Source: Paramoeba atlantica (taxonomy: Eukaryota > Protista > Discosea). Taken from it: 64,000 bases of DNA. The DNA lies in assembly GCA_977017575.1 (NCBI GenBank), contig CDRNVI010000044.1, forward strand, positions 682,001-746,000. The letters are read 5' to 3'. The notes under the pieces are model-generated. The model had not been told where the DNA came from. It saw only the letters and a list, made by a program, of their open reading frames with translations, and searched no databases. Within the stretch, counting starts at the first letter, position 1. Each line of letters starts with the position of its first letter. Shown one piece after another: positions 1-64,000 of the stretch. Both the position numbers and the translations under genes were made by a program.

Positions 1-53
1 ACCAAGCTGTTCGAAATATAAAACCAATATAAGAGCAGAAATCATCAAAGAAA

Positions 54-905
54 TCACGAATCAGCTAAGGATTGTAATTGATGCGTGAATCGCCTGTGTT
101 TCCATTGATCTGCAGCGAAAGTTAACCAGTGATATACGGGCAGGTGATTTTTTTTTGAATCAATTTTCGAAGTTATCGGTAGTAAGCTTAGGGATTCACC
201 ATCAGTAATACTATCACTGCTATAGGCTTCTATATTGCTTGGATCTTGCTGGTGTTTATCTAGTGAGTGTGAATCATTCGATACGGAAGGCCTACATCGA
301 AGCTGGGCGCTCCATTTCTCGCGCGCGTTCACTCCCCCGCGAGCGAGGTCTACTTCTCTTCGGTACTCATCCCGTACCTGGCCCCCGCTCCATCCTCGTC
401 CCCAATATCTACCTTCGCTTCGTATGTCGCCTCCCCTATCAAAGTCTACCCGAATAGGCCGGTCGTCCATGATTGCCGGATTCAAACATACCAGTCTAAG
501 AAGTTCTGGAAAAAATCGATCTGGCATGTACCTATGTGAGGAATTTGAGCTTTGATCTAGCAAAATATGCCCAACGCGCAACATATCGAGAACACGTTCG
601 GCGTCGTCCCTAGTACGAAACTGAACAAAGCAAAATCCACAAGGCACGCGACTCTCTCGGTTTAAACCCATAATGATGTCCTGTACGTCGCCATGAAGTG
701 TGAAGTAGGTCCACAGCTGCGTTTCGGTCGTCCATTGGGAGAGGTTTCCGACGTAGATTGTGGTGCTGGCGTCACGCTCTTCGCTATACTGAGACAGCAA
801 AGCGGAAGGATCTGCACCCCACTGAGACATGACTCGGCGGTCGACGTATTGTGGCCGAAACCCATGTAATTGTGACCGACGATACGCCTCCATAAGAACC
901 GACAT
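54..905 (-). CDS. CBP20: Nuclear cap-binding complex small subunit (CBP20/NCBP2), RRM protein
   Basis: STTIYVGNLSQWTTETQL, DIIMGLNRESRVPCGFCFVQF, DDRPIRVDFD and GRGWSGGQVRDEYR are CBP20 RRM signatures. Confidence 0.92.
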   Translation of the reverse strand: MSVLMEAYRRSQLHGFRPQYVDRRVMSQWGADPSALLSQYSEERDASTTIYVGNLSQWTTETQLWTYFTLHGDVQDIIMGLNRESRVPCGFCFVQFRTRDDAERVLDMLRVGHILLDQSSNSSHRYMPDRFFPELLRLVCLNPAIMDDRPIRVDFDRGGDIRSEGRYWGRGWSGGQVRDEYRREVDLARGGVNAREKWSAQLRCRPSVSNDSHSLDKHQQDPSNIEAYSSDSITDGESLSLLPITSKIDSKKNHLPVYHWLTFAADQWKHRRFTHQLQSLADS

Positions 906-1424
906 ATGAAAAACAATGAATATTATTTGAACAAATTAAATAGAAAGACGCTTCGAAAACTATAAGGGCACCGTATACCCCCCAGTATATTAAGTAACTT
1001 CTATGTCCTTTAGCCCTCCCCCCCTTTTTTTTTTGTTGAAAACTACCTCTGCGTTTAACGAAGAGAGTAAAACAGAACAGTTTACCAAAGGACCAAGAAT
1101 AATCTGTTTTTGAGGTGAAAAATCGGGCGAAAAACACCCTTGGTTATCCTGCACTCAAACTGTACCCAAAAATGACCTTTTTTCACTTTTTAGAAAAGAA
1201 AATTGTTAAAAACTGTTTTTTTCAATTCGTTAGCGATATTTGAGCCACATATTACCAATTTTTTTATTCCATTCGTCTATCATGGACTGCTCCTCGTGTA
1301 CCACATTTGCTTGCTTGCCGTTTGTTACGTCGATTTTGCAAATAACGGCCGAAAATATGGAGTTTTGGCTGAAGAACGAATTTTTCGGAGAACGTACGCC
1401 ATGCTTTCGCTGTGGAGTAAACCA

Positions 1425-2836
1425 CCGTCCGGGTTATTATACCTAGGGACACCTATTGTACCTCCTAGGTATAATAAGTGTCCCCAGGGTCCTTATTATA
1501 CCTCCCCCCTACCGCATCATTTTTATCAATTTTTCTGATTTCCCCCCTGATTTATGCCACAAAGACGGGATTACGGACGATCGCCCTAACATACATTAAC
1601 ACCCCGAAAGGGTTAATTAAACCCTAACACTCCGAAGGGGTTAATTCTTCGCCTGGACACGTAAAAGCATGCTGGTGCACGCTCTTTGTTGTCGACTACG
1701 AAGCAACACAATCTTTTCCCCTCAATGCGCGTAAATTTCAGTGTTGCGTTTGATGAGGAAAACAAGAAATCAGATTCACATTGTCAAGAGTTTTGACCAG
1801 TTGGGGTACAGTAACCACGAAAATATACAGGGGGGTGCACGAAAATATGGGGGGGTCAAAATTCTTATAACTCGGCCAATTTTGGAAAATAATAGCGCAT
1901 TCGAGATCTCTCACAGAGTTACGTGTCATGTGATATTACGTTTTACGTAGTTTCCAGGTATATGCATTCTCCTGAATACCGTAAAAAGGGCAACTGCAAG
2001 TTTCTTTTTCTGGTAAAAAGAAAGTTAGTATCCACAATTTCCACCTTTTCTCTCCAACACAATTTTCACACGCGTTGGAACACTCTTTAAAGTCCTCAAA
2101 AATACATCGTATTACGCCCCTTTTAATTTTTCGACCCCAGAAGCGATCGCTCGTCTCAAATCTGTACGATTCGTTGGACAAAGCGAGTTTTTATGCTCGT
2201 CCATATCAGAATCGAGAATTTTTTAACCAAGAGTATCCTCCGAGCTGCTTTAAGTTGCCCACAAGGCGAATAACAAAATCTACTCCGTTTCTGCACCTTT
2301 TTATTATTCGAATATAACCTTTTCTGGGGCATAGTACTGTATTAGACTCAAAAACGTCGATAAATTCACAAAAAAAGCATTTTTTTCAAAAAACTGCAGA
2401 ATTTTGCACTTTGAAAAATCATGATTTTTTTAATTTTTTAATAAATTTAAAAATGCGGGAAACGCATTATCACATGACACGTAACTCTGTGAGAGCTCTC
2501 GAATGCGCTATTATTTCCCCAAATTGGGCGAGTTATAAGAATTTTGACCCCCCCCATATTTTCGTGCACCCCCCTGTATGTATTCATGACATTCATGTTC
2601 TTTTACCCCTGAAAGGGCAAGAAAATAACCCCCCCACACTCGCGCACGTTTCCCCACGCGCAATAGGAAAACTTGCAAATGGATCATAACATGTTGTGGG
2701 CAATACGAAAAAGAACGCGCCGCGAAGTGGCGCGAATTTTTTTTACCCTTTTTGCAAAGCAAAGTTATTATACCTAGGGACACTTATTATACCTAGGGAC
2801 ACTTATTATACCTCCTAGGTATAATAACCCGGACGG
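1425..2836. mobile_element. Non-autonomous TIR element (CCGT-start TIR) hosting a nested MITE
   Basis: ccgtccgggttattatacctagg at 1425 is inverted at the 2836 end (cctaggtataataacccggacgg), which is followed by TA; subterminal repeats of tatacctagggacact. Confidence 0.7.
1828..2576. mobile_element. Tc1/mariner-like MITE with ~120-bp TIRs and TA TSD
   Basis: TA-cagggggg tgcacgaaaatatgggggggtcaaaattcttataactc... is mirrored at ~2455-2576 and ends ccccctg-TA; terminus resembles the element at 14384. Confidence 0.85.
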
Positions 2837-3204
2837 TAGTTCACCCTCGGAAGACCATTTCATTTCACTTTCAGTGCCGGCAGAGCATCTTCCTGTCGTA
2901 CGACGACTGTTATCAGCGGCCATTACAGCGCATTCAACGCCGGTCGTACGCGGGGATTCGGCCTATGGCCACGCCGCGTGGTCCTCAAGGGAGGTCCTGC
3001 AGCGCCTGGGGGGGTGAAGGGGGCACTGGACTTCAACTGCGGGGAGCGTCGTTGAGAGGCTCTCCCCGGCGTCCATCCAGAGGGGGCATTCGGCGCGTCT
3101 GACGCGCTGCACGTGAGCGCGAAGCGGTGGCCCCTCTTTAACGGAAAGATGAGTTTCCGGCCCCAGCGCCAGCCGGAAACGGACATACATAAAAGGTTAA
3201 GAAT

Positions 3205-3510
3205 ATGCCCGTTTCCCGGAAAAAAAAGGATGAACTAGGGAAAATGTACCAACAAGGTACAGAAACTGTATCTTTATTCAATGTTTCAAAAGACTTGCAG
3301 GCAGATCGAAATGCCTTCCGAAAGTTTCCGGAATTTGGTCACCTGTTTCCTCTAAACTGTAATATTGAAACAAATTTCGCGTTTGGCTCCTTGTAGGCCA
3401 AGGTAACCACCCAATCAACATAGCAATGCAAGCTCGTCGACGCATTCGTTCGATTTATAAGGAAGTTCCTGAAATTCAGCACATTTTTGGCATTTTACGT
3501 GGACCACATA
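3205..3510 (+). pseudogene. Probable N-terminal part (Zn ribbon/HTH) of a Merlin transposase, split from its DDE part by two insertions
   Basis: Frameshifted CP..KKRM....YLY..KTCRQ...SFRN and KFRVWLLVGQG..IAMQ; spacing to VMVDE at ~5480 is plausible once the insertions are removed. Confidence 0.4.
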
Positions 3511-4834
3511 CCGTAGACCCCCCCAGTAATCGATTTTGTAGAATCGATTTTGTAGTAGAATCGATTTTGGGGCGAAATGGCCAAATCCTTATTACTGGGG
3601 GGGGTATGCTTTTTGGGTGAGAAAGGACTTTTTTTTTGCAAATAATTGGGGGGAAGAGTACGAATTCTAACTTTTCTTTTATACTACTACGACTTTCCTA
3701 CTTCATTTCTTAACATTCCCGTATCTTACTCACTTTTTCCCCTTAACGCGTTTCCACCTACCCGCTTTCCCGTTAACGACTTTCCACTTATTCACTTTCC
3801 CTTTCCCACTTTCCCTTTACCCACTTTCCCTTTACCCACGTTCCCTTTACCCACTTTCCCTTTACCCACTTTCCCTTTACCCACTTTCCCTTTACCCACT
3901 TTCCCTTTACCCGTTTTCCGCTTAACTTTTTCCCCTACCCCCTGTCTCCTTTTCCACTTCCCCACGACCTCCAAATCATTCGCGCAAGAAGATCACTAAG
4001 CAAGGTGCAGATCGCCGGGTCCGGAAACAACTTCGAAACCCACCTACCTCGCACTTTGTTTTACTCACTTTCCTACTTTCCCCTACCCAACTTTTCAACT
4101 TTTCAGGGAGGGTATGGTCTCCCTCAGCTTCGTTTCACCCGGACTGCAGGTGGCTCCCCAACCATTCGCGCGTTCCGGACCGGGTTCTTCGACCTTTACA
4201 CGGCCTGACTTGTGAACCCTTTCCTTGTTATACGGGAGGGCGCAGGCGCGGGCCTGTGTCGACAGCGACACGGTCACGAAACAGGATGCTGGCCGACGGG
4301 GAGGAGATTCACTACCCGTGTACTACCTCACTTGGGGTACCTAGCCCTCGCGAGCTAGGCGTGAGCATAGACTCTGTCGGCCCGACCAGCACCCGTCCTG
4401 CATACCATGGCGTCTCGCTCAGGAGTTCTGAGCCCGGATGGCCTTACTGCCCTTCCAGGGGCGTTTTTTATTTGCAAGCAATCAAATTAGCAATTTCATG
4501 TTTTGGAGCCCAAAACTAGCAATTCGATCTCCCGTAAGTATAAGAACAATAATAATAAAAATAAGCAATCCAGGCCCAATCCATTCGCGCGTTCCGGACC
4601 GGGTCTTTCGACCTCTCCACGGCCTGACTTTTTTTTTGTTCATGAGCGCGTTGATTTTCAGCCCGTCCAACCCCGCAACCGCGCCATTCGCTCCCTCGCA
4701 ACCGCCCTCACCCCGCCCAAACACCCCCTCCCCGCTCCAACGACCCTCCCGAGCCAAATCCTTGTTACTGGGGGTCAGCCGAAAAAGGGCCAAATCCTTG
4801 TTACTGGGGGGGTCTATTACTGGGGGGTCTACGG
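3511..4834. mobile_element. TA-flanked TIR element (CCGTAGACCCCCCAGTAAT termini), non-autonomous
   Basis: TA-ccgtagacccccccagtaat at 3511; attactggggggtctacgg-TA at 4834; internal ~50-bp direct repeat at ~4161 and ~4581. Confidence 0.8.
3794..3912. repeat. 15-bp minisatellite (ccactttccctttac)n, about 7 units, G-rich on the minus strand
   Basis: Tandem units read directly from the sequence; gives the spurious FPLPT/GKVGK ORFs. Confidence 0.95.
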
Positions 4835-4846
4835 TAGTATGTCATA

Positions 4847-5456
4847 CTGTGCCCCCCCCTATAATACGGACAGATTTTTGGACTTTGTCCGTATTAAAGG
4901 GGAGGGGTACTAAAGATGAGAAAATGATTGATGAGAGTTTCTTTTGATGCAATTGGTGAAAGAGGGCGATCTGTAGGGAAAGTAAATTTTACGAGCACAA
5001 ACCAGACTAAAGCGGACGAGGGAGATACTCAATCACAGTCCGGTTTAACATTCCGGGGGGAATGTTAAGTCGTGCTGAGCCACGAGTATGTATTCTTAAG
5101 GAAGAGCATTGGTTACGATAGAAAGTGCCGCGGTAAAACTTATTTTTTGGAACCTCTTATGACGGCCGCACATGGGCGCACCGCAAACCAGGTTTTTAAA
5201 GTCTTATACGGTATCACTTCTGTAGCCGGCTACAGATCTCAACGTAGGACGGACTTGGGGCAAAAGCGACCACTCGGCTGACAAACATCCCTTTGAGTCG
5301 TGCTCTCGAACAATGAAAATCGAAAAAAAGAAAATAAAATGTAAATCGAAACCATATATCGAAAATTTTCGAATTTCTTTCCAAAACAAATTTCAAAAAA
5401 ATCCGTATTAAAGGTGGGGGGATCAGGGGGGTCCGTATTAAAGGGGGGGGTCACAG
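4847..5456. mobile_element. TA-flanked MITE (CTGTG-C7 termini)
   Basis: TA-ctgtgcccccccctataatacgga ... tccgtattaaagggggggg tcacag-TA. Confidence 0.8.
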
Positions 5457-5463
5457 TACCCTA

Positions 5464-5978
5464 ATGAAGTACGTGATGGTGGACGAAACTTATATCGGAA
5501 AGAGGTTGCATCACCGCGGGAGGCAAACTCGCAAACACAAGCTCTGGTTCATGACAGCCACAGAAGTCGACCTAAATACAGGAAGGTCTGTTCAAACGTA
5601 CTGGGAGGCAACTTTGCGATGCACACGATTCCGTTGTCACGATTTCGTCCGATCTGTGATAGATGGACGAAATGCCATGTGATCACTGATGAGTGGAGAG
5701 CATATCGGAGCAGAGATTCCTTTTGCCGCGATTCCAATATTTGCCATGCCGATGCGGTTTCTCGAGAACGCTCTCCCCACGTAAACATTCATATAAACAA
5801 AGCAGAGTCGTCTCATTCTAGTATTAAAGGACATTGCAAGCGCTTTTTCCACAAATGGGGAAGCAGTTTGGAGACATGCCAAGCACGGGCACAATTCTTG
5901 TGCACGGTTTTCTTTAAGACAACAATTGAAAAACGCTTTCAAAAACTAATGACCGTTATGGCGAGGCACTCATCTTAA
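5464..5978 (+). pseudogene. Merlin/IS1595 (ISXO2-like) DDE transposase fragment, frameshifted
   Basis: VMVDETYIGKRLHHRGR, VITDEWRAY and VNIHINKAESSHSSIKG match the Merlin catalytic motifs. Confidence 0.85.
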
Positions 5979-5996
5979 AATAGCGAAAATCACGAA

Positions 5997-6318
5997 ATGG
6001 ATTCTGATGATTCATGTTCAAGTGATGCAGAATCAGAAACTTGCAGTGATGATAGCTCTGCGTCTGAAGATATGCCGACCACCAGATTGGGCAGAGCAGT
6101 TGTTGAGCATATCCGATTGAGACGGAGGTACGGAAGGGACGAAACTGGGCAATATACATGGTAAGTACATGGTACAAGGTGCACCTGACCGTCACTATAC
6201 GATTTATACTGGTCCTAATGGCACTCAGTGCACGTGCCCAGATGGACGTCGAGGCAATCGATGCAAACATATTTATTTCGTCTTAATGAAGGAACTTCGA
6301 CTTGATGAAAATCAGTGA
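5997..6318 (+). pseudogene. SWIM zinc-finger protein relic
   Basis: YMVQGAPDRHYTIYTG..TQCTCPDGRRGNRCKHIYFVL (CxC-x7-CxH); frame broken at a tacatggta duplication (~6155-6175). Confidence 0.6.
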
Positions 6319-6419
6319 TTTTCATTTTAAATCACCCAGTTCTACCAAAATCCGAGTTTACTACTATTTATATACATGTAGCAGTTAGTGTTCTTAGGAT
6401 TTTCCGACGGATGAGAAAA

Positions 6420-6560
6420 AGTTCCAAACAGGCGAAGCTCGTCCAGAAAGGCTCGAAAAACATGAAGAATGATCAGAAAACGATTAGTTTTGACAGAAAT
6501 ATGATATTTATCCTGAAATGGCAATATTTAAATAAGTACGTTTGTGGGGCTTTTATTTAA
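6420..6560. repeat. Dispersed ~130-bp repeat with an inverted copy at ~48655-48785
   Basis: aaacaggcgaagctcgtccagaaag...aatatttaaataag matches the reverse complement of cttatttaaatatt...ctagacgagcttcgcctgttt. Confidence 0.8.
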
Positions 6561-6669
6561 AGGGACTTAAAGTGACAGTATTTAAAAAACCTTTTCATCA
6601 TGCAGCAATCATCACGGGAAGCGATCCTCAGATAAAAACTCAAGAATCTTAAACGTATGTACCCATGTA

Positions 6670-8820
6670 CTAATGCTTATTGCATAGTTCCCATTGCTTC
6701 CAGCATGTATCACAATATGTCCGATAATCAAGATTTACTTTACTAGTAAACCAAACTTGCCGAACTTTCCTACCACATTCATTGCAAGTGGGATAATAGT
6801 GTTTGGGTTCAAATAATTTCCCTCGCTTCAGCGCGGGAAAAATGGCGTGGACGTGATTCTCCCGAACAGTGCAGTGCTCAGAAAGATGCTTTCTTAGGAA
6901 TGACTCTAATGAACTATGGTATCGATGTACCACGATCCAGCTATCGTATACTTTTGTAGCTAATTCACGACGTAATATCTTCAGAGGAACGTGTTCAGGA
7001 TATTGGCTGTAGATAAATTCTCGACACGTGCGCTGTACCTGTTCAACACAACACTGCTTTGATTTCTCAGGTTTCTTCTGAAAAACAAGTGAGTCCCGTA
7101 TCGCAGCTTTCGTTTCAAGAGAATTAAATATGCGTTCTATACATTCTTCCTCCTTAAGTAGAGTACGAAGATAATTTAAATCTTTTTTGGCAGTACGGAA
7201 AAGTTCTTTTGCAATCGAGGTCTTGTCGGGATTCATACGCCACGCCAGGTTAGACGTACTCTCGTATGGATTTTGTATACACATACAAAACCATTCATCT
7301 GAAGCATTGCAGTTCTTTTCATCACCCAAATCGCACCACGCTAGTTCCCTTTTGCTAAGACTCGAAGATTGAACCAAATTTACAACATTTTGATCCCAAT
7401 CGAATTCTTCATAGAATTCGAAGAAGCCGTATATAAGAGTGCCCAGGGAAGGCTCAGTACAACCTGCGAAGCAATCGTCAAAATATTTCTTTACATTTAA
7501 AGATTCATACAGTGAACCCCAATTTGTTTTAGCCTCAGAAGATGCGATGCTCTGTGCGCAGATAAATTCGGCAACATCGCATTGTATAAGAAAAAATATC
7601 CAGAGAAGCACCATGGCAAAGGAATTTAAAAAGCCATTTCGAGAGTCACTAAGCCCACTATTTTTACCCCATCGCTTTATTATGAAGGCCCCTGCTCGAA
7701 ATAGGTCGTTTTGCATGAGGTATGCACGTATCAAATTAGAATTACGAATTCCAGATGCACGAAATGATACGTCGAAATCAAATTTGCAAAGTTCGGGAAC
7801 ATGCATACAGTGTAATTCCGCATTCAAAGGCTTGATAAGGGATTTAAATTTCTTAAATGCATCATTCCGTTCAAAATCAAGAATGCTCTTTTCTTGATTT
7901 TCTTGATTTTGCGCTTTCTGCTTCGTAACACAAAGGCTCATAAATCGTTCTTCGCATGACTTCAACTCTTGAGTACTGTCATTGCAGTTTTTCTCTACGT
8001 GTATCCCACAATTATAACCTGGAGTAAATTTCGAAAAAAGGACATAGAAGTTAAGAGCCGCACTAAAGTTGACAAACGTAACCTCGATAAGGGAATCTTT
8101 AATTTGTATAGCATTGTAACCGCTGAATGACGCGATCATGACTTTTGGAATATTTTGTTCATATTCTAAGGAAACCGAGATTTGCTTTTGCTTGCTAGGA
8201 CGAAAGCTCTGGCGATGAGCGCGGTCTTTCCTTACATGACGAATGACAGGAACTGTAGTCTGCTGTACTTTTTTTATACAAGTCCGGCGAATGCCGATGT
8301 CAACCAGCAATCTCCACATACTATCAAGAAGCGCACCTTCTTTGGAGAAATCCGTTGGAGAAATCGAAAAATTTTCATATGTGCAAGCAAAATCTACGTC
8401 ACACAAACCATCCCAAAATCCAAAGTACAGAGTACTGCCGAAAATTAATACGTTTGGATGCATAAATGTGTTGTGGGCAGCGCCTGCAAAGCAAATCTCA
8501 ATTTGGTTCCTTCCTTCACAAATAATATTCCACATATCCGATCCTGCATCGCAACCTAAAATGCTATCCCAACAATAGAGACTTAGAAGTCGATCCTCCC
8601 CTTTGTTTGAGGACTGCCACATTCCGAAAGGTGGGTCTGCAGGAATTCTCCTAGCAATTCTCCTTTCAAGCGATAAAGAATACTCAATGAAAGTCGAAAA
8701 CTGTTCTACTCTGAATCTTTGTAGGATACATCTCTTAGGATGTATTCTTAGGAGGAAGATATAAATTTCTTTTTTAGTCGCTTCGTTAAACGCGGTGGTT
8801 GTTTTCAACATAGAAGTCAC
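6670..8820 (-). CDS. Terminal uridylyltransferase / non-canonical poly(A) polymerase family, kinetoplastid TUTase-like, with a C-terminal CxxC...CxxC finger. True start is probably downstream of 8770
   Basis: FGSTLYFGFWDGLCDVDF nucleotidyltransferase motif; IIKRWGKNSGL..FLNSFAMVLL; PAP-associated FFEFYEEFDW and CIQNPYE..NLA. Confidence 0.85.
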   Translation of the reverse strand: MTSMLKTTTAFNEATKKEIYIFLLRIHPKRCILQRFRVEQFSTFIEYSLSLERRIARRIPADPPFGMWQSSNKGEDRLLSLYCWDSILGCDAGSDMWNIICEGRNQIEICFAGAAHNTFMHPNVLIFGSTLYFGFWDGLCDVDFACTYENFSISPTDFSKEGALLDSMWRLLVDIGIRRTCIKKVQQTTVPVIRHVRKDRAHRQSFRPSKQKQISVSLEYEQNIPKVMIASFSGYNAIQIKDSLIEVTFVNFSAALNFYVLFSKFTPGYNCGIHVEKNCNDSTQELKSCEERFMSLCVTKQKAQNQENQEKSILDFERNDAFKKFKSLIKPLNAELHCMHVPELCKFDFDVSFRASGIRNSNLIRAYLMQNDLFRAGAFIIKRWGKNSGLSDSRNGFLNSFAMVLLWIFFLIQCDVAEFICAQSIASSEAKTNWGSLYESLNVKKYFDDCFAGCTEPSLGTLIYGFFEFYEEFDWDQNVVNLVQSSSLSKRELAWCDLGDEKNCNASDEWFCMCIQNPYESTSNLAWRMNPDKTSIAKELFRTAKKDLNYLRTLLKEEECIERIFNSLETKAAIRDSLVFQKKPEKSKQCCVEQVQRTCREFIYSQYPEHVPLKILRRELATKVYDSWIVVHRYHSSLESFLRKHLSEHCTVRENHVHAIFPALKRGKLFEPKHYYPTCNECGRKVRQVWFTSKVNLDYRTYCDTCWKQWELCNKH

Positions 8821-8875
8821 TAATGCTGAACGGTTCGCGTTGAAAACTACCTCGGCGTTTAACGAAGCGACTAAA
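8773..8875. repeat. Hairpin repeat family, copy 1 (37-bp arms, 29-nt loop)
   Basis: tttagtcgcttcgttaaacgcggtggttgttttcaac pairs with gttgaaaactacctcggcgtttaacgaagcgactaaa; other copies at 9078-9181 and 31481-31583, half copy at ~1035-1115. Confidence 0.9.
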
Positions 8876-9077
8876 CAAGAACATTTGCCAGGAAAGTCGA
8901 AGAAAACGGTATTGCAACCAAAAATAGCCGATTTTTGGGAAAAACGGGGGTACTTTTACGTTCAGGGCACTAAATCAGACATTTACATGAGAAAGACACT
9001 CGTAGACATGAAATAACCCTACAGAATGTAATGGGTAGAGAATACAGCTCGTCACTCCCAGATTGTTAATTTGTCTT

Positions 9078-9590
9078 TTTTAGTAGTTTCGTTAAACGCG
9101 GTGGTTACTTTCAACTTAAAAGGCACTACTTCTCCGCGCTTCGCGTTGAAAACTACCACGGGGTTTAACGAAACGACAAAAAAAAAGAAAAATTGCCAAA
9201 AGATCATGAATAAACTATTTTTTTCGCCCTCTAATAACTAATTGCGGTGGTTGTATAACTACCGCTCTACACTCGATTAATAATCATTGTTGAAAAAAAG
9301 TGAACAAAAACAGTGAAAATATAAAGAGGAAAACAGTAATAAAATAATTTGTAATAGAAAAAAATATTAAAGGGGGTCCCGGTGGTCGAAAACTGAAAAA
9401 TCAAAAAAATGGGGGTTCCACGGGGGTCCATGGGGGGCGGCCTACGTCGCGTTGTGAAAATTTCGAAATCTTAATTTCCGAAATCGAGCGCAGGAAAGTG
9501 GTAGAGTATGCCTCGGCGATGATTTTCCAACCCCATATTTGGGGGTGACCCCCCCCCGGTACGCGCAGGACGGGTCCAACTTGCATTGGA
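9078..9590 (+). repeat. Hairpin family copy 2 plus ~300-bp body shared with 30921-31190
   Basis: Shared aacagtgaaaatataaag...aagggggtcccggtggtc...tcgaaatcgagcgcagg.aagtggtaga...ggtacgcgc. Confidence 0.85.
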
Positions 9591-10173
9591 GAGTGTTGTC
9601 CAAGACTCCCATCCAGCTGTAAACCATATTTTGGAGAAAAAAGTGCCTCCGCAAAAAATAGAAGATTCGATAGAAGAAAAAATTAGAAGATTCGTTCACC
9701 CGTCTGCAACAGAAATCGGCGCGTGCAGCGCATAATACTTAGTTAAGGAGCGTAATAAATTCACCTTTGCTCCCAGTGAGGCCCCGGATTGGCGTGAAGG
9801 CCGCCATACCCCACAGCTACCACATCCCCCCTTATTTAGCGGGGGTCGCGCGAGAGACCCCTGATCAATTTTTTTTTTCCCGGATCAATGTTTTCTTCAG
9901 TTTTCGTCCACCGGGGCCCCCTTATATATTCTTTTCTTCTATTATACACCCATGGCACACAGACGTGTGCCCCCGTCCTGACAAATGTCGATTTGTTTAT
10001 CCGTTTTTGCTCATTTTTGCAGCATTCGAGAGATCTCGTTCCCGTAGAGAAGAGTTTTGCCGCATTTTGTTTCATAAGGACCAGCTGGTACCTATGTTTT
10101 TTGTGGAACACAGTTATTTTTTCACAATCTATTTTTTCTAACTCATGCTTATTATAAGATATTACGAATAATT

Positions 10174-10478
10174 TTATGAGATATTACGAATGGTTTCTGG
10201 AGAAACATTGCCGATGCCTTCACAGCAGAAACGATTCCGCACTCCCACAGCAGTCCTTTGCGCCCCGCTCTCAATTAGACGCTGAGAGCGCCTTATCGAG
10301 GTCTCAGAGAGCTTTCTAGGGCGACCTCCTTTGTTAATTGAACGCGGCGTCACGTTCATCGACCTTATTGTGCTCACTGCACCTACACTTACTGAGAGTT
10401 TTCAGGATATTTTTCTATGTGAATCGCCATTGTCTATCATTTCATTGACTTGTTTTCGCTTTGAATTCGACGAACGGG
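10174..10478 (-). pseudogene. Tc1-like transposase N-terminal HTH, inverted relative to its DDE part
   Basis: QVNEMIDNGDSHRKIS*KLSVSVGAVSTIR...KGGRPRKLSETSIRR...VSPETIRN. Confidence 0.8.
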
Positions 10479-10519
10479 GTAATACAAAAATATATTGATT
10501 TCTATCTTTTTGTACCCAA

Positions 10520-11367
10520 GGTTTGCCACCCCGTTTCTGATGGCGTTCACTGGGTGTGGAAGAGGCGTGGTGAACCACCTAGTTCCCGAACCGTCATAGG
10601 AACTCTGAAGTACGGTGGGGGGAGCATAATGGCGTGGGGGTGTTTGTCCAAAGATGGTGTTGTAACCATTCAAATCGTTCAAGGTAATATGGACGCCTCC
10701 CAGTACGACATACTAGCGGAGAGCCTTCCCGCCTCACTTCGAAAACTGGGTGACAACATGGACAACATTATCTTCCAGGAGGGTAATGACCCAAAACACA
10801 CTAGCAACATTGCAAAGGAGCATTTTGCTAGCGTGGGAGTTCAAGTTCTGGCTGGATGGCCCCCGTAGTCACCGGATTTAAACCCGATTGAGAATCTTTG
10901 GGGCCAACTAAAGGCAAAGCTAGGTGAAGTTGAACCGCCACCGGCGAATATCGGGGAGCGTGTGGACCTTTCCAAGAAAATGTGGGAGACCATATCCCCC
11001 TCATACTGCCGTACTCTGGTCGAAAGCATGCCGCGACGTATACAAGCGGTAATCAAGGCCAGGGGCGGTTACACAAAATATTGATGTAAGTATGTATCGA
11101 AAGAAGTAACTATTTTGATTTTTATTTCGTAACGCAAACCAAAACTATGATGGACACAAAAAACTGATCACATAGGAAAAGAGAGCAAAATATATTCCCA
11201 TTTGTTCAGAGCGTAAGCAATCAGACGGTAAAGCGAATGGTTACCGATATGGTGTAGAGGATTATATTACCACACCATAATATTAAGTAGAGGAATATGT
11301 TTAATAAAACTTTTTCTTTACAACAATGTTCAACGCGAAGAAGTGTGATCAGTTTCTTGGGATACTG
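10520..11367 (+). mobile_element. Tc1-like transposase DDE part (pseudogene) and probable right TIR
   Basis: DGVHWVWKRRGE, TLKYGGGSIMAWGC, WPP*SPDLNPIENLW, VESMPRRIQAVIKARGGYTKY (stop at 11084); end tgatcagtttcttgggatactg-TA. Confidence 0.88.
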
Positions 11368-11769
11368 TAGTTATTGAGATCAATGGGGAGCATTGCGGGT
11401 ATTGATACTTCTTCCTTTTCTAAAATTTCATCATCGACCGGATTTTTTTTCTAAATGTCTAGTGTGCTATTTTTTGTTTTTGGTCTACTTTCGGGTCACC
11501 ACCAGAGCACCAGGGGGTCCGTATGAAAAAAAGTCGCTGAAGCTCTTCGTTAGGGGATTGAGATCTCTCAAATGCTGCAAAAATGAACAAAAATGGATAA
11601 TTATTAGCCTAATTATTAGAATTTCTCTACCCATTACGCTCTGTAGCGTTGAATTGATGCGTGCGAGTGATTTCCCACACGCAAATAACAAAAATTTATA
11701 AGCCATGTATACGATATGACTACGTAGTTTACATTTCGCAATTAATCGAAAACGACTAGATACTTAATT

Positions 11770-12903
11770 TTATTTAGTTTTTGATCCATGCTGTGGTTTC
11801 TTGGGAACATATCCCACATCGTATATGTGTTCTTTGAGCCAATCCCTCCGTTCATCAATCGGTTTGACTAAACCACACCCTTTGTTACACCAACAAAAAG
11901 ATGAGTCATCGATATTTTGTAAGTGTACATTTATTTCACTATCAAAGTTGTATTGGGGTTCTGATGCAAGCAAACCATACACTGCAACAGATACAATCTG
12001 AACGGCATCCTTTACCCACGTAATATCGTGGTCCGTTCCATGAAAAAAACGAAATTTATCGAAATGAGCGAAACAACGCTCGATTCTTGAACGAATCCAA
12101 GAATGCATGCGGTTGAACCGATCCTGGTGTTCATCAAGGCAACCTTTGCGTGGTGCCTTGAATGGAACAAAACAGTGGTTGCAACCCACGTATCCTAGAT
12201 CCGCCAAAAACATTTCATCTTCATGATGGTCAAAAAGAAATGTTCCGTGCGTGATTCTTTCTTTATAAATTTTCGCATCATGTACACTGCCCGGAACGGG
12301 TCCGCGAAAAAAAATAGGGACTCCGGCAAGCGTAAGCCAGAACTCCACTTTAAAACAGTGTTCCCTGTGCTTGCCGGAGTAAGTCGCATCTCTATTTCTC
12401 ATTTCCTGAGAGGCTTCGTCCCATACGTCCCGCGGTTTCCTTGCACGACATGGGATTGTCGTGACGTCCATCATACATGTCACGTCAGACATCCAAGATA
12501 CCCCATGCTTGAAACGAAGTTTCGGATTCATTAAAGCACGAGAGCGGCAAAGATCAGCGATGCGGCTAAAGTCATTGCGGAGAGTCCTGATGGATAGAGG
12601 AGGAGTTTCGGGAGCAATCCACATGGGCTGTAAATCATACAGTTGTTCCCATGTGCAGTTCAAAGCGCACATAGCTAAGGAAGAGCTAAGGCGTCTGAGA
12701 TCAGTGTCCGTGGCGACAAGAGGACTTGCTCTCTGTAGCTCAAGAAAAAAATCTGTGAGTTGCTCTCTGGTAATGCCGTACATGATAGAATTGCAGGATA
12801 AAATAACGCCTAGAGAGAAAACAAAAAGTAAGATGACATTCATGGGTAGGATACCTAACTTATTCATGATACATATAAGATGACATTCATGGGTAAGATA
12901 CAT
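11770..12903 (-). mobile_element. DDE_Tnp_4 transposase (PIF/Harbinger-ISL2EU/IS5-like), uninterrupted ORF
   Basis: MDVTTIPC, YSGKHREHCFKVEF, GPVPGSVHDAKIY, LADLGYVG, PFKAP and FNRMHSWIRSRIERCF; no TIR found by eye. Confidence 0.88.
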
Positions 12904-12919
12904 AACTTATTCATGATAC
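12829..12919. repeat. ~47-bp tandem duplication at the 5' end of the transposase ORF
   Basis: aagatgacattcatgggta.gatac.taacttattcatgataca occurs twice. Confidence 0.85.
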
Positions 12920-13067
12920 AAGATGCATGATATCTAAAAAAAGAATGATATATAAAGGTTAGCACTTCAAACTTCAAAAAAAACGAGCTTATCACTTCTC
13001 TTGAATTACAACTCTTTTTCTCTTACGTACGCTTTGTGCGGGAAACGTTCGCTTCTGCGAGGGAAAA

Positions 13068-13732
13068 CTAAAGGGAAGGAAAGCGCATCACGCGAGAGGA
13101 ACGTGGCTTCAAAGAGGCTTCCCCAAGCGAAGGTTGAGGGAGCGAGGAAGGTTGAGTGCGCAAGTTGGGTGAAGAGATCACCGTAGAAGAAAGGGATTCC
13201 TCTGCTACGTTTTCTTTACCCTGGCCACTCTTCCGTTTGCGCCACAGAGTGCATGATCTGGAACGCTTTCCTGAAACAGAACACCACACGTTCTCCACGA
13301 ACTCTCCCACAGCTCCTTCATGAGGAGGGGCGCAGAGAGGGTTCTGTTCCAAGAAAGCTTCCAGATCACGCGTCGCCTCTGCAAGGAAGTAGACCCCTCG
13401 TGGCAGACAATCCAAGAGAAGGTGTCCTCGGCGCTCCACAAGGTGGAAGATGACACGCTGCAGCACTTGGGAGCTAACCTCCACGCCACACACAGAGCGT
13501 GTGGCATGTAAGTAGCTGTCCATCGTGCGCGATACGCGCCTCATGCATTCTTCCACCTTGGCTCCCAACTCCTCCTCAGTGACAACGAGCGCTGGGGGGC
13601 GAAAGGAGTTTTGCGCTTCGTGAAGGTGCGCATAAGCGATGCGACAATGACGTCGTATACGTCATCATCCCTCGCAGATGTTACCTTCATACGTGAAGTG
13701 AAATCTTCGTTGCTCTCAACAGGGCTCATCAT
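13068..13732 (-). CDS. Hypothetical protein, probably one gene with a frameshift at a G6 run (13594-13599)
   Basis: ORFs 13541-13732 and 13068-13568 join as RKTPFAP/PALVVTEEELGAKVEE; GC-rich, coding-like, co-oriented. Confidence 0.45.
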
Positions 13733-14186
13733 ATAAAAAGGAGGATAATGTAAAAGAATTATGCATGTATTGTGGAGGGTATATTAATTGTACATTTGAT
13801 TTGTGTAATGCATACACCGTTCGTATACAACACCGTATACAGCGTACACCGTATTTTCACAGTAAGGCGGCTATGTACGGTAACAAACTACAAAAACTAC
13901 ACTTTAAGCTACTTTGTACGTGTACAATCCATTTTTTGGGGCTAAAATAGACCTCGTTCGACCTCAAATGTAAAGCGCGGGTTCGGTGCGGGTTCGGTGC
14001 GGGTTCGGTGATGCACACCCGCAGCCCCTCATTTGATTTGTTCACAGGTGTATTACTGTGTTCCTCCTAATATTTTCACTGTTCTTACTCACTTCGTTTT
14101 CAATAATCGAGGGTAGAGCGGTAGTTTTACAACCACCGGAACTCCCGATTACTTATCTGCTTCGAAAGTAAAACTTTAGAAAAATA

Positions 14187-16022
14187 CAGTATGCCCCCCC
14201 CAGTAAGAGAATGGGTTTTTGGTCGAAATGGCGAAATCTCTCTTACTTGGGGGGTATGCTTTTTTGGCGAGTTTCCTTTTTTCTCCCAACTTTTTTTCTC
14301 TGTTTTCTTCTGAAAACGTGTTAAAACGCTATTTGGGTTACCCCCGAGGCCCCCAACATGACACCCACCCCCTACCCCCTATACAGGGGGGGCCACGAAA
14401 ACTGACTAGCTTCGTATTTTAGCCTCGTGAGGCCGTTTGAGCCAATTTTTGTTGCAAACGAGAGATCTCGTTCTGAATATCGTGTCTACGCTATTTAGAA
14501 CTCGTTTGTACAAACCTGATATTTTGCATTTCGAAAATACTGAAATTTAAGACGATTTATTTTGCAAAAAGCATAAAAAATAGTAAAAAAGTTGGTTTTC
14601 TCTTTTTTTTTCTTCACTATGGGCAAGCGGCATAGATTAAACCGTCGCCAATTGTCCCCAGAGCAGTCTTCGTATTCCATACGCATTGTTTGCGCACACG
14701 AAAGACATCGTGGTACAAGTATTGAAGACACGGCACGAATGATGAACTGTTCTGAGAGCTCTGTCTATCGGTACTAGGCACGTTTTGATGAGTCAGGTGA
14801 CGTGGCACGTGCGAGCTACTCGAGCGATAATGCCGTTGATACGGAGGAATTCCGTGCTATGCTCTGTACCCTTGTTGATGATGAGAAAGACACGCCATTC
14901 GTGTGTCCGGGGTTTAAATGGGTACACAAGAGAGTGGACAAGACACTTTATCCTTGTAGTCTGAACACCGTAAAACGGAGTTTGAAAAGGATGGGATACG
15001 TCATTAAGACTATGTCACACAAACCTTTCTTAACTGCTGAGCACAAGGCTGCCTGATTACAACTTGCTGATTACTTCGATGGATGGAGTCCAGATCAGCT
15101 GTCCCGTGTGGTATGGTGTGACGAGAAGATTTTCCGATGTGGTTCACATGGGAAAAAAATCACATATCTTGCAAAAATCACTGACCCCCCCAAGGAAACA
15201 CCAGTAGAAATGGATAGGTGGTACGGGGGGAAGGGAGTGCATGTATTCATGGCAACCAGTCTGCGTTGGGAAGTACCCGATGCGTGTTTCCACGAGTTTT
15301 CCCAGAATGAAACCGTAACAAACGAAGTTTTTCTGAGAACAATGAAGAAGCGAAATGGGGTTTTTAACTGGATGCATCGGCGGCCGGGGGCTGCTGTTGT
15401 CCTTGACAATGCGCCAGGGCACGGGGCAGCCCGGAGAATAGGTAAGCTGGAAGGAATTAAAATTATTGACTGGCCTTCGAAATCTCCTGATCTCAATTTG
15501 ATTAAGAATTTGTGGAGTATGATGGATAAGTACATCCACACCCATCTTCGTCCGAAAAATGGAACGGAATTGCAAACTGCTATTCCTAAGGCGAAGGACT
15601 ACTTGTTGGCAGAGTGTCACGAGGCGTATGTGAACACGTTACAGAGTCTTCCCACACGCCTCGCAAACTCTACGTGAGCGTGGAGGTGGGAATACTGGAT
15701 ATTAAGACTTAGTTTCTACCGCGAAAGGCCAAAAATTACTATTTTGCGCTCTTTTTTCAATTTGCAAAATCTCAAAAATTTCAGTTTTTCGACCCATGGG
15801 AAAGGCTTGCTTTCATCAGTTTTTGTATTCTAAATAGCGTAGACACGATGTTCAGAACGAGATCTCTCGTTTGCAACAAAAATTAGCTCAAACGGCCTCA
15901 CGAGGCTAAAATGCGAAGCTAGTCAGTTTTCGTGGCACCCCCTGTATATTCGCCTCCTGTGGGGCTCCCGAGCCAAATCTCTCTTACTGGGGGGGGGAGT
16001 ACCTTACTGGGGGGATATACGG
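14187..16022. mobile_element. Outer TA-flanked TIR element (same terminal family as 3511-4834)
   Basis: TA-cagtatgccccccccagtaag ... cttactggggggatatacgg-TA. Confidence 0.7.
14384..15944 (+). mobile_element. Tc1/IS630-like transposon with ~110-bp TIRs and TA TSD; transposase decayed (~14620-15677)
   Basis: TA-cagggggggccacgaaaactgactagcttcg... mirrored at ~15830-15944; motifs VVWCDEK, VLDNAPGH and WPSKSPDLNLIKNLW, with stops at ~14775 and ~15054. Confidence 0.92.
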
Positions 16023-16368
16023 TAACTGTTTTGTATTTCTACTCGTGTACGTATTTACTTAGGTGATGTATTTCGTGTATCTTCGCAGTATTGTCAAATA
16101 AATGGTTCTTAGGGAGTTTCCTCGCACGTACATTTAATGTTGGGATAAGGTTTTCGCACTGCAATAAACAGTAGCACTCGAAACTGCGAATTTCGACCAA
16201 GCTTTCCTAAAGATTTCTGTAACTTTTTTCTCCGTTCTCCAACTGCAGGTGGTGTTGAATGATCAAGGAGTGACCTTGGAACTTTTCCTAGGGAAGATAT
16301 TATTACACCGAACATCATGTTTTGTGACATTCACGTATTCATGAAACTATAGTAGCACGTGCATAGCA

Positions 16369-17223
16369 CTAACATACTGCGAAAGGAATTATGATCCTGC
16401 CGATTGAAATCTGCGGCTGCTCCACAAGACAGACACTACTTTCCTCTGTCATATGATCCGTTAGCATCACTTTCCCTTCCCATATCCCAGGAGAGTTGTC
16501 AAGCGGCAGTGAACGGCGAATCGACAGCTCCCAAGGAATACAACTCTCCTCCTCATTCTGAGACTTTGTTCCGTTCTTCTGGCTTTCGTATTGGTGTCCA
16601 CGTCCACTCGGCAGAAAGGTACCGGGAAGGCACGAGTTAGACCTAGTTAGTTTCGGATTCAATCGAAATGTTACGGGCAAAAGCGTTAATGAGTCAAGCA
16701 GATCATACCCCATTCCTTCATTAAAACCGTGGTACTCCACAGTATGCTCTTTGTTTGGACTGGTTAAGTGTAACTTAAATCGTACGTGCTGAAGATTCGG
16801 TAGATATTTCTTCTTTGTCGACCCCGTGATATTAAATAATACGATTTTTCCAGTAGAAGCAGAGAGTCTTTTCCTTTCTTCAAAGGGATACCCATTGGTA
16901 GAATGCAGGTATTTGAGCGATACATTTTCTAGTATTCCAACTTTAACATCAAGGATATAGATAAGACCATCGGAAAACATGCATTTTTCGGCAATGTTTA
17001 GTTTAGAGAATGAACTGTCGTGTATACTCTTTTGGCACCGATAATTTATTTTTCTAGTAGAACACGTATAAGCAGAGTAACCTAGGATATTATATAATCC
17101 TGTCTGGTGCTCATGATGGCACCAGGAAATGCAACACATAAAGATTGCGAGAAGCGTGGCGCAAAGAAATGTTTTGATCGAAGGACCCAACGTTTTCAAA
17201 TGTCGACTTGTCTCTGTTTTCAT
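16369..17223 (-). CDS. Hypothetical protein with an N-terminal hydrophobic segment
   Basis: 284-aa co-oriented ORF; FLCATLLAIFMCCISWC hydrophobic stretch; no family recognised. Confidence 0.55.
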   Translation of the reverse strand: MKTETSRHLKTLGPSIKTFLCATLLAIFMCCISWCHHEHQTGLYNILGYSAYTCSTRKINYRCQKSIHDSSFSKLNIAEKCMFSDGLIYILDVKVGILENVSLKYLHSTNGYPFEERKRLSASTGKIVLFNITGSTKKKYLPNLQHVRFKLHLTSPNKEHTVEYHGFNEGMGYDLLDSLTLLPVTFRLNPKLTRSNSCLPGTFLPSGRGHQYESQKNGTKSQNEEESCIPWELSIRRSLPLDNSPGIWEGKVMLTDHMTEESSVCLVEQPQISIGRIIIPFAVC

Positions 17224-17582
17224 TTTACTTCAGTATTTTGAAATTTGTGTACCTCGCAAGCTGGATTTCACAGGGCTCATCTATCAGATAATTGATTAGA
17301 CTTATTATACTTAAACTAATTGTTATAATTAGTTGAGAAAAAAATCAACAAAAAAGATGGTGTAGAGGTAAACTAAATGTATGAGTAGTACTGTTGTGAA
17401 ACATTTTCCTGAAAACCTATTTAACAGTGCCGTTCTCCTAGGTCCTGGGTTCGAAACTTTAACATCCCCCCGACATACTTAATTAACCTGTCTCACCTCA
17501 TCTGTCTCACCTCAGACTGTCTCACCTCATCTGACTGGAAGAGTGCATGTCAACACGCACCATGTTGGGTGAAGTGCGTTGA

Positions 17583-18476
17583 TCAGCTTTTGAGACATTT
17601 TGCTTGCCTAATCAATACGTGAAGATCTTGAATATTATCCAATATTGTTTTTTGTTTCGTATTCTCACACCCTTCACCATTAGCACGATTGCCAGCGGGT
17701 ACATCATGTAGCCCCTCAGTCCAAATAAGGTGAAGAGGGTGGATAAGGAAATCGCTCAATGCAAGCAAGGTAAATTGTGGACGGGAATCATAATTCTTGT
17801 GATTCCTAGTGCACTTCCGTAGGGCAGAAATTGCTTCTACTTCAGGTGGCGCAAATAACATTAATATACATGTATCATGCAATTGTCCCGTGTTATTCCT
17901 ACTTTGTATATTTCCGTTTAAAGTAGAGTGCTCTGAATCACAACTTTGTTGCATAATGGCTGGTGTGTTCAAAGGAAATACAGAAGCACTATTTGGTGCC
18001 ACGACTTCTGAAAACCGAGTCCGTACCAACAAATTGGCGAGATCACATTCATCCCGCTCATGACCCATTCTTTTGCGTGCGCGGCGCCTAGCAGAAATCA
18101 TTGGAGACGTGATTCTAAGTCCTACGTCACGCATGCGTTCCAAAATACTAATAATTTCATGTCTTTTTACTTGCTCTCTGTTAATTTTTTCCTTGCAATG
18201 CATGGTAAGATGCACTTCAGATAAGGATTTCGCCTCGTGATAGATAATCAAAAGGTTATCCTCATACACTTTATCGAGACCACGCAATGTGGTGTGGCAG
18301 CCTTTAATAGGGTCGGTATATTGATTATCCTCGTGGAAGTGATGTGGGACAGTGCTTTCAAGCAAACTTGAAGGCGGGTGACGGGAATCTATTGAATTGA
18401 AAGAAAAGGTGTGCGCATTTCGCGTAAGGTGATGACGACGAAAAAGATTACTACTATATCTGCGCAAGAGAGCCAT
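17583..18476 (-). CDS. Hypothetical protein, possible mitochondrial presequence
   Basis: 297-aa co-oriented ORF starting MALLRRYSSNLFRRHHLTR. Confidence 0.65.
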   Translation of the reverse strand: MALLRRYSSNLFRRHHLTRNAHTFSFNSIDSRHPPSSLLESTVPHHFHEDNQYTDPIKGCHTTLRGLDKVYEDNLLIIYHEAKSLSEVHLTMHCKEKINREQVKRHEIISILERMRDVGLRITSPMISARRRARKRMGHERDECDLANLLVRTRFSEVVAPNSASVFPLNTPAIMQQSCDSEHSTLNGNIQSRNNTGQLHDTCILMLFAPPEVEAISALRKCTRNHKNYDSRPQFTLLALSDFLIHPLHLIWTEGLHDVPAGNRANGEGCENTKQKTILDNIQDLHVLIRQAKCLKS

Positions 18477-18630
18477 TGTCCATTTTTCAGATAAGGCAGA
18501 ACTACATGTACGATAAAAAAAAACTAGTTAAAAACAACGAGTCAAACGCATCACTATGTTTCGAAGAAAGAAATCGAACTTCCCACAAATAAGTTGTATA
18601 AAATAAAATATGAATAGAATTATTATAATA

Positions 18631-19565
18631 AACCCCGCGTCATGAAAAGTGACCCCCACTTTTTTTTGTACAAGCGTCCGTTTGAGCTGATTTTTGTTGC
18701 ATTTTACAGATCTCAACGCAAAGACTTTGCGCGTGAAGAAACAAAACAAAAAGAAGCGATACGTATATTTTTGAGAAGAATCACCATTTTGTCACTTTTT
18801 CGCCTTTCAATCTTATACACTTATTACCTATGTAAGGCGTGAGTCAAAACTTAAGACCGTATTGTGGATCACATTTCGAGAAAACAAGACCACGTTTTGC
18901 GTACCCAACGGATGAGTGAAGGCTTATCCGATGGGGTCTGTTCGTCCACTGCCCCTTAGCCCATAGACCAGACGTTTTCTGTTAAGAAAGATCTGGTGAG
19001 TCTGCGGACCAATTTTTTTGAAGTTCACTCATTGTGCTTTTAATGTACTCTTTGGAGGCACGGGCAGTTTTTGACGTTGCCCCATCTTGTTGAAATATAC
19101 GATGAGGGGGAAATCTACGTCGCTTAATGTTTATACGTACGTCATACTCGTAATACATGTGTCATCTTGTAGAATAATCAAATACCTCCACCCTACCCCA
19201 ATAGCCCCCCAAGCTTAGTACCCTGGACCCCAACGTACTTTTTGACGCGTGGCTGCTTCTTGACCGCGCCTTACCCACATATTTGTTGTGCTATCGTTTG
19301 TATCTCCATGTCTCATCTGCAAAGGAACATTTCCACTATCAGTAAGCCCCTCTCTTGGGAGCCAATGTGATGATTTGGGCATCTTTGAAAGAAAAGGGTG
19401 AAAAATCAATTCTATTTTCTTGATATTTTTTTGTGTTTCAAAATGAGCTAAAAACAGCGGGAACATACAGATCTCAAAATTTTGAACGGAAAAGTGGTAC
19501 GATAACCCTGCCATGCTCTCTCGTGCAAAAAATAAGGGGGGGTCACTTATTGGTGACGCGGGGTT
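18631..19565 (-). mobile_element. Internally deleted Tc1-like transposon, TA TSD
   Basis: TA-aaccccgcgtca..aagtgacccc inverted at gggggtcactt..tgacgcggggtt-TA; minus-strand relics GAIGVGWRYL, QQDGATSKTARAS and WSADSPDLS.TENVWS. Confidence 0.82.
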
Positions 19566-19736
19566 TACAATGTAAGTAAAAGCGTACCTGCAAAAAGGCA
19601 AATAATAGAAGAATAATAATATAAAGGTGCCACTTTCGCCAGTGAAAAGTTAGTTTTACATGTGATAATATCTATAATTTATTAGAATGTAATTTAGCTT
19701 AAATCTTTCTTCGAAGGAAAGTTATAATAGAGCGAA

Positions 19737-21836
19737 TTATTTTTCTCTTAACTTTGTTACAAGATCATTGTTCTGCCATGCGGAGCTGGCTTTCTTCGTA
19801 GTCTTCATCAAGCGAGTTTGCCACTTTCGCCTATGCTCGTCAGCATTTTCATCTTGTAGAGGCGGAAAGCGGTCATCTGAACAATTAACTGTGTCGGGGT
19901 TACTGAAGCTCCGCAATTTTGAACTTAGTGCTGGTACGGATAAACGCGTTTGAGTTTGTGTATCTACGGCTGACACGCTTTCACTATTCCAAGGAGATCT
20001 ATTCCCAGACGCCCATTTTCCTTTGAGCAATTGACCAGAACCCGCACGGATCGTTTCCTTTCTTATATGGTCTTCCGAAAGAAAATTCTTTTTTTCGTAA
20101 TGCTGATCAAATAAATGCACAGGAGTTCCAAAAGCAGGGGTTTCAGCAGTCGAGTGCACGACGGTTGATTGCGACTGTGGGAAACCACTGCGATGTGATT
20201 TAGTACCATCAACGGCGACATCCTTGTAACAGCAGGACATGACGGATCGTTCACGTGCTTCATGGTCTTCCAAAGGCAAAATACTCGAGCCTTTACCCCA
20301 TTCAAAAGAGTGGTCAGTGCTGTGTAACGTGCGTATCGCCTCTCGTCGCATGTCATCAGGGATGGACGAAATAATTGATGGAAAAGCTATCGCGGTGTTC
20401 GTCCCAAAGATTTTTTTCGAACTGTCGTAAAACTCTTTACTTTTCATCTCTCCTCTAATATACTTTGAGCATATTTGGCGATATTCCTCAAACCTCCCAT
20501 CCTTTTTGAGCAAACGTTCGATTAGTCGCGAACTCTCTTGCAATTCTTTTGAGTCACCCTTCCCATTTTTTAAAAGGGAATTCTTGGAACTTGAGTCACC
20601 GAGGCCTTCCGACACTGAGTTTAGATTGCTAACGAACTTGTGAGAAGTCATAGAATCCGATTCTGATGGTGGAGATCTTGTGCTTTGTGGTGCCCTCCAC
20701 AGCAGAACTTCTTTCTGATAAGTCCCGAAATCGAAGATAACTAGATTTCGTTTTGCCTCCTCAATCGTCATTCGCTGCAGTCCTGGAGTCAACCCGTGCT
20801 TTATAGCAACTTTATTTTGATGGTCAGAAGAGAAACCAAAGCGAAATCCAAAACTATCAGCTTGCAATTGATTTTGACGCGAAGGTTTGACACCATGAAA
20901 CTGAGTCATATGAGCGTGTAGGTCTATGGAGCTTCCGAAGGCACGAAGCATCATTTCTTGTTGCATACAGTCGGGGTGCTTACACACGTAATGATCTTTC
21001 TCAAAATGTTTGTATAAGAAATGAGGTGCGGCAAAATACCGGTTTGGGATATCAGCTGAATGGCAAAACTCACAGAGAAAATGACGCTCATGCATATGAG
21101 ATGCGAACGTATCGGTGTCATACAAGTAAGACCTACAGAAGTGGCACCGTAGATGACCACGAAAAGCTTTGTCGTCGAAAGAGCTGCGCCCCTCTTTGTG
21201 AAGTTCCAGCTCAGCGGGAGTATAAACACGCTGTTCAGCAAGAAAAGCCGAGCTATGCTGCAGACAAATGTCGCAATACGATACGCTGTGTTCGTGCATT
21301 AAATGATTTTTCAGTGCATCAATCGAAAAAAAAGGAGATTGTTTGCCCTGCCACCAGCATCGCTTTTTTGGGCATAGGGGTAAGCGCAACAGGTCGACGC
21401 TTTTTAGGATGCCTTCACGATCGTAAAAGAAGTCCAATTCCTTATCATATTTATAGCGCAACTTTTCCTTTTCTTTGTACAAGTCAAGTGATTCAGGAGA
21501 GTTGTCGTCACTCCTTGCAATGAGAAGGTCGTCTCGGAGGCGCTGCACAATGTCACTTGGACATGGCGGTTGTGTGCGCAACGTATCTTCAAAGTTCAGA
21601 GTAGTTTCATCAATACAAATAGGATAAAGAGTCAAATAAATCTTCGGACTTTTGGCCCGACATAGTGGACATTGTGTGTCGCCCATTTTTCGTACTCGTA
21701 GGGCACAGACGTAGCAACAATAGTGACCGCATGGGTAGGCCGCAAAGATTTGAATAGATTTACGACAAATGGCACACTCGGTCCCTGATGTTGCGTGCGT
21801 GGAACTCATACCAATAAAATATAATAAAAAGATCAA
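19737..21836 (-). CDS. HEL2: Ribosome quality-control RING E3 ligase Hel2/ZNF598
   Basis: CAIC..PCGHYCCYVCALRVR..CPLC RING followed by C2H2 array, GHLRCHFC and HFEKDHYVC. Confidence 0.88.
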   Translation of the reverse strand: MIFLLYFIGMSSTHATSGTECAICRKSIQIFAAYPCGHYCCYVCALRVRKMGDTQCPLCRAKSPKIYLTLYPICIDETTLNFEDTLRTQPPCPSDIVQRLRDDLLIARSDDNSPESLDLYKEKEKLRYKYDKELDFFYDREGILKSVDLLRLPLCPKKRCWWQGKQSPFFSIDALKNHLMHEHSVSYCDICLQHSSAFLAEQRVYTPAELELHKEGRSSFDDKAFRGHLRCHFCRSYLYDTDTFASHMHERHFLCEFCHSADIPNRYFAAPHFLYKHFEKDHYVCKHPDCMQQEMMLRAFGSSIDLHAHMTQFHGVKPSRQNQLQADSFGFRFGFSSDHQNKVAIKHGLTPGLQRMTIEEAKRNLVIFDFGTYQKEVLLWRAPQSTRSPPSESDSMTSHKFVSNLNSVSEGLGDSSSKNSLLKNGKGDSKELQESSRLIERLLKKDGRFEEYRQICSKYIRGEMKSKEFYDSSKKIFGTNTAIAFPSIISSIPDDMRREAIRTLHSTDHSFEWGKGSSILPLEDHEARERSVMSCCYKDVAVDGTKSHRSGFPQSQSTVVHSTAETPAFGTPVHLFDQHYEKKNFLSEDHIRKETIRAGSGQLLKGKWASGNRSPWNSESVSAVDTQTQTRLSVPALSSKLRSFSNPDTVNCSDDRFPPLQDENADEHRRKWQTRLMKTTKKASSAWQNNDLVTKLREK

Positions 21837-22207
21837 GCAAGTGAATGTAGATAAATATTTCGCTGCATTAACAACTTTTCTCCAGAGCTACTAAATGTCT
21901 GGACTATAAGTGCATGACCGTCAACACCGTTGAGGAGTCTCAATACATAAGTGTCGTATGATAAATAGACTGCAATAAGTATCAACCATCTCAATCTGTG
22001 TTGAATTCAAGTTGAATTATTCAACAGAGCACACCTGTGAGGAACATTTGTGATCTACATGTATACCTCGGTACTACTACACATGGGGATTGTAGCACTC
22101 TAATGTGTACCCTTGCTATGATGGGCACTGGTTTATCGCAATGAAGTGCAAGAATTCTAATTCAATTTCCTGTCTTTAATCGGTAGCAGATTGCACCGTA
22201 TTTTGAA

Positions 22208-24067
22208 CTATGTTCGCTTTTTGGTCCCTTTGGCAGCTTTTTTTGCGGCACGTTTTTGTTCGAGTGTCATCCCAGTTTGAGGCGTTGCAGAGCCTTTGAG
22301 TACGCTTGAAATTGGAGGTAGTTTTGAAATCCATTTGGCTTTGGCACTCAAGTGATTAATTTTATTCCCCCCGTCTGGAATGGCATAAAGCACGATAGGA
22401 GAATTTAAAGTGGGAAGTGATTCGACGATATAATAGCCTCTACGCTCAATTTGTAATTTCTCACCTCGATCCAACATCTCGAACCCAATTTCGCCGATGA
22501 GATTCTGCTCGAATTTTGACTTCTTGTTTACTGAGCTATCCAAGTCGAATTCCTCGCCATCAGGCTTTCGAACTTTTAACAAATGATCGAATTCAACGCA
22601 ATGAACATCAACGGAAGGAGCCGCACATGTTAACCATGAGAGCTTGTACTTGGTTCTCTTCACGTCACCACTTGGGTTCAGTGTTGCCGCGCAATAAGCG
22701 AATTCACCTGAAACTCCATCATGAGTCATCTTAATCCCGGTAATAAAAGCGTTTCCCCAATCCATAAGTGTCACTTCTTCCCCCTCACGTAGCAGTGCGA
22801 CATCCGCCCCCTCCAGCCATATTTCGTTCCCGAAATACAGTGGTTTCACTCCCAGAGCAGGATTTTTCTTATGCCATGCCCGTTCCCCTTTTCGGACCTC
22901 CCCTCCTTCTCCCACGACTGTACACCGCACCCTTCCCTCCGTATCCAGCGCCGTCAGTCGTCGCGCCACCGGATCAAGCAACCTCGTGTTAAACGCCCAC
23001 AGCTTACTCCACTCCATCACATTCACCACCTTCGACATCCCCTGGATTTCCACAAACTCCCGCAGGGCCTCCGCGCTCAGCCCCCGACGCGCGAGTCCCT
23101 GTACCGTCGGAAACCGCGGATCCGCCCACCCGTCCACCACCCCGCCCTCCACCAGCTTGGTGAGCTTCCGTTTACTCATGATACTGTACTCCATGTTCAG
23201 CCGGCTGTAGTCATCGAGCCGGGGCCGACGCAGTCCCAGGGCCTCGATCACCCAGGCGTACTGCACGTCCCGGTCACGGTACTCGGAGGTACGCAGGGCG
23301 TGGGTGACACCCTCGAGGGCATCCACAATGGGGCACGCAAAGTCATACGTGGGGTAGACCTTGTGGGTGTGCCCGGTACGGGGGTGGGGGGGGTGCAGCA
23401 CGGTACGATAAATGGTCGGGTCACGCATCGTGCCATTGGCCGCGGTGATGTCGATTTTGGCGCGAACACAGCAGGTCTCCCCGAGTGCGGTGCCCGGGAG
23501 CATCTCGTGTTCCCACAACGCGACGTTTTGAGCCACAGAGTGGTCACGACAGGGTGTGGGAACCAGCGCCTCACGACAGCGACGCATCTCCTCGACAGGG
23601 GTGAAGTCAACGTAGGCTTTGCCTTGGTCAAGGAGACGTCGGGCGTACTGGAGCATTACCGGGAAGTAGTCGGAAGTATAGGTAGGGCCGCGGTCCCAGG
23701 AGATACCCAGCCATTGTAAATCTTTTAGAATAGCAGCTTCGTATTCCCCTTTTTCTTTTGCTGGGTTGGTGTCGTCAAAACGCATAATCAGTTGGCCTTT
23801 GTATTTGTCCCGTAACATGGAGTTAATAAGCGCTGCCTTAGCGTGACCGATGTGCATGTATCCACTGGCTTCGGGAGGAAAACGGGTCACGACCTTCCCA
23901 ATGACTGCGTCCTGGAGTGCGAGCTTATCTGCTTCCGTAAAAGACGTTTCTCCAATCCCACTGGATGCCTTCCGCGACTCTTTTGACGTATGGTTCAAAA
24001 GTGTGGAGAGTAGCGTACTTAACCTCTTCATTTTAAGATGTGGGTCTACTCTGTGTCTCTCGTACAT
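22208..24067 (-). CDS. Glutamyl-tRNA synthetase (eukaryotic/archaeal type)
   Basis: VVTRFPPEASGYMHIGHAKAA (HIGH), MRFDDTNP, YPTYDFACP, THALRTSEY, MSKRKL and QIERRGYY. Confidence 0.95.
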   Translation of the reverse strand: MYERHRVDPHLKMKRLSTLLSTLLNHTSKESRKASSGIGETSFTEADKLALQDAVIGKVVTRFPPEASGYMHIGHAKAALINSMLRDKYKGQLIMRFDDTNPAKEKGEYEAAILKDLQWLGISWDRGPTYTSDYFPVMLQYARRLLDQGKAYVDFTPVEEMRRCREALVPTPCRDHSVAQNVALWEHEMLPGTALGETCCVRAKIDITAANGTMRDPTIYRTVLHPPHPRTGHTHKVYPTYDFACPIVDALEGVTHALRTSEYRDRDVQYAWVIEALGLRRPRLDDYSRLNMEYSIMSKRKLTKLVEGGVVDGWADPRFPTVQGLARRGLSAEALREFVEIQGMSKVVNVMEWSKLWAFNTRLLDPVARRLTALDTEGRVRCTVVGEGGEVRKGERAWHKKNPALGVKPLYFGNEIWLEGADVALLREGEEVTLMDWGNAFITGIKMTHDGVSGEFAYCAATLNPSGDVKRTKYKLSWLTCAAPSVDVHCVEFDHLLKVRKPDGEEFDLDSSVNKKSKFEQNLIGEIGFEMLDRGEKLQIERRGYYIVESLPTLNSPIVLYAIPDGGNKINHLSAKAKWISKLPPISSVLKGSATPQTGMTLEQKRAAKKAAKGTKKRT

Positions 24068-24335
24068 TGCTGAATAGATAGCTAGTGCGAAGACTAATAT
24101 CTAAAATAACGTACGAAAATCGATGCATAAATTATATTAAAACTATCATTATTTTGTGATGTAAGATGCTGTTTCCTACTATAAACATTATAACAACTTT
24201 ATCACAAGCGGCTAAGGGTAGGGTAACATCTGTCCCCTCGATATGAATATCAACCCAACTGGAGAACTGAAAAAAATACTCGGAACGAATATTAGAATCT
24301 AATAATTAGATGTACGTCATCTACCCGAGATTCAT

Positions 24336-25730
24336 TTATATCCTTTTATACCGTAGAGAGCGAAGGTTGAAATACAACGAAAAACTACCTCTTTCGAGAA
24401 CGCATTTGTAACCCTTGTGCGGATTGGTATTCATGGGCAGATTTCTAATTTCAAACTGCAAATCAGCGTAGGGGTGCCCAATTCGAAAGTTAATGTGACA
24501 CACAGTGTCCTCCCACCCCTTAACGGTAGGGGTTTTCTCAAATTTTATTGTACGCCTCGGAGGAAGATTCGGTAGAAAAATGTTAAATTTATATCCCCGG
24601 GCTACCTTCGGAGGAGGATTTAAACTGTCATAATGTGTACGATTGTAATTGTTCCACTCGTGACCCCATGTTACACGGGCAACGTATTCGGGAACAATTC
24701 CGCTCGATATTGTTTGCCCTCTAAAGAGAAGAGTTTCGGCTTGTTGCAGCATGTCGTCAACACCCTGAAGCAAATATTGTGCATAATTTCGCGCCTTGTC
24801 TACATCATGTGGATCATAACAAGGAGTTGGCTTCTCCGACACGCCTATCTGTGGAGTGTTTTTTCTTGGCTCATGAGCCGGTGAGCAGGAAAGAGAGAAT
24901 TCTTCAACACATCTTTCGTAGTCACGTTGGCGTGCATTTCGAAAATCCTCAAGCCACGACAGGCTGCTTTGATAACGCAAGATATTGTTTAGCTCAGCAA
25001 AAAGCGGAACATCACACAACGAGGGATGACTGAGACAGAGCAAAAGTGGGGAAAGTTCAACTGGGTTCATGTTTTTGGCCTCGATGATGGATTCTCGGAT
25101 GGGGCAGGCTGAAGCATTTCTTCGGATGCTATCGACCATGCTACCACAGGGTATGCTCGGAATCAATCGGCGAACTTCCGATATAATTTCCTCGTGAAGT
25201 TCAGCTCGCGCTTCCCAATGCGTTTCGGTTTTAGCGTTTGACATTACAACTTTCTGCGAAGTTTTGTTCTCATCCTTGTCTCCAAATTTATGTTCTGCAA
25301 GGGTAGACCAGACATGAATTGAATTTTGTGGGATGGACAATGTCTTTCTCTCTGCTCGTATAACACAAAGAATCAGCTGCGCAAGGTGCATCCAGTAGGG
25401 ATTTTCACAGTGATAAACTCTTAGCCATGTCAAAATGTCCCTTACAAGTGTCACCCATGCTTGATTGTCTAAGCTATCTTCGTCTAGTATTTCAAAAACT
25501 GAACGAACACGATACGAAATCGTCGCATTGGCATCGCGTAGTCTAGAGGCAAACAACCGGTCATTACATAGGATGTAATATTGACACAGGAAATGATCGA
25601 ACATTGTACAGCTACCTTCCTTGCTATGCAGAACGGCTCTATATTCAAGTTGTCTCTTTTCTACAAGATCGCCCTTGTTCAAATGCTCCGGAGATGATGA
25701 AAATTCAAGCGAAGCCCACATGTATTTCAA
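24336..25730 (-). CDS. Cactin (spliceosome-associated), with Cactin C-terminal domain
   Basis: VTWGHEWNNYNRTHYDSLNPPPKVARGYKFNIF, PYADLQFEI and SLYFNLRSLRYKR. Confidence 0.9.
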   Translation of the reverse strand: MKYMWASLEFSSSPEHLNKGDLVEKRQLEYRAVLHSKEGSCTMFDHFLCQYYILCNDRLFASRLRDANATISYRVRSVFEILDEDSLDNQAWVTLVRDILTWLRVYHCENPYWMHLAQLILCVIRAERKTLSIPQNSIHVWSTLAEHKFGDKDENKTSQKVVMSNAKTETHWEARAELHEEIISEVRRLIPSIPCGSMVDSIRRNASACPIRESIIEAKNMNPVELSPLLLCLSHPSLCDVPLFAELNNILRYQSSLSWLEDFRNARQRDYERCVEEFSLSCSPAHEPRKNTPQIGVSEKPTPCYDPHDVDKARNYAQYLLQGVDDMLQQAETLLFRGQTISSGIVPEYVARVTWGHEWNNYNRTHYDSLNPPPKVARGYKFNIFLPNLPPRRTIKFEKTPTVKGWEDTVCHINFRIGHPYADLQFEIRNLPMNTNPHKGYKCVLERGSFSLYFNLRSLRYKRI

Positions 25731-25767
25731 TGAGGATAAGATGTGATTTGCATGTAACTAATATCGG

Positions 25768-26022
25768 TTAAAGTAAAGCAAAATTCGCCTTTTTTGAAAA
25801 AAAAAATTGCTTTACACCCCATCTCTTGGTGATGAGTGTGTCCTTTTTCCACAGAAAACCCTTCTCGTGATAAGCCCGTGGCTTTGAAGCCACTGCTCGC
25901 ACTATGCTTCCGTCCGGCGTGATATACGGCTGAGGGTGAACTTTCTTCGACAAGCGAACCCCCGACACCCCTGGCATACCATAGAAAATAACGGAAAAAG
26001 GGTATACAATAGTCATATACAA
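25768..26022 (-). CDS. Small basic hypothetical protein (likely start MPGVSG at ~25977)
   Basis: Co-oriented short ORF with coding-like composition; no family recognised. Confidence 0.35.
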   Translation of the reverse strand: MYMTIVYPFSVIFYGMPGVSGVRLSKKVHPQPYITPDGSIVRAVASKPRAYHEKGFLWKKDTLITKRWGVKQFFFSKKANFALL

Positions 26023-26290
26023 TATTATGTACGTAGATAATGTCCTTTTGTTGAAAGGAAAAATGTCAAGCTAAAAAGTCATAAGAAGAGCGAATTTTCC
26101 TTTACTTTCACCCTAATATCGTATGTTGCACGAGTGTATGAAATATTTTGCAAACCTGATGAATGCTGATCGTAAGCATCTTAGAGAGAGTAAGCGATCC
26201 AAAGCCAAACTACAAATGAATACCTGTACAAGTGAATAATTTGAAGAGCGAATGCGATCTACAAAAGAATTCTCCAGAGGCTGTCAAGCT

Positions 26291-26450
26291 ATTATTAATA
26301 GCATGACATTAATAATTAACATACGTGTACATGTATGAAAAAAAGGAACGTACATGCACATGCATGTTATTAACATACATGTACACGTATGTTAATTATT
26401 AATGTCACGCTATTAATAATTTAACATGCGTGTGCATGTATGTTCCTTTT
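26291..26450. repeat. Interleaved inverted repeats A-B-A'-B'
   Basis: A 26291-26337 pairs with 26374-26420 (1 mismatch in 47); B 26341-26369 pairs with 26422-26450 (2 mismatches in 29). Confidence 0.9.
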
Positions 26451-26706
26451 ACTTTGTACGACGTCCTCCAATACAGAGGTTAAGGGTCATAATCCAAAAA
26501 TGGGTAGAGAATTCAATACATGTTTATCCATACATCCCCGTGCTGCAGACACTTGTGCGAAGATACCTTCTTCAATCGCTTGCATGATCCGGCCAATGCC
26601 TTTCTGCGTGGCTCTCCCGGAATCAGAGTGATATCGCCCCTTAAAGGAGTGATATCGCCCCTTAAGCATAAAGGAGGGAGGATATCGGCTAGCTGTGTAC
26701 AAGTTA

Positions 26707-27225
26707 CTAGTCCTTAACTGTGTGTTGTACTGTCCCTTCAGAAAGCGCATACATATCCGGAATTGCTTCATTCACATAACGAACACTGACGGAATTCACA
26801 CAATGTCGTTCGTTTGTGGGTGTGTGTTGCTCCCCATGAAACACATGACCCAAGTGACCCTCACACCTTCCACAACAAATCTCTGTACGTGTCATTCCAT
26901 GAGAGCTATCGGTGGCTGTCGCCACCGCTCCAAGAAAGCACTTGTCAAAGGACGGCCACCCACATCCTGCGTCGTATTTACTATTGGAGCTGTAAAGCGG
27001 AAGCCCGCAACCACGACATGCGTAGTAACCCCAGCAAGGATGTCGTGGGGTAGAAGTGGATTCCATTTTCTGTTCATAAAATTGTGGTTCCGTGGCTTGG
27101 CGACGCAGTACTTCATACTCCATAGGGGTTAGAATGCTTTTCCACTCCTCGTCCGACTTCTGGATTTTTGTTGGGTGAATGACGCGAATAGAATTCTGCA
27201 TGATCCTTAAGGCTCTTCGATACAT
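26707..27225 (-). CDS. msrB: Peptide methionine sulfoxide reductase B
   Basis: KSDEEWKSILTPMEYEVLR, YACRGCGLPLY, KYDAGCGWPSF and TEICCGRCEGHLGHVF..ERHCVNS; start placed at MYRRAL. Confidence 0.95.
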   Translation of the reverse strand: MYRRALRIMQNSIRVIHPTKIQKSDEEWKSILTPMEYEVLRRQATEPQFYEQKMESTSTPRHPCWGYYACRGCGLPLYSSNSKYDAGCGWPSFDKCFLGAVATATDSSHGMTRTEICCGRCEGHLGHVFHGEQHTPTNERHCVNSVSVRYVNEAIPDMYALSEGTVQHTVKD

Positions 27226-27389
27226 ACATGTAATCCTCAAAAAATATGATAGATAATACCGTAGGAAGGTTATTGCAATAACATTCTGGCAGTAGGTGAT
27301 TTTTAGACCGTTTCTTCCGGTCAAACCATCAATAAACATAAAGAGTGGGGAACCGAGAATACAGATGAACGGCGAAGTCCACAAACCAA

Positions 27390-28349
27390 TCACATGTTTA
27401 TGTGAATTCGAGTGAGCAGACCAAAGTGTTGTGAAACTCCAATCTTCGGAGATATGTCTTTTAACCAAGGTTTCAAAACTCGCATTTCCGGAACACTGTA
27501 GGAGTACCTTGGTCGGTAAACATGTGGGTCATCTGGATCTACGTGAGCCAAGGAGTTGTATTGTGAAGTTTGTACGATTTGATCAGACTCTCCACGTAGG
27601 TAAACGCGAGTCGTGCGAGTGTAGTAGCCGGCATTCTGCTTTGACATGAGAAATCGATTTTCGTATGTATCTTGGGTAAAGCGAGCATGGAAGGGTGTCT
27701 GTGCCACATGAAACGCATCCGAGTAGTCCGGTATGTTATCCCCTTTAAAGAACTGGCCATCACCTGCAATGATATCCGACTGAGGTACTCGGCTGAGGTA
27801 TGTAATAGCTTTTTCGCGTAGTTCCTTGTTATACTCCCCTCCGTCAAGCTGTATATTGGTGACCCGAAGGACAGGAGAAACAGCCGGAGTTTCCGGTTCT
27901 GTTGTTGACTTCATCGGAGGAACCTGTGATCTCTTCGAGTCATGAACGAGATCAAGCGTCAGGCAGGTGTACAGCCATGCAATGTGCGCACTCCACTTTG
28001 AATTCTTGTGTAAAAAGGCCTGCAGAAATCCGTGATATGTTTTTGACTGAGCGTCTTCCACCCATTTGTATTGTCCCCATGATTCCATCTCCTTGGCCAC
28101 CGCTGGTGAGCTTTCTTGGAATAATATCAAATCAATATCAGCAATTCGATGCAATTCAGCTAGGAGAACCCTGCATCGTTCCTGGTGTTGTGTTCCCTCA
28201 ATTCGCTTGAATTGGTTAATGTTCCACGTGACTAAAGATAGAGGCACGTAATTTTTTGTACAATATGACCGCCGGAAGAAAGGAAATATATGGCACCGTA
28301 TCTGTTGTGCAGAGCACCATGTATTACTAAAGACTATAGGATACATCAT
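27390..28349 (-). CDS. Endonuclease/exonuclease/phosphatase (EEP) family protein, TDP2-like, possibly mitochondrial
   Basis: LSLVTWNIN, IDLILFQE, IIAGD and SQHFGL EEP motifs. Confidence 0.75.
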   Translation of the reverse strand: MMYPIVFSNTWCSAQQIRCHIFPFFRRSYCTKNYVPLSLVTWNINQFKRIEGTQHQERCRVLLAELHRIADIDLILFQESSPAVAKEMESWGQYKWVEDAQSKTYHGFLQAFLHKNSKWSAHIAWLYTCLTLDLVHDSKRSQVPPMKSTTEPETPAVSPVLRVTNIQLDGGEYNKELREKAITYLSRVPQSDIIAGDGQFFKGDNIPDYSDAFHVAQTPFHARFTQDTYENRFLMSKQNAGYYTRTTRVYLRGESDQIVQTSQYNSLAHVDPDDPHVYRPRYSYSVPEMRVLKPWLKDISPKIGVSQHFGLLTRIHINM

Positions 28350-28600
28350 TAAAATCAGTTTCTGGAATAGTAATTTTACTTTTAGTCATGTTAGCATCGA
28401 TGCTGTAATCTAATCGCTTATTTTTCCTTCATATTCCGATGATTCTTTAATTAATATTTCTGATGAAAGGAATGTAGGTTTGCATTTTTTGTTCACTTTA
28501 TTAAATATGTTCAATTTTAATCTTTATGATGAGGCAAGACAAACAATGCGACAAAGCTCACAAAATATTATCCAGACATTCTTTTGACGAAAAAGCCATA

Positions 28601-30409
28601 TCACGATTTCCAGAATACCGAATGTTGCACCATGCATTCTCCCATCTTCTCAGCCATTCTTATTTCCAATAGTAGAGCGGACATTGATTTAGAATTCGAA
28701 TCGTTTAGCAAAGACGTATCCTCCTGGAATGATACGTGTGAAGCAGAAACGAATCGATTAGCATTTATCTTGCGATTTATGAGTGTCTCCTGGTTTTGTG
28801 GCGTATGACTTGGCCGCCACTGCGTCAAGCTTTGTAGACTTACCCTTTTAGACGAGTTGCAATCGCTTTGAATAGAAATTGTCGAAGCTAATAGCGTACA
28901 AAAGGGATGAGAGATATTTGACTGCAACATCGACTCAGCACTTTCTAAAAGAATCTGCCCTCGTAGGAGTACTATTTCTTTGTTCCCTGGTGTCCTGCTT
29001 GGGACATATTTTTTCGTAGGAACAATACAACGAATCCAGCACCTTGTGGCGTGCAGAGCGGGCGATAAACCAAGCTTTGAAAGCGCAATAGAAAAAGTCG
29101 ATTCAGCTTGACACTCAACTGTGCCGCATAAGACGCAACCGTACCAGTCTACAACTTTAATTTCGATTCCTGAGTCAGAAGGTATTGGCAACACACGGGT
29201 TGATTCTCCATGTGTTGAGCCATTAATTCCCTTACCAGTGGTCTGATCACCGAAAACCGCCAGAAAGGAGCTTTTCGTAGAGAGAAGCCGTTCATATTTC
29301 GCGCTCAAGGAAAACTCTCTTTGATACATTCGGTAAGATGCCTGATCATCTTTTACGCTTGATTGTAATATTAATTGTCTTTCTTCTCCCTCAGGCCCAA
29401 GCCGTGTCTGTGCGACTGTGTCAATCCACGTGTCCGTGACTGAACAATTGACCCTTGAATTCGTGGAAAGAGGTATAGAGTTCGTTTTCTCTGAAATGAA
29501 TCCATCAGCAATCGGGTCCACTATGAGCTCAACAGCGGAAAAGTGAGATGAGCGAATATTTTCGACGTGTCGAGAGCGACGCGGCGTAGTAGGCGATTTC
29601 ACGGGGATGCCGTTTTGCTTTAAAGCAAATATATTAAAAGTATCCACGGTAATGTCAAGTTTCTTGTCGTGATGAACAACAGGTCTTTCAGTGTCCGAAA
29701 ATTCACTTTCTTCAATTTCATCCGTATATGCTGTGGCAGCGCACGTATCACGAGGCCTGTATCCCGATTCATCTTCACTAGAAAAAGAGCCGTCTGAGAC
29801 CTCATCATCTGAAGGGCCATGTGCAATTCGCCCCGATTCTTGCTGGTGCTGAAACGCGTTCGCTGGTTGAATGCGGCGTAGCAAGTTCCTAGCCCAAGGC
29901 GGATGCGCAGACCGAGGACCAAAATGCGGAGTTGGAAGCGAAAATTCGCCACACAAATTCGGATTGCTCTCCCGTTCATTGCCTATGAAATCGAGAGCGA
30001 TAGGAGAAGGCCGATGTTGAGACACCTTCTGCACTTCCTGATGTACACCTTTTTCCCACGCCGAAAAATATTTCAAGAAATCATCTGGAGTTAATGCTTC
30101 TTTTCCCGAGTTCTTGGATTTAGCTTTTCTCTGATCGAATGTTTCAGGAGAGAAAGTAGCCTGCCTTTCATTTCCAGTATCTTTTCCAGCAGTAAACCCT
30201 GCCTTTTTTAAGTTAATTGCGTCTTCTTTTGTTGTGGGTGTGGAATTTGATACAAAAATATTTCCGCGTTCGCTCATCCTGTTGATGAATGCGTGCGCAG
30301 TTTCTTCAGAGCCCACCTTGTGCTCATAGTACACAATCTCATCCTCCGTAGAACTCACCTCACTATCGTGCTCCCACACTGTAGCAGGACATTGTGCTAC
30401 ACGAATCAT
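28601..30409 (-). CDS. Hypothetical protein. The ORF-track extension to 30760 comes from an upstream repeat
   Basis: Long ORF; likely start MIRVAQC at 30409; the upstream MHYQCA units are translated tandem repeat. Confidence 0.7.
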   Translation of the reverse strand: MIRVAQCPATVWEHDSEVSSTEDEIVYYEHKVGSEETAHAFINRMSERGNIFVSNSTPTTKEDAINLKKAGFTAGKDTGNERQATFSPETFDQRKAKSKNSGKEALTPDDFLKYFSAWEKGVHQEVQKVSQHRPSPIALDFIGNERESNPNLCGEFSLPTPHFGPRSAHPPWARNLLRRIQPANAFQHQQESGRIAHGPSDDEVSDGSFSSEDESGYRPRDTCAATAYTDEIEESEFSDTERPVVHHDKKLDITVDTFNIFALKQNGIPVKSPTTPRRSRHVENIRSSHFSAVELIVDPIADGFISEKTNSIPLSTNSRVNCSVTDTWIDTVAQTRLGPEGEERQLILQSSVKDDQASYRMYQREFSLSAKYERLLSTKSSFLAVFGDQTTGKGINGSTHGESTRVLPIPSDSGIEIKVVDWYGCVLCGTVECQAESTFSIALSKLGLSPALHATRCWIRCIVPTKKYVPSRTPGNKEIVLLRGQILLESAESMLQSNISHPFCTLLASTISIQSDCNSSKRVSLQSLTQWRPSHTPQNQETLINRKINANRFVSASHVSFQEDTSLLNDSNSKSMSALLLEIRMAEKMGECMVQHSVFWKS

Positions 30410-30451
30410 ATTTGATCCAATAACACCTGAAAATAAATATTTGCTGTACGA

Positions 30452-31635
30452 TTGCGGTGGTTGTATAACTACCGCTCTACCTTCGATTATTGAAAAAAAA
30501 GTGAACAAAAACAGTGAAAATATAATGTAGGTCCATGGGGGGGGTCCAGGGAGGGCGCCACTCGCACACTGATAATGCATAAAACTCGCACACTGATAAC
30601 GCATAAAACTCGCACACTGATAATGCATATTGGCACACTGATAATGCATATTAGCACACTGACAATGCATATAGGCACACTGATAATGCATTAAAACTCG
30701 CACACTGATAATGCATAAAACTCGCACACTGATAATGCATATTTTGAGCAAGCCCTTCAAAAAAAATTGAGCCCTTCAAAAAAATTGGAGAAAGGCCCTT
30801 GAAAAAAAAATCTAGAAAACAAGGCGGAAGCCAATACCTTGTTTACCCGTCTGCAAGATAACAACGTCTGACGTTAGTGGGAAGCTATTTGCTAAGCCCA
30901 ACAATTCCACCATACCCAAAAAAACAGTGAAAATATAAAGCGGAACACAGTAATATAATAGAAGAGAAAAATATAAAGGGGGGTCCCGGTGGTCTAAAAT
31001 TGAAAAAAATTGGGGGGGCATGAGGGGGTCCAGGGGGGGGGGCAGGGGGGGGTCATACGTCGTTTTTTGAAATTTTCAAAATCTTGATTTTCGAAATCGA
31101 GCGCAGGGAAGTGGTAGAATAGGCCGCGGCGATGACTTTCCACCCCCCCCATCTGGGGGTACCCCCCCTGGTACGCGCCGGAGGGGTTCGACAAGGTCAA
31201 AAATTCCGAAATTTTTGGGATGACCAAAAAAAGTGTTTTGACCCCCAAAAAAAGCAAAAATATTATTTTTCCAAAATCGACTCCTAAAACGTGTTTTAGG
31301 AGTTTGGGACCCCAGCTACCATTCTGCGACGTTTTTTTCGACAGATTCGCCTCCTGACCCTACTGGTAAGGCATCAAAAACGGCCCAAATTCGGGTTAAA
31401 ATTTCGCAAGTTTTGGCGAAAGATAGAGCTTTTTCACCCAAAAAACTAGATTATTCATGATTTTCTGGCGATTTTCCTTTTTTAGGCTCTTCGTTATGCG
31501 CGGTGGTAGTTTTCAACGTGAAGCGCGCAGCATGAGTGACTTCTAAGTTGAAAACAACCACCGCGTATAAGGAAAAGCCTAAAAAAGAAAAATTGAAAAA
31601 AAGTGAACAAAAGTGAACAAAAATAGTGAAAATAT
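30452..31635. mobile_element. Composite copy of the unclassified hairpin repeat family
   Basis: Contains the motif gcggtggttgtataactaccgc (30454), a body matching 9300-9590 (30921-31190) and a full hairpin (31481-31583). Confidence 0.65.
30560..30740. repeat. 21-24-bp minisatellite with core gcacactgataatgcat, 8 units
   Basis: Directly visible; no unique spacers. Confidence 0.92.
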
Positions 31636-32117
31636 ATTTTAACCCTTTAAAATCGGTTACGAGGTGCGTTTCTTCAAATTGTGATGCACATATTGAAAGT
31701 GCACATTCGTCAGGGTATTCGTGACACATAAAAGTGTAGCATAGGAGATAAAATGTGGTCAAAGGAAGACAGATTGTGAAATAAAAAGTTCAGCCTACTG
31801 CGGGATAAATACTTCGTAGTGCCACGCTTACTGCAAGATGAAAAAAAAGAGTAGTGATTGAAAGACAAGTATTTAGGAAAATGGCAAGGAGCGTGAGACA
31901 GGACAATGAAAGCGAGATCAAGAAACTATCCAATAAATCAATCACTGAATCAATTTTTAGTATTTTTTTTAGTATATAGAATTTCTATAATAGAAAGTCG
32001 GAATTCATACATCAGTAATAGCTAAATCAATTCAGTTTTACAAAAACTCCAAAAGCTGTTTTAGCTCGTGTAACTATTCCGAGGTTAGGTCCAGATAGAA
32101 AGTAGAAGCGGCCTTTT

Positions 32118-33197
32118 CTAGTACGAGCACTTCTGTATCATTGCGGACAGGATAGATAACAACTGATAAAATTCTAGAATGTCTTCTACTTCTTTCACGT
32201 ATTTTTGTACTACAACGTTTGTTCGGTCGGAAAACAGTTCTGACGGGCGTGCTCTTTCAAGGAACGACTTCGCTTCTACCAGAGAACTTAAGTGAGGATT
32301 CTCATTCGTGGTACCTTCATCATTCGATCCTATGGCCGAAATATGATGATCATTTTTCATTGTGCGTCGGAGTTTAAGAAATAATGTCCAGAGGTCCACA
32401 TAAATTGATGACGAAGCGACGGGTTCGACGTATTTGGCTTTAGAAAATATTTCATCTGAAAATGAATCTTCTTGCATGACATTATCGGAAACCGCATCAT
32501 TAGAGTGTAAAGCAGGATATTCACGTACGAGTAGACCATCTCTTCGCTGCTTACACGGTTGAGCTAGTGCACTTGGAAACGCATTACACGGTGAAAAACA
32601 GGGCTCCAAGATAAAGATTTCTAGCAGAACTGTTGATAAGTGCCCCTTTGTTATCGGTAAAACTCGCAACATATAGTTTTCACGTGTTTGTAATCCAATA
32701 TTTCGACTTCCGCAGAGTCGTGTTGCTTGAAGTGGATCGTGACAAATAGATCTGGAACGAAGCACATCCTTAACAACTTTCTTGTGTTGCTCGGGAGAAC
32801 AACATTGTTGGCATTCAAAATTATGTTCATGTGCATTTGCTTCTTTGCCTGATCTGGGTGACAAGGAAGTATTCGAAAGTTGAACGTCATTAAAATTAGT
32901 AAAATCTGGATTCTGACATACATGGTTACAATCCATGCATTCTTCGACTGTTCTGCGCCTCCGTACGGCGACTGAAATATCGTTTTTACATTGAGACAAT
33001 GCATTTTTCTTGTATTTGAGGGCTCGGTGCTGGTGCGCACAACACTTCTGTTTCAAATTAATAAGATCCCTTGAGGGATCTCCCGTTGAGTCAAAATAAC
33101 TTTGGGAACGTAGAGCACTTGGGGTACGCTTCATAGCATGTGATAGATGTGCATTGTTTACGGATATAGAGATTGTCGAGTCGAGCGATGCACTCAA
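32118..33197 (-). CDS. Hypothetical protein
   Basis: 359-aa co-oriented ORF; no family recognised. Confidence 0.65.
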   Translation of the reverse strand: MSASLDSTISISVNNAHLSHAMKRTPSALRSQSYFDSTGDPSRDLINLKQKCCAHQHRALKYKKNALSQCKNDISVAVRRRRTVEECMDCNHVCQNPDFTNFNDVQLSNTSLSPRSGKEANAHEHNFECQQCCSPEQHKKVVKDVLRSRSICHDPLQATRLCGSRNIGLQTRENYMLRVLPITKGHLSTVLLEIFILEPCFSPCNAFPSALAQPCKQRRDGLLVREYPALHSNDAVSDNVMQEDSFSDEIFSKAKYVEPVASSSIYVDLWTLFLKLRRTMKNDHHISAIGSNDEGTTNENPHLSSLVEAKSFLERARPSELFSDRTNVVVQKYVKEVEDILEFYQLLSILSAMIQKCSY

Positions 33198-33701
33198 ACA
33201 GAGGTTGCAAAATCAAGCGGATGTAAAAAACAAACTCCAAACTCTACAGAACACTAGTTCAACTGCATCGCAATCTGGATAATTGGGGAAAATCGTATCA
33301 ATAAAAACAAAAATATGTGGAAATAAATGGTTTATATTTTTACCAATATATTTTCCTGCCTTAAACGCGAGTAGAAAAAAACGCATCTTGAACCCCACCA
33401 AGGTTCCTGTACCCAGGGTTTCTTTTCTCTTCCACACACGACCATTCAATTTTAAACTAAAAAAGGGAAACAAAAGATTCGTTTCTTTAGAAAAAGATGA
33501 CGAAAAAAGTGACGGTCAACTAGCAGGAGGATGACCTAAGACAGATAACTAGGAGGGATAGTCGATGACTAGAGGGACAAAAAGTGACAGAACTAGATGG
33601 ATGACGTGCGACAGATAACTCGGGGAGGGGTACATTACTACTGTAGCTAAGCTTCTTTTCCGAAAAACAGGCATGCCAATCGCTTATTTATTTCACAACC
33701 C

Positions 33702-34682
33702 TTAAACATTTTTTAATTCACTAATAATTTTTCTGTAGAATTTACTTCTTCTCTGCAGGTTCAGTCTCATGCCTGCGTCAGCATGGTCCAAAAGACACTT
33801 GAAGGAAGAATGTGCGACTAGTGATATTTTCTTATTGGCTGGAGATGCACCTTGAAATGGTGAAATTACGACACATCTGTTGATTTGCAAGGGGGTACAA
33901 AATCCGAAGGTGCCTCGAACCGTAAGTTGTAAGTGACCACGTGATGATAGGATGAGACCTGTATGCCGAAACCCACACTGTACGGCGAGGGATGTCAAAA
34001 GGTGAGCGGCCTGTAAATTTCTGCACGTCAAATGTAGAATCATCGGTTCGAATTTGAGCTCCAAAGTCCCAGTGGTAATGTAACTTGGCCACGCTTTTCG
34101 AATAAGTTGTGTAAAAAAAGTAGACTGCTTCTCCCCATGATCTGGACTGGAATGTCCGAAGCGTGGTATGTGAGAAAATAGAATATCATGTGTTGACATT
34201 TTCGTTTGCGAAAGATCATCTTCTTTACAAACATCTGCTTCGATGGATTCCGCTTTCAAAGATGACCCGGTTGGCTGCGGAACGGGGCATGTATGGCGAC
34301 ACCAAGTTATACCGAGACCACGTCCTCGCTTCCTACATTGATTTGAAAGTTTGTTGGACCGTTCTGTAAATGGCTCGTCAGCCAAATTTTCCTCTGGAAC
34401 ATCTTTATGAAAAAATGCAATTCGTCCACTACATGAGGACGTTGTAATATAGTCATTATAAGAGTTGAGTGTTGCAATAATCTCTTGAATTTCTTCGTCA
34501 ACATTGCCCTTGTTGCTGCTATCTATACCAAGCTGAAGATCAATCAAGACATTTCTTTTAACCGCATCAAAGTTCGCATCAACATAATTGGCCCAGTGGA
34601 ATCTTGCACATTTCTGCGCCGTAAGCCGCCTTGAGCACAGATTTATCGAGGTCAAGATAAGTGTATTACGGTAGAATACCAT
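33702..34682 (-). CDS. TYW3: tRNA wybutosine-synthesizing methyltransferase TYW3
   Basis: YITTSSCSGRI, LKFEPMILHL, AVQCGFRHTG and LTVRGT. Confidence 0.9.
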   Translation of the reverse strand: MVFYRNTLILTSINLCSRRLTAQKCARFHWANYVDANFDAVKRNVLIDLQLGIDSSNKGNVDEEIQEIIATLNSYNDYITTSSCSGRIAFFHKDVPEENLADEPFTERSNKLSNQCRKRGRGLGITWCRHTCPVPQPTGSSLKAESIEADVCKEDDLSQTKMSTHDILFSHIPRFGHSSPDHGEKQSTFFTQLIRKAWPSYITTGTLELKFEPMILHLTCRNLQAAHLLTSLAVQCGFRHTGLILSSRGHLQLTVRGTFGFCTPLQINRCVVISPFQGASPANKKISLVAHSSFKCLLDHADAGMRLNLQRRSKFYRKIISELKNV

Positions 34683-34924
34683 AATAAAGTATAGCAGGGT
34701 TCGCGGAAACTTTTTTTATAGTAAAAAAAAGTTTTTTTCAGTGGATGAAAGTTACTTTAAAGTACTTTTTATACTTTTTTTACTATAAAACTTTCACAAT
34801 TTCACTTTTACTATAAAACTTTCAAAAACTTTTTTTCCGTTTACCCAAAAATTCGGTAGAGTAGTACTGCCATGACCTTTTCTTTGTTCGAACTTCAGGT
34901 TACCTGTTATTGCAGGGGAATTGA

Positions 34925-35010
34925 AAGCGAAGGAAGGCGAAAGGGAAGATGGGTGGAAGGGAAGTCTGTGTGAAGGGGGTGAAGAGGGTGAAAGGGAATG
35001 AAGGATCTCG
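34925..35010 (-). promoter_or_regulatory. Candidate trans-splicing polypyrimidine tract upstream of TYW3
   Basis: Minus strand reads ccttcattccctttcaccctcttc...ttcgctttcaattcccctgcaataacAG; role inferred from kinetoplastid biology. Confidence 0.35.
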
Positions 35011-35142
35011 CATTACGCGAATAGGTACTTTTCCATTGAGTAAGTTGACAGTAAGAAAAAAATGTGCGTAAAGAAGGATAGTAAAAATGCTACTAAACAG
35101 TGCAATTGATTCGCGAAATGCAGTAAAAATCAAAAAAATACG

Positions 35143-36470
35143 TTATATCAGCCCAAATGCAAAATTGAATACAAAACATTCGAACACCGAGAGTCTCATG
35201 GCGATGGGCCTGTAGGACAAGTGGTGCCCCGCCGGGGAGTCCGGTTTGGTGAATAGTTTTAAAGACGCCCCCGTGAGCAGTTCCCTCATTGAGGGGGGGA
35301 GGGAGTTGGTCATTATCCCGTGGATTATCCACGTGATACAGTCGCGGGGTCCATCTTCCATGAGGACTGGGACAAGCGGTTCCTTGGTCCATCCCGTAGG
35401 TCCGGGGGCGCGGATAGGGGCCAGGCTATGGGCCTTCCTGGCCACATCGGCGGGGGAGGGTAGGGTTCCGTGTCGGTCCCTATTGTACCTGAATTGCCCC
35501 GCAGTGTAGGGCCCGCCTGTGGGGTGTAGACGTTTTGCCTGTTCTAGGGCCGCCGTGGGGTTGGCCGGAGGATTGAGGGGCGCCTCCATCGTTTTGGCCG
35601 CCCTGGAGAAGCAACCCGCCCTGCACAATTCCTCGACCCGTTTTTTGACAGACCACGGGGGGCCGTTGGCCTGACTCGGGGATGGAGCCAAGGTCTCCGA
35701 ACCCTCTAAATGGGCACGCATTCTAAGTTCGCGCGCTAGCTGGCGTTGCGACAGCTTGTCCTCGGGAAGAAAAAGGAAACGTTTAACGGCGAGGAGGAGG
35801 TTCCAGGCTATCTCGACCTTGCCCTCCACTGACTTGTTAATAAAATCATGGCATACACCGGCATTGTATTCCTTCCAAGCCGGGTATTGGAGTGCGTACA
35901 GTTTACGTAAGGACCCCCTCCCAAGGAGCTCTGCTAAATTTTCGGGGGAAGGGGCTTGTCCACGCTCCTCAACTGGAGCGCCCTGAGTTGTTGCGGTGGA
36001 TTGCTTGTTTCGCGTGGTGGAAGACACCCCCCCACCTCCGATGTCCCCCCCTATCCCGTCGTTTTGGGCACATTGGCGGCCGCCGCGATGTGCTCGATCA
36101 GGGTCCCGTGAGAGTGCGGGGTTGGCCCCCCATTGCAATGGGATTTGGAATACGGGCCCGCTCTGAGGCTACCAGCCTCGGCGCAATCCTCGCTGGCGTC
36201 CGGCATGCCCCCCCCAGAACAGGGGATGTGGTCTTAGGGCCCGATGAAAAGCTGTGGGGTGTCGGGATGGGCCCCCCATTACCATGGGATTTTGGATACG
36301 GGCCCGCTCTGAGGCTACCAGCCTCGGCGTAATCCTCGCTGGCATCCGTCATGGGGTTGCTGTCCGCGGGGCCGGAGGATTTAGGCGTTGTATTCTTCCG
36401 TTTTGCGCGACGTGGTCCCGGGTTGGCTTCGATGCACCCTCTGCGGAGGTTACACCGGACTAACTCGGCC
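35143..36470 (-). mobile_element. CRE/SLACS-like non-LTR retrotransposon fragment (pre-RT and start of RT), 3'-truncated
   Basis: GC-rich; FSRAAKTME, RLHP, APGPTGWTKE, LLTGASLKLFTKPD and YRPIAM; ~90-bp internal duplication at ~36120 and ~36265. Confidence 0.78.
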
Positions 36471-37240
36471 GACCACCCCGAGTCAGCTATCAGTCCCTCC
36501 GTCAGTCCTTGGGATCTTTCTCTATAATATTGAAGACTGCCTTGATTTTGTAAAGACTGCAGATTAAATCCATTTCCGATCTATACTTAGTATAGATGGT
36601 TTTGAAATAGTATTTACTTCAGATAGTCGATTTTTTTTTATCTAGAATTTGGTTTGGTATCTAGAAAATCATTGCTTGATTTTAGGACATGCTCATCGGG
36701 ATGTTGGCTGGTTACGATTCTTCGTAAAAGATGTTCGGTAGTACTGGCTTGTATCAATTTCACATACTACTCTTTCTGGTGGCTAACCCATAACCTATCG
36801 TAGCATAATCTCGAAGTTTCTTTTCCAGTGTTTATAATTCGCATAATTTTACACAGTAAGAGATACACTCATGCCTACACTACTAGCACACATTACCAGC
36901 GCAACGGTGATATTTAATCAATACCTGAATACAAAGAAAATCAAAACATTCGAAAGGCTTTTTTTCTGACTGTAACAGTACGATAGAAAGTATGATAAAA
37001 CAATATGATTTGTAAGCGCAAGAGATGGCAGTAAGATATAACAGTGTAGCTTTCCAGTAAATATGTTACGTATGCGTTACCCATAAGGATTCCTTTATGG
37101 ATACCTTAGAAGTACTGCATGTATAACACTCCAAATACTTTCATCGTACAATCACAATAAAATTCACCCTTCTCACGATTGTCTGCATACTGTACCTATA
37201 GTGCCTATACTTTTTTACAGCTTAAAACGTACTCAAGACT

Positions 37241-38128
37241 TCACCACTTTATCACGGGATGGTATTCCCAACCATCGAGTTGATTGCGCATCAAGCGGCA
37301 CATGATCATCGCGTTAGAAAGTAAATGCAATCCTGTCACTTGCCCAGTGAACTGATTGTCTTCAAGATAAAGATATTGTAAGCTAGCAGGGAGCTGTCCT
37401 AAATGAATCCTCCCTGTTAGTTCATTCCTATTCAGGTACAATTTTTCCAGAGCGCTTGGCAGATGTAGGAGGTCGATCGGGCCGTTAAGTTTGTTTTCAC
37501 TGAGATTAAGTGAAATTAGAGATTGCGGCAGAGTCGTTAAGTCAAGGCGCCCAGTAAGACGGTTTCCTCGAAGCCACACAAGACGGAGACGGTCTGGTAG
37601 CAAACTCGTCTCGAACGAACCCTCTATGCGATTTTCTGTCATATCCATCCGCTCCATAGTCGGTGGAGTATCTCCCCAAGACACGTTTCCCTCCAAATTA
37701 AATTTTATACACATAATCTTAGTGACTCGTTCGGCACTATCACAATGCACACCTTGCCAATGGCACCCAGGGTTGAAGGAACTCCAGTTCGCGGGACAGT
37801 TTTCCAGATCCTGAACAAATCGGCTGAGATAATATTCGGCGGGCTGTATCGCAGCCCGTGCTCGTCCTAATCGGGTGCTGGTTACGATAGGCCGCTCCGA
37901 ATCGACGCAGTTACCACGCGGAAATAAAGAGGAAATACACATATCGTATGTCGGTGTTACAAAACAGGACAGAAATTTATGAGAAAACGTTTTACACTGA
38001 TTTGTAAGCGTAATTTGTAATAGACGATTCCTCCAAAGCACGTTAGGTGATTGCATAATATGCTTGTACTGTATACCATTTTGTGAATACACGACTTGTA
38101 AACACGACGTGCGTGTTGGACTATACAT
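37241..38128 (-). CDS. Short leucine-rich repeat protein with LRRNT-like cap
   Basis: CHWQGVHCDSAERVTKI cap; repeats of LP..L..L.L..N.L.G.IDL..L; true start uncertain. Confidence 0.85.
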   Translation of the reverse strand: MYSPTRTSCLQVVYSQNGIQYKHIMQSPNVLWRNRLLQITLTNQCKTFSHKFLSCFVTPTYDMCISSLFPRGNCVDSERPIVTSTRLGRARAAIQPAEYYLSRFVQDLENCPANWSSFNPGCHWQGVHCDSAERVTKIMCIKFNLEGNVSWGDTPPTMERMDMTENRIEGSFETSLLPDRLRLVWLRGNRLTGRLDLTTLPQSLISLNLSENKLNGPIDLLHLPSALEKLYLNRNELTGRIHLGQLPASLQYLYLEDNQFTGQVTGLHLLSNAMIMCRLMRNQLDGWEYHPVIKW

Positions 38129-38788
38129 ACTTTTATCATGTATTATTCAGTGTAATAGCATAGTATTTCTTAGATCATGTGTGCTATTTTTCCTATACTA
38201 AACATTTGCGTGCTCAATTTTACACAACGCAGATATGAATTCATAGCTATCAACAGAATCTTCGTCCTCCCATTGGGTTTCCCCTTCCTGAACATGAGTG
38301 GGACGAAAAAATACCTCCGCCGAGTTTGTGGAAGCAATAGAAACGCCTTCTGCTTTATGATTCGGATTTGATGCGTACATTTCGAATTCTAGAAACGAAC
38401 TACCAGGAGATATCGATTTACAATTCGTTGTGACTGCATTCATAGAATCCTTTACAGTGTTCATAATAGGCAAGAATAAATTCTAGTATGATAGTTTTGA
38501 AGCATAATGCGTAGTCACTGAGATGCGAATTGCGAAATCAATAGCGGTATGTGATGCCTCAATTACTGAAGAAAAAACTATTAAAAAATATTTAGAGCAC
38601 CATGCTATAATAAAAAGAGGTGCCACCAATCAGACGCACCGTTTATCCACTTTCTTCTGTGTGTCGCCACGTGACAAAGCGGCCAATGGGTAAACCAGTC
38701 ACAACCATTAGAAGCACCCATGAGATGGCACTCTTTCCCAAAAGGTTCCGACGGCTTATTTCCCTTAATTTCGCTTTACAGAAACGAG

Positions 38789-39772
38789 TTACGTGCACCA
38801 CCTACGAGTGATTATATTGTGTGTGCAACACATGTGTTGTACTTCGATATTATTAGAATCTCTCGCATGAACCTCAGACTTGGACCGAAACTTCTTGTAC
38901 TCCTCTTTGAAGGTTCGATTCGAGCATAAAAGATGTGTATAGTAGACGCATAATGCGCTTATCACAACCGCTACTGTACCTGATATCAGTCCAAGCCCTA
39001 TTAGCTTTAAGCCTTGGCAACGGGAAGGTATAACACCATGCACAACACGAAGAATCCTTTGCCGCATGCCAATATGTAGAATAGAGAGGAACATGACCCA
39101 GGAAAGCAGAGTGGTAGCCAGCACGAATGCATAGAAATAAAGTATTGTGCTACGCCCGATGCATGATCCAAGAAATCCACAATGGTGATCAAAATCATGA
39201 ATGCACACGTCACAAGTGGCACAATGACTTGAACGGGGTGGTCGTACTATATGGCATGTCGGGCAATACGTATGCGACACCTCCTCATTCTGATTTCGCA
39301 ACGAGGTATTCTCCAGTTCGATATTCTTTTTATCAATGGTGTCAGTAGTAAGATTCTCAACGTTGGGCGGTTCTACATGATTAGGGAGTAATGTCGCATT
39401 CGGAATTTCAATAACTATGGAGCTCCCATGAGCGTTTTCATGAGACGGTTCTGCACGAACGATCCCAGGATCGCATAGTACGAGCAGGTGGAGAGAAACA
39501 AAGACGATAGGTACAAGGCAACAAAGTACAGTAAAACAAACTTTAAGCCAGTAATCTAGTGCAATAAGTGGTGCAAGTTGAAGTACCCAGTATAGGGGTA
39601 AACCGTATAACAGCAGACATGCTGGAACGTAGTGTAAAATATCAGGAGCATATTGCACTTGAAAAGAAGAAAACATCCGAAACGTTATTACACGACGGGC
39701 ACCAACTTGGTGAATACCACAAACAGAATTGTTCATATGCGCACGATTCCATTTGTGAAAGTTATAACACAA
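38789..39772 (-). CDS. DHHC palmitoyltransferase
   Basis: YCPTCHIVRPPRSSHCATCDVCIHDFDHHCGFLGSCIG plus transmembrane helices. Confidence 0.95.
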   Translation of the reverse strand: MCYNFHKWNRAHMNNSVCGIHQVGARRVITFRMFSSFQVQYAPDILHYVPACLLLYGLPLYWVLQLAPLIALDYWLKVCFTVLCCLVPIVFVSLHLLVLCDPGIVRAEPSHENAHGSSIVIEIPNATLLPNHVEPPNVENLTTDTIDKKNIELENTSLRNQNEEVSHTYCPTCHIVRPPRSSHCATCDVCIHDFDHHCGFLGSCIGRSTILYFYAFVLATTLLSWVMFLSILHIGMRQRILRVVHGVIPSRCQGLKLIGLGLISGTVAVVISALCVYYTHLLCSNRTFKEEYKKFRSKSEVHARDSNNIEVQHMCCTHNIITRRWCT

Positions 39773-39908
39773 AATAAGACAAAAAACCTAGAGTTGTACA
39801 AGGCAACGACAAAATTGCATTGTGGAGAAAATTATTTTGTCGCATTGTTTCGTACATGTAGCGGGTTTTTTCATTAATCTGGTACAGATCATAAATGGCT
39901 TAAAAATA

Positions 39909-42122
39909 TTATCCAATCGAAAGCTTACGTATTGATTCATCGTAGAGATCGTCAATGTTCTCCTGAGATATGATCACGCATTGTGATATCCCTTCCCTCC
40001 GATTATTTTTGTGATTTTTTAGCAATTCATTACGTGTGCTTTGCACGATTGCTAGAGTAGATTCTAAAACCTCCCGCAATACGCGCTTCGAGGAAAATAA
40101 AGAATGATTGTACTTGGACCAACGATCAAAAGTGGATCGTATGGCTGAGTTGAATTTGCGAATCGCTTCATCTAAATCAGCATTTCCAATCTTGCTGCAC
40201 ACGAGTTCACTTGTATCATACCGCTCGAGAACATTAAGATAGTATTTTAGGTACGCATGTTTCGCCTGGAGGGTTGCTAATCTCACTACGACAGTCTTAA
40301 TATGAAGAACTGTCTTTTCGACTTGATCGCCAGAATCTGCTGCGTGCTGCTCCCAAAAGCCGAGAAGTTTGTCATAGGCCTGAAGTTCGAGAATCGACTT
40401 TTCTCCTTCATCTTGACTCTCGTTTTCCACAAAATTGTCTATAAATTTATAGACCTCTTCCCACAAGTATGTCAACGGTGTTGACAATGTACATTCTATG
40501 GACTCCTCCATCGTAAACGAAGAGCCTGGCCACAGAACGCTTGGAACGTTGGAGAATCGTTCATCATTCTCACTATCCGAACGTTCAGGTAAGGTTTTAT
40601 ATTCCTCCTTAAGAACACGGGAGTTGGCCGTTGGAGTACCCAAGAGACTTTGACACTCCTTGTTACCATGCTGCGTAAACTCCATCTGTTGGGATATGCC
40701 TACAAGTGGGGGATATTTTGAAATAATTGTCACGTGAGCTGTGAATTCGGCATAGCGTATAATACAGGTGAAAAACGACTCGAGTTTTGTATGGTGTGCA
40801 TTTTTTTTGGTTTTAACAGCCTCATCTGGAACAAAAACTCGAAAAAGAGACTGTAGTTGCATCAGAAAAGGTTGAAGTAACACGTATTTGAGCTGAACAA
40901 TAGTAGATTTTATGGATTTTCCTTTGAAATTTTCCGATACAAAGGTTTTGAAGAGACTCCTCTCAAGTAGTTCAACGAATAATCCTGCCATTAGTGAGCC
41001 CAAGAAATCAAAGAAAAATTTGCGAACGTAAGATTCGGCTTCACTTTTTAGTTTATCAAGGGATTTGTAATGTATTTCACATGCCTCTCCTAGAAGAGTT
41101 TGGTGATCGTTACGAAGCAAAAGCTTTTGGAGAAAAGTATTCTCTTCGAATATATCGGTGCCAATGTCCACGAGGCTTTCTATGATCTCCGTTACCCAAG
41201 TATAGGAATTTACGAAGTGACTTGAGACGGCGGTGTTTACGTTGAGAAGTCCGTTCCTGAGATTTAAAGAATCGAAAACCATAAGTCGTTGGTCTATGCT
41301 CAACCATTTGCTCTCCGAGTGTGATGAGCTGCGTAAAGGTTCTTTCAATTGAAGTAGCTTTTGCAGATGATAGCTCCCTCGTTTCAGATCCTTAAGAATG
41401 GAGTGGTTGCGAGATTCGAAGGTTTTTTGTATTCTTTCGTTGAATTCCTTCTGTTTCCGGCTTTTCATCTGATCCTCGAAGAAGGATAATGCGCTAGCTC
41501 TCCGTTGCGTACAATACAGCGCCAGAACATCGGAAAGCAATGCTTCTTTGTTTAGCTTTAAAAATTTCAGATGGTGAGAGAAATCGGTTAAAAATTGCTC
41601 TCGCATAAAGGTCAAATTATTGTGGAAACCAGCAAGGTGCTCGACTTCATGAAGCAACTCATTTTGAATAGTTGAGGCTACTCTATCACGTATCGCGCCA
41701 ATAGCAAAGGAAATATTCGGAAGTTTCGCTTCAAAAGTGCTACCCTTGCGGAGAAGCGATAGTGTAGTTTCAAATTCTATTAAAAGTCCTACAAATGTTT
41801 TCCTGTTGAGATCCTGTTTCAAAAGAATTCTCCCGATGTCATGAGCACGTCGTGATTCAAGAACCTCCTTAGAAAAACAATCTTTCAATTCTTTGCGGCT
41901 TTCTCGTTCACGAGATTTAATCCTCAATGCTTCCGACGTTGCTTTTACTTTTCCCAATGTATCTTCAGCCTTCCGCATTGTGTGACTTGCTTCAAGGGAA
42001 ATTTTATCCAGACTATGTTCTATAGCAACCAGAGCTTCTGACATTCTTTTGGTTTCTGGTAGTGTTTCCGTCAATCTTTGAATGAACAGCTGCTCGTGGT
42101 CGTTCATATTATCTTCAAACAT
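39909..42122 (-). CDS. Helical tethering-complex subunit, Vps52/Sac2-like (GARP), tentative
   Basis: 737-aa helical protein with an N-terminal coiled coil (L..MSEAL..IEHSL..IS..LRIKSR); family assignment by resemblance only. Confidence 0.5.
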   Translation of the reverse strand: MFEDNMNDHEQLFIQRLTETLPETKRMSEALVAIEHSLDKISLEASHTMRKAEDTLGKVKATSEALRIKSRERESRKELKDCFSKEVLESRRAHDIGRILLKQDLNRKTFVGLLIEFETTLSLLRKGSTFEAKLPNISFAIGAIRDRVASTIQNELLHEVEHLAGFHNNLTFMREQFLTDFSHHLKFLKLNKEALLSDVLALYCTQRRASALSFFEDQMKSRKQKEFNERIQKTFESRNHSILKDLKRGSYHLQKLLQLKEPLRSSSHSESKWLSIDQRLMVFDSLNLRNGLLNVNTAVSSHFVNSYTWVTEIIESLVDIGTDIFEENTFLQKLLLRNDHQTLLGEACEIHYKSLDKLKSEAESYVRKFFFDFLGSLMAGLFVELLERSLFKTFVSENFKGKSIKSTIVQLKYVLLQPFLMQLQSLFRVFVPDEAVKTKKNAHHTKLESFFTCIIRYAEFTAHVTIISKYPPLVGISQQMEFTQHGNKECQSLLGTPTANSRVLKEEYKTLPERSDSENDERFSNVPSVLWPGSSFTMEESIECTLSTPLTYLWEEVYKFIDNFVENESQDEGEKSILELQAYDKLLGFWEQHAADSGDQVEKTVLHIKTVVVRLATLQAKHAYLKYYLNVLERYDTSELVCSKIGNADLDEAIRKFNSAIRSTFDRWSKYNHSLFSSKRVLREVLESTLAIVQSTRNELLKNHKNNRREGISQCVIISQENIDDLYDESIRKLSIG

Positions 42123-42737
42123 AATCTGAAATTAAGCGCTAAAACATTCTCATGCAGAAGACCTTTTTGTGCGTATTCCTCCGGATGGAAAATGAGAACA
42201 ATTCAGAATAGCAGAACAATTCAGAAAAGCTAAGCTAAGCTAAAAGTAGGAAAATCACATAATTTTTGATCTTTTACAATGTTTCAGCTATTTTACGCCC
42301 CCCCCGTAAACAGGTTGTACCGTTATGGGTGAAGAAAAAACAGGTTTAGGAAGCAAATGAAAGAAACAGAATCAATGAGGACATCAGTCAACTTATTCAA
42401 GTTCTCCCAAGTTTCTTCGCTCTGCATTCACGGTATGCGCCCCTCCTCAAGACTCCACCGATTTCGGACGTTTTGACTCTTAAACCGGAGATGAAGTTAT
42501 GAAAAGGATATGAAGAACTCACAAGAAAAAAGATCTGTGAAGGAGTGGAACTCCTCGGACTCTTACAGTAGGGGGTACAGTAGGAGGCACAGTATTTGGC
42601 CACTCCTTTCACATACCATGTATGTTGGTACAAGTAAGATGATTTACTGTAAAATTGTGCGCATATTTCACAAATGTAGCGGAATGTCTATTGTGATTTG
42701 AACTCATAATGAGGGGAAAACATTTTCCCTCTCACCT

Positions 42738-43631
42738 TTAAGGCGACATTGCGAGCCAATCCTGAAGATAGGGACATCGTATATTACCCGATGCGGTGAG
42801 GGGTGACACAACCCCCATATTGTGTGGGTGGCAGACGGGTAAGTGAGGACACGTACCACATGGTGTTTGAGTCAAGGGATCTACCGCACGTTTGCGCTTT
42901 CCTATTTTATACACTATATAATTCATGGAGTGTAAGGACCCTGATTCTGTTGCGTCGCGTACGGTCTCAAGAAAACCGTCCAGCTCAAGCGTGTAAAGAA
43001 TCGACTGTACATCTTCAACATTGAGTGATTCGCGTGATACGTTTTTGGACTGAAGATAGGCAAGAGCAATCCCTGCTGTTATAGTTTGCGCTTTTGAGCT
43101 TTTAACACTTTCCAAGCAAGAATAACGCAAAGCCTCAACATACGCGGTATCGAATTCCTTATTTGGTGTATACCACTTTCCTCCGGTGAGCTCCGGGGCA
43201 GGTTCTACGCCCGACGCCAGGTAAATAAGTTCTCTTTTATTCTCAATGCTTTTGACTTTCTTCACAGCTTTCAGCTCAACAAGAATACTTAACGCTTTGC
43301 GTGCATCCTTTCTCCCCATACTTCGTACATTGGAGTATATCCCCTGTTCCGTGATACCTCTGCTTCCTTCAAAGTCTATTGTACGCAGTATAGTGAGCTG
43401 ATTATCACTAAGCGGTGGTCCGCTGTTATACACTTTAGGAACTTTCAATATGTTGTCACCTTGTCGTTCAAATCGCATAAGCCGGTGACTGAAAAGGAGG
43501 GCGTGCAGCGCTTCTCGCCACTGCTTCGGCGACAAATGGTGACACGCCTCATCCTTCGCACGATTCTCGAGGACCCCATCCGGATGTCTTGTAACGATGT
43601 TGAGAAGACACACTTCGGGGTCGGAAGCCAT
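42738..43631 (-). CDS. RPC34: RNA polymerase III subunit RPC34/RPC6 (POLR3F)
   Basis: KAVKKVKSI, ELTGGKWYT..EFDTAYVEAL, and C-terminal Fe-S motif PCGTCPHLPVC..VVSP..CPYLQDWL. Confidence 0.92.
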   Translation of the reverse strand: MASDPEVCLLNIVTRHPDGVLENRAKDEACHHLSPKQWREALHALLFSHRLMRFERQGDNILKVPKVYNSGPPLSDNQLTILRTIDFEGSRGITEQGIYSNVRSMGRKDARKALSILVELKAVKKVKSIENKRELIYLASGVEPAPELTGGKWYTPNKEFDTAYVEALRYSCLESVKSSKAQTITAGIALAYLQSKNVSRESLNVEDVQSILYTLELDGFLETVRDATESGSLHSMNYIVYKIGKRKRAVDPLTQTPCGTCPHLPVCHPHNMGVVSPLTASGNIRCPYLQDWLAMSP

Positions 43632-43936
43632 AAAGTTGTCAAGAATGAGAGATAGAATACATAAGAAATAAATCTAAGTGTGTGATCAATTATCAATAGT
43701 TCAATTATCAATAGTTCAATTATCAGTAGAGATAATTCATGAGGAACCAATGACTCTATCATTCGCATACATATTTTTTGGAAATGAAAGTAACTGAATA
43801 TGAGCGCAACAAGTATACGCTGACATGAAGCAAAAATGAATATTTCGTGATAACGATATGCCCATTGATACGAGCATTGAACTGACGAATTAGCACTCAA
43901 ATCAGGCCTTCCACGAATATGAACACAGAGAGTGCT

Positions 43937-46900
43937 TTACTTTGGGCTCTTTGTGTCGCTTTTCACTGATGCGCGTATTTGTTTGAGCAATTGCTGCGAC
44001 TCAGCTCGGTTTTGCAGTATGAGTGATAGGAACGAGCGCTTGCTTTCCTTGGCCTTGGGGTTCTCAATCAAAGCAAGGGGAGTATCGAACTCAATTACCT
44101 GTCCCGCGTCAAGCACCATGATGCGATCCGCGTCCACCACAGTGTGTATGCGGTGTGCAATCAGCAGCACTGTACGTCCGGAAAATGCAGTGCGAATCAT
44201 TTCTTGAATCAGTCGATCCGTCTGGGGGTCGACGGATGCCGTGGCCTCATCCAGAACAAGAATCTTACTGTCCCGCAGCAGTGCCCGAGCAAGACAGAGT
44301 AGTTGTTTCTGACCAACGCTAAAGTTTGATCCCTCCTCTTCTACCCCGTGTTCCAAATCAAATTGGGTCAAGGAAGCGCGTGCAAGAGCGTGTTTCAGGT
44401 CCTCATCCTGGTGTTTGTCAAATGGATCCAAGTTGGACCGAATTGTGCCACCGAACAAAATCGGATCCTGAGGAATGATAGCCAGCGAAGAACGCAATCG
44501 CTCTAAATTCAGAGTTGAAATATCCACGTCATCAATCAGGATGCACCCAGAGCTAAGCTCAACCATGCGATAAAGAGCTAAAAAGAGAGAACTTTTTCCA
44601 GATCCCGTTCTACCTACTACACCAATCTTTTCTCCTGGGTGTATTGTGAGGGAAACATCCGTGAGAACGAGTGGTAATTCGGAGCGATATCGCATGGATA
44701 CGTTCTGAAATACGATCCCTCCAACAGTTGGCCAGTTGGTAGCGGGTTGGCATCCGGATCCAAACATATTTTCCGTGGGGAGACCAATATACTCCAAAAC
44801 CCGTTCCACAGCTGTGAACGATTTCTCAGCTTCTGAGGAAACGAAAATAATGATGCTCATGTTTGCAGTCATTCGAAACGCGTACGTTAATGCGAAGCCC
44901 ACAAGTTCTGCTCCAAGCGCATTTCGCGCATTAACAGTAAATAATGACACTGCAAGAATGACTAAGACACCAAGTGCCTCCAGTCGCATGTTTAGCCACC
45001 GATTTGCACACATAGAAGCAAGTACAAACTTTTGATTGTGATCCATCAGGCGTGAGAACTTGTTCTTAATGAAAGCCTCCTTGCGATGAGCGCGAATAAG
45101 GCTTACTCCTCGAAGAGTTTCACTGAAAAACGAATACACGGGAGAACGAGACGTGCTTTCTAAGCGCTTGAGTTCTCGAACAGTAGACCTGAAAAAGGAT
45201 TGTACCCAATAAAATACTAGAAGAATTGGTAGCGCCACGGCAAGGAAAAGAGGAACGGCAAAGACTATTGCCCCCACGGTCCCGATTAACATAAAAATAC
45301 ATCGCAGTGTGATATTAAATTGCCAAGTAATACTTGTGTCAATACCTGCTTGGTCCTTTGTCACCCGATTTAGAATTCTTCCAGAAGGCTGAGTGTCAAA
45401 GAATGAAATTGGAAAGCGCACTATGCTTCGCAGCATGCTTTCGTGTAATCTTCGAGCGGCAGTAATACCTATTCGTGAGAGATACAATGCTTTCGTTAAG
45501 TCTATCAATCCTTCTGCAAATCCAAAGAGGGCGTAACCTAAGACCCACCAGTGCAAAATCAAGTTGTATTTAAGTCCAGCCCACATCGCCAACCACCATG
45601 AACTTAAGACGCTTAGAGCTTGACTTAAAGTGAAAAGAACGAGTATGAATATTAATACCCATAGACCTCCAGCAGCTTTAAAGTATGCACGTAGATGAGA
45701 CCATGTAATTGTCGTTCCTGCACGACGGTGTTCCTCATGACTGGTTCCTTTCACTTCTTTGGAGAAAGTTGAAGCGAGTGACATTTCACAGCCTTTATTA
45801 CACTGTTTTTGAGAGGCATCACCAAGGACATTTTCATCGTTTTCGTTATTAGTCATATTTTGATCTCGTACGTCTTCGTGCTCCTTTACAAAGGCAGCGA
45901 AATCATCATTCTGCGCCTTCAGTGCAGCGTATTTACCTTGGCAAAGAATACCTCCATTTTTCATAAATATTACCCAATCAGCACGGTCAGCGCAGTAAAC
46001 ATGGTTTGTTACCATTATCCTAGTCCGATCGCTGATAGCGCCTAATATACAGTCCTGGAAAAGCTGTTTCCCAACTTTTGCGTCCAACGCGGATAGTGGA
46101 TCGTCCAAGAGAACTATGTCGCTCTCAGCATATGCAGCACGAGCGACGCAAATACGCTGCTTTTGCCCACCACTAAGGTTGATGCCTCTTTCTCCAATCA
46201 TCTGCCCCATGCCATCACCCCACTCGCTAACTTCTGAGGCTAGCTGGGACGTGCAGATAGCACACTTCAACTTCTCAATGTCTCTGGGCGAACCAAATAA
46301 AATATTCTCCTCAACTGTACCGTTAATTATAAAAGACTGCTGGGGAACGTACGCAATATTGCCATTCACTGACACACTTCCACACTTCACTGAAATTTCT
46401 CCCAGAATACAATTTAGCAACGAAGACTTTCCGCAACCTGTCTTTCCAAGAATACAAACAAGGTTTCCGGGCTTGGCATCGAAATTGAGATTCCTCATTT
46501 GAAAACCTTTTCCTTTTTCATCAGAGGATTGGAGTTCGACATCAACATTTTTTACAGTGACTGTTCCAACTGGGGCATCCGAAACTTTTACTCGAACTAC
46601 TTCTTCTGCAGTAAGGTATCGGCCAAGACGTTGCAAAGCTATCCGAGCTTCAAGAACGTTGTTGATCGCTCCAGGTAACATCATCATTGGGAATCGGATC
46701 AGATTAAGCAAACTCAATGCTGTAAATGCTTCATTAGCTGTGAGTGGTGCATAACAGGATCGCACAGCAAAAACGACCACTGCCAAAATAATGGGATTGA
46801 GATTAAACAACACAATGTTCAGGCTAGATAAATTTGCCAGGCGCAGGAGCTGTTTTAATTCACGCTTTCGAATTTCGAAGACGCGCTTCAAGCTACTCTC

Positions 46901-48379
46901 TTCCCACGTAAAGAATTTAACAACACGAATACCACCAATAATTTCAGTCATTGATTTAATGCGGCGATCGCTTAATCTGAGAGCATTCTTCCTGCACTTC
47001 GCAACGCTGCGACTTACGAACCCTTGAAAAGGAAAAATAACTATCAAAGAAGCGAAACCAACGAGTGAAGCGTATCCAAGCAACTGATATAGAAAGTACA
47101 GGGCAATGCCAATGCGTAACGGGGCTGACCATAAATAATTTAGATGGTGGTAGACAAATTCCAGCATTTCTGCGTCTACAGTAATGTGATTCATCAAGGC
47201 TCCTGTGCCAATCTCGTCCCGTGCGTCCGGATGTATCACAAGAGCTTTGCGTTGCACTGCATCCGACAGAGATGTTCTTGACTTCAACCCGATGCGATAT
47301 ACTGTGTAAAAATAAGAGTTCTCAAAAGTGGGTAATAAAAAGCTTGTAAAAACCATAAGAATGGTAAGGAAGTATCCAGAGCAATTAGAGGACGAGGCGT
47401 CCGCGTTCTGTATCCATATCAATAACTGGTTAAGGAGTAGCGGTGGTGCAAAGCTACATGCGTCGTACAATGCTTTCCAGGCAAATCCGCATAATATTTC
47501 CCCCCAAAAACATTTCCACAATGTTCCAGTTACACTGGCATGCGTTTTGCGTTTGAGGTGCTCTATCTCCCATAGCGTTTGAAATCGGTCCCGAACTTGT
47601 GTGGTGAACATTCCATCCTGCAACTCATAGACATCACATGGTTGCAACTGACGTCGCCTTCCTACACGTAGCAATGGCTCATACCACATGTACCACATCT
47701 TCGATACCCAGGAGGAATCATCATAGGGATTATCAGGACCTTGTTCTGGTCCACTAACTGCTTCGCGTATCTGGATTACCCCAGATGCCACTTTAGACCA
47801 GTACCCGACGGCTGTGCCCAGTAAGAAAACGACACTAACCGCGGAGCACGAACTTCCAGCTAGTCCCCAATATCCGTGCATCGCTCCCAAACTTGTGGTA
47901 AACCACGAATGGAGCGACAGTATCAGTCGCAAGAGAAGCGGAACCGAGGTCAACAATACGATAAGTCGTAGGTCAAGTGTGAGATGAAATCGTCCAGCGC
48001 GGAATTGGTGCAAGAATATCATGCACCAGTACATCCAAAAGAGCATTAACACGGAATATGATACCAATTTGTAAGCCGCACGGTCAAATATAAGGCTTAG
48101 AGAGACTAGAGTCCCGGAATAAAACAACATGACTATGCCTGCAACAAGAAATGTACCCACGAAAAACGAAGCTCTTCGACTCTTTTTATGCGGAATACGA
48201 CGTTGGGTTGAATAGGCAATCAGTAGTAACCATGCAGCAAGATGACATGACATGAGAAATACTCCATCAAAGGAACAACGTGTCATCCCCAAACAGCTGA
48301 CCCATTTCTCGTCACCTTCAAAAGAAGCGCAATATTGATGTACCCAGGAAGGATCGTGCAACGGACACCAATCTCTCAT
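43937..48379 (-). CDS. ABCC/MRP-type ABC transporter
   Basis: Two TMD-NBD halves; GKTGCGKSSLL, GERGINLSGGQKQR, GRTGSGKSSL and NFSVGQKQLLCLARALL. Confidence 0.96.
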   Translation of the reverse strand: MRDWCPLHDPSWVHQYCASFEGDEKWVSCLGMTRCSFDGVFLMSCHLAAWLLLIAYSTQRRIPHKKSRRASFFVGTFLVAGIVMLFYSGTLVSLSLIFDRAAYKLVSYSVLMLFWMYWCMIFLHQFRAGRFHLTLDLRLIVLLTSVPLLLRLILSLHSWFTTSLGAMHGYWGLAGSSCSAVSVVFLLGTAVGYWSKVASGVIQIREAVSGPEQGPDNPYDDSSWVSKMWYMWYEPLLRVGRRRQLQPCDVYELQDGMFTTQVRDRFQTLWEIEHLKRKTHASVTGTLWKCFWGEILCGFAWKALYDACSFAPPLLLNQLLIWIQNADASSSNCSGYFLTILMVFTSFLLPTFENSYFYTVYRIGLKSRTSLSDAVQRKALVIHPDARDEIGTGALMNHITVDAEMLEFVYHHLNYLWSAPLRIGIALYFLYQLLGYASLVGFASLIVIFPFQGFVSRSVAKCRKNALRLSDRRIKSMTEIIGGIRVVKFFTWEESSLKRVFEIRKRELKQLLRLANLSSLNIVLFNLNPIILAVVVFAVRSCYAPLTANEAFTALSLLNLIRFPMMMLPGAINNVLEARIALQRLGRYLTAEEVVRVKVSDAPVGTVTVKNVDVELQSSDEKGKGFQMRNLNFDAKPGNLVCILGKTGCGKSSLLNCILGEISVKCGSVSVNGNIAYVPQQSFIINGTVEENILFGSPRDIEKLKCAICTSQLASEVSEWGDGMGQMIGERGINLSGGQKQRICVARAAYAESDIVLLDDPLSALDAKVGKQLFQDCILGAISDRTRIMVTNHVYCADRADWVIFMKNGGILCQGKYAALKAQNDDFAAFVKEHEDVRDQNMTNNENDENVLGDASQKQCNKGCEMSLASTFSKEVKGTSHEEHRRAGTTITWSHLRAYFKAAGGLWVLIFILVLFTLSQALSVLSSWWLAMWAGLKYNLILHWWVLGYALFGFAEGLIDLTKALYLSRIGITAARRLHESMLRSIVRFPISFFDTQPSGRILNRVTKDQAGIDTSITWQFNITLRCIFMLIGTVGAIVFAVPLFLAVALPILLVFYWVQSFFRSTVRELKRLESTSRSPVYSFFSETLRGVSLIRAHRKEAFIKNKFSRLMDHNQKFVLASMCANRWLNMRLEALGVLVILAVSLFTVNARNALGAELVGFALTYAFRMTANMSIIIFVSSEAEKSFTAVERVLEYIGLPTENMFGSGCQPATNWPTVGGIVFQNVSMRYRSELPLVLTDVSLTIHPGEKIGVVGRTGSGKSSLFLALYRMVELSSGCILIDDVDISTLNLERLRSSLAIIPQDPILFGGTIRSNLDPFDKHQDEDLKHALARASLTQFDLEHGVEEEGSNFSVGQKQLLCLARALLRDSKILVLDEATASVDPQTDRLIQEMIRTAFSGRTVLLIAHRIHTVVDADRIMVLDAGQVIEFDTPLALIENPKAKESKRSFLSLILQNRAESQQLLKQIRASVKSDTKSPK

Positions 48380-48989
48380 GGTGCGCAGATGTCAAATAAG
48401 AGTTAAAAATACTGCAGAGCTTACTTTTCCTTTACTCAGTAAAGTAGTTTACTTTCCTAAATCCCTTAGTTTTAGGCCTCAGACTTAGTCTCAGGCTAAA
48501 TCCTAATCATTCGATCAAAAAATTAATGACTGCTATCAAGTTAGAAAAATTACCGGTGAAACGGTTATTAAGGATAAAAGTAATTAAGGCAGAACGGATT
48601 TAAAAGTTAATTATTGCCTTAATTAAAGTTGCCTTAATTAAAGTGGCGGTGATAAAAGCCCAAAACAGGTCTTATTTAAATATTGTCGTTTATAGAATAA
48701 ATATCACATTTCTGCTAAAAGTGCTCAATTTTTGATCATTTTTCATCTTTTTCGAACTTTTCTAGACGAGCTTCGCCTGTTTCACCTTCCTTTACGGTCT
48801 TCAACCAGTTCAACGTGTGAGAGAAAAGCTAAAACAATCATTGAAAGGAGATGCCTGAGACGGAATCATGAAATTAATTTTTCCCAACTTTTCCCCCAAA
48901 ATGACAAAAAATTAATTAAAAGAAACTGATGAAAAAAGAAAAGATTTTTGTTTGTTGTTATCCCCCTAGACCCCAAACTTCTCCCAGCT

Positions 48990-49036
48990 ATCGTACCCCG
49001 CGGCGGTACAGGACTGGTACCGCCGCGGGGTACGAT
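48990..49036. repeat. Perfect 20-bp GC-rich hairpin; one arm recurs at 63021-63038
   Basis: atcgtaccccgcggcggtac-aggactg-gtaccgccgcggggtacgat. Confidence 0.9.
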
Positions 49037-49272
49037 CTGGGCATTTCCCTTCTGAAAAGAAAGACAAGGACCTTTGGAACAAACCGATACTTCCATACAA
49101 CACCCCCAGAGAGCAAAAATAAGGGAGGCGCCTTTTTGGGGCGCACGGATTTATAATATTCTGACTTGCATCACGAAACCCTTCTCACCACAAAATAAAT
49201 TCATGGTACATGTGAACTAGAATTTTTGGGAATTCGCATTTGAAAAATACGCCTATAGGATAGTAAAAACAC

Positions 49273-49896
49273 TTATCGTCTTATGATGTTGTAAGACTCT
49301 GTAGTAGGCACAATCCCGTCGAGTGAATTCTGGGACAGATTCACAATCAATGTTGAATCAAGCAAATGTCCTACTTGCACAGTACCTGTAAAGTTATTGT
49401 TACTTAAATTCAACTTGCGTAAAGTTTGTGGCATGTTGTCCAATTTAATTTCTCCGGATAGCTGGTTCCCCTGAAGTTCAATCGTCATGATGTCCGATGA
49501 CAACTCGAAAAGATTCAGGTTGCCTGACAGACTGTTGCAATTCAAATATAAACGTTGGAGGGATGTTGGCAAACAAGACAGATTTAGCTCCCCTTTTAAA
49601 TCATTTCGCGATAAATTGATATGAGTAATGGTGGAAGGTAAATCTACCCAAATTAGCGTCCCGCCAAGATTGAAACCCGCCCACTGAATTTCTTGCGCTT
49701 GTTGATGTGCGTTGCACTTGACTCCTTTCCACGAGCACACCGAAACAGGCTTGATCTTTTTCTTAGAAGTTCTTATCGATTTCCAAGTTGCATCGCTATG
49801 TGCGAAAGGTTGCACAAAAGCAAGAAACTGAACTTCAGCTGGAAGAAGAGAAGCCGAAACTTTACCACGGTGAATTTTTCGTATAGAATCGTCCAT
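49273..49896 (-). CDS. Short leucine-rich repeat protein, paralogue of 37241-38128
   Basis: VCSWKGVKCNAHQQAQEIQW cap; LPSTITHINLSRNDLKGELNLSCLP repeats. Confidence 0.85.
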   Translation of the reverse strand: MDDSIRKIHRGKVSASLLPAEVQFLAFVQPFAHSDATWKSIRTSKKKIKPVSVCSWKGVKCNAHQQAQEIQWAGFNLGGTLIWVDLPSTITHINLSRNDLKGELNLSCLPTSLQRLYLNCNSLSGNLNLFELSSDIMTIELQGNQLSGEIKLDNMPQTLRKLNLSNNNFTGTVQVGHLLDSTLIVNLSQNSLDGIVPTTESYNIIRR

Positions 49897-50022
49897 TAGG
49901 CAAAACCAGTACTATAAAATAAATTCTAGTTCACTTAGCAGATTCTTCGTCTTACAAAATCGAACGAGGTCAACAAATTTGCAGAAAGTAAATTAAACGT
50001 TCTAAATAAGTGATATACACTG

Positions 50023-51041
50023 GGTGGATTGTCAATGTCAGTGCAACAAATTGTCATACTCAGTGCAACAAAATAATAATAATTGTCATACTTAGCGCAA
50101 AAAAAGGTTAATTTCTGCATAATACACTTCATATACTAATTTCTGCATAATTCACTTCATTCACGCCAAAGTACAAAAGATTATCCGAAAACAATCGTAA
50201 AGACATGCAAACGATGTTTGAAAGTGGCACCACGAAGAGGGAAATTGCCCGATCGATTGATAAGTCGCCAACAGGAAAAGAGGATAAGGCACGCAGCAGG
50301 AAAAGAGGTGGGCAATACCGTTCTAGCCGTGCCCATCGTGTTGCCAAGAGACAACTGGTTAATAAAGGGACCAGACCACGTCTAATTCGAGCCAGTCTTG
50401 TAAAAAAGGGTAAAGACCCGTCTCCGAAAGCTTCACAGCCCGGATCAGGTTGCTAATACACTTGTTGTCGGATCACAAGGTTCACCATCCAATTCCACAA
50501 TCTATCTGTTTGTTCGTCGAGACAAAGACAATGGGGGGAAGATTCACAAGTGCCTCCGGATCCGGGGACCGTACTATACATGAAAGCAGTAAGTTGTATA
50601 GCCGTAAGTTGTATAGCCGTAAGTTGTAAAGCAGTAAGTTGTAAAGCAGTAAAGGCGAAGAGTTCATCTCTTTACTAAAGAAACGCGTTATGTTGTTCTG
50701 TCAATATCGACTACAGTATGCATCTCCAGCTACTCCTTTTTTCTTCTCCAAGGAGACTGTGCAGCTAACCAGTGCCATCTCGTGCCGTCTTGTGCCAATT
50801 CATGCCAACCAAGACTTGCTCAGTCTCCAGGGAGACTGTATTAATTTTTTTTCTTAATCCATTATTTCTTTCTTAACATGTCTCATACAATCCCGCGTCC
50901 GTTCGTGGTGCTGTCCGACCGAAAAAACAGTGTTACACTGAGTACGCGAAAATCCTGACATCCGGAACACATCCATATTTTTCTCATTTTCGTTGCACCG
51001 AGTATGACAAAAAGGTCTTGCACTGAGCATGACGATCCACA
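50023..51041 (+). mobile_element. IS30-like DNA transposon with TIRs, short TSD and decayed transposase
   Basis: Left end ggtggattgtcaatgtcagtgcaaca; right end ttgcactgagcatgacgatccac; flanks CTG/CTG; transposase relic 50163-50583 reads KYKRLSENNRKDMQTMFESGTTKREIARSIDKSP..GQYRSSRAHRVAKR and, after a frameshift, VKTRLRKLHSPDQVANTL..SNSTIYLFVRRDKDNGGKIHKCLR. Confidence 0.82.
50584..50651. repeat. 15-bp tandem repeat (aagcagtaagttgta variants) inside the IS30-like element
   Basis: About 4.5 units visible, at the point where the transposase frame breaks. Confidence 0.88.
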
Positions 51042-51202
51042 CTGCAACAAGAAAGAAAGAGCAAAACGCTAATGATCAAACAAAGCAGACCTAAAAGAAA
51101 AATGTACGCAACTATGTTCAGATGTCGAATAGTTATCAGATAGCTTGAGTTGCAGCATAGGAACAGTAAAGAGGATAGTGCAAGCGCATCAGACCAAGCA
51201 AG

Positions 51203-53362
51203 TCACGTCTTCTCCTCGCTCTCTGGAGTTGCTCCCGATTCAGCAAGACTGCAGCACCCGTAGATACGATCCCAATCTCGGTATCGACCGACCTCCTCCG
51301 CAGAAACCGTTGGGCGAATCACGCGACACGCTTTGTGAAAGTCTTCCCGAGTAATCGGGCGTACCTGTTCGACCGACAGCTCGCACAAACCAAGACGGCC
51401 ACAATCGCGCAGTGGGTACATGGCTGCCTCACGACAAAGTGTCTTAAGGTCCGCCCCACTGTACCCCTGTGTCTGCTCAACTACCTGAGTCAAGTCCTCC
51501 ACCGAGAGGTCATGCGAGTTGTGCCGCAACAAACGCAGAATAAGCTGGGAGCGGGAATCCTTATCAGGAAGGGCGATATAAATCCGACGTTCCAATCGCC
51601 TTCTCGCGGCCTCATCGAGCTCCGCCGGGCGGTTCGTGGCACCAACGATCAAAACCTTTTCGCCGGTATCGGTGGCGGCGCCATCGAGCTGCACCAGGAA
51701 CTCCGTTTTCACCCGTCGCACGGCATCCATTTCCCCCTCCGCGCGAGAGGACAACAGGGAGTCAATTTCATCAATAAAAACAACACTAGGCTGACGCACT
51801 GCGGCTACGGCAAACAGACAGCGCACAAGTTTCTCTCCTTCCCCGACCCACTTCGACATCAGACTGGAGCTGCTAATGTTAAAAAACGTACACCCAGTTT
51901 GGCTCGCGACGGCTTTTGCTAGCATCGTTTTCCCCGTACCCGGGGGGCCGAACAGCAGAACCCCTTTCGGAGGTCCACGCAGCCCTGTAAAGATATCCGG
52001 CCGCAGCATCGGCCATACAATGATCTCCTCCATCAGCTGTTTTGCGTCACAGAGCCCCGCAATGTCGTCCCAGGTGACTTGAGGGGTGGAATCCATCACT
52101 TCATGGGTGATGGTGAGAACCAAGTTGGGGTCACACCCCGTGAGTCGGGGGTGCAGCCCCGACCCATCGGGGAGTAGAAGATCGGGTGGGAGGCGAGAAA
52201 GCTCGGTGTTTTCGGTTTCATCGTGCGAGGAAGTTTTTGTACCCGGTAATGCAGACGGGTCGGTTATGTTTCCGGCCTCCGTAATAGGGTAAACGTCGGG
52301 ATTTGGAGAATCGGATTTCGCGAAAGGCGGATTATACGCCAAGCGAGAGAGTCCCAGGCGACGTTGTCCCGCATTGTGCTGGTTTACCCCGCGGCGCAAG
52401 GCTTGTGTTTCGACTAATGCCTCAGCGGCTGTTTGAAAACCACTCTGTGGCCGGGAAGGTGGATCGTTTGCTTCTGTGGAGGCGCTGGAAATAGGTTCTT
52501 TTTTTGATCGTTTGTCGTCGAAATTAATTCTTTTTTCAGTTCTTCGCAGAGCAGGAATATCAGTAGGAATTCGAAGATTATTTTTAGGCAGAAACGTTCC
52601 GGGGTCCGAAGTCAAATTTGTAGGAGTATTATTCAGTTCAATCTCTGCATTTTCTATTGAAATACCAGAACTTTCGCAAGTTTCTTTATCTGATTCACGA
52701 AGTGTTAATCGGATGAAATCGCGTTTCTCTACAGATTCAGACGCGGCGATGTCTTTTCCAGGTATATCTGTCGCTTCTACTGGTTCACTGACATGTTCGC
52801 TAACAACAGGTGTGTCTAGTTGATCAAATGATGCTGAAAGATAAAATATTCCATTTAAGAGATATTCTGGATCCTTATCAGCACCAGGACAAACATCCGC
52901 CAAGCATGTCCAATCGAAGCTAAACTTTGAGTCGGAAGAATCGTCCTCTTCCACGCTATTTTGTGCCCTGTTTAAAATATTTTGACCACTCTCAAATGTG
53001 GTTAATGAATGTACGCACTCAGCAAAGGCGTTTAGAAACTCGTATAAGACATGCGACGGCGCTCCACATGTTGTAGAGGATAGAGTCTCACGTAACGTTT
53101 CACCGGACCATTTCTCCAAATCGGTCGTTGTTTCTTCTAGTACATCTCTACGGAGGTCCTGTATTGAGCTATACAAATGATTTGGTTGAGATACGTCCGA
53201 GATAGCAGAATTTTCAGTCAGTTTGGTGATACACTCCACAGCCCGTTGACACGCGAAAAAACCGTCACAGTATTCCGAGAACTTCATGCGACTTTCCATA
53301 TAGCCTGACAAATTACATATGCGTGAGTACCAAACTGAAAAATATGTAAAAATACATAGCAC
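51203..53362 (-). CDS. Fidgetin-like AAA+ ATPase (FIGNL1-like)
   Basis: GPPKGVLLFGPPGTGKTMLAKAVA, SSLMSKWVGEGEKLVR, FIDEIDSLL, GATNRP.ELDEAARRR and upstream FQTA motif; true start probably MESRMKF. Confidence 0.9.
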   Translation of the reverse strand: MLCIFTYFSVWYSRICNLSGYMESRMKFSEYCDGFFACQRAVECITKLTENSAISDVSQPNHLYSSIQDLRRDVLEETTTDLEKWSGETLRETLSSTTCGAPSHVLYEFLNAFAECVHSLTTFESGQNILNRAQNSVEEDDSSDSKFSFDWTCLADVCPGADKDPEYLLNGIFYLSASFDQLDTPVVSEHVSEPVEATDIPGKDIAASESVEKRDFIRLTLRESDKETCESSGISIENAEIELNNTPTNLTSDPGTFLPKNNLRIPTDIPALRRTEKRINFDDKRSKKEPISSASTEANDPPSRPQSGFQTAAEALVETQALRRGVNQHNAGQRRLGLSRLAYNPPFAKSDSPNPDVYPITEAGNITDPSALPGTKTSSHDETENTELSRLPPDLLLPDGSGLHPRLTGCDPNLVLTITHEVMDSTPQVTWDDIAGLCDAKQLMEEIIVWPMLRPDIFTGLRGPPKGVLLFGPPGTGKTMLAKAVASQTGCTFFNISSSSLMSKWVGEGEKLVRCLFAVAAVRQPSVVFIDEIDSLLSSRAEGEMDAVRRVKTEFLVQLDGAATDTGEKVLIVGATNRPAELDEAARRRLERRIYIALPDKDSRSQLILRLLRHNSHDLSVEDLTQVVEQTQGYSGADLKTLCREAAMYPLRDCGRLGLCELSVEQVRPITREDFHKACRVIRPTVSAEEVGRYRDWDRIYGCCSLAESGATPESEEKT

Positions 53363-53388
53363 AAATATCTAAGTAGATAGTCAAATCA

Positions 53389-53529
53389 CACCCCTGCCGG
53401 GTCGATGGGTAATTACCCATTAGCGGGTCTGTGCGGGTAAATTACCCGGGTCTGTGACCCAGTTACCCGCACCGAGTTACCCAGTTAGTGTGACCCAGTT
53501 ACCCACACAGACCCGCATCGGCGCACTAG
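53389..53529. repeat. Short element built of ttaccc/acccg repeats, possible hAT-type MITE
   Basis: Multiple agttaccc, gacccagttaccc and gggtctgtg units in both orientations; termini only loosely inverted. Confidence 0.4.
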
Positions 53530-53605
53530 CCATTAAATACAAAATGATTTCCTCTCAAGTGTGCTGATTCGTAGGATTGGCACGGAATGCTCTATGTACA
53601 GAAAT

Positions 53606-54838
53606 GGGGTAAATTGAACGAGAATTCGCTTTTCTTCTATTTTTCGATAATTTCGTCTATTTATGCAGGAAAAAAGGTCCTTCGTACACTTATTTTGCCA
53701 CACCTCTCTTTACGCGTGCTTTTCCGACTTTCTCACTCACACCTCTGTGTATAGCTAATATATTAAATATCAATAACTTCACAGAAATACCGAAGATTTT
53801 TCAGCATGCGAAGTAAAGCGTCGTTACCATTTATCTTCAACTTTCCATTGCTTTTCTCAGATAAAGCTCGTACTCGGCTGCAACGCTTTTCATCCCTCCG
53901 ACCGAGTACACCCCCTTCACGCTTGAGCGTCTTCTTCACAAGTGAATTAGCCGACTCAACTGTGTTTGTATGAACGCCTTATTGGGTTACCCACTCGCGT
54001 CGGTGAACCACTTTTTCCCACTTGTATCTACCTTGCAGTTGCAGATTGTGACGAGCGGAATCAGTCCAGATCCTAGTTCTCGATCCCGCAGCCAGAGCTT
54101 CGATGTTTGGAATAAGTGACGATGTGCTTCAATTGGGGACAACGTCCATAAATATTTCAGAGATTTAATTTTGTCTTGTCGTTTCAACTATAGTTTGAGC
54201 GACTTGCGGCCCTTCACGTCTGACACGTCGAGTACGATTTTTCCTCCCCGCTTCCTCGTTGAGAAGAACATTTCATCGCACTACATGGAGGTCAATGTTC
54301 CATGGCGACGAATTCTTCGAAGTACGTGTATCGTCCCGATCATAGAATCCAACGCTTGGCGCAGCCTGACCATGGTCGTCACACTTAAGCCCGTCTCCTC
54401 CGCTGATACCGCATGTGACTCGCCACGGGAGTACAAAATAATAAATTTCAGCATTTGCTTTGCAGTGCGTTTTGCATTCCCTGGAACCAGGGGCCCAATA
54501 CTGTCATACACCCCTTTGCACTTTTTGGTACACGGCCACTTTTCGTCGCTCAATCGCATTTCCAATGGAGAGGAGTGACTTCGCTTGTTGCATATCTCCT
54601 TCCTTGCAACAAGATCATGGCATTTTAACCAGTGTCGACATTGAGCCTCTGACCACTTTGCTACCTTACTAATAGTTAGCTTCCGACGGCACGTGAATCC
54701 ACGACACCCCTGACACACCATGTAAGGAATTCAGAAAAATGTAAAATATTTTTTCTAAAAGTGCATGGATAATTTACCCCGCTTTTCTCAATATTTATTA
54801 CCAAATTTTTGGAAAGCGAATTCTCGTTCAATTTCCCC
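53606..54838 (-). mobile_element. Merlin transposon with intact TIRs and 8-bp TSD; transposase pseudogenised
   Basis: TIR ggggtaaattgaacgagaattcgcttt / aaagcgaattctcgttcaatttcccc; TSD acagaaat at 53598-53605 and 54839-54846; ORF from 54721 with Cys-rich N-terminus, HTH and TSM*CDEMFFSTRKRG. Confidence 0.9.
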
Positions 54839-55163
54839 ACAGAAATGGTATCTTTAGCGATGAGGAATTCCTTCCATAAGAGGAATTCCCTCTACTGATT
54901 TGCTTCTGTCGCCCATCTATTTTTTCTATTTTTTTTTATTTTTCTTTGGTGTGAACCCCCTAGGCCCACCGGAAGCCTACCCCCTAACACCGCAACGGGA
55001 CCAATTTTTTTTTTTTTGGCCAGTCGAGTTTACCCTCGAGTCCTAGCAAACTAAGGTGAAATTATAAAGAATCACCACATAGAAAACATTTATACGGCAG
55101 TGTATGATACTGTGATACTATGCATAGCATTAATATTAACAATAAAATACTATGCATTAATCA

Positions 55164-55900
55164 TTACTGCATAACAGATTCATCTTCTTCGACATCAGAT
55201 ACTTCAACATCGCTACCATCCTGAGAAACACCTTCGTCCGGAAGAATATAACCCAATTTGTCGCAATTTCCACGTACGAAGATCTGGTGAGAAACGTCAT
55301 CAGGAGCAAGGGAAGCCTGTCTGGAACTGTACCTGTACCCGATTATAGACAGCCACGAATCACATCTGTTAACTTAGGGAGGCGTCCATACGTAGTGCGT
55401 AGCCGCTTCGCAAACAGAGGGAAACATCTCACTTCCGGGACCACACCACCACTCGTACTCATTCAGAAATACCGTCGGATCCCAACCATAATCGGAGCAG
55501 GAGACATACCTCGCCCACTCGTCAGCCGAGATTTCAAAGATCGGAGTTTCAGCAGATGTTCCATCCGCATTCTTATCGAATATGTTGTTCGCTCGACCCA
55601 CTGAAATGGGTTGTAATGCGCATGGACGAGCGAACTGCACGATCCACGCTGGGCGAAATAATAGAATATCGCTCCAAAATCGCATGTTATGGTTTTTCTG
55701 CAAGCGCTTTTTATGACAAATCAAAGATTCTTTCAGAAGTTCCGGTGCAGATTCACTCTCGCTGTGCTGAATAAAAGTTGCAGCGTTGTTCCAATGTGCG
55801 TAGCCATTGGCTTACCAGCATTGTCCGAAAATTTACGCAAGGCGCTGTGTAGGATCTTGCATTGCTGTAGAAAATCTTCGCAACTGGCATTTGACAAATA
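55164..55900 (-). pseudogene. hAT transposase C-terminal relic (dimerisation domain)
   Basis: EWWCGPGSEMFPSVCEAATHYVWTPP*VNRCDSWLSIIGYRYSSRQASLAPDDVSHQIFVRGN followed by an acidic tail. Confidence 0.75.
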
Positions 55901-56007
55901 GTTAGCAGTACAAACTCCTCACAAAATTCCGAGAGTCGAAACTGTAGTTCAATCTAGCGAATTGAGGTCTGAAGTACATCGTAACTGGGAACGTAGTATC
56001 CCAAGTA

Positions 56008-56360
56008 CTGTACCCCCCCCCCGTATATAATAGCCTCGCTTTTGCCCAAATGAACCTACGAAGGGGGGAGGGCGATTAAAAGTTGGCACAGAAATCGCCC
56101 TACATTTGGGAGCGAGGGACCAGGAACTATCCAATCGCTAAGTGGGCACCGGCGCTCTTCCAAAGTACAATGTCCAGCACGACCCCGCGCCATACCTCGA
56201 AGATCCATGTGAAAAAAAAATCAAAATATTTAAGACGGTGCAAGAAAAATTAAAAAGCAATTCCTCGGCTTGCCAAAAAAAGAACTCCCCAAAGTAACCC
56301 CCCAAAGAAGAGAACCCCCAAAGAAGAGAACTCCCCCAAAAAAAGAAACGGGGGGTACAG
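56008..56360. mobile_element. TA-flanked MITE (CTGTACCCCCC termini)
   Basis: TA-ctgtacccccccccc gt ... acggggggtacag-TA; subterminal aagagaacccccaaag repeats. Confidence 0.7.
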
Positions 56361-56605
56361 TAAATAGGATACGCAAATTCCTGTTCAATGGAATGCGAAA
56401 AGAACTACAGAAAATCTGTTACTGACAAAAGTCACAGGACATCTAAGAGGTGTGACTCCTATCCAGGCGCTTCTAGGCGCTCCCACCCAGAGTCACCCCT
56501 CTAAGATCTCATTTCAGTCTTACCCCACAATGGAAATAGACATGAAACGTTTCTGACTGAATGATGATTTGTCTAAAACGGAGAATATACTATATTGGAC
56601 ACCCA

Positions 56606-57193
56606 CTATATGATGCCTTCATGAGGTATTTCAGACTCAAAAGAAGTGCGATCTACTCTCATCTGCACTTCATCTCCTCGCATGCCACATTTCTTGTAGA
56701 ATCCAATGTTTTCTGTCCGACAGCCCAATACAACTTTGTAGCATTGCTCATTAGAAGATGTTGAGGGATCTTCTATGAGCATATATCCGAATGCTATACG
56801 TATTAGTGAACGTACTAGAACACGTCCTAGTGAGCTGCCTCTATGAGAGGGAAGCACCACAACGTCTTCAATGTGTCCAACAGTCCCTAACTGATGAGTA
56901 TACTTCGGCTCCCAAAGGAGTGAAGCAGTTCCGAGAATCTTACCGCCAGAGGTGCTTGCGGCAACTATGGTCAGTTTGCGATCGGAGCATAAGTGAAAGC
57001 GTCTTCGGAACTCAGGGTACGTAATCGGACTATCTCCGAGACAGCTAAGGTGTCCAAGCAGAAACAAAAAGTCGTTTTCATAATCAAGCTCGGACAGCGC
57101 TCGTACCTGGATCGAAATTCCCGAAGGCAGAGTACCTGTAAAAGGGAGCGATGTTGCGTTGAAAGGATCAGAAGATGCAGATTGCAAATTCAT
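56606..57193 (-). CDS. GNA1: Glucosamine-6-phosphate N-acetyltransferase (GNAT)
   Basis: VRALSELDYENDFLFLLGHL, GTASLLWEPKYTHQLGTVGHIEDVVV..RGSSLG and CYKVVLGC..NIGFYKKCG. Confidence 0.92.
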   Translation of the reverse strand: MNLQSASSDPFNATSLPFTGTLPSGISIQVRALSELDYENDFLFLLGHLSCLGDSPITYPEFRRRFHLCSDRKLTIVAASTSGGKILGTASLLWEPKYTHQLGTVGHIEDVVVLPSHRGSSLGRVLVRSLIRIAFGYMLIEDPSTSSNEQCYKVVLGCRTENIGFYKKCGMRGDEVQMRVDRTSFESEIPHEGII

Positions 57194-57892
57194 TTATGAA
57201 CAGTTTGATGAAACATCAAGAATATTAACAAAATCAGACGCAAGGGACCAGTTTTTTGTATTTGTACAGGTGAAAATTTATATTTTTAGTGCCTTAGTAA
57301 GCGTAAGCTTAAAATAAGCTACATTACAGTGTTCCGTTTGTGGCTTGCATGTCAATCCCGTATTGCACTGATTGCTTTAATGCCTTTCGCACTCACATAC
57401 GAAGCCTTCTCAGCACTTCTAAACAATGCAAATATTTGTATTCTTCTTTTTTTGGCATATTCTGCACTGATCGTAGCACTAATTCCTTTTTAGTGTCAAA
57501 TCAAGACCCCCACGATGGATATAAATATTTACATGCATAAGTACGTACAGTCATAACTAAGTACGTAGTTAAGCTAGACAAATTGTTAATTTTACCGGAA
57601 AATCGATTTCCAGGTCCCTCGAAATCGTTAAAATCGTTATACTGTTCTGCAAATTTCAAGTGCTTTCGTCATCAGAAGACTTTCTGTTCTGATGAATAGA
57701 AACAGAATTATCAATACTATTGGTATGCAAATAGGGTCGCAATATTATTCGTCACATGTATTCAATTCTAAGTGGGGCAACTCAACAAGAAAATACGAAG
57801 ATTATACCTAAAATTGTCATACTAGACGAGTCAACATCTGAGAAACATTTTTCGAAGCTATACAATGATACATCGTACTACTCTTCAGGATC

Positions 57893-59137
57893 TCAATTCT
57901 CAGTCACCGCATCAATCATTGCCTTCTTTACTATAGGACGCAAGTCTGCTAATCGAGAGGGGCAGTTAAACTGCGAAGCTGCCTGAGTTAATAAGTCTTT
58001 AAGCGTAACATTATCTTCATCTACTTCTTTCAGCGCTGTACGGATGAATTCGTGTACTGCTGTACTAGTGGGCAACTCTTCTAGGGATGGTTCGCTCTTC
58101 ACCTTTGATTGTTTTTTGCTAATTGGGTCCTCAGAAGGATTCTTTCTCTTAATAGGCGGTGATGCGACTGTATCAATTTCGAGTTTTTCAGTGCCGCGAA
58201 GCGTCAAGAAAATGTTAGAGTGGGGAACTGTTCCAACAATGTTAAACAAAACTCGTTTCTTTGTATCGGACGTCGGACCGTCCGCCTCCTGTTCATCATC
58301 CTCGTTTTGCTCAGTATCGCTATTTGCTACACCTAGCGGGGCACGTATGTGAATTCTTTTTCTGTCTGCGTCGAGTAAGTATTCGATTGCGCAATCCGGC
58401 TTCAGTGGCTCATATTCCGTATTGACGTCCTCGCCAAAAGTAATATCGGTGGCGGCTGCATAAATAAAGAGTGTTGCATCCGATTTTTCTCCTCTTTGTA
58501 TTCGGTATCCAATCGGTGATGTTCGTGCAAGAATAAGTCGTCCTCTACGATCCCGGTTTTCTGGTTTACACTGTAAGTCCACGCAAAAACAAAGCACATC
58601 AGCAGAGGAGTCATACTGAAATTCAGTCAAATTTTGGTGTTGTGCCTCTGCTGAAGAAGCCGAGACGAGTTTTTCAAGATTGACCTTACAGTTCACCTTG
58701 TGATAACAATTAAGACCGAGAGAAACTCCAGAGCTCCCCAATGCAATATTGCCAGCACTCGAGGCCACCAGAATTGAATTTCCCGTACTACTTGGACCTA
58801 AATCATTAGCACAGTCCATCACAATTTTTAAAAATCTGTCCTCGAAAAGTTCGATGGTAAAGCCGTTACCATTGATAATCTTTCTGTCATTGAGCACTTG
58901 TTTTGCTTTTTCCACGAGAACAGGGTCCGGTTTTGAAAAACAGTTCAAGCCTAAAATGAGCCCCGTTTGTCCAACTGGACGATTTCCTACAGATGAAGCA
59001 ATAATCGTCGTCTTTCCGGAGCTGCTCTTTCCGAAACTTCGAGTCAAATTAAGAAGAAGTGCGAGCTGATCGTTGGGAAGAACGCTAAGGGCAATGTTCT
59101 TGCATCCGGGGTATTCGGAATATCCGTCAGGTAGCAT
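57893..59137 (-). CDS. Protein with tandem S-x-[ST]-G-[KN]...ASS.GN...GLNC repeats and a C-terminal DEK-C-like domain
   Basis: Repeats FGKSSSGKTTIIASSVGN..LGLNCF and LGPSSTGNSILVASSAGN..LGLNCY; C-terminus VHEFIRTALKEVDEDNVTLKDLL..ASQF..ADLRPIVK. Confidence 0.7.
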   Translation of the reverse strand: MLPDGYSEYPGCKNIALSVLPNDQLALLLNLTRSFGKSSSGKTTIIASSVGNRPVGQTGLILGLNCFSKPDPVLVEKAKQVLNDRKIINGNGFTIELFEDRFLKIVMDCANDLGPSSTGNSILVASSAGNIALGSSGVSLGLNCYHKVNCKVNLEKLVSASSAEAQHQNLTEFQYDSSADVLCFCVDLQCKPENRDRRGRLILARTSPIGYRIQRGEKSDATLFIYAAATDITFGEDVNTEYEPLKPDCAIEYLLDADRKRIHIRAPLGVANSDTEQNEDDEQEADGPTSDTKKRVLFNIVGTVPHSNIFLTLRGTEKLEIDTVASPPIKRKNPSEDPISKKQSKVKSEPSLEELPTSTAVHEFIRTALKEVDEDNVTLKDLLTQAASQFNCPSRLADLRPIVKKAMIDAVTEN

Positions 59138-59663
59138 TCAGGAAATAAATAAGAACGTTAAGCAAGACCCTTCTGCTGAATAATGAATAAGGATATTCTC
59201 AAAAAAGGAATAGATTTTCCTGATATAGTTCGATACTTCTATGACATAAAGGGCCATTTTTGGTCTGATTACTCTAATATCGCTGTCTTCAAAATCCTAT
59301 TTGCATACTTTCGGATCCAAAGATAGCAAAGCTATGCTATGTTACGCAACAACGAAGATGTACACAGATGTGTGTGCTCGTCGTTTAATATTCGGATTTA
59401 TGCTTGCATTCACCATATGTCCAGAATTGAAATCTAAAACACCAGTCATCACAATCCTTTTTTTCAAACAGAAGAAATAAGAATCGGTTTATTTCGGCAA
59501 TTATTTCGGACCCGGAGGAATCGGAATCGGATAATTTCTATGGGTACCTTCCCAGATCGACGAGGTACAGAAAAGGAAGATAATCGTACGTTTTGTTCAC
59601 CCAAAAAACAATATTTCTGTTCTCTAGTTCTCTGTCATCTAATATGGAGGTCACATAAAATAT

Positions 59664-60161
59664 CTACTGGGATGGAATAGTATCCAAATGTTTTAAATTT
59701 GCTGGACTAGATTTTTTATAATACGCGTTCAATCCGATTGAAACACCAGAGTTTCCCAATTGCATAGCCCCACGAGAGCTCGCAATCAATATGGATGTAC
59801 CGGACCGACTATCACCTAACATGTTCGCACAATCCACGATGCATATGAGCCGTTTTTCCTCAATTTCCAAATCAAAGCCGTCGTCTGTCCTATACTTTTG
59901 CGTACAAATAGCCTTTTGCAGTTCATTCATCGGAATTCGTGAGTTCTCAGAGAAGCAGTTAAATCCCAATATGATACCTGACTTTCCCAGAACTCTATTA
60001 CCAGCCGTGCTAGCTAGAAGAGAAGTCTTTCCACTAGTGGATCTTCCGACTGACTCTCGAAGGTCTACATAAAGAGCCAACCTGTTTTTGGGTAGCAACT
60101 TGAATGCAATATTCTTGGCCCCGCTTAAGTTTTTGATTCCCGTGGCAAGAGATGGAGACAT
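59664..60161 (-). CDS. Shorter tandem paralogue of 57893-59137 (two repeat domains only)
   Basis: VGRSTSGKTSLLASTAGN..LGFNCF and LGDSRSGTSILIASSRG..IGLNAY. Confidence 0.7.
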   Translation of the reverse strand: MSPSLATGIKNLSGAKNIAFKLLPKNRLALYVDLRESVGRSTSGKTSLLASTAGNRVLGKSGIILGFNCFSENSRIPMNELQKAICTQKYRTDDGFDLEIEEKRLICIVDCANMLGDSRSGTSILIASSRGAMQLGNSGVSIGLNAYYKKSSPANLKHLDTIPSQ

Positions 60162-60561
60162 AATGAAACTATTTTCAAATTCTTAAAAAAGAGTGCAGTT
60201 TTTTTTGCTACACACCCTAAACCCTTCGCCCAGTTATCGTCAAGAATGCTCTTTATGCTACATTTGGGGATCGATCTACAAATTCACACAACAAACGATT
60301 AACAACGGATGTTAGAACAGTTCTATAATATAGAAAAGATCATGAATTGTTGAGACAAAAAAAAACAGTACCTGTAAGCTACGAACTAATAGTTACTATG
60401 GTAACTAATACCATAGTTACTATGATAATTTTTAAATGGCAAGGTGGAAATCAAAACAATATACGAGCAAGAAAATGTGTCGTAAAATACTTATCTTCTC
60501 GAACCTCCCTTCTGTAAAGTACGTATCCAAGAGAACACTTTGAGTGCCTTCGTATGATAAG

Positions 60562-61785
60562 TCAAACCGGTTCTAGTGTTACGGGATTTAATTCCAGATC
60601 CTCACAAACACGTACAGCAGTATGTGCGTCGTACATGTCTCCGACTACGTTTGACCGACGCTCTCTCCTAAAAGAATCATCATCAAATGCCGATGATAGT
60701 GACACTAACTTCCGAGAAACAGGACAATACACTATGTGATGACGAAACACATACATTGCGTTCTCAAAGTTCTGAACAAAGGTCTGATAGTCGTCATTCG
60801 CAAATTTTGATCTTAGGTCACGTTGAGCTTTGCTCTCATCTGAAATATTTAATTTGGTCGTCGACTCCTCACTACTACCTGTATATTGAACCCAAAAGAT
60901 ATCAGACAGAGTTGTGCAATTAGAACAAAGAACGATGGCTGTGGCGAGTCGAATTCCCGGACACGGTGAACTGTAGTCGCTCCCAGCAAGAACGGACAAA
61001 AATTGAAGATCAGCAAGCTTCGGGACCTTGGGCAAGAAATCTTTAGCAGACCTAGATACATGTGGTGAACTCGGCTGCACAACTTTTAGGGTAGCCGTAC
61101 TTTGACGTGTCGAAACATCTGATCTTGAGTGGGGCGAAATTGGCAGTTTAGGATGACGAAGAACATTGCTCAGATCATACTCTGTTACACTATTTCGACC
61201 GTAGTGGCGCCATAGTCGGCCGCATCCGTACACTAATAGGTCACTATCTTCTCCAATGACGGCATCAATTTCACGGATGCGGTACAGGTAAGCGAGTTGT
61301 GCATCAGCTTCGTAAGGCGACTGAAGAACTGTGACACCTGGTTTCTCACGTAGTCTTAAGAGGACAGAACGAAGTGGTGGGCTATTTATAAAAAAGGTGG
61401 AACTAAATGTTTTCTTTTTTTGAGTAGCAGCTGTTGCAAGGTTATTGGCGGATGTCGTATGAGACCTGCACTTCACCAATGTTTCCTGTGGTACCTTTCT
61501 TCCATCGCAAACGATCACAATATCACAATTCCGAGGCAGAAAGTCATTCCAAAAATACCACACAAGATTTTCGAGAGAGGAATTTGAAAAGTTACATGAG
61601 GTTTGTCCGGCCGTGTGAAGAGCTCTATAGAAGACGTTGCTACCATCTATGCCTATACGGGGAAGCTTTCGGCCGTTCTGAACATTTCGACCCTCTAAAA
61701 TGGTGGTGATGTTCCTCAGAGCATCTTGCAGTGTATTTCTGTGCGCGACAGAGTTAAACACTTTGTAAAAATCACGAATGCCCAT
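60562..61785 (-). CDS. EXO1: XPG/Rad2 family nuclease, exonuclease 1-like
   Basis: MGIRDF, GIDGS, VCDG, QSPYEADAQLAYL, VIGEDSDLLVYG and LAGSDY..PGI. Confidence 0.85.
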   Translation of the reverse strand: MGIRDFYKVFNSVAHRNTLQDALRNITTILEGRNVQNGRKLPRIGIDGSNVFYRALHTAGQTSCNFSNSSLENLVWYFWNDFLPRNCDIVIVCDGRKVPQETLVKCRSHTTSANNLATAATQKKKTFSSTFFINSPPLRSVLLRLREKPGVTVLQSPYEADAQLAYLYRIREIDAVIGEDSDLLVYGCGRLWRHYGRNSVTEYDLSNVLRHPKLPISPHSRSDVSTRQSTATLKVVQPSSPHVSRSAKDFLPKVPKLADLQFLSVLAGSDYSSPCPGIRLATAIVLCSNCTTLSDIFWVQYTGSSEESTTKLNISDESKAQRDLRSKFANDDYQTFVQNFENAMYVFRHHIVYCPVSRKLVSLSSAFDDDSFRRERRSNVVGDMYDAHTAVRVCEDLELNPVTLEPV

Positions 61786-62213
61786 TTAAAATATGCTGCA
61801 TCAAAATGATAGATAAAATGTCAGTATTAACGATGTACGTAAAACCATGCGAATATCTATACCCTATAGATAAAACCAGTAAATTGGTTTCTTTCATAGG
61901 AAATGGTTCAGAATGCCTCTTCAGTAAGCAGAATACTATTGTACATACAATCCCCATATATTTAGTAGGGCTACGTGCGACCCCTCCTTTAATAGGGCAA
62001 ATTTTGTCCAGAAGGCCAAAAAAGATTTCTGGGAAAGCCAAAAATATATTTGTTATCTTTTTCCCATAGCTACCCCAACGTAAAAAGGTGTATCAAAAGG
62101 CAGCAGCACCAAGTTTAACGACGATAAAAACGGCGCCGTGAAGCATTGTAATAAATTACAATTAATTTGTATTGTATTGTATTTATAGAGTTCGGAGCCC
62201 AATATAAGCAGGT

Positions 62214-62925
62214 TTGCGAACACATTATTCTCCAGAACCCGAATGGTGCACTCCCCAAGGGGAGGGCAAACTCCTCGGGGCGCACATCGGGGAGTCCGAC
62301 GTCAAGGAGGAAGCGTGGGTTCTCTCAAAGGCCCCCAAAGTAATCTCCTTCCTTGAGAAGCTGAAGGATCTCAGCAAGCAATGTGCCTTGCTAAGGCTTT
62401 GTGGGAGTCCTCGATGGAATTACATCGTGAGGACCCACGAGCCTCAAGTCACCAAAGTAGCCAATGCTCAGGTAGACAAGGCCGTCCTTGCATGTGCCGA
62501 GGCTCTGCTCGGGGGGATAGGCTCCTTGGGAAATACGTCATTTTCAAACAACCTCTTTACGGAAGACTTTCTAGGGACCATCCCCTTCAAGCACAAAGCC
62601 GTGGACATGCAGGCCAAGGCAAAGAGCGCCCTGCAAGGCCTACCCCCTGGCGTGCCGGCTAAGGAGCAGAGCCGCATCCTATGTGTGGAGGTCATGGGGA
62701 AAGCACCCACTGCTACTCAGTTGGTCTGCATGAGGCAGATTCAAAACATCCACTCCACTAATTGGATGAATGCCTGGCCCAACCCCTTGGCACCGTCCTA
62801 CGTCGGGAAGGAGGCCGCTGAGCCGTCCCATACCCTTAGGACGGCTGAAGCCAACAAACGTTCCACCCCCTAGCGTTCACAACCTATGAGATTCCGGGTC
62901 CTGAGACCCTGGACTTTCTCCAGAA
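62214..62925 (+). mobile_element. CRE/SLACS-like retrotransposon fragment (RT thumb and downstream region)
   Basis: GC-rich; GKLLGAHIG, LEKLKDLSKQCALLRLCGSPRWNYIVRTHEP..AQVDKAVLACAEALLG. Confidence 0.72.
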
Positions 62926-63328
62926 GGTGGCGAGGGCTCACACATCGGACAAAAACGGGTGCCTCTCGCATATGTTGATTGCTATTGGGGTGGTAATTCA
63001 GAGGGGCCGTACTAAGATCGGTACCGCCGCGGGGTACGGGGGTAGGGGTTGGGCTAGAATTTCGTGTAGAACAAAAAAAATATTATACCATATAGCGCCG
63101 CGAAATACTATAATATTGCAGTACTACATATTGTAGCAGGGGCTGAGTTGGCTTAGTATTCAAGCCACGTTTTCTAAAAGGCACGCGCTTTGGATAGCTC
63201 ATGAGGTCTCCTCAAGAGGCTCGTAATAACATTTTCCAGAATAGAAGTAGTGTCTCATAAGTCTTCGAAAAGCTCTACACAGGGGAAAAGCTATGCAGGT
63301 GTATACACGTGTACATGCATGTATGTGT

Positions 63329-63967
63329 TCAGTGCATACCGGACAACTGTGATTCTGCCATTCGTAGTTGTATCTTTAAAGAATCTATTCGCTTTTGGAG
63401 TTGGTTCCTGTCCTCATCATTCGACTCTTGTTTCCACGCCTTTGTTGCCGCCGTAATTCGCTTTGCCTCAGCCGCCTCTCTCTCTCTTTTAGCAAGGTAT
63501 TTACTGCGAATAATGTCCTTAAGCGCCTCGTTTTCTTCATTTCCTCGAACCTCATCAGGAAGTAATTGTAACGCAGTCTCCATTGGATTTTCAGGTAACG
63601 GGACGCGAGAGAACACAGAGTCCACTACGTGAGATATTTCAGCTACCAGCCGATCATCTTCCTCTGGCGATTCCATGTGTGAAATATATTGATGTGGGTA
63701 TTTTGAATCCAAGCCGTCGACGTTTTCTTGAAAAACCTTCTCAGCGTTATGCTCCCTGAGATCACGTAAGAGATCAAACTCGCTTAACGGTGTGCCCAAT
63801 ATTGTGCGAGACCCTGCGAGAGGATCCGTAGAGCATGTGCGTCTTTGACAGTATTTGTAGTTGACTCGCATACAAGTTCTTGCGCCAACAGAACGTAGAG
63901 AAATCACTCGCTGCAAAGCTGTAACAAACATTGGGAAAATACCGAGTAAGAAAAAAACCGCGAGCAA
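63329..63967 (-). CDS. Hypothetical protein, possible mitochondrial presequence and C-terminal coiled coil
   Basis: 212-aa co-oriented ORF; MFVTALQRVISLRS-like start. Confidence 0.6.
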   Translation of the reverse strand: MLAVFFLLGIFPMFVTALQRVISLRSVGARTCMRVNYKYCQRRTCSTDPLAGSRTILGTPLSEFDLLRDLREHNAEKVFQENVDGLDSKYPHQYISHMESPEEDDRLVAEISHVVDSVFSRVPLPENPMETALQLLPDEVRGNEENEALKDIIRSKYLAKREREAAEAKRITAATKAWKQESNDEDRNQLQKRIDSLKIQLRMAESQLSGMH

Positions 63968-64000
63968 CTTAGATAAGCAGGTTGGAGTGCTTGAGCTGCG

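Follow-up and report, generated by a model that had tools for sequence, protein, structure and literature searches.

Introduction

IS30 is a textbook family of bacterial insertion sequences, whose members are compact (about 1.0-1.2 kb), consist almost entirely of one open reading frame (ORF) and carry one inverted repeat at each end. The Escherichia coli element has 26-bp inverted repeats, produces a 2-bp target duplication and moves by a copy-out-paste-in pathway through a circle in which the two inverted repeats abut (PMC9333248). Links between a bacterial insertion sequence and a eukaryotic transposon, of the same kind as the one reported here, are represented by IS481EU, IS3EU, ISL2EU, Merlin/IS1595, Zator/ISAzo13 and Tc1-mariner/IS630. 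Zator/ISAzo13 likewise makes 3-bp duplications, and the term IS30 is absent from the list of prokaryote-eukaryote transposon links in the 2023 IS481EU paper (PMC10045372). In the literature that we searched, there was no report of IS30 in any eukaryote. Besides retrotransposons, Merlin was the only DNA transposon reported for kinetoplastids as of 2021 (PMC8101967).

Here we analyse an element at positions 50023-51041 of a 64-kb stretch of DNA (64,000 nucleotides; hereafter the window, to whose numbering all unlabelled coordinates refer). This element and its relatives share terminal inverted repeats of about 25 nt and target duplications of 2-3 bp with E. coli IS30 and the IS30 family; unlike that family, they reside in a eukaryotic nuclear genome and have a host-like GC content. 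Their transposase is an IS30 equivalog and not an IS481 protein, which sets them apart from IS481EU. The eukaryotic elements do not meet the criterion of compactness that holds for the IS30 family, a deviation that concerns their architecture and not their descent. We consider it very likely that the window copy is dead and non-autonomous and belongs to an IS30-family lineage of DNA transposons residing in a nuclear genome, that of a kinetoplastid-like eukaryote.

Transposase remnants in a eukaryotic gene cluster

As the initial annotation had stated, the element is inserted between two eukaryotic host genes, an LRR gene and a gene for a fidgetin-like AAA-ATPase, which belong to an intronless gene cluster running on one strand. 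It is located 161 bp past the stop codon of the AAA gene and 126 bp ahead of the start codon of the LRR gene, with its coding remnants antisense to both. All but one of the window ORFs of at least 250 amino acids (n = 23) are on the minus strand. The 23 minus-strand ORFs that we scanned are uninterrupted, and 16 of the 23 have Pfam domains, mostly typical eukaryotic ones; among the encoded proteins are an ABCC-type transporter, an AAA/Vps4_C ATPase, cactin, a DHHC palmitoyltransferase, Rpc34, TYW3, a ZNF598-like RING protein, a Cid1-type poly(A) polymerase and XPG. We call the host kinetoplastid-like on the grounds of this gene arrangement (the polycistronic layout) only. A scan of the whole window against Rfam gave no match.

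Two pieces of the transposase remain in the element. The N-terminal piece (window:50151-50453:+, frame 3) matched Pfam HTH_38 along profile positions 1-35 of 44 (E value 2.6e-5); its 24.3 bits fall slightly short of the gathering score, which is 27. The second piece (window:50404-50580:+, frame 1) matched the NCBIfam model NF033563 (transpos_IS30) with an E value of 2e-5 and 24 bits over profile positions 45-99, below the cut-off of 80 bits. Both had been recognized in the initial annotation as a frameshifted N-terminus with the IS30 helix-turn-helix (HTH) and an SPDQVA block of IS30 type, and the profile search, in which IS30-specific models and no Tc1/IS630 model matched the window peptides, bears this out; the frameshift is due to a 1-nt insertion (Table 1). 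Since the scores of the window copy itself are under both curated cut-offs, its IS30 membership is established via the 87-91% nucleotide identity to the longer copies described below. The start codon has changed from ATG to ACG (50163-50165; other copies have T at 50164). At about 50269-50308, a local duplication of 25 nt (CA[A/G]CAGGAAAAGAGG twice) has taken the place of the recognition-helix codons, for which other copies keep the canonical sequence.

Searching the 64-kb window by tblastn with full-length relatives showed that only transposase residues 2-140 survive and detected no further IS30 relic. The DDE triad is absent from the window copy, having been deleted. Two supposed coding relics were chance readings: the peptide LFTKETRYVVL (about 50663-50695) and the SVTL frame (about 50930), the latter regarded as the end of the transposase, both are located in the 3' non-coding region, past the original stop codon (TGA, 50581-50583). 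The genuine ERKSRFVVL block belonged to the segment that the window copy has lost and is retained in L003, a copy from another assembly.

Intact transposases and related copies in the same organism

When 1.84 billion representatives were searched by phmmer with the 101-aa N-terminal piece, only nine matches were obtained, all of them short ORFs from ENA, and every match that we traced was on ERZ24900291, an ENA assembly from the same organism as the window. No bacterial IS30 was found directly by this search. Intact proteins were reached stepwise, from the N-terminal piece to P0003 and from P0003 to P0012. P0012 is an intact protein of 315 amino acids, and its cluster mate P0135 is intact as well; thus, intact transposase genes, for which the initial annotation had proposed a search, do exist. 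Both proteins matched the full profile of NF033563 (positions 1-267) with 245 bits, and P0010, which comes from the longer copies to which the window copy is 87-91% identical, reached 112 bits (cut-off: 80). The HTH_38 scores were 48 bits for P0012 and P0135 and 46 bits for P0010, with P0012 and P0010 matching over positions 1-44 of 44, and the Pfam rve score of 30.7 bits was just under the gathering score of 32.6. In 20 aligned relatives, two of the catalytic residues, D174 and D228, do not vary, and the third, E262, is almost constant. With the IS481 model, the transposase scored 59 bits (cut-off: 224), and no IS630 match was among the profile matches listed for P0012.

The copies fall into at least three subfamilies. 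Subfamily 1, to which the window copy belongs, comprises L004 (1442 bp), L006 (1447 bp), L001 (1201 bp), L003 and the truncated L007, which is inside a retrotransposon. Subfamily 2 (L002, L089 and L090, about 1425 bp) has members that are 96.5-98.1% identical to one another, and L005 represents a third subfamily. Read depth inside the window element is about ten times that of its flanks. Full-length family members measure 1.42-1.45 kb, and not about 1 kb as had been assumed for the family, and encode a single HTH_38 plus DDE (rve-type) transposase of about 315-325 amino acids. Their inverted repeats open with GG(T/C)GGATTGTCA...; those of L004 are 25 nt long and 88% complementary. In both eukaryotic subfamilies checked, a leader of 141-163 nt and a trailer of 310-330 nt leave about 66% of the element coding, and each end has three copies of the inner inverted-repeat motif.

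L004 and L006 require one frameshift each to be read through, and the search of the protein collection brought up no intact ORF of subfamily 1. The two intact subfamily-2 ORFs (P0012 and P0135) differ at nine synonymous and five non-synonymous codons, which suggests constraint on these ORFs. The subterminal repeats of subfamily 2 (L002, 4860-4950) contain polypyrimidine runs followed by AG, e.g., TTTTCTTATCATTTCCAG; it may be speculated that such runs could act as trans-splicing acceptors upstream of the transposase ATG.

Ends of the element and their motifs

The 1019-bp unit with inverted ends proposed in the initial annotation was confirmed. Its ends are imperfect inverted repeats of 23-26 nt, with arms of 23 nt (50024-50046 and 51018-51040) that are 83% complementary, and it is flanked by a 3-bp CTG duplication. 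The boundaries are supported by read contigs from other copies, which start matching at 50021-50023 with unrelated flanks on the left side and diverge at 51039-51041 on the right side. The features of the element are listed in Table 1.

Table 1 Features of the window copy and of its target site
Feature	Position	Strand	Remark
Target-site duplication, left copy, CTG	50020-50022	.	CAG in the allelic L003 (single SNP)
Left terminal inverted repeat, GGTGGATTGTCAATGTCAGTGCAACA	50023-50048	+	Tip GGTGGATT in common with bacterial sister insertion sequences
Three direct copies of the subterminal motif of about 20 nt, ATTGTCA-N3-TCAGTGCAAC	50028-50101	+	Starts at 50028, 50050 and 50082
Two 24-nt direct repeats in the 5' non-coding leader, TAATTTCTGCATAAT.CACTTCAT	50109-50160	+	Same pair in L004 and L006
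Remnant of the transposase N-terminus, HTH_38 and linker, about residues 1-80	50163-50400	+	
A run with 1-nt insertion, frame shifted	50402-50407	+	Gap in L004, L006 and L001 at aligned column 382
Second transposase piece, HSPDQVA...STIYLFVRRDKDNGGKIHKCLRIRG, about residues 80-140	50404-50583	+	
Junction of the 589-bp internal deletion	50568-50569	.	L003 has 4365-4981 at this point
15-nt tandem repeat right after the stop codon	50583-50652	+	4.7 copies
3' non-coding region of the family	50653-51015	+	Holds a lineage-specific insert
Three inverted copies of the subterminal motif	50931-51036	-	About 50931-50944, 50992-51011 and 51017-51036
Right terminal inverted repeat, ...TTGCACTGAGCATGACGATCCACA	51016-51041	-	
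Target-site duplication, right copy, CTG	51042-51044	.	

With up to three mismatches, the motif ATTGTCANNNTCAGTGCAAC occurs five times, each time at the ends of the element (three direct copies on the left and the two outer inverted copies on the right); 0.19 occurrences were expected, and none of 100 shuffles reached five. Together with the weaker sixth copy, the innermost on the right, this agrees with the earlier proposal that a core motif is repeated three times per end. The copies are conserved in the better-preserved L004 and L006, with three at the right end. Several transposase-binding motifs per end are known from the IR/DR ends of Tc1-like elements (Sleeping Beauty) and from the subterminal repeats of hAT, CACTA and P elements. 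The ends described here resemble them in having multiple motifs inside the terminal cleavage site, whereas the transposase family is unrelated. We presume that the subterminal copies are extra transposase-binding sites without a cleavage tip; binding by the HTH is an inference only.

The insert in the 3' non-coding region has a length of about 86-95 bp (50750-50844 or 50745-50839), is bordered by 16-nt direct repeats (TCTCCAAGGAGACTGT, TCTCCAGGGAGACTGT) and encloses a 19-nt inverted repeat. Apart from the window copy, L003 alone has this insert, and a read contig of another copy skips 50749-50845. The 15-nt tandem repeat has, counted by eye, about two units fewer in L003 (4990-5040) than in the window copy; within the family, this repeat is a site of the microsatellite type that changes fast.

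Transposition with 3-bp target duplications

The window copy and other subfamily-1 copies have the termini GGTGGATTG...ATCCACA in common, and the bases next to them are CTG/CTG in the window, ACT/ACT in L004 and TCA/TCA in L006; in the older copy L001, which has the same termini, they are CCA/CCT. The initial annotation had left open whether the window duplication was 3-bp CTG or 4-bp ACTG. As other copies with the same termini have ACT and TCA, the 3-bp reading is established, and the 4-bp one is ruled out by these common termini. Subfamily-2 copies end in GGCGGATTG...ATCCGGG and are flanked by CCT/CCT, GAT/GAT and TTT/TTT. For this subfamily, a 2-bp GG duplication could be ruled out, since GG is element sequence and the duplication is 3 bp long. 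Altogether, six copies have perfect 3-bp duplications of six different sequences, and two more copies match at two of the three bases, so that further copies of the end motif with different duplications, as the earlier reading had demanded, are at hand. L004 even provides an empty site: it was inserted into a minisatellite, in which four uninterrupted repeat units, serving as paralogous empty sites, correspond to the L004 flanks when these are fused around one ACT (two mismatches each; no such matches expected by chance). The targets were eukaryotic intergenic DNA, a retrotransposon and a minisatellite. Taken together, these data show a DDE-type insertion with a 3-bp staggered cut of the target.

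An HTH followed by a DDE domain, and several binding sites per end recalling IR/DR ends, could also point to Tc1/mariner, pogo or another eukaryotic cut-and-paste element whose HTH is merely similar to HTH_38. However, P0012 is recognized by the IS30 model with the score given above and has no IS630 model among its listed matches, the duplications are variable and not TA, the tree presented below puts the copies inside IS30, and the terminal tip is common to bacterial IS30 relatives. We thus regard an origin from such elements as practically ruled out and treat the copies as members of the IS30 family.

Loss of the catalytic core at the locus

In the second transposase piece, LRIRG (about residue 140) is followed directly by the final four codons (PYYT) and the original stop codon, owing to a 589-bp deletion with which the whole DDE catalytic core (from about residue 141 to the end minus four residues) has gone. 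The earlier statement that most of the DDE core is missing was thus correct, and we can now ascribe the loss to a single internal deletion, since L003 keeps this region. L003 represents the same locus in the ENA assembly, with the ABC transporter, the LRR gene, the element and the AAA gene in the same arrangement and flanks that are about 99% identical. Judged by its sequence, it is the allelic or orthologous copy of the window element. The L003 element is 1608 bp long, and its transposase region is decayed and complete, including LCERKSRFVVL and TYDNGTE; its DDE triad is present in decayed form. The window copy and L003 have four lesions in common, i.e., the change of ATG to ACG, the 25-nt helix duplication, the extra A in 50402-50407 and the 3' insert of about 86-95 bp. 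Because the same-locus copy L003 retains the 589 bp, we conclude that the deletion arose in place after the insertion.

No read contig among those listed bridges the deletion junction at 50568/50569, and one X1 contig runs on into the undeleted form. The deletion site is likely to be heterozygous, although this has not been shown, and a collapse in the assembly is not excluded.

The 1-kb form could also be a MITE-like, non-autonomous deletion derivative that has been amplified, and not a one-off relic. It does retain both ends and all six motif copies, and other deletion derivatives exist: in P0005, about residue 52 is joined to the C-terminus. Nevertheless, the in-place origin of the deletion inferred from L003 speaks against amplification, as do the contigs of other copies, which at 50567-50615 run into full-length sequence and none of which, among those listed, has the 50568/50569 junction. 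We therefore consider an amplified form very unlikely and the window copy a single relic. P0005 itself (99 aa, on a 132-kb ENA contig), in which residues 1-52 continue directly into a C-terminal WEKGAVENMNGL... block, is another internal-deletion derivative at a different locus.

The position of the relic so close to the LRR start codon and to the AAA stop codon, and its retention in both assemblies, would be compatible with a co-option, for instance for RNA-processing signals of the downstream LRR gene in the polycistron. Against this, the decay is of a neutral type, with indels, changes in tandem-repeat number and presence or absence of the 589 bp between assemblies, and no transcript on the element was seen in the one RNA run. 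Co-option is, in our view, highly improbable, and we regard the copy as a decaying relic. As an inert relic, it is useful as a marker, being an old insertion common to two assemblies with later decay in place.

Bacterial relatives

Outside the host organism, the nearest relatives of P0012 are IS30 transposases of about 317 amino acids with 42-49% identity; in reference genomes, they are found overwhelmingly in metagenome-assembled genomes (MAGs) of aquatic Verrucomicrobiota. We constructed a maximum likelihood tree (LG+C20) of 64 rows, six of which are eukaryotic. The six form one clade (support 100/100) with a stem of 0.6 substitutions per site, which joins a clade of 40 mostly Verrucomicrobiota rows (100/99). 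The sampled eukaryotic copies are therefore one clade within the bacterial IS30 diversity, in line with what had been expected. As the bacterial rows were picked by their similarity to P0012, a single acquisition remains an inference only.

We compared the eukaryotic copies with bacterial elements of this type. The 4.18-Mb Verrucomicrobiae MAG contig CAWCAA010000002.1 has four identical 1214-bp IS30 copies (L024-L027) that start with GGTGGATTCAGGG and are flanked by the 3-bp duplications CTG, ATA, GTT and TCC. L008, from a Logan contig, is a 1082-bp element with a 29-nt inverted repeat GGTGGATTCAATAAGCTAGTGCA, and L017, L031, L046 and L061 have GGCGGATT-type tips and the duplications GAT, CCT, GAG and CAT. 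These bacterial IS30s have the tip GG(T/C)GGATT and 3-bp duplications in common with the eukaryotic copies. In contrast to the eukaryotic copies (1.42-1.45 kb), these relatives are compact (1.07-1.21 kb), and L008 and L024, the two checked, have a single inverted repeat of 25-29 nt per end without subterminal repeats, as opposed to three motifs per end. Their GC content is 46-57% (56.7% in L024 and 45.6% in L008), whereas that of the eukaryotic elements is host-like (42-43%, compared with 43.6% for the window). The four identical copies L024-L027 represent an active bacterial relative and a possible reference for the sister clade.

Since IS30 is otherwise a prokaryotic family and the closest relatives outside the host organism are in bacterial MAGs, a bacterial IS30 misassembled into eukaryotic sequence, by contamination or by a chimeric join, had to be weighed. 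Both element-host junctions of the window copy, however, are crossed by read contigs of two independent public runs, X1 and X2, which speaks against a chimeric join, and the same insertion is present in the second assembly. Furthermore, at least nine copies are in eukaryotic contexts, six with perfect and two with two-of-three-base duplications, an empty site is available for one of them, the GC content is the same as in the host, identity to bacterial sequences reaches no more than 42-49%, and no bacterial gene was found near the element among the scanned window ORFs. Contamination is hardly tenable in view of these observations. The junction contigs, the second assembly, the duplications and the tree instead support the proposal of the initial annotation that this is a resident, eukaryote-adapted and horizontally acquired lineage.

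Proposed history and significance

The origin and the mode of movement of the family are inferred. The lineage would have come from bacteria by a single horizontal transfer. Movement would follow IS30 chemistry, which in bacteria is copy-out-paste-in via a circle with abutted ends; a circle pathway is undemonstrated here. The three motifs per end may be extra transposase-binding sites gained in the eukaryote. The history of the window copy itself is documented by the comparisons above. The element inserted, in antisense orientation and with duplication of CTG, between the genes for the AAA-ATPase and the LRR protein; afterwards its start codon, the helix for DNA recognition and the reading frame were lost. 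The 589-bp deletion also removed the catalytic core, in the window haplotype or strain only. With both ends whole, the window copy could at most be mobilized in trans, and it is presumably inert now.

With clear reservations, we favour the broader interpretation that the copies represent an undescribed IS30-derived superfamily ('IS30EU'), which stems from one bacterial acquisition by a bacterivorous, kinetoplastid-type flagellate, has at least three subfamilies and multi-site ends and is still active, as judged by the intact ORFs and 98%-identical copies. If this is true, IS30EU would be the first natural case for studying the IS30-type pathway, possibly copy-out-paste-in, in a eukaryotic nucleus. 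A resident IS30 lineage with duplications and intact genes would be a new link between the transposons of bacteria and those of eukaryotes. It would also give a dated example of the adaptation of a bacterial mobile element to the nucleus, in its composition, its longer non-coding ends and its multiplied binding sites, and would offer a natural system for the expression and function of a bacterial-type transposase in a genome that is transcribed as polycistrons.

Other mobile elements in the host genome

At all three loci with a clear host context (window/L003, L002 and L005), the transposase frame is antisense to the surrounding gene cluster. This placement fits the 'safe haven' idea raised for Merlin (PMC8101967), and three loci are too few to test it. 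The window contains another transposase gene of a different kind, an uninterrupted 377-aa ORF at 11770-12903 (-) with a DDE_Tnp_4 domain (PIF/Harbinger-type, E value 2.9e-19) that is oriented like the host genes. The mobile elements adjoining IS30-type copies include IS1595/Merlin-type DDE ORFs, a Tc1-type DDE_3 ORF, zf-RVT, and RVT_1 with a tyrosine recombinase (VIPER/DIRS-like); they were found at 152-1111 in L001, 8122-8252 in L003, 2334-2960 and 6347-6486 in L006, and 1-2895 and 4608-5867 in L007. Compared with kinetoplastid-type genomes, this genome is rich in DNA transposons.
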